DNA of 13,992 nt from an uncultured archaeon (GTDB lineage: Archaea > Asgardarchaeota > Heimdallarchaeia > Hodarchaeales > Hodarchaeaceae): positions 1-13,992 of the forward strand of contig CAZALJ010000016.1 in the NCBI GenBank assembly GCA_964485715.1. The letters are read 5' to 3'. Below the pieces are notes generated by a model. The model made no database searches, was not told the origin of the DNA, and was given only the letters and a program-made list of their open reading frames with translations. Shown here piece by piece: positions 1 to 13,992 of this stretch. How positions within the stretch are numbered: position 1 is the first letter of the stretch; the number at the start of each line of letters is the position of its first letter. A program made the position numbers and the translations under genes.

Positions 1-1230
1 TACAACACTACTCCAACTGAAAAACCCCTGACTCCTGATGACACAATCTACATTGGATACACACTAGCTCTCGATCAACTAATTAATGGTATAAACACAC
101 TAATAACCGACCGTGGTTACGATGCTATTCCGAAATATGACGTTGAAACCTCATTTGAAGTTGTAGGCGAAAACGAAATTCATTTTGGAATTAATTACAC
201 TAATATGGTGACATTTTGGCAAAAAGCACACGAGAGCGCTTATAACCCACTTAAAGATATTCCAAAAGATTTGTTAAGAGGTAATATTGAAAAATTATTG
301 GCAATGGTTGCAGGATTTCACGCAGCAACAGTATTTGACTACCTAGCTTTTGACTACGAAGTAACATGGTCTGAGACAACTGAAGGTGAAGTTACAGAAG
401 TTAAAACCGACATTGTCACTCATTACAATATTGGGGAAGTCAGCTGGTTATTCACAATAGCCTCTGGATCTCCAATTGACTCAAAATACACTAATTCATT
501 CAATGACTCAATAACTTATGAAATTGAGTTACCTGGAGCTGGTTTGCCCGTTCCCATTCTAGGAACTATTCCTGATAATCTATCTCACGTGTTTATGGTC
601 GAAGCTTACCCATCTGATGATGCACAAGCCCGTATAAATGATGCAAACGGGTTTGGTTTCGCTGTAATGACACAGACTCATTCTTATGGATTGAATTTCA
701 AGGATATGATCTGGGATGATGGAAATCTGACTATTTCAGCAGAGGATGACTTTATAACTTCTTTTGTCGGAAAAGACACCTACAAATTAAAGGGTGTTGA
801 AGAACTTGGTTTCGATGAAGATCTTGATCGCGATGTTAGTTTTCTTGCCAAACACCATTCAAATATGGCTCATGCAACAACTCCCCTAGTCAAAGGATAT
901 TTGGATATTTCTCACGAACTCTATCACGACTTTATCAAGTGGATACTCGAAGATGGATTTGGTTATCAAGAAACCTATGCTTACAGAGCTGAGCAGGCAA
1001 AATATTTGACCATCACTCAGTTTGGTGATTGGGTTGGCGGAGAAATCATCCATGACCCCGCGTATTCTGCCGTTGCTGCAATGGCTGCTGTTACTGAAGA
1101 ATCAAGTACAGCAACAGAGACTAGTGGGACTGAAACTGGGACTGATGGTGGTATTCCAGGATTCGAGATTCTCTCTGTCTTATTGACAATTCCTCCTCTG
1201 TATGCATTGTACCGCAAACGACGCCATTAA
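1..1230 (+). CDS. Secreted/surface protein, 5'-truncated by the window edge, with C-terminal Thr/Ser/Glu-rich linker and PGF-CTERM archaeosortase sorting signal
   Basis: Frame 1 is open from nt 1, so the listed ATG at 205 is probably internal. The C-terminus reads TEESSTATETSGTETGTDGG-IPGF-EILSVLLTIPPLYALY-RKRRH. That is a PGF motif, a hydrophobic helix and a basic tail, the tripartite PGF-CTERM architecture. Stop codon at 1228-1230. Confidence 0.8.
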   Translation, partial: YNTTPTEKPLTPDDTIYIGYTLALDQLINGINTLITDRGYDAIPKYDVETSFEVVGENEIHFGINYTNMVTFWQKAHESAYNPLKDIPKDLLRGNIEKLLAMVAGFHAATVFDYLAFDYEVTWSETTEGEVTEVKTDIVTHYNIGEVSWLFTIASGSPIDSKYTNSFNDSITYEIELPGAGLPVPILGTIPDNLSHVFMVEAYPSDDAQARINDANGFGFAVMTQTHSYGLNFKDMIWDDGNLTISAEDDFITSFVGKDTYKLKGVEELGFDEDLDRDVSFLAKHHSNMAHATTPLVKGYLDISHELYHDFIKWILEDGFGYQETYAYRAEQAKYLTITQFGDWVGGEIIHDPAYSAVAAMAAVTEESSTATETSGTETGTDGGIPGFEILSVLLTIPPLYALYRKRRH

Positions 1231-1260
1231 CTTCCTTTTTCTCTTTTTTCTCTTTTTTTT
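1231..1260 (+). terminator. Pyrimidine/oligo-T tract (T5, T6, T8 runs) right after the stop codon, archaeal-type terminator
   Basis: The sequence cttcctttttctcttttttctctttttttt starts directly after the stop at 1230. Archaeal RNAP terminates at oligo-T tracts. Confidence 0.5.
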
Positions 1261-1520
1261 CAAGGGGGATAATTTTCGATAAATTTCTCCTCTTTATGTC
1301 ATAAGTTTCTTATTTGAATTGTACCTGCAGATTAACATTGATTGCACGCCAAGATTAGGCTTCAAAGTTGGCAGATAACTAAGTAATTAATACTAAACTA
1401 GGTTCAGAATAGTTTTAAAAATACAAATTTTAATATTCACAAAATTGTTTGAAAGTATGATTTTTAATGCAAGGTATAAAAAGGAAGAAATATACTTCTT
1501 CCACCTCAAAAGATCTTTTT

Positions 1521-1530
1521 AGTATAAATT
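1521..1530 (+). promoter_or_regulatory. TATA-box-like element (agtataaatt) about 27 nt upstream of the ATG at 1553, implying a leaderless or very short-leader mRNA
   Basis: An A/T-rich TATAAAT motif at archaeal TATA-to-TSS distance from the start codon. No Shine-Dalgarno sequence lies in between. Confidence 0.35.
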
Positions 1531-1552
1531 GAACCAAACAGGATGAGAAAAA

Positions 1553-4168
1553 ATGGTATCAATTGACCCCTTAATGGAACCTACTAACCTTTTTGTCTCT
1601 GTACTTCTAACTTTCTCCCCCATAATCATATTATTCTTCCCTTATCTCTATACGCGGCGAAAAGGTGAAAACCTTTTAGCAATCATCTTTAATCGTGCTT
1701 ACATTGGGTTTATCATCTTCTACTTTGCGTATTTTATTTTTCCTAGTTTTTTGAACTATATTGTGCCAAATCCGACTCAATATTTGGATCAGGAATATTA
1801 TTCTGTTCCAGGTACAAATGATTATAGCACCAAATGGGATTCAGCTGCCAGTCCCGCGGCCGTGACACTCCCAGGAGTGCCCATGTTGTTTAGATATTTA
1901 ATTCAACATTTTGTGAATTCAATTGTACTCTACCTAACTTATCCTATTATAATTCTAGCTTTTGTTTTCGGTATTTCTCCGATTCTCTCTATGCTAATAC
2001 TGTTGTACCAAACTTGGGGTGAGAAAAGGGCAGAACGAAGACCTTTAAAGCGATTAATCAAAAATAATATTGATGAAATTAAGAGTTTTCAGAAACAGCG
2101 TAAAAAAGCAACTGAAAACGAGATTCTGGAGATTGACCGAGAAATTAGCGATTTGGAAAAAGATAAAATCGATTTGGAACAGCAATTGAAAGAAATTCGT
2201 AGCATTACCCAACGATTACAAGAAATCCAGTTTGAAATGGAAGTCTCACCTTTTCAAGAAATCAGAAAACGGGTGAAAGATAAGAATTGGGAGAATGAAA
2301 AAGAACTTCTGAAAGTGCTTATTGCCATCCTTCCCATTACACTTTTTCTTCTTATGACAATTTTGCAACTACTGGGGGAAACTGAAAATCCGAGCTTGTT
2401 ACAAGGCACTTCAATGGGATGGTTCTTAGAAATATTTTTTGCTTACATAGCTTCAATCGTTTTCTGCGTTTACCTCATTAAAGCGAGTAACTTGTCACGA
2501 AAGGGTAAATTCTTAGGAAATCAACTGTATATCGCAATGGTTCAGAGTCTATCGACTGTAGGTGCGATTATGTCGGGTTTAGCCGTTGTCCTCTTCCTGG
2601 CCTTGTGGCCCAATCAGATTTTTGTAATTTCTTATTTCGTGGTATATTTCATAATGGTTTCAATATTCTTTGTGCTTTTTCTGGATATTTTCGAACCATT
2701 TTCAATTTACTTGCTAATCAAATTTATTGAAACTTTTAAAAATCTCAAATTGGCATTAAAACGAGTTAATATCGCTGATGTCGCAAAATCAGTCGTAATG
2801 GGAGTGATTTTTGGTTTCCTTCTAGCTGCTGGTTTTCTTACATACCGTGCTATTATGGAAGGCCAATTCACATATATTGACCACGTTCAATACGATACTT
2901 TCTTTTGGTTCACGCAGAATTATTCTACTTTTTTCCTATGTGCGTTATTAATTTTATTTATTCGAAGATGGAATTGGAGTATAGTTGGAACCGTAGTAAT
3001 TACATATTTTTCGATGCTCGTTGTTAGCTTCATTATCTTTGGATGGTATAATTTAGAATGGTGGGACGCGTTAGGTTTCGATGATTCATTTTTCTTTGTT
3101 CGAGTGAGGAGGCTTCCTAAACCCCCTGTTACCTTAATCCCTCCTTTTACCACTTTGAACTTCTTTTTTGCTATCTTTACAAAGGAAAAACTAAACTGGC
3201 TAACGTCGGTTTGGAAAGAAGGCCTCTTTAACGATGTACAATTTATCATCCCAGAATTGCGTCAGGTTCCTGTGGTCTGGAAAGGAACGGTAGGATCAAC
3301 CTTTCTTGGACTTCTATCCGTTCCATATAATCTTATACATCCTTTTGCCATTATATTGACATACGGCGCTATTTTTTTCTTAGTTAAACAAAAATTCCAT
3401 GTCAGAACACAGAAAAGCGACAAGGAAGGAGAGGAAAAAATACAATACAAGTCGGTCTTTTCTGAGATAGGAAGACTTCCAAATTTAAGTGAATTGAAGA
3501 GTAAATCGGATATCATTCTGGTTGGAGCAAATCCTATTGATGATCCTGAATTAAACCAAAGGATAGACGAAGCCTGGTTAAAGATGGAAAAAGGACAGCA
3601 GTTACGTGGTGTGATTACTGGAAAAATAGAACCCCTAAATGAAATAACAAGTAAGAGTGGATTAACTCTTGTTGAGATCCATCGTATTTTAGATGAATTA
3701 ACTTTTGATCTCGAGATCCCATTCAATCAAGTTCTTACTTTACTGCACAGAGAATTTTCCTACTTCTTTGAAGAGGTGACAATTGACTCGCTCCACATAA
3801 TGATGCTTGATGGACGTGCTGTATTATCACACACTTTTGCAACTGAGTCTCTAGTTGAACCAGCGTTAGTAGCTGGTCTTTTTTCTGCCATCACTTCTTT
3901 TGCGAAAGAAGCAGTACGGAGTGAACAATTATTAAAGACCATTGACCATGGTGACGTGGTTCTAACCATAGAATATGCAAGGTGGGTTTTTGCTGCCATT
4001 TTTGCAGATAGTACCTCCACTGAGCTGCGTAAAAAGCTTGGTGAGTTTCTAACAGGTTTTGAGGAGAGACATGCTAAGACTCTTCCAATGTGGTTAGGTG
4101 ATCTTGATGTTTTTAAAGGGGATCTAGAATTCATAGACAAGACATTCTCTAGTGGAGGAACAACTTAA
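1553..4168 (+). CDS. Large polytopic membrane protein with an internal coiled coil and a cytoplasmic C-terminal wHTH-like segment plus longin/roadblock-like domain; function unknown
   Basis: 871-aa ORF. There are many hydrophobic 20-25 aa segments, about 4 before residue 160 and about 10 between residues 250 and 620. A charged heptad-like stretch spans residues ~165-235 (KSFQKQRKKATENEILEIDREISDLEKDKIDLEQQLKEIRSITQRLQEIQ). The soluble tail runs from ~residue 620 and ends in a beta-beta-alpha-beta-beta-alpha patterned domain (nt ~3782-4150). Confidence 0.85.
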   Translation: MVSIDPLMEPTNLFVSVLLTFSPIIILFFPYLYTRRKGENLLAIIFNRAYIGFIIFYFAYFIFPSFLNYIVPNPTQYLDQEYYSVPGTNDYSTKWDSAASPAAVTLPGVPMLFRYLIQHFVNSIVLYLTYPIIILAFVFGISPILSMLILLYQTWGEKRAERRPLKRLIKNNIDEIKSFQKQRKKATENEILEIDREISDLEKDKIDLEQQLKEIRSITQRLQEIQFEMEVSPFQEIRKRVKDKNWENEKELLKVLIAILPITLFLLMTILQLLGETENPSLLQGTSMGWFLEIFFAYIASIVFCVYLIKASNLSRKGKFLGNQLYIAMVQSLSTVGAIMSGLAVVLFLALWPNQIFVISYFVVYFIMVSIFFVLFLDIFEPFSIYLLIKFIETFKNLKLALKRVNIADVAKSVVMGVIFGFLLAAGFLTYRAIMEGQFTYIDHVQYDTFFWFTQNYSTFFLCALLILFIRRWNWSIVGTVVITYFSMLVVSFIIFGWYNLEWWDALGFDDSFFFVRVRRLPKPPVTLIPPFTTLNFFFAIFTKEKLNWLTSVWKEGLFNDVQFIIPELRQVPVVWKGTVGSTFLGLLSVPYNLIHPFAIILTYGAIFFLVKQKFHVRTQKSDKEGEEKIQYKSVFSEIGRLPNLSELKSKSDIILVGANPIDDPELNQRIDEAWLKMEKGQQLRGVITGKIEPLNEITSKSGLTLVEIHRILDELTFDLEIPFNQVLTLLHREFSYFFEEVTIDSLHIMMLDGRAVLSHTFATESLVEPALVAGLFSAITSFAKEAVRSEQLLKTIDHGDVVLTIEYARWVFAAIFADSTSTELRKKLGEFLTGFEERHAKTLPMWLGDLDVFKGDLEFIDKTFSSGGTT

Positions 4169-4255
4169 TCTACTAGATTCCTAATCACTACAAGAGAAGT
4201 TTAAACAACGTAGTACATACTTCAACATACTTTCTCAAAAATGGTCACTAGAAAG

Positions 4256-4275
4256 CCCCTGAATTCTTTCAGGGG
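4256..4275 (+). other. Perfect 8-bp hairpin (cccctgaa / ttcagggg, loop ttct) in the intergenic region between the membrane-protein gene and the radical SAM gene
   Basis: Hand pairing of 4256-4263 with 4268-4275. The role (3' end structure or 5' regulatory element) is unknown. A TATA-like cctataaatc lies at 4307-4316, upstream of the ATG at 4343. Confidence 0.3.
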
Positions 4276-4342
4276 TCATTAATTCCATAAAAATAACTTG
4301 AGCGTCCTATAAATCAAGATTTTAAGGAAGTAAAATCAATAC

Positions 4343-5746
4343 ATGTCTGAAGAAAAAGTTTTGCTTATATTTCCTCCAGACAATTGGGGTAATATAGATC
4401 GCTTTTGCCAACCATTAGGCATTTTGATGTTAGCAACCATCCTCAAACAAGAAGGAATTGATGTCGTTGTTGTTGATCTTTCTGCAGAGGGGTGGTATCC
4501 TAAAAAATTAGCAAAATTCATCTCTGATGGTGGTTTTACTCATGTAGGTGTCACAGTTATGACACCATTTCGCAATGTAGCATATTCTATTTTGCAAATT
4601 GCTAAGAAAATAAACCCAAATATTACAACCTTAGTAGGAGGTCCCCATGTAACATATATGAAAGAACGAATTTTTTCGGAGTGTTCAGTTATTGATATTG
4701 CGGTGGCAGGAGAGGCAGAACTGAAAATAGTTGATATTATACGTGTACCAACAAAGAAATTTTATGATTTGAGTTATATAAAAGATATTGATAGTTTACC
4801 AATCCCTGATCGCAGTTTTGTGAGACATCTCAATTATGATCGGATGACAAACATTTGGATAGGCGACTCTGCAAGCATGAACTGGATACGAGGTTGTTCA
4901 TGGCGAAGATGTCGTTTTTGTAGCCGAGATGCGTTGACTATAAGTCATCGTCGCCGGAGTCCCAAAAAAATCGTTGAGGAAATAGCCATTATTCAAAATG
5001 AACTGAATTATAAGAATATTATCGTAATTGACGATAGTCTTAAAGTTAAATCAAAACATACTAAAGAGGTTCTACGCTTAAAAATTAAGGAAGGTCTAGA
5101 TATTCCTTTTTGGGCATTAGCTCGTGCAGACCATATAGATGAAGAGGGAGCCCATCTTATGAGACGAGCTGGCGCTACTGGTCTTTTAGTCGGATTAGAA
5201 TCAGTTGTGCCACGTATCATTGATATGTATAAGAAGATTAGCGGAAATCCTCATCATTGGCATCGAACACTTGACCGAACGTTGGAACTAGCAAACAAAT
5301 ATCAATTAATTATAATAGCTACATTCATCGTAGGTGGCCCAAACGAAACAGCCAAAGAAATGCGGATAACATTTGATTATTGTCGTACAGCGGGGCTAGA
5401 TATAGTCCAGCCATTTCCATTTCAATATGCAATAGGGTCAGATTTATGGCGTGAAGCCGTCCAGAAGGGGGAGATTAGCCCGACTCAATATTACACATAT
5501 AACGATAAAAGTTATGGGACTACAGAATTCACCACGGATGAAATCTTTGGCCTAGCTATGAAGGCTGAGTATCTCATTAATTCTCCTATCGTAAATCCGA
5601 AACGATATTTTCGTTTAATTCGAAAACTAGTTAAACAGAAGAATTGGTCACTCATAGGACAAAATCTCATCCGATTACCTTTCATAATTAAAGATGTGTG
5701 GAAACAACATCCTTATGAGATGGTTCCACAAGATCTCCACGGATAA
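4343..5746 (+). CDS. B12-binding-domain-containing (class B-like) radical SAM protein
   Basis: The N-terminus (VLLIFPP...PLGILMLATILKQEGIDVVVVDL...GVTVMTP) looks like the Rossmann-like cobalamin-binding domain fused to radical SAM enzymes. The Cys cluster is GCSWRRCRFC (nt 4895-4921). Downstream are TIM-barrel-like motifs (IVIDDS, GLESV, FIVGGPNET). Confidence 0.85.
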   Translation: MSEEKVLLIFPPDNWGNIDRFCQPLGILMLATILKQEGIDVVVVDLSAEGWYPKKLAKFISDGGFTHVGVTVMTPFRNVAYSILQIAKKINPNITTLVGGPHVTYMKERIFSECSVIDIAVAGEAELKIVDIIRVPTKKFYDLSYIKDIDSLPIPDRSFVRHLNYDRMTNIWIGDSASMNWIRGCSWRRCRFCSRDALTISHRRRSPKKIVEEIAIIQNELNYKNIIVIDDSLKVKSKHTKEVLRLKIKEGLDIPFWALARADHIDEEGAHLMRRAGATGLLVGLESVVPRIIDMYKKISGNPHHWHRTLDRTLELANKYQLIIIATFIVGGPNETAKEMRITFDYCRTAGLDIVQPFPFQYAIGSDLWREAVQKGEISPTQYYTYNDKSYGTTEFTTDEIFGLAMKAEYLINSPIVNPKRYFRLIRKLVKQKNWSLIGQNLIRLPFIIKDVWKQHPYEMVPQDLHG

Positions 5747-5776
5747 CATCCGAATCTCTCCCCTTAACCTTCAGAT

Positions 5777-8413
5777 TCACATATCAACTTCCCCGATAAT
5801 GAGACTGTAATCCCCAGATTTTAATTTTGCGATAGAACTAATGATTGTAGTGAGATCTGTTCTCAAGGTTATTTTCACCCCATTTAAGGGATTTGCAGTT
5901 CTATTATGTAGTATAAATCCTTTTTGAGTCATTAATGTGGCCCAGCGTACCAAATCTGATTCGGAATAAGTTACTGAACGAACTGAGTTGGCTTTAATAC
6001 TGAATTCGGACTCAAAAATTAGGTTTCGTTCTAAAATATCCGATATAAGAGAGTCTGGAAGAGAACTCACTTCTATGTCAGGAATTAGCTCAGTAAGCCA
6101 GTTAATGTCAACCTCCTCATCAGATATATACTCTAATGACTCGGTAATTGAATGAAATGTTGCTGGCTCTTCCTCTTCAAATTCTGGTCCTTTTAACCTT
6201 ATCTGCTGCAGCTCTTCTGAAGGAAGTGGAGTGACGAAGGATGGTAAGGTTCGATTTTGATCCACAAGAATTAGAAGACCATCACGAAGAAATGAGATGA
6301 CAACTTCAGTAATTTTCCGATAACTGTAATCTGAATCCAGAAGACATTGACTAACGATCTCTATCGCAAAAAGGCCCTCGGTTATCGCAAGCTGGTCTAT
6401 TTGTTTGCTAATAATTTCATACAATGCAGGATGAGAAATTTCTTCTTTAAAAGAACGGTTTATCTGGAGGGGGGTTATCAAGGATAAGCCTAAATGCTGA
6501 TCAAGAAGTTTTATAGCTGGGGCAAAATCGTCAAGAATTCCAACGAATTCTTCTAGTTTAGTACGGAACTCTGTTTCGAGAGCATAAGAAAAATTTCTGA
6601 TCCGTCGTTTAAAGTCGTTTAAATATTTTGGAGTCCGATCTAGGATAACAGCAGTAACAGAGTTGGCACCTTCTACTGTGACGATTTTAAAAGCACGATC
6701 TCCGATTTCTTCTGTGAATTCTCGTAAGATTGTACGTTTCTTAACGATGTCGCTTTTAAGTTCACTAAAGAGCCCTGAAATTGCGCTTAGAAATCCCGAA
6801 ACTAGTTGAGGATCTATTTTCAACATAGTTATTCCAAGTTCGAAGATGCAAATACCTGTTGTCTTATGAAGAATTAAAATATGTCTACAAGTAAGTAAAT
6901 TCGTCAGATCTCTATAATTAAATGGTTCAACATCAATAGAGAGAGATTCGATTTCATCTCGATCAATATCAAAAGAATCCAATGTCGTTGTTCCTGATTC
7001 ATCCCTAGATATATCAGAGATTGATTTCCTAGATTCTCTATATCGGGGGATATTAATAGGCATTTCATCTTCTTGAGGATCAATATGTTTTGATAAACGA
7101 GGGCGTACTCGAATTTTAACCGGATGTTGGCTCCTTCTTTGAAATCCTACAATTAAAGCGTCTCCCCGAACAAGATGAGGAAGTATTGACACTATTTCGG
7201 TGCTTATTCCTTCCATTAACCTAATTTTGGTGAGATCTTTATCAGATCTTATTCTTAGCGCAATTAATGTGTTCATATTTGCAATAATGTTATCTGGAAA
7301 ATCAGCAGGTCGCTGTGAGATGAGAATCTCATAAATACCAAATTTTCGTCCCTCACGAGCAATTCGAGGGAGGATCTCGTTTGTAGCAGCGAATCGATGT
7401 GCTTCTTCAATAACAAGCACAATTTCATTCTCTCGTGCTAAATCACCATGTATTTTCTTTTCAAATACCTGAGTCAGGATTTCATTAACTAAGAGATTCC
7501 GTTTTCGTTCGTCAACAAACTGATCTAGACGGACAATTGAGATCTGTCCTGGACGGATAAGGGCATCTAAATCGAGTTCTTTTTCGAAAAGATTCAAGTT
7601 TTTAAGAGAGTAAATCTTTGAAATTAAAGTTTCTCTCGTGGAACTATGAATATTGGAATCTTGAATCAGCAAAATTAATTCTTCTAGTAAAATGGGTTTT
7701 TTAACGATATTCAACAGTGAATTCTCTTGCGCAGCTGTTAAATCGATTAACCTACGCAATCGTGGTAAATTGAAACGTTTTTCAAGTCCTAAGGAGTCTT
7801 TTTCAAAAATTAAGATGTTGTCCTGGAATCCACGAGGAGAATATCCCTCATAATCTAGCTGCTCAATCTCAGGACCATCATTTGGTTGAGCTAAACCCCA
7901 ATATTCGTTGTGGATATCGAATAATAGGACAGCAGCAGACTTAAACTTCATAATAATTTCTTCTAATAATACACCAACACTGTACGATTTTCCTGCGCCA
8001 GTACTTGCAACACAGAGTACGTGCCGTTCTAGAAATTTAGGTGAGATAAGAAAAGGGTCAGAATTATTGTTAAAAGTAATAACGTCTCCAAGATAAATCC
8101 CTTGGTCACCACGGTAAGAAATAATCTTTGAAACTAGTCCTTTAGGGGGGTGTTGGATTTGAGCTTGGGGAGAAATTGGAAACCTACAGGGTGAAAGCGA
8201 AAAATCTTCAGGGTCAATTTCTCCAAGAATTATAGCAGTTCCCCTTATTTCCTCTCCCTTGGTTTGAATTAAATGGGAAATTTGAGCTAGGTATTGTTTC
8301 TGAGGAGTTTCTTCCGAGTCTATAATCAAAATGAAATCCTGTTCATGAATGGCTGCTTTTATCGGGTCTATAAGGAAAGAAATTTCAGATGTTGAAGACT
8401 TTATTATTTCCAT
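5777..8413 (-). CDS. HerA/DUF87-family (FtsK-HerA superfamily) P-loop ATPase with a long C-terminal extension
   Basis: Walker A is VLCVASTGAGKSYSVG. The HerA-typical motifs are LLFDIHNEYWG, Walker B VLVIEEAHRFA, and AREGRKFGIYEILISQRPADF. An N-terminal beta-rich (HAS-barrel-like) region precedes the P-loop. The ORF track starts at TTG 8425, and I prefer the in-frame ATG at 8413 (MEIIKSS...). About 400 aa follow the ATPase core (nt 5777-7090). Confidence 0.85.
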   Translation of the reverse strand: MEIIKSSTSEISFLIDPIKAAIHEQDFILIIDSEETPQKQYLAQISHLIQTKGEEIRGTAIILGEIDPEDFSLSPCRFPISPQAQIQHPPKGLVSKIISYRGDQGIYLGDVITFNNNSDPFLISPKFLERHVLCVASTGAGKSYSVGVLLEEIIMKFKSAAVLLFDIHNEYWGLAQPNDGPEIEQLDYEGYSPRGFQDNILIFEKDSLGLEKRFNLPRLRRLIDLTAAQENSLLNIVKKPILLEELILLIQDSNIHSSTRETLISKIYSLKNLNLFEKELDLDALIRPGQISIVRLDQFVDERKRNLLVNEILTQVFEKKIHGDLARENEIVLVIEEAHRFAATNEILPRIAREGRKFGIYEILISQRPADFPDNIIANMNTLIALRIRSDKDLTKIRLMEGISTEIVSILPHLVRGDALIVGFQRRSQHPVKIRVRPRLSKHIDPQEDEMPINIPRYRESRKSISDISRDESGTTTLDSFDIDRDEIESLSIDVEPFNYRDLTNLLTCRHILILHKTTGICIFELGITMLKIDPQLVSGFLSAISGLFSELKSDIVKKRTILREFTEEIGDRAFKIVTVEGANSVTAVILDRTPKYLNDFKRRIRNFSYALETEFRTKLEEFVGILDDFAPAIKLLDQHLGLSLITPLQINRSFKEEISHPALYEIISKQIDQLAITEGLFAIEIVSQCLLDSDYSYRKITEVVISFLRDGLLILVDQNRTLPSFVTPLPSEELQQIRLKGPEFEEEEPATFHSITESLEYISDEEVDINWLTELIPDIEVSSLPDSLISDILERNLIFESEFSIKANSVRSVTYSESDLVRWATLMTQKGFILHNRTANPLNGVKITLRTDLTTIISSIAKLKSGDYSLIIGEVDM

Positions 8414-8731
8414 TTTAAGTGGCAACCGTTCAGAGTTGAAATAAGTTTCCTTTAATAGAATACGCGTTTTAAATAATGATAATCTATGGCTTGATAAGTT
8501 AGTGGTACTCCTACCTGTTAAATCTTGATTTTACCTTAAAAATACATTCAATTTTTGAAACAAAAACATCAAAGGAAAATCAATTTAGGATCAATATCAC
8601 ATTTTCTTATCAATATTTAATTGATCATCTAATATTTTCTTATAATTACCTGCACAAAAAGTTAATATTTGGATCTTAACAATATAATTACGAAATCACC
8701 TAATTCAATTTTAAGTGGAGTGTAAGCTATC

Positions 8732-9700
8732 ATGGGAAGTGCCTCTGATAATAATGAATACGACATGATAATTGTTGGGGGTGGACCAGGAGGCATGGCT
8801 TCTGCTATTTACGGTTCACGTATGGGGTGGAAGACATTAGTACTAGAAAAAGAAGCAGTAGGAGGTTTAGCAGCCAAAACTCCTATAATAGAAAATTATC
8901 CTGGTTTTTCTGAGATCACTGGTATTGAGTTTGCAGAGAGATTACGAAAACAAGCGGAAAAGTTTGGAGCAGAAGTCCGAGAGCTAGTAGAGGTAACAGA
9001 TATCAAAACTGATCAAGTCTCACTCGAAGTAATTTCAACTTCGGGTAGTTTCAAGGCAAAAGTAATCATCTTAGCTACTGGTACTAATCATCGTCATTTG
9101 AATATACCTGGGGAAAAAGAATTAGAAGCAAAGGGGGTATCCTATTGCGCAACGTGTGATGGTCCTCTATACAAAGCTAAAAAGGTGGCAGTAGTTGGAG
9201 GAGGAAATTCTGCTGTTACAGAAGCTCTCTATCTCGATAATGTGGTTCGTGAGGTGTACTTGATTCATCGTCGTGATCAATTACGAGCAGAAGAGTCACT
9301 ACAAAGGGAAATTCTTAATAATTCGAGGGTAACGTTTGTGTGGGACTCTGTAGTGACAGAGATACACGGAAGTGAGGGAGGAGGAGTTAGGAAAATCTCC
9401 ATAAAGAATGTGAAGACTGGAGAGGAAAGTTCTGAACGAGTAAAAGCTGTCTTCATTGCTATTGGTATTATCCCTAATAATGAATTAGCTAAGAAAATTG
9501 GCATTGAGCTGACAGAAGAAGGGCTAATCAAAGTTGATGATAGGCAGCGAACTAATATTCCCCGAATTTACGCCTGTGGTGACATTACTCCTGGGCAAGG
9601 GCAAATTGCTGTTGCTGCTGGTGAGGGTACAACTGCTGCAATCTCTGCATTCCTTGATATGAGGGGTGGGGATTGGTATGGTGAAGAAGTTAGTGGTTGA
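8732..9700 (+). CDS. trxB: Thioredoxin-disulfide reductase (low-molecular-weight TrxR)
   Basis: FAD motif IIVGGGPGGMASAIY, redox-active CATCDG, NAD(P)H motif VAVVGGGNSAVTEA with HRRDQLRA, and C-terminal FAD motif ACGDIT. At 322 aa the length is typical. A GGAG-like RBS lies ~10 nt upstream. Confidence 0.93.
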   Translation: MGSASDNNEYDMIIVGGGPGGMASAIYGSRMGWKTLVLEKEAVGGLAAKTPIIENYPGFSEITGIEFAERLRKQAEKFGAEVRELVEVTDIKTDQVSLEVISTSGSFKAKVIILATGTNHRHLNIPGEKELEAKGVSYCATCDGPLYKAKKVAVVGGGNSAVTEALYLDNVVREVYLIHRRDQLRAEESLQREILNNSRVTFVWDSVVTEIHGSEGGGVRKISIKNVKTGEESSERVKAVFIAIGIIPNNELAKKIGIELTEEGLIKVDDRQRTNIPRIYACGDITPGQGQIAVAAGEGTTAAISAFLDMRGGDWYGEEVSG

Positions 9701-10221
9701 TTTATGTATTGAACCAGAAACACTTTTCAAGTTCTGTTGCTATCGATAAAATTTCAGCACATTTTAGTGCCTCACACGCTTTAGTTTCTGATCATCACAA
9801 AGAAGGACTTCATGGACATAATTACCTAGTTGAAATAGAGATCGAAGGGAGTATAGATATTGATGATATTGTTGTTGACTTTATCTTTCTAGAAAAACTC
9901 CTTTCTCAAGCCCTTTCAAGATGGGATCATTATACATTAATTCCATCAAAAAATAAACATATGAAAATACGTGAAAATAAAAATAATCTGGAAATTGAAT
10001 ATGGGAACCGTTTTTATTCTATCCCAAAGACAGAAATCAAGCTTTTAAACTGCACTAATGTCACTACAGAAGCATTAGCTCGATTATTAGGGAAAAAAAT
10101 CCGAAATCGTTTAAAAAAAGAAGCTTTTTGGAAAAGGATCCGAGTAATAAAGATTACAATCTGGGAAACATCATATTATCGGGCTAGTTATACTATTAAA
10201 TCCAATTCTTCAGGAAACTAG
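9697..10221 (+). CDS. 6-pyruvoyl-tetrahydropterin synthase / QueD family (COG0720) protein, Glu-x-x-HGH variant
   Basis: Zn-ligand pattern SASHAL...GLHGHNY. The family-typical C-terminal motif ITIWETSYYRASY is present. There is no in-frame ATG near the N-terminus. TTG 9697 overlaps the trxB stop (TTGA), and TTG 9709 is an alternative start. Confidence 0.75.
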   Translation: MIYVLNQKHFSSSVAIDKISAHFSASHALVSDHHKEGLHGHNYLVEIEIEGSIDIDDIVVDFIFLEKLLSQALSRWDHYTLIPSKNKHMKIRENKNNLEIEYGNRFYSIPKTEIKLLNCTNVTTEALARLLGKKIRNRLKKEAFWKRIRVIKITIWETSYYRASYTIKSNSSGN

Positions 10222-11008
10222 TAATATTTTCCTTTGGAAATCCTGAAATCTTCTGCCCTTGGCTGGTTAAATTTAAGCGAAGTCCATTATGTTGAGAATG
10301 AAAAGAGGATATTAACTCTAGAGCAATTTGTAATTTTTTGAGTTTTTTACTTCTTGTTTTCTTTATGGGGGAGTTGAGTGTACTATATTTACCAATCTTA
10401 GTACCAAAATCAAAACCAATTAGCCCGATCAGAGGAGATTGGAAATGAAATGCTAAAAAAATTGCTCGGTCACCGTCTGTAAACCCACCAAAATTAAAAA
10501 GAGTTTGTCTTGGTTTACATTGAGTAGTCCCCCATACATCATTTTTAGAAATGATATCATTGTATTGACTTATAAAGTAAGAAATTCGCTGTTGATTGTC
10601 ACCATGGGCATGAACTAATGTTAAAGCACCCCTTTCTATAGCCCATCTGATTGCATCTAAATCACCATCGAGATCGGTGACTACTATGGATGGAACGATA
10701 TTCTTTTGGTAAAATAATGTTGTTGCACCATCCACAGCGATCATTTGAAAATTAGACAAGAACTTCTTTGGAGTAAGTGCTGAAAAAATAGCTGAAAAGT
10801 CTTGTTCTAAGGAGGGTCCAGCTCCTGCAATAATTACAGGATTTTTGAGAACTGTTTTTAGTTTCTGCAGAATCTTATCCTTTTTAGCAGATGGGAATTT
10901 AATTAAATATGTTTCAAACAGCTGTGCTGACTGTTTATCAGCCTCAATATCGAAACCTAGCTGATCGATAATTTGATAATAGCTTCTCTTCCAATCTGGC
11001 CAATTCAT
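10196..11008 (-). CDS. mptE: MptE-like (DUF115/COG1634) 6-hydroxymethyl-7,8-dihydropterin diphosphokinase
   Basis: The motifs recalled for the DUF115/MptE family are IIAGAGPSL, VVTDLDGD and VHAHGDN. The size is 270 aa. The gene converges on and overlaps the PTPS-family gene by 26 nt (10196-10221). Confidence 0.65.
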   Translation of the reverse strand: MNWPDWKRSYYQIIDQLGFDIEADKQSAQLFETYLIKFPSAKKDKILQKLKTVLKNPVIIAGAGPSLEQDFSAIFSALTPKKFLSNFQMIAVDGATTLFYQKNIVPSIVVTDLDGDLDAIRWAIERGALTLVHAHGDNQQRISYFISQYNDIISKNDVWGTTQCKPRQTLFNFGGFTDGDRAIFLAFHFQSPLIGLIGFDFGTKIGKYSTLNSPIKKTRSKKLKKLQIALELISSFHSQHNGLRLNLTSQGQKISGFPKENITSFLKNWI

Positions 11009-11201
11009 ATCAAAAATCTCTAGTCAGGGGTAATTATTTTGATTTTGAAGAAAATTTACAAAGACAGTTGATTAATCGAACATTACTTTAAGAAAAAACT
11101 TGAGATTGAATAAGCTCGTTTAGCCACCATTGAATATTTAAAGACTCTTGAATGAGCTCCTTTCGGTTTGTAATCTCAGTAATAACCGATTTGCGCCAAT
11201 A

Positions 11202-11273
11202 ACTTGCGAGACTCTGCTGGAAGTTAAGTTAGGCTCCGTTTCGATCTGTATTGTTGTGCACGAGCCAACGGGA
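11202..11273 (+). pseudogene. Degenerate partial copy of the 5S rRNA 3' half plus leader, with no matching 5' half
   Basis: 66 of 72 positions are identical to 11549-11620 in my hand alignment. The copy diverges after ccaacggga and so lacks the 3' strands of helices V and I. No cacccgg...ccgaac box is nearby. A T6 run lies at 11305-11310. Confidence 0.6.
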
Positions 11274-11525
11274 GCCGCAATACCTCCGCGATATTAGAGA
11301 TTTGTTTTTTAGGAACCTATTGTTGGTGAATTTTCATCAATTTTAATATCAATGTCTTTTTTCTACGATTTTATTGAAATTTCTTTATCAATCTTGACTA
11401 TTTATCCTAACAATTTACAGGAGAGAATATTTAGGTTTTCTCAAATGTTCACATATATCTACTTGAACTACCAATAAATATAAAAGGATACGTAAATTTG
11501 TTCCTCCTGGTGTAAAATCTCACCG

Positions 11526-11533
11526 ATAAATAT
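11526..11533 (+). promoter_or_regulatory. TATA-box-like ataaatat about 25 nt upstream of the 5S leader helix
   Basis: The A/T motif position is consistent with a transcription start near 11553-11558. The corresponding sequence in the upstream decayed copy is not TATA-like. Confidence 0.4.
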
Positions 11534-11556
11534 TTTTGAGCTGTGCTGACTTGCGA

Positions 11557-11699
11557 GATCCTGCTGGAAGTTAAGCCAGGCTCCGTTTCGATCTGTACTG
11601 TTGTGCGCGAGCCAACGGGAACATCGGAAAGCTGAGCAATTAGCTCGGCCAAAGGGCCTGGGTAACACCCGGTCTCATTCCGAACCCGGAAACAGGATC
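11557..11699 (+). other. Leader/trailer processing stem with bulge-helix-bulge-like geometry enclosing the permuted 5S
   Basis: 11557-11563 (gatcctg) is perfectly complementary to 11693-11699 (caggatc). An adjacent 4-bp helix pairs 11564-11567 with 11686-11689. It is flanked by 3-nt bulges on opposite strands, at 11568-11570 and 11690-11692. Confidence 0.5.
11570..11691 (+). rRNA. 5S rRNA, circularly permuted gene order (3' half, 5-nt cap on helix I, then 5' half)
   Basis: The conserved archaeal 5S boxes are on the + strand: cacccggtctcattccgaacccggaa (11666-11691) and gttaagcc...ctgtac...ggaac (11570-11622). Helices I, II, IV and V can all be paired by hand. The unit is 122 nt. The minus-strand ORFs 11449..11715 and 11468..11668 are spurious. 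Confidence 0.75.
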
Positions 11700-11729
11700 C
11701 CCCTGTCTTAAGCACAACGTGATTCTAAG

Positions 11730-11737
11730 TTTTTTTT
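11730..11737 (+). terminator. T8 run downstream of the 5S trailer
   Basis: The sequence taagttttttttac begins 31 nt after the trailer helix. Oligo-T is the archaeal termination signal. Confidence 0.55.
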
Positions 11738-12249
11738 ACTCTATTTACCTTGATCTGATATTTTTTTAAATATTATCATGCAAACATTTTTCACAAATAG
11801 AGAATCAAAAGCGATTTCTATCTCTAATTTTTAGATCATTCACAAAAATGGTCGTCAGGAAGCTCCCAGATTAATTTCAAGCGGGAAGGATGATACACTG
11901 GTATTAGAAACATAAAAAATCGAAATAGAATCAGTGATTCTCTGAAAAAATCTATTAAGAAATCTCATAACAAAAGTGGGAAAAATTAGGGGGGATACAA
12001 AGACATTTGTAGAATAAAGGGTTCTAAAAAAATTTATATTTGAAAAAGGGTGTAATGAACCTTTTTAAGAAGACACTACTAGATAAACATAGGTTGTTCC
12101 ATGTGCAAGTACCTCTCGTTGCATATCCCTGACCTGAAGAAGATTCAGCAGCCACTAAAAAAATCATTGGGCCTCCAAATTTTCCCCCTTCCTAGAGCTC
12201 AAAATGTACTACAAATTGTTGAAACGACTTGGAAAAAGGAGGGATTAGA

Positions 12250-13920
12250 TTGAATGTGACTGATGTTATATTACATGGAAGACAAGTTCTTTCTAATCCT
12301 TTGAATAATAATATCGTCAAATTCATTTATAAATGGAATAATTATGTTATGGGTGGTGGAGAGATTAATATTAACATGATGGAAATATTTAATGAGATAA
12401 TTACAAGTTATGAACAGGATCTCGTTTTTAGAATTGTAAAAAAAGGAGAACCTATACTATTAAGGAACTACCTCCACTATACTGATTTAATATATAATCT
12501 TAGAAATTTTTTACGAACAACTCAAGGTCCACGAATTATTTTCGGAACATGGAAAGATTTCATGGAGGGTAAAATAATGTGGAAAATCGAATATAATGGA
12601 GGAATATTTTATGTGAGGAAGACCTCGGCATTTGTAAATTATTTTCCGAAAGATTATTGGAATAAAGGTCATAGGGGAAGGATTTTTTCTGATCTATTCT
12701 TCGAAAAGGCAGATATTGGATTTAGAGGTGATACAAGAATAGCAAAATCTATTAGAAGAATAATAAAAGATCAAATTCCAGAACTAAAAGGGAAAAACTT
12801 CCAAGGATCTGTTTATAAGTTGAAATATAGCAAAAACACAATTTATGAACTAATGACTTTAATATGGAATAGAAAAGTAGCAGAATTACCCTCTGAATTT
12901 GCAGATGGTAATTTCTTTAAAAGATTTACAGTTACTCGGCAACCTTTCACATTAGGAGGTTCCGATTTTCAATTTCAAATATTTCATGGCAGTAACAAAT
13001 CAATAGAAACCGATATAAAAAGAAAAATCATAGAAATAGCAAAAAAAACAAACACGTGGGATGAAGTCAGAAAAAACGTTGATATTCCCAAATTTGTGAA
13101 GAAATTTGATACGTCTAGTTTAATAAAATGGTTGAAGAAGGTTATTTTAAATAAAGTTTCTTATAAAGGAATTATGATAACTGTAGAGCATGTCAGAAGT
13201 CTTGGATTTGATATTGATACTGAACTTTTATGGTCTAGTGAATACGAGTTACACAAAGTTGCTGCAGGGGCACTGAAAGACTTTAACATTAGGAAAATGC
13301 TGGGATATACCACTCCAAGTGATGATATTAATGTTAAATATGGATCTCTCGGATATTTGCTTAGTAATCCAGACATTGTTACCATTTTTAATTTAAGAGG
13401 TAAAAAGGTATCTAAAGAAGTCATTGAAATAAAAGTACTGGAAAATAGATCTTCACGAGTTCATCCCTCAGAATTTCTCGCTAATTTACTACTAAGTAAA
13501 GGTTATATTACAAGTCAAGAAGGAAGCAGTATTGGGAAATCATTATTCTTTGTTAAGCATGATGATCCTTTATTACGTGGTACAACAGTAGGCAAAACGT
13601 TGAAAGGAAAAGCTAGTGCTTTAATATTTATTGATTTTGATGAAAGTGGCCCAGCACGTTTTGCTGAAATCTTCAACGAGGTAAGATTAGAATATTTTGG
13701 AAAAAGAAGAATACCTACAGGATCGCTTTATACAAAATTAATCAAAAGACTGCAAGAGAGTTCCTCTGCTTATGGATTAGATTTAGTAAATTTAGATGAT
13801 ATCATGATAAAAAAGCTCGTCTCGAAATTCCAGGAAATAGCAATAAAAAACCGTAAAACTCAATATACATTCATATTAGAAGTTTTACTATACTGTATTT
13901 TCGAAAACTTTTCTTCCTAA
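12250..13920 (+). CDS. Hypothetical protein (orphan by eye) with a possible C-terminal PD-(D/E)xK nuclease-like motif
   Basis: A long uninterrupted ORF, open from TTG 12229. GGAGGG at 12238-12243 sits 6 nt upstream of TTG 12250 and 12 nt upstream of GTG 12256, so one of these is the likely start. The first in-frame ATG is 40 codons further in. The protein is rich in Lys, Asn and Ile. The motif NPDIVTIFNLRGKKVSKEVIEIKV lies at nt 13366-13437. Confidence 0.7.
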   Translation: MNVTDVILHGRQVLSNPLNNNIVKFIYKWNNYVMGGGEININMMEIFNEIITSYEQDLVFRIVKKGEPILLRNYLHYTDLIYNLRNFLRTTQGPRIIFGTWKDFMEGKIMWKIEYNGGIFYVRKTSAFVNYFPKDYWNKGHRGRIFSDLFFEKADIGFRGDTRIAKSIRRIIKDQIPELKGKNFQGSVYKLKYSKNTIYELMTLIWNRKVAELPSEFADGNFFKRFTVTRQPFTLGGSDFQFQIFHGSNKSIETDIKRKIIEIAKKTNTWDEVRKNVDIPKFVKKFDTSSLIKWLKKVILNKVSYKGIMITVEHVRSLGFDIDTELLWSSEYELHKVAAGALKDFNIRKMLGYTTPSDDINVKYGSLGYLLSNPDIVTIFNLRGKKVSKEVIEIKVLENRSSRVHPSEFLANLLLSKGYITSQEGSSIGKSLFFVKHDDPLLRGTTVGKTLKGKASALIFIDFDESGPARFAEIFNEVRLEYFGKRRIPTGSLYTKLIKRLQESSSAYGLDLVNLDDIMIKKLVSKFQEIAIKNRKTQYTFILEVLLYCIFENFSS

Positions 13921-13992
13921 AGATTTTTTACACTTTATTTCAAAGATAAAATCTTTTCATTAAGTATTTTTCATTCATTATAATTTTAAGCT

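Follow-up and report, generated by a model that had tools for sequence, protein, structure and literature searches.

Why should the tail of a membrane protein and the middle of a HerA-like ATPase, encoded two genes away, carry what looks like the same domain? The question is raised by a stretch of 13,992 nucleotides from an uncultured Hodarchaeales archaeon, which we call the window. Longin domains are core parts of the eukaryotic membrane-trafficking machinery, and it has been proposed that no archaea are closer to eukaryotes than Hodarchaeales. An earlier reading, made from the letters alone (the sequence-only reading), had proposed that the two segments share a longin/roadblock-like domain that docks the ATPase onto the membrane protein, here called MEM. 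Our check of the ORFs confirmed the gene identities and coordinates on which this proposal was based (Table 1), with the radical SAM gene sitting between the MEM and HerA-like genes of the window. The tRNA and Rfam scans of the window returned no matches.

Table 1. Coordinates of the genes and domains discussed in the text
Feature	Position (nt)	Strand	Evidence
fam13 secreted surface-protein gene, 3' part (341-aa ORF)	1-1230	+	ORF clustering; NCBIfam NF045529
Heimdall-CTERM sorting signal ending the fam13 ORF	~1150-1227	+	NCBIfam NF045529
MEM, polytopic membrane protein, 871 aa	1553-4168	+	ORF; hydropathy
Longin-fold domain, MEM tail (residues ~740-866)	~3770-4150	+	AlphaFold2 model m8a11d0a8cbcd; Foldseek
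B12-binding radical SAM enzyme	4343-5746	+	Pfam B12-binding and Radical_SAM
HerA-like protein, 882 aa	5777-8425	-	Pfam DUF87/HerA
C-terminal region of the HerA-like protein (residues ~659-882)	5777-6451	-	Profile search
Longin-fold domain within the HerA-like protein (residues 496-656), short helix before	6458-6940	-	AlphaFold2 model mbb807501fb55; Foldseek
HerA/FtsK-type P-loop ATPase core (residues ~110-445 of 882)	7091-8098	-	Pfam DUF87, PDB sequence matches, Walker motifs

The MEM tail and the HerA segment are copies of one longin-fold domain. In a pairwise BLASTP alignment, MEM residues 768-863 match residues 537-643 of the HerA-like protein (29.6 bits, E 7e-4), and the alignment of MEM tails (n=9) with HerA middle segments (n=39) by hhalign reaches a probability of 96.8% and E 3.1e-10 over 121 columns, including the first strand. 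Reciprocal searches of 1,774 ORFs gave the same answer. A profile built only from HerA middle segments retrieved 84 proteins of the membrane family and nothing else at E<=10, with the MEM of the window at E 9.6e-7, while a profile built only from MEM tails retrieved 23 HerA-like proteins and no others, with the HerA-like protein of the window at E 7e-6. A chance match of amphipathic α/β patterns would fit a pairwise identity of just 24% and the lack of Pfam or PDB sequence matches for either segment. It is nevertheless refuted by the hhalign E-value and by single-family profiles that retrieve the other family with perfect specificity, and the predicted fold is the same in both models; we regard it as hardly credible. 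The local resemblances noticed earlier also held up, as EPALVAGLFSAITSFAKE and DPQLVSGFLSAISGLFSE in the first helix are identical at 8 of 18 residues, and F-x4-E-x6-L-x4-G-x-LD-x-F matches the last helices of both segments.

Single-sequence and profile searches of the two segments against Pfam and PDB sequences gave nothing useful. Neither segment matched the Pfam longin families (Longin, Clat_adaptor_s, Sybindin, Sedlin, SRX and others) at E<=10 or Pfam Robl_LC7 (PF03259), and the PDB profile searches retrieved no longin. We therefore base the fold assignment on predicted structures. The AlphaFold2 model of the HerA middle segment has pLDDT 80.6 and pTM 0.78 (DSSP: H9-15 E18-25 E31-36 H44-61 E71-79 E82-90 E94-100 H107-124 H126-130). 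That of the MEM tail is of moderate confidence (pLDDT 69; DSSP: E45-52 E57-62 H71-88 E98-100 E103-109 E113-119 H124-140), and HerA middle sequences were part of its alignment and may have pulled it toward the same fold. The longin order β-β-α-β-β-β-α-α is present in both. When the models were compared to the PDB with Foldseek, Sec22b (1ifq) matched the HerA segment with TMt 0.67 and the MEM tail with TMt 0.77-0.78 and rmsd 2.7 A, and the σ subunits of AP1/2/3 matched at E 1e-4. Further matches were VAMP7, ζ-COP, TRAPP Bet5/Trs23 and Mon1-Ccz1, and those of the HerA segment include AP2 σ, Sec22b, Tca17, VAMP7 and MglB. Roadblock proteins (MglB, LAMTOR) score lower, with TM 0.3-0.45. In the Roadblock/LC7 order, α-β-β-α-β-β-β, a long N-terminal helix packs against the sheet. 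Neither segment has this arrangement: the N-terminal helix of the HerA segment is short (H9-15), and the long helices come after the sheet in both models. The predicted structures support a longin fold in both segments, which share this topology rather than falling into unrelated folds. Of the original longin/roadblock assignment, longin stands by element order and Foldseek while roadblock is the weaker part; the proposed β-β-α-β-β-α pattern is right in its strands and helices, except that three strands, not two, follow the first helix.

A hydropathy scan of MEM identified approximately 10-12 transmembrane segments within residues 13-611, with a charged coiled-coil-like loop at residues 151-254. 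The C-terminal 260 residues are hydrophilic, and a linker (residues 612-~740) precedes the longin-like domain. Hydropathy and positively charged loops predict that this tail, which follows the last transmembrane segment, is cytoplasmic. MEM has no Pfam, NCBIfam or PDB sequence match, and the profile of the membrane family found nothing among PDB sequences. We found MEM homologues in 85 loci. Identity is 38-64% in their tails, compared with 23-37% in the transmembrane region, and by this measure the longin tail is the most conserved part of MEM across Asgard.

The HerA-like protein is, as judged from its motifs, a HerA/FtsK-type ATPase with an intact catalytic site. It matches Pfam DUF87 with 71 bits (cut-off 23.2), and its PDB sequence matches include HerA 4d2i (E 3.6e-19) and HerA proteins of defence systems. 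Walker A reads ASTGAGKS and Walker B IVLVIEEAH, with G-x-GKS and EEAH invariant in 58 orthologues. Homologues had to be collected with the full-length query, as a word-indexed search with the HerA segment alone returned just one protein. The longin domain is conserved to the same degree as the ATPase core, and longin domains rank among the best-conserved parts of both proteins. A profile of the C-terminal region matches all HerA-longin proteins and also three proteins that lack the ATPase (P0159, P0193 and P0255) but have the longin domain; longin domain and C-terminal region move as one module, also without the ATPase.

Known HerA systems do not account for this protein. DNA-repair HerA of the HerA-NurA type was rejected at 111.6 bits against a cut-off of 970 (NF040819), and NurA, Mre11 and Rad50 families are absent from the called neighbours in five loci (L001-L005). 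The Ced DNA-import system was rejected as well, since CedD (NF053655) scores 62.5 bits against a cut-off of 600 and MEM matches neither NCBIfam nor Pfam. We also considered that the gene belongs to a HerA-plus-effector anti-phage defence, with MEM as the effector. PADLOC HerA models do match the ATPase core (best E 1.2e-36), and HerA proteins of defence complexes are found among the PDB matches. However, the PADLOC matches are confined to the generic core, MEM and the upstream genes match no PADLOC model, and none of the known effector genes (SIR2, DUF4297, nuclease or other) lies nearby. Moreover, the chromosomal context is stable and vertically inherited across many genomes, unlike that of a defence island. 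We rejected this explanation as very improbable.

In the Hodarchaeales/Heimdall branch, MEM and HerA-longin are conserved as a convergent pair of genes. In the window and in 25 fetched loci, a few of which duplicate the same genome, the two genes converge and lie 6-119 bp apart (hereafter the Hodarchaeales type). Two of these loci carry a 1.6-kb radical SAM insert, and one is disrupted and possibly pseudogenised. Four divergent pairs (L086, L087, L089 and L093), whose HerA and MEM proteins are 24-33% and 34-50% identical to those of Hodarchaeales, are also convergent neighbours, separated by 7-131 bp; the remaining flanks differ in L089 and L093, and the pair is kept. The co-occurrence of MEM and HerA on which the sequence-only reading depended is thus borne out in one branch: it holds at all Hodarchaeales-type loci whose flanks are long enough and at the four divergent loci. 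Because the genes stay adjacent across deep divergence, their products probably work together. A metagenome scan with the divergent MEM proteins added 3 loci only, all of the Hodarchaeales type, and the scan with the divergent HerA C-terminal halves found nothing. The radical SAM gene does not follow the pair in this way. Of approximately 25 loci just 4 have an orthologue, which lies downstream of MEM in two (the window and L024) and upstream in two (L018 and L020); the other ~20 have none. We therefore rejected it as a core component, and consider it an occasional accessory or inserted gene outside the core pair.

The genes upstream of MEM usually encode a double winged-helix protein with a membrane anchor and a pair of surface proteins, secreted or anchored, of which one carries Heimdall-CTERM; this gene set suggests a link to the cell surface. 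The fam13 gene is present in 23 loci, always upstream of MEM; it encodes ~580-610 aa elsewhere, and in the window residues 316-341 of its ORF match Heimdall-CTERM with 31.1 bits (cut-off 24). This neighbour prompted us to consider an archaeosortase-like role for MEM, which found no support: the invariant columns of the MEM family alignment, on which this check was based, hold no Cys/His/Arg set in the transmembrane region.

Shorter-type MEM genes can have a different neighbour. In 17 of the 44 loci whose downstream sequence was long enough to tell, a 153-aa gene (fam16) lies convergently downstream, directly adjacent in 7. Its product is a probable member of the longin-like family, since hhalign returns a probability of 89.5% (E 2e-6) with the broad family profile, against 8% and 0.4% with narrow profiles; searches of Pfam and PDB with it found nothing. 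A partner domain encoded by the neighbouring gene may therefore be a general rule.

The shared domain is a member of a large Asgard longin-like family that has no Pfam model. A joint profile retrieved 1,998 protein clusters with dozens of architectures, and all named samples are Asgard. None of the curated Pfam longin families was found in 19 other members (E<=0.001-0.01). Partner domains include PCI, UFM1-ligase-like winged-helix, Ig-like and β-propeller domains. In the typical member, the domain lies approximately 16 residues past the single transmembrane helix of a large surface protein, and these results point to a location mostly just inside the membrane. The longin domain is not special to the MEM/HerA pair, and both copies have closer relatives elsewhere in the family: they score 29.6 bits against each other and 68-104 bits against dozens of other architectures.

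What, then, might the pair do? Longin domains are assembly modules in eukaryotic adaptor, TRAPP and Mon1-Ccz1 complexes. We tentatively favour, as a possibility falling only slightly short of an even chance, that the longin modules bring the HerA-type ATPase to MEM. Both longin domains would serve as protein-protein assembly modules, and their pairing, either direct and heterotypic or via a shared partner, would place the ring ATPase at the cytoplasmic face of MEM to form a membrane-bound, ATP-driven machine. We favour this reading because the two segments are homologous and share the longin fold, because the MEM tail is predicted to lie in the same compartment as the ATPase, and because the invariant Walker motifs predict an active enzyme. 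The maintenance of the pair, including at the deeply divergent loci, the conservation of both longin domains and the parallel case of the 153-aa gene downstream of shorter-type MEM also argue for it. It is weakened by a HerA-longin paralogue (P0079, in L006) that adjoins a TFIIB gene and not MEM, by 1,137-aa MEM homologues with no HerA neighbour (L008 and L030), and by the modest pLDDT and shared alignment of the MEM-tail model.

The narrower proposal, that the ATPase docks on MEM through the shared domain, is a plausible hypothesis. It loses weight because the family is so large and the two copies are not closest relatives, because MEM and HerA are convergent and hence not co-transcribed, and because approximately 59 shorter MEM homologues with no HerA within 10 kb still keep a near-identical tail. 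The main partner of a tail that is nearly invariant without HerA may therefore be something universal. In most loci the HerA gene also keeps pterin genes (PTPS, MptE) close by, so inherited synteny could explain some of the adjacency.

These observations lead to a somewhat unlikely but serious alternative, in which the two longins never touch and each is a platform for some other protein, most probably a small GTPase of the Arf/Rag/Rab kind, the adjacency being mostly inherited synteny or loose co-regulation. Roadblock and longin dimers act as GTPase platforms in MglB, Ragulator, TRAPP and Mon1-Ccz1. Asgard longin/roadblock proteins have been described in the same terms (PMC10933270; bioRxiv 10.1101/2020.10.19.343400). 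With ~2,000 clusters and dozens of architectures, proteins that share the domain are frequent in these genomes; our two copies lie far apart in the family, the MEM tail is kept in lineages with no adjacent HerA, and L006 and L089 carry Arf-family GTPase genes at distances of up to 5-7 kb. However, the Hodarchaeales loci have no GTPase gene as a regular neighbour, and the immediate convergent pairing persists at ATPase identities as low as 24-33%, also at loci with changed flanks.

Alternatively, the longins could be self-association modules, with the MEM tail dimerising MEM and the HerA domain stabilising or regulating its own hexamer, possibly in one pathway but with no contact between them. 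Roadblock homodimers are common, and two of them, MglB and Asgard Roadblock2 (9jq8), appear in the Foldseek lists; the longin plus C-terminal module also occurs in the three proteins that lack the ATPase. This explanation leaves both the conserved gene pairing and the 153-aa family member downstream of shorter MEM unaccounted for, and we consider it decidedly unlikely.

The recruitment of the ATPase to MEM by longin modules can be taken further. Asgard archaea might generally use juxtamembrane longins as a code by which cytoplasmic machines dock on membrane proteins. In the Hodarchaeales/Heimdall branch, heterotypic pairing would recruit the HerA-type ring ATPase to the 10-12-pass MEM to form a previously unknown ATP-driven translocation or surface-assembly machine, and related lineages would use the free 153-aa longin partner. 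We think this unlikely. If true, it would be a prokaryotic forerunner of the way in which adaptor, SNARE and TRAPP systems of eukaryotes are assembled through longins. In any case, one Asgard branch couples a longin-tailed membrane protein with a longin-bearing HerA ATPase in a conserved gene pair. MEM and HerA are thus a concrete, testable pair for asking what longins did before eukaryotic trafficking: whether they heterodimerise, bind GTPases or recruit motors to membranes. The large longin-like family of Asgard merits a curated model.

Among known systems, Ced DNA import, VirB4/VirD4 and FtsK belong to the same P-loop ATPase superfamily, and a ring is the expected assembly of the HerA-like protein too, which may likewise work at the membrane beside a polytopic protein. 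The alignment to NCBIfam CedD covers the entire ATPase core (residues 107-439), with a score far below the cut-off. Recruitment in the present case would occur via a longin, whereas Ced, VirB4/VirD4 and FtsK use transmembrane helices or known coupling domains, and no NurA, pilus or conjugation gene is found among the called neighbours of the HerA-like gene. Roadblock/LC7 proteins (MglB, LAMTOR2/3, dynein light chain, Asgard Roadblock2) share the α/β core, with Foldseek probability ~1 in both lists, but differ in their low TM and large rmsd, the main helices of the window domains coming after the sheet as in longins.

The best structural matches are the eukaryotic longins (Sec22b and VAMP7 N-terminal domains, σ-/μ-adaptin N-terminal domains, ζ-COP, TRAPP Bet5/Trs23/Tca17, Mon1-Ccz1, SRX), which have the same order of elements and are assembly modules beside membranes, often heterodimers of two paralogous longin domains. 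Unlike these, the window domain has no sequence-profile match to any Pfam longin family, and its two copies are joined, one to a membrane protein with 10-12 passes, the other to a HerA ATPase.

The closest setting is Asgard itself. The sequence-only reading knew of no described system that combines these parts, and neither fusion architecture was found in the literature searched. In particular, the texts of Liu et al., Tran et al. and Makarova et al. mention no HerA-longin fusion, polytopic-membrane-longin protein, conserved pairing of the two or juxtamembrane longin. The Roadblock/LC7 superfamily of Asgard, including longins, comprises 130 asCOGs, with many lineage-specific fusions to GTPases, Vps28-C, adaptin appendage, Ig-like and HTH/PCI domains (bioRxiv 10.1101/2020.10.19.343400; PMC10933270; PMC11188069). 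These multidomain proteins combine with PCI and Ig-like domains as the present family does, and the MEM/HerA longin pair is a variant of this known Asgard theme of longin fusions.

Pairwise BLASTP aligned the membrane protein MEM with the HerA-like protein at 24% identity over 107 columns (E 7e-4), and hhalign aligned nine MEM-tail sequences with 39 sequences of the middle segment of the HerA-like protein (HerA-middle) over 121 columns, with a probability of 96.8% and an E-value of 3.1e-10. As an independent check, separate tail and HerA-middle profiles were run against 1,774 ORFs called in 85 related loci. The one for HerA-middle returned 84 membrane-family proteins and no other ORF at E ≤ 10, and the tail profile returned 23 HerA-like proteins and no other ORF. 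The sequence-only reading had placed one longin/roadblock-like domain in both proteins; the motifs that it quoted are present as given, and the shared domain is confirmed by BLASTP, hhalign and reciprocal profiles. By these sequence comparisons the two segments are homologous, and we regard a chance resemblance as vanishingly improbable.

Neither segment matched a curated sequence family in Pfam or in PDB sequence and profile searches. The AlphaFold2 model of the HerA segment is confident (pLDDT 80.6, pTM 0.78) and that of the MEM tail is of moderate confidence (pLDDT 69), the latter being possibly biased by a joint alignment that included HerA-middle sequences. Both models follow the order β-β-α-β-β-β-α-α, which is that of longins. 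The top Foldseek matches in the PDB were, for both, longin proteins, namely σ-adaptins, Sec22b (TM 0.67 and 0.77 for the two models), VAMP7, ζ-COP, TRAPP subunits and Mon1-Ccz1, while roadblock proteins (MglB, LAMTOR, Asgard Roadblock2) ranked after them with lower TM. The predicted fold of both segments is therefore longin, so that the original longin/roadblock call was right and narrows to the first of its two terms.

A joint profile mixing both subfamilies, searched against 1.84 billion representative proteins, matched 1,998 proteins at E ≤ 0.001 and 559 at E ≤ 1e-10. All ten samples with an organism name were Asgard (Heimdall, Hodarchaeales, Thor, Hel, Promethearchaeota and Lokiarchaeum ossiferum). 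We analyzed 153 sequences, composed of 147 among the listed matches (representative proteins P0137-P0283), both proteins of the window and four further HerA-longin proteins. In 94 of them the domain starts about 16 residues (median) past the only, or the last, transmembrane helix of a large protein. In these juxtamembrane members the N-terminal part has FG-GAP, NosD β-helix, Ig-like or MG2 domains. Across the set, the regions C-terminal to the domain have fixed sizes of about 70, 158, 270 and 468 residues. Taken together, this arrangement suggests receptor-like proteins whose cytoplasmic tail is modular. MEM homologues account for about 20 of the 153 sequences and HerA-like proteins for about 12. 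Judged by sequence score, the two window copies are not the nearest relatives of one another, with 29.6 bits between them as compared with 68-104 bits to many other architectures. The domain occurs very commonly in these genomes, and its sharing is for that reason a weaker argument for docking of the ATPase onto MEM than it looked.

In a hydropathy scan MEM shows about 10-12 hydrophobic segments and a charged loop of 104 residues; it has no match in Pfam, NCBIfam or PDB sequences. Its 260-residue hydrophilic C-terminal region is predicted to be cytoplasmic from the distribution of positive charges. The ATPase core of the 882-aa protein (878 aa from the NCBI start, four codons downstream) is DUF87/HerA in Pfam and matches the sequences of solved HerA structures in the PDB. 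All of 58 orthologues keep the Walker A and B residues unchanged, and on this sequence evidence the ATPase motifs are intact. Three stand-alone, ATPase-free proteins of 438-501 aa (P0159, P0193, P0255) consist of the longin domain and the HerA C-terminal region. Since this module exists on its own, it was probably fused to HerA as one unit.

A scan for the MEM family in one genome per species gave 77 loci, whose ORFs were called and searched with our own profiles. MEM and HerA-longin are convergent in the window and in 25 fetched Hodarchaeales-type loci, which include a few duplicates of the same genome. The gap is 6-119 bp except in three loci, of which one is disrupted and two, the window and L024, have the radical SAM gene inserted between the pair. 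The usual genes upstream of MEM, on the same strand, encode a membrane-anchored double winged-helix protein, a ~540-aa secreted protein and a ~590-aa Heimdall-CTERM protein. As the pterin genes flanking the pair are also conserved, we turned to more distant relatives, among which four divergent HerA-longin proteins (24-33% identity to that of the window) are each convergent to a MEM homologue (34-50% identity), with gaps of 7-131 bp; in two of these loci, L089 and L093, the remaining neighbours differ. One HerA-longin paralogue adjoins a TFIIB gene, and MEM homologues of 1,137 aa have no HerA neighbour. In L001, MEM is split into 560 and 177 aa and HerA into 606 and 243 aa, the latter break lying inside the longin domain, with a TnpB/IS605 gene just upstream. 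In L002 the MEM tail alone is left, after an N-run and a fragment read as putative TnpB-like. In these two loci, either both genes have decayed together or the assemblies are in error. Two Hodarchaeales/Heimdall contigs carry genes for an ARPC4-like protein (Arp2/3 subunit) and Robl_LC7 about 9 kb from the pair.

Coordinates of the features in the window and in fetched related loci (L handles)
Feature	Location	Strand	Remark
Surface-protein gene, 3' part	window 1-1230	+	
Heimdall-CTERM signal	window about 1150-1227		
MEM, 871-aa ORF	window 1553-4168	+	
B12-binding radical SAM gene	window 4343-5746	+	MEM strand
Radical SAM copies	L024 10290-11693; L018 8268-9671; L020 2067-3470	MEM strand	
HerA-like ORF, 882 aa	window 5777-8425	-	
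Thioredoxin-reductase-like, PTPS, MptE-like genes	within window		
Segment that includes the fall in G+C	window 11009-13992		
563-aa ORF	window 12229-13920	+	
fam16, 153-aa protein	L033 12246-12704	-	plus 19 other loci
Conserved genes upstream of shorter MEM	L063 5980-9855		and similar loci
Split MEM and HerA, with TnpB/IS605 gene	L001 4526-5791, 5959-8488, 8568-11137		
MEM tail alone	L002 (CP070760.1) 9574-10337		
ARPC4-like and Robl_LC7 genes	L003 21911-22619; L005 19373-19645		

The convergent pairing is thus conserved in one branch, including the four divergent pairs; the co-occurrence does not extend to about 59 loci in which a MEM homologue of ~740 aa lies in another gene context, with no HerA within 10 kb. 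Neighbours of this shorter MEM are read as a putative histone-deacetylase-like gene and a putative ABC ATPase and permease pair, and a ~135-aa profilin-like neighbour falls below the cut-off (Pfam Profilin, E 2.5e-4). They are among several conserved upstream genes, in a block kept in 42-51 loci. Within the shorter MEM the tail is conserved best, and it is nearly identical to that of the window MEM. Such a tail without HerA argues that the HerA protein is not the sole main partner of the MEM tail. The main rival to docking, in which MEM and the HerA-like protein make no contact and each longin domain has another partner, such as a small GTPase, is somewhat unlikely in our judgement. Convergent downstream of the shorter MEM lies a gene for a 153-aa protein (fam16); among 44 loci whose downstream sequence is long enough, 17 carry it, in seven of them directly next to MEM. 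In hhalign, fam16 aligned with the broad family profile (probability 89.5%, E 2e-6) and showed weak similarity, with no convincing alignment, to the narrow tail and HerA profiles; it probably belongs to this longin-like family as a remote member. If so, a MEM-adjacent partner domain recurs, free in one branch and fused to HerA in the other.

The upstream ORF of the window ends in a Heimdall-CTERM signal (NF045529, 31.1 bits, cut-off 24). This family is a constant upstream neighbour of MEM in Hodarchaeales-type loci and also occurs there in L008, L086, L087 and L089; no processing enzyme for the signal was evident in the examined loci. The radical SAM copies are 75-90% identical and always directly adjacent to MEM, downstream in the window and L024 and upstream in L018 and L020. 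This gene is present in four loci, on either side of MEM, and missing from about 20. We therefore rejected it as a core member and regard it as an accessory gene; it may have an accessory function with MEM or with the surface-protein operon of MEM. Close homologues are annotated as Hodarchaeales or Heimdallarchaeota, which makes the source of the window an Asgard archaeon. G+C falls to about 0.31 from ~12 kb on, where a 563-aa ORF had no Pfam or NCBIfam match and was absent from all other fetched loci; in other genomes the position is occupied by MBL-fold and MutS_V genes. This segment may be inserted foreign DNA. tRNA and Rfam scans of the whole window gave no match.

The conserved pairing lends gene-neighbourhood support to docking through the shared domain, which is a plausible hypothesis. 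We tentatively favor, at just under even chances, a mechanism in which the longin domains would assemble the ring ATPase onto MEM, directly or through a shared partner, and drive a surface-linked membrane process. Self-association, a defence system and chance are less likely readings than docking or third-party binding: that the longin domains are self-association modules seems improbable, and that the locus is a defence system very much more so. Hodarchaeales are a proposed sister lineage of eukaryotes, and MEM and HerA-longin offer a defined, testable protein pair in it.

Longin and roadblock families are numerous in Asgard genomes, where they occur in lineage-specific fusions (bioRxiv 10.1101/2020.10.19.343400; PMC10933270; PMC11188069). 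In this literature on Asgard longin and roadblock proteins we found no mention of HerA-longin, MEM-longin, their pairing or the juxtamembrane position. Both longin proteins fall within the theme of Asgard longin fusions, which is already known.

Follow-up and report, generated by a model that had tools for sequence, protein, structure and literature searches.

Among the closest described counterparts of the gene reported here is that for the SRP RNA of Thermoproteus tenax and T. uzoniensis (Plagens et al. 2015, PMC4731332). [quoted passage not shown] The motif is cut by the tRNA-splicing endonuclease EndA and the product is ligated by RtcB into a circular, functional RNA. Permuted tRNA genes of Cyanidioschyzon merolae also carry the 3' half upstream of the 5' half, and, in the account given of them in PMC4267664 (citing Soma et al. 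2007), are expressed through a circular RNA intermediate that is reopened to a linear tRNA with normal ends. Archaeal 16S and 23S rRNAs are processed from colinear genes, the leader/trailer helices presenting BHB motifs at which EndA and a ligase circularise the rRNA (PMC7758197, PMC12918454). These motifs have a 4-bp stem, 3-nt bulges and symmetrical cut positions (PMC7758197). Circular or permuted rRNA can also be the mature form, as in the permuted 23S rRNA of Pyrococcus furiosus (PMC7758197) and the circular 23S rRNA present in ribosomes (PMC12918454). A 2026 study, in which every archaeal genome analysed turned out to have EndA and RtcB, detected circular Asgard 16S and 23S transcripts and explicitly excludes 5S from circularisation (PMC12918454). 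Permuted 5S rRNAs are known from the mitochondria of brown algae and other stramenopiles (Valach et al. 2014, PMC4267664; Rfam mtPerm-5S). In these, as in the gene described below, the connectivity is non-standard and a hairpin replaces or closes helix I, but the organellar ends lie at the alpha/gamma junction, and the product is linear and stays permuted, without a BHB and without restoration of the canonical order. A literature search for a permuted 5S in archaea yielded no publication.

The locus described below lies in a metagenomic contig of 13,992 nt, the whole of which was analysed and is called the window. It resembles the Thermoproteus SRP RNA gene in having swapped halves, joined normal termini, and a leader/trailer motif at the new termini. 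However, the RNA is a 5S rRNA, a component of the ribosome; the organism is an Asgard archaeon and not a member of the Thermoproteales; EndA cutting and RtcB ligation to a circle, demonstrated for the SRP RNA, are here proposed; and the motif has no inner helix, its central helix borrowing the 3' strand of a mature helix. A conformational switch would thus be needed. Most of the organisms with this gene have AT-rich genomes and are therefore probably not hyperthermophiles. In contrast to the C. merolae tRNA as described in that account, there is no sign of reopening, and helix I is capped by 3–5 nt. Whereas 16S and 23S rRNAs are permuted at the RNA level only, in this case the gene itself is. 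The combination typical of mtPerm-5S, a 5' or 3' hairpin in place of helix I with linear ends at the alpha/gamma junction, is not found: the break is in helix III (the beta domain) with a BHB-like flank, and the best clan member in cmscan is RF00001. With canonical archaeal 5S (RF00001) the RNA has all helices, the conserved boxes and the normal length in common; the gene order differs. It is probable that this is a functional, permuted 5S gene of a Hodarchaeales-like archaeon (Heimdallarchaeia, Asgard), the RNA of which is excised at the BHB-like motif and ligated into a closed circle.

Content and order of the gene

The locus is a genuine permuted 5S rRNA: positions 11570–11691 of the + strand hold a complete 5S sequence in which the 3' part precedes the 5' part (Table 1). 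Why, then, is it missed by standard searches? At gathering thresholds, Rfam gives 0 matches across the entire window, and none in any other searched locus that holds the permuted gene (a set that leaves out L002, L067, L069, L072 and L074, which are further or cut copies of searched loci). In E-value mode, two sub-threshold 5S_rRNA half-matches appear on the same + strand in swapped order. The first (11533–11640, 18.6 bits) corresponds in its true extent to model positions ~49–120, the 3' half; the second (11641–11733, 20.8 bits) to positions 1–51, the 5' half, with high posterior probability. Both remain below the RF00001 threshold of 38 bits because the order is permuted; the content is intact.

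The breakpoint lies within helix III, between its AA bulge (A11690, A11691) and the dinucleotide G11570-U11571, which pairs with C11666 and A11665, respectively. The predicted circle is 122 nt long, and the 5S length (120–122 nt) is normal. Helix I has all of its 7 pairs in every locus, with 3 of the 7 covarying, and is closed by a loop of 5 nt in the window, 4 nt in loci L013 and L060, and 3 nt in most relatives. An earlier note, made from the sequence without database searches, had already read swapped 5S halves on one strand, broken in helix III beside the AA bulge and yielding a 122-nt circle. The bases that it quoted for 11526–11737 agree exactly with the sequence, and the half-matches and breakpoint positions bear that reading out.

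The note had also proposed to look for the same permutation in related genomes. Seventeen more of the fetched loci, which come from many samples (~13 distinct sequences), show it with an identical breakpoint, and they make up three sequence groups with between-group identities of 62–74%. Re-ordered sequences fold with RNAalifold into a consensus of 37 pairs, spread over helices I, II, III, V and IV; this is the standard three-way junction and includes helices I, II, IV and V as first paired by hand. In the re-ordered alignment, 97.9% of cells are paired, and compensatory changes occur at 21 of the 37 pairs and in all five helices. None of 500 shuffles matched the observed pairing and covariation values, and slid controls reached a pairing of just 27–52%. 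Invariant columns in the 9-sequence alignment include loop C (CCGAAC), loop E (GUAC/GGGAA) and the box GAAGUUAAG, which is present only across the predicted ligation junction. As a reciprocal test of 5S identity, a covariance model (R1) was built solely from the re-ordered sequences. It matches ordinary bacterial 5S genes end to end (model positions 1–117) at 33.8–56.4 bits, with E-values of 4e-7 to 2e-13; by this reciprocal measure the re-ordered sequence is recognised as 5S.

Table 1. Features of the permuted 5S locus and its surroundings, in window coordinates
Feature	Position	Strand	Content, pairing or basis
Decayed paralog of the whole permuted unit	11130–11311	+	Model R1 match and alignment
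TATA/BRE-like promoter box (aataaatataaaagg)	11473–11487	+	Conserved; putative function suggested by conservation only
Leader hairpin UGGUG/CACCG, 8-nt loop	11508–11525	+	At the presumed precursor 5' end; MFE and centroid folds
Tentative outer helix P0, 5' strand	11542–11550	+	Pairs with 11705–11716 in the MFE fold
P1, 5' strand (GAUCCUG)	11557–11563	+	Pairs with 11693–11699, perfect in the window
Central helix, 5' strand (CUGG)	11564–11567	+	Pairs with C11686–G11689, the helix III 3' strand
5' bulge (AAG)	11568–11570	+	Predicted cut A11569/G11570, from the canonical BHB rule
5S 3' portion	11570–11637	+	Last 2 nt of helix III, UUAAG box, helix II 3' strand, helix V, loop E, helix IV with GCGA loop, helix I 3' strand; Rfam half-match, consensus fold, covariation
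Helix I loop (AAUUA, 5 nt)	11638–11642	+	Where ordinary 5S termini would fall
5S 5' portion	11643–11691	+	Helix I 5' strand, loop A, helix II 5' strand, helix III with loop C (CCGAAC) to the AA bulge; same basis as the 3' portion
3' bulge (AAA)	11690–11692	+	Predicted cut A11691/A11692
P1, 3' strand (CAGGAUC)	11693–11699	+	Partner of 11557–11563, covarying
Tentative outer helix P0, 3' strand	11705–11716	+	MFE fold; contains ttaagc (11708–11713)
T8 run	11730–11737	+	Likely transcription terminator

The leader/trailer stem and flanking elements

The helix that brings leader and trailer together, P1, has 7 bp in the window, and could be lengthened by a G11555-C11701 pair across an A.C mismatch. 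Among the 13 distinct sequences, 4 of the 5 pairs nearest the bulge show compensatory changes. Next to P1 is the candidate central helix, which in the window has 4 bp (C-G, U-G, G-C and G-C), as proposed in the earlier note. This length holds for 8 of the 13 distinct sequences; in the other five there are 3 bp and an A.C or A.A opposition. CCGG/CCGG occurs in 7 loci, and the 3-bp CCGA form in 7 of the 16 tabulated loci (5 of the 13 distinct sequences). One central-helix pair covaries. In L065 the second pair is U-A, the leader U now having a Watson-Crick partner, together with a change of C-G to U-A in helix III itself; both this locus and L058 favour the 3' strand of helix III as the partner of the leader. 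Taken together, P1 and the central helix are 94% paired, with compensatory changes at 5 of 9 pairs and a covariation score of 0.494, compared to 0.152 in shuffles; it was equalled by 0 of 500.

Two 3-nt bulges lie on opposite strands, each 3' of its central-helix strand, which is the polarity of a real BHB: the 5' strand runs outer helix, 4-bp helix, bulge, and the 3' strand 4-bp helix, bulge, outer helix. The 5' bulge reads AAG in Hodarchaeales-like loci, and the GC-rich lineage has AGG in its place. The 3' bulge is AAA everywhere except in L071 and L060 (both AAU), and its first two nucleotides in the window, A11690 and A11691, form the AA bulge that is conserved in helix III. A cut after the second nucleotide of each bulge would give exactly G11570...A11691, that is, the 5S junction, and the bulge register has this property in all three sequence groups. 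The core of the earlier reading, a permuted 5S gene with a BHB-like leader/trailer stem at which the predicted cuts would restore the canonical junction, is thus supported by the conserved permutation and breakpoint, by the covariation of all five 5S helices, of P1 and of one central-helix pair, and by the polarity and exact register of the bulges.

Two reservations attached to that reading also hold. Constrained folds contain no inner helix, with UUAAG standing opposite GAAC without stable pairing; the motif fits only the relaxed BHB definition, which asks for "at least one" bulge (PMC4731332), and lacks the strict hBHBh' form. Moreover, the central helix competes with helix III. The leader can pair with either strand of helix III because CCGG is palindromic, and the precursor MFE fold takes the alternative pairing, with the 5' strand. 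The BHB conformer costs 0.1–5.9 kcal/mol more than the MFE fold, and in L060 it is 22 kcal/mol costlier unless the register is shifted by one. A trailer hairpin suggested as a further alternative (acagg/cctgt, 11692–11696/11702–11706) is absent from both MFE and centroid folds and was rejected; it would also compete with the covarying P1.

The promoter-like box lies ~90 nt upstream of G11570, with a covarying leader hairpin downstream. It aligns in all Hodarchaeales-like loci, ~85–95 nt upstream of GTTAAG, with the consensus aaTAAATATAtAAAG, followed in most loci by GACTCTTGAA. Transcription would presumably start ~25 nt downstream of this box, near 11508. A TATA-like box formerly placed at 11526–11538 is not conserved in the relatives and was rejected. 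As read by eye, the leader hairpin recurs at the same place with other sequences (CTGGTTTG/CAAACAG, ATTAGTG/CACTAAT and CTTGGTTTG/CAAACAAG). P0-like helices are likewise readable by eye in L056, L058, L059, L013, L071 and L073, but since single-sequence shuffles attain the length of P0 in 3–99% of trials, this helix is kept as tentative. The ttaagc at 11708–11713, formerly taken as the remnant of an outer 5S half, is not conserved in relatives and falls in or beside P0 in the folded precursor; it is therefore no evidence for an origin by tandem duplication. T-rich runs are found ~35–50 nt past the trailer helix in most Hodarchaeales-like loci.

Proposed maturation and its alternatives

How might such a gene give rise to a working 5S rRNA? 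Transcription from downstream of the promoter-like box to the T-run would produce a precursor of ~230 nt, in which leader and trailer would pair as P1, and the four leader nucleotides after P1 would have the 3' strand of helix III as their partner (11564–11567/11686–11689). AAG and AAA would be left as 3-nt bulges on opposite strands, making a relaxed BHB without an inner helix. EndA would then cut after the second nucleotide of each bulge (11569/11570 and 11691/11692), and RtcB would link A11691 to G11570. With the departure of the leader, helix III could form, and the product would be a covalently closed 5S rRNA of 122 nt with a short-looped helix I. Ligation would restore the canonical CCCGGAA-GUUAAGCC; reads of the predicted junction sequence, CCGAACCCGGAAGUUAAG(C/U)(C/U), could not derive from the DNA. 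Cleavage by EndA, sealing by RtcB and the circularity of the mature RNA are thus predictions from the sequence. Since the 5S would formally be excised like a BHB intron, one may speculate that the conserved leader, with its covarying hairpin, and the trailer are ligated as well, and that the resulting second small RNA of ~100 nt (...CUGGAA joined to ACAGGAUC...) may have a role of its own.

The gene could also be functional and permuted and yet give a linear mature RNA, either because the ends in helix III stay un-ligated, as in brown-algal mitochondria, or because a circular intermediate is opened again, the helix I loop being one candidate site; nucleases other than EndA may then act on the leader/trailer stem. 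There is precedent in the organellar 5S rRNAs, which are permuted in their final linear product (PMC4267664), and in the classical scheme for 16S and 23S rRNA, in which the circles are intermediates that are re-linearised; the relaxed BHB, which is not the MFE conformer, would also sit well with such a route. On the other hand, in each of the three groups canonical symmetrical cuts would produce the 5S junction with single-nucleotide precision, and the BHB-excised RNAs in PMC4731332 and PMC7758197 are joined by ligase. A nick in helix III would adjoin the invariant AA bulge and have just 2 bp on one side, and in most loci the 3-nt helix I loop leaves little to cut. A linear product is considered unlikely.

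Far less likely is that the locus is a non-functional, rearranged relic, with a working colinear 5S gene elsewhere in the genome. Debris derived from 5S does exist, for the window holds one decayed copy. Model R1 matches it at 11165–11284 with 28.7 bits. Aligned to its intact neighbour and to L064 and L057, it proves to retain the promoter box, leader hairpin, leader, trailer remnant and T-run, together with ~51 nt from the start of the 5S 3' portion (11223–11273). However, this true relic differs from its intact neighbour in an internal deletion of ~70 nt and a change of loop E from GUAC to GUAU, and would illustrate what an unconstrained copy looks like. The intact gene, by contrast, shows the near-complete pairing and 21 covarying pairs described above among sequences down to 62% identity, with invariant loop C, loop E and UUAAG boxes. 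Its promoter-like box, flanking helix and position between DRMBL and MptE-like genes are conserved as well. According to a preprint, a MAG of Ca. Hodarchaeum weybense has a 5S gene, the method being unstated (a partial match would fit), but in two closed Heimdallarchaeum genomes the 5S could not be predicted (PMC8813620).

That the swapped order is an assembly artefact, a natural suspicion for a short metagenomic contig, can be dismissed, since three assemblies of the population (the window, one ENA scaffold and one Logan contig) are 100% identical over a 451-nt region, outside which the latter two differ from the window by 22 and 5 mismatches, and the same order recurs in orthologous loci obtained from many unrelated samples with different assemblers.

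Distribution and significance

Three NCBI assemblies have the permuted gene on contigs of Mb size (CP070695.1, CP070760.1 and CP070665.1), and the genes neighbouring the permuted loci are Hodarchaeales- or Heimdallarchaeota-like. Outside the clade, a search guided by synteny led to the locus of a 42%-identical MptE homolog (L070) and to the DHH locus of Promethearchaeum syntrophicum (L075); near these there is no 5S, either permuted or colinear. The genome-collection scan used a pattern with GTTAAGC, having C at the seventh base, and missed the commoner GTTAAGT type; what it returned was mostly bacterial tandem 5S genes or matches to a 23S end plus a 5S gene.

No RNA gene is normally easier to find than that of the universal 5S rRNA, and quality standards for metagenome-assembled genomes require it. 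A permuted gene that is missed by every standard model would explain a missing 5S and call for a dedicated model, and the permutation probably accounts for the failure to find the gene in such genomes. The permuted gene would presumably be the organism's only one. The full reading, that Heimdallarchaeia-related Asgard archaea have a permuted gene as their sole source of 5S rRNA and make the mature RNA as a closed circle with their tRNA-splicing machinery, is slightly favoured. If true, this rRNA gene would be the first in a cellular (non-organelle) genome to be permuted in the DNA itself, and its product the first 5S to be circular in nature. The repair of scrambled genes by EndA and RtcB would extend from tRNA and SRP RNA to ribosomal RNA, and this would contradict what is currently stated, namely that circularisation is a step in the maturation of archaeal 16S and 23S but not of 5S. 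Among archaea, the Asgard lineage is held to be the nearest to eukaryotes and is most often discussed as their sister; the position of the lineage means that the finding bears on differences in rRNA maturation at the eukaryote-sister node.

Some of the relatives have peculiarities of their own. A tRNA-like sequence upstream of the gene in L060 was negative in both ARAGORN and Rfam. In L068/L069, loop C carries an insertion of 30 nt, which was considered as a BHB intron and rejected, an explicit search for the succession of helix, 3-nt bulge, 4 bp, 3-nt bulge and helix being negative; the insertion folds as an extended hairpin.

5S rRNA halves in swapped order

The earlier note, whose transcription of 11526-11737 matches the sequence exactly, described the two halves of a 5S rRNA on one strand in reverse order. 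At curated thresholds, Rfam returned no RNA family and ARAGORN no tRNA gene in the 13,992-nt window. With permissive thresholds, Rfam gave two sub-threshold 5S_rRNA matches, both on the + strand: 11533-11640 (18.6 bits), well aligned over model positions ~49-120, and 11641-11733 (20.8 bits), with high posterior probability over positions 1-51. The placement of these half-matches puts the 5' half downstream of the 3' half, as had been claimed. A 5-nt spacer, AAUUA (11638-11642), separates the halves and caps helix I, and the breakpoint indeed lies within helix III, between the AA bulge (A11690, A11691) and G11570-U11571, which are paired with C11666 and A11665. The segment 11570-11691 has the expected 122 nt, and its circular fold gives the 5S three-way junction as the minimum-energy structure. 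The permuted 5S in the window is confirmed. ORFs of 80-88 codons overlap the gene in the window (11449-11715, -) and in the comparison loci L066 (2662-2904) and L069 (1-249); two of the three are annotated by gene callers as hypothetical proteins, and all are almost certainly spurious.

Could the swapped order be an assembly artefact, or chance? The window is a complete NCBI contig, and its MptE-like gene is found again on ENA scaffold ERZ23499174 (18.9 kb) and on a Logan contig from SRR10836661. In both, the 451 nt around the permuted 5S are 100% identical to the window, with 22 and 5 mismatches, respectively, outside this region. The order is neither an artefact nor a chance occurrence.

The permutation, which the earlier note had suggested looking for in related genomes, is present in loci obtained from scans, from synteny and from relatives of L013. 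A pattern scan of a genome collection returned 52 loci; the matches examined were all bacterial, consisting of tandem 5S genes or a 23S end plus a 5S, and the sole archaeal record in the 52, L013 ("archaeon isolate Dive96_bin3.136"), shows the identical permutation in a 5S that is GC-rich. A metagenome-contig scan, demanding CGGAA without a following G, gave seven loci, all permuted in the window's manner. In the window and L056-L059 the permuted 5S lies divergently upstream of the MptE-like gene, and in the contexts of MptE-like homologs, with source names of Hodarchaeales, Hodarchaeota, Heimdallarchaeota or Promethearchaeota, its syntenic slot is between a DRMBL-family gene and the MptE-like gene. 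The relatives of L013, reached via its DHH-family neighbour, carry the permuted 5S too. None of the searched loci holding the permuted gene reached the Rfam gathering score.

Features of the permuted 5S locus and its counterparts
Feature	Location	Strand	Details
MptE-like protein gene	10196-11008	-	neighbour of permuted 5S
Decayed paralog of whole permuted unit	11130-11311	+	~350 nt upstream of intact gene
Intact permuted 5S	11570-11691	+	3' portion 11570-11637; 5' portion 11643-11691
Conserved box	11473-11487	+	aaTAAATATAtAAAG
Leader hairpin	11508-11525	+
Leader/trailer helix, window	11557-11563/11693-11699	+	GAUCCUG/CAGGAUC
Leader/trailer helix, variants among loci			GAUAUUG/CAAUAUC, GAUUCUG/CAGAAUC, GACUCUG/CAGAGUC, GGGUG/CACCC, GGCG/CGCC
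Central helix	11564-11567/11686-11689	+
Tentative outer helix P0	11542-50/11705-16	+
Permuted 5S at syntenic slot	CP070695.1 (4.94 Mb), CP070760.1 (3.16 Mb), CP070665.1 (1.39 Mb)
Permuted 5S at syntenic slot	JBHLKC010000011.1, two JGI contigs, one Logan contig and its NCBI counterpart

For nine loci, the helix I loop was taken out and the 5' portion joined ahead of the 3' portion. The RNAalifold consensus of these re-ordered sequences is a canonical 5S, with helix I of 7 bp, helix II of 8 bp, helix III of 2+4+2 bp, and helices V and IV. On this structure 97.9% of cells are paired, and in 21 of the 37 consensus pairs a compensatory double change occurs at least once. In 500 column shuffles, not one of the five measures was matched, and pairing fell to 27-52% when the partners were slid by 1-3 columns. 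In a reciprocal test, R1, a covariance model trained on re-ordered Asgard sequences alone, detected ordinary bacterial 5S genes over model positions 1-117 (56.4 bits for Actinoallomurus, 36.8-38.9 for Clostridia and Pseudorhodobacter, 33.8 for Dehalococcoidia), while it gave split matches at every native permuted locus. The re-ordered sequence is thus a genuine 5S. Three sequence groups can be told apart among the predicted circles, namely a Hodarchaeales-like group, a GC-rich group (L013, L071, L073) and L060 alone, with identities of 77-98% within the Hodarchaeales-like group and 62-74% between groups.

The leader/trailer stem

Conservation and covariation support the reading of the locus as a permuted 5S gene with a bulge-helix-bulge (BHB)-like leader/trailer stem. 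In a gap-free alignment of 13 distinct sequences, with leader sequences anchored at the first base of GUUAAG and trailer sequences at the final A of CGGAA, the five junction-proximal leader/trailer pairs and four central pairs are 94% paired. Compensatory changes occur in five of these nine pairs. The covariation score was 0.494, against 0.152 +/- 0.032 in shuffles (reached by 0 of 500), and slid controls gave 17-45% pairing.

The polarity expected of a BHB can be derived from the canonical tRNA intron at 37/38, where the third bulge position, nucleotide 38, lies directly against the anticodon stem. Here the 5' strand consists of outer helix, four central nucleotides and 3-nt bulge, and the 3' strand of four central nucleotides, 3-nt bulge and outer helix, an order that matches that of a genuine BHB. 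The predicted cuts, after the second bulge nucleotide, are A11569|G11570 and A11691|A11692, and ligation would restore the canonical CCCGGAA-GUUAAGCC. The cut register is identical in all loci, L060 fitting after a one-A shift. Polarity and predicted cut register agree with the proposed BHB, but there is no pairing past the 5' bulge. A further weak point is the fourth central pair, which is G-C in eight distinct sequences and A.C or A.A in the other five of 13. Since an inner helix is lacking, as the earlier note had cautioned, the motif is at best a relaxed BHB.

A rival pairing has to be weighed as well. The inner part of helix III is palindromic (CCGG/CCGG), so that the leader is able to pair with either of its strands. 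The anticipated competition shows in the predicted structures: for the precursor from the window, both the MFE and the centroid fold have the leader paired with the 5' strand and the 3' strand in a small hairpin. The BHB conformer, when imposed, costs 0.1-5.9 kcal/mol, depending on the locus. Only two loci discriminate between the strands, and in each of them the 3' strand is favoured. In L065 helix III contains a U-A, and a leader U makes a Watson-Crick pair with that A; the L058 leader forms three pairs with the 3' strand versus two with the 5' strand. P0 forms in the window fold, at a level not above chance by single-sequence shuffles.

The TATA-like, AT-rich box proposed at 11526-11538 is not conserved in relatives. 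When the window (11473-11525), L055-L059 and L061-L068 were compared, all Hodarchaeales-like loci had in common the box aaTAAATATAtAAAG, usually followed by GACTCTTGAA, and after it a hairpin with variable sequence and preserved pairing. From this box and hairpin, the leader is probably ~60 nt long rather than ~12. In the GC-rich group a box of its own, TTTTATAAA, is conserved, and the trailer forms a covarying hairpin closed by a UGCG loop.

Candidate maturation route

How would such a gene yield a functional 5S? A candidate route, through the tRNA-splicing endonuclease EndA and the RNA ligase RtcB, is well motivated. In the most likely order, transcription would run from the conserved box to the T-run, leader and trailer would pair, and EndA would recognize the relaxed BHB; two EndA cuts and RtcB ligation would then give the 122-nt circle, followed by leader release and helix III formation. 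Thermoproteus offers a precedent: its permuted SRP RNA, from a gene that had also escaped detection, was shown to follow the scheme proposed here for 5S (PMC4731332). One study found EndA and RtcB in every archaeal genome it analysed and also detected Asgard 16S and 23S transcripts in circular form; mature ribosomal 23S can be circular (PMC12918454). Since the break adjoins the invariant AA bulge within helix III, a permanently nicked 5S seems less likely than a ligated one. Excision of the 5S in the manner of an intron would also join leader to trailer, giving a second, conserved small RNA.

A full-text literature search found no report of a permuted or circular archaeal 5S, and a 2026 paper describes circularisation for 16S and 23S "but not 5S". 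The permuted gene possibly explains the observation of Wu et al. that 5S was not predicted in two closed Heimdallarchaeum genomes (PMC8813620). A 5S gene is listed for the Ca. Hodarchaeum weybense MAG in one preprint, as part of a formulaic description of the genome; a partial match to one 5S half could produce such a statement. Restoration of permuted RNA genes by the splicing machinery is already known, and the present gene would extend it to a ribosomal RNA that is universal, in a lineage whose evolutionary position is of special interest.

Decay, origin and variants

The decayed paralog keeps the promoter box, leader hairpin, leader, CUGG-AAG and first ~51 nt of the 3' portion (11223-11273), followed by an internal deletion of roughly 70 nt and a trailer remnant with T-run; its loop E has changed from GUAC to GUAU. 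In sequence it is nearer the L057/L064 type than its intact neighbour. Its existence shows duplication of the permuted unit as a whole, and its state illustrates how a copy free of constraint looks, which argues that the intact gene is under selection.

The earlier note derived the permutation from a tandem duplication with loss of the outer halves, citing a "ttaagc remnant" in the trailer. This remnant is absent from relatives and sits in and beside the tentative P0 strand, and so is not evidence for that origin. Many gut Clostridia MAGs occur among the genome-collection matches, with about 40 loci similar to the three examined (L004 174-413, L005 4194-4431, L009 4053-4292; Acutalibacteraceae/Clostridia), which have two full-length tandem 5S genes 4-6 nt apart. 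From so close a tandem, loss of the outer halves could yield a permuted gene whose helix I is capped by a loop of 3-5 nt.

Several loci have peculiarities of their own. L066 (~2612-2768, -) has a 37-nt tandem duplication of helix III and trailer (CCGGTCTCATTCCGAACCCGGAAACAATATCCCCTGG, twice), while L067, from a near-identical population (both JGI), has a single copy and a short deletion further along; the two populations may truly be heterogeneous here, or the difference arose in assembly, at the CCGG palindrome. L068 (2662-2810, +) and L069 (1-~150, cut by the contig end) have a 30-nt loop C insertion, AGATATGAAGGAATATCTTCATTCCGGGAA, placed between CATTCCGAA and CCCGGAA. The insertion contains a repeat of CATTCCG and its predicted fold is an extended hairpin; a search for a BHB intron around it found none, and it may be an expansion segment or mark a damaged copy. 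In L060 (1240-1460), leader and trailer form a helix of 11 bp (GCCTAGTAAGG/CCTTACTAGGC); the leader contains an inserted hairpin, and GGTCAG is duplicated, so that two alternative central helices are available. Roughly 230-335 nt upstream of the L060 permuted 5S, on the minus strand, is a tRNA-like sequence, missed by both ARAGORN and Rfam, in which CCA is encoded at the end and the anticodon stem is followed by a long insertion (+ strand: TGGAGCCAAGACCGGGATTTGAACCCGGG...); it may be an intron-containing tRNA. The GC-rich group has 5S G+C contents of 62-69%, and by eye the neighbouring proteins seem enriched in K, N, I, F and S, a composition expected of AT-rich genes, which hints at thermophily of this lineage. 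The isolate name of L013 points to a dive sample, and as to its place within Asgard, its best named homologs are just 33-34% identical.
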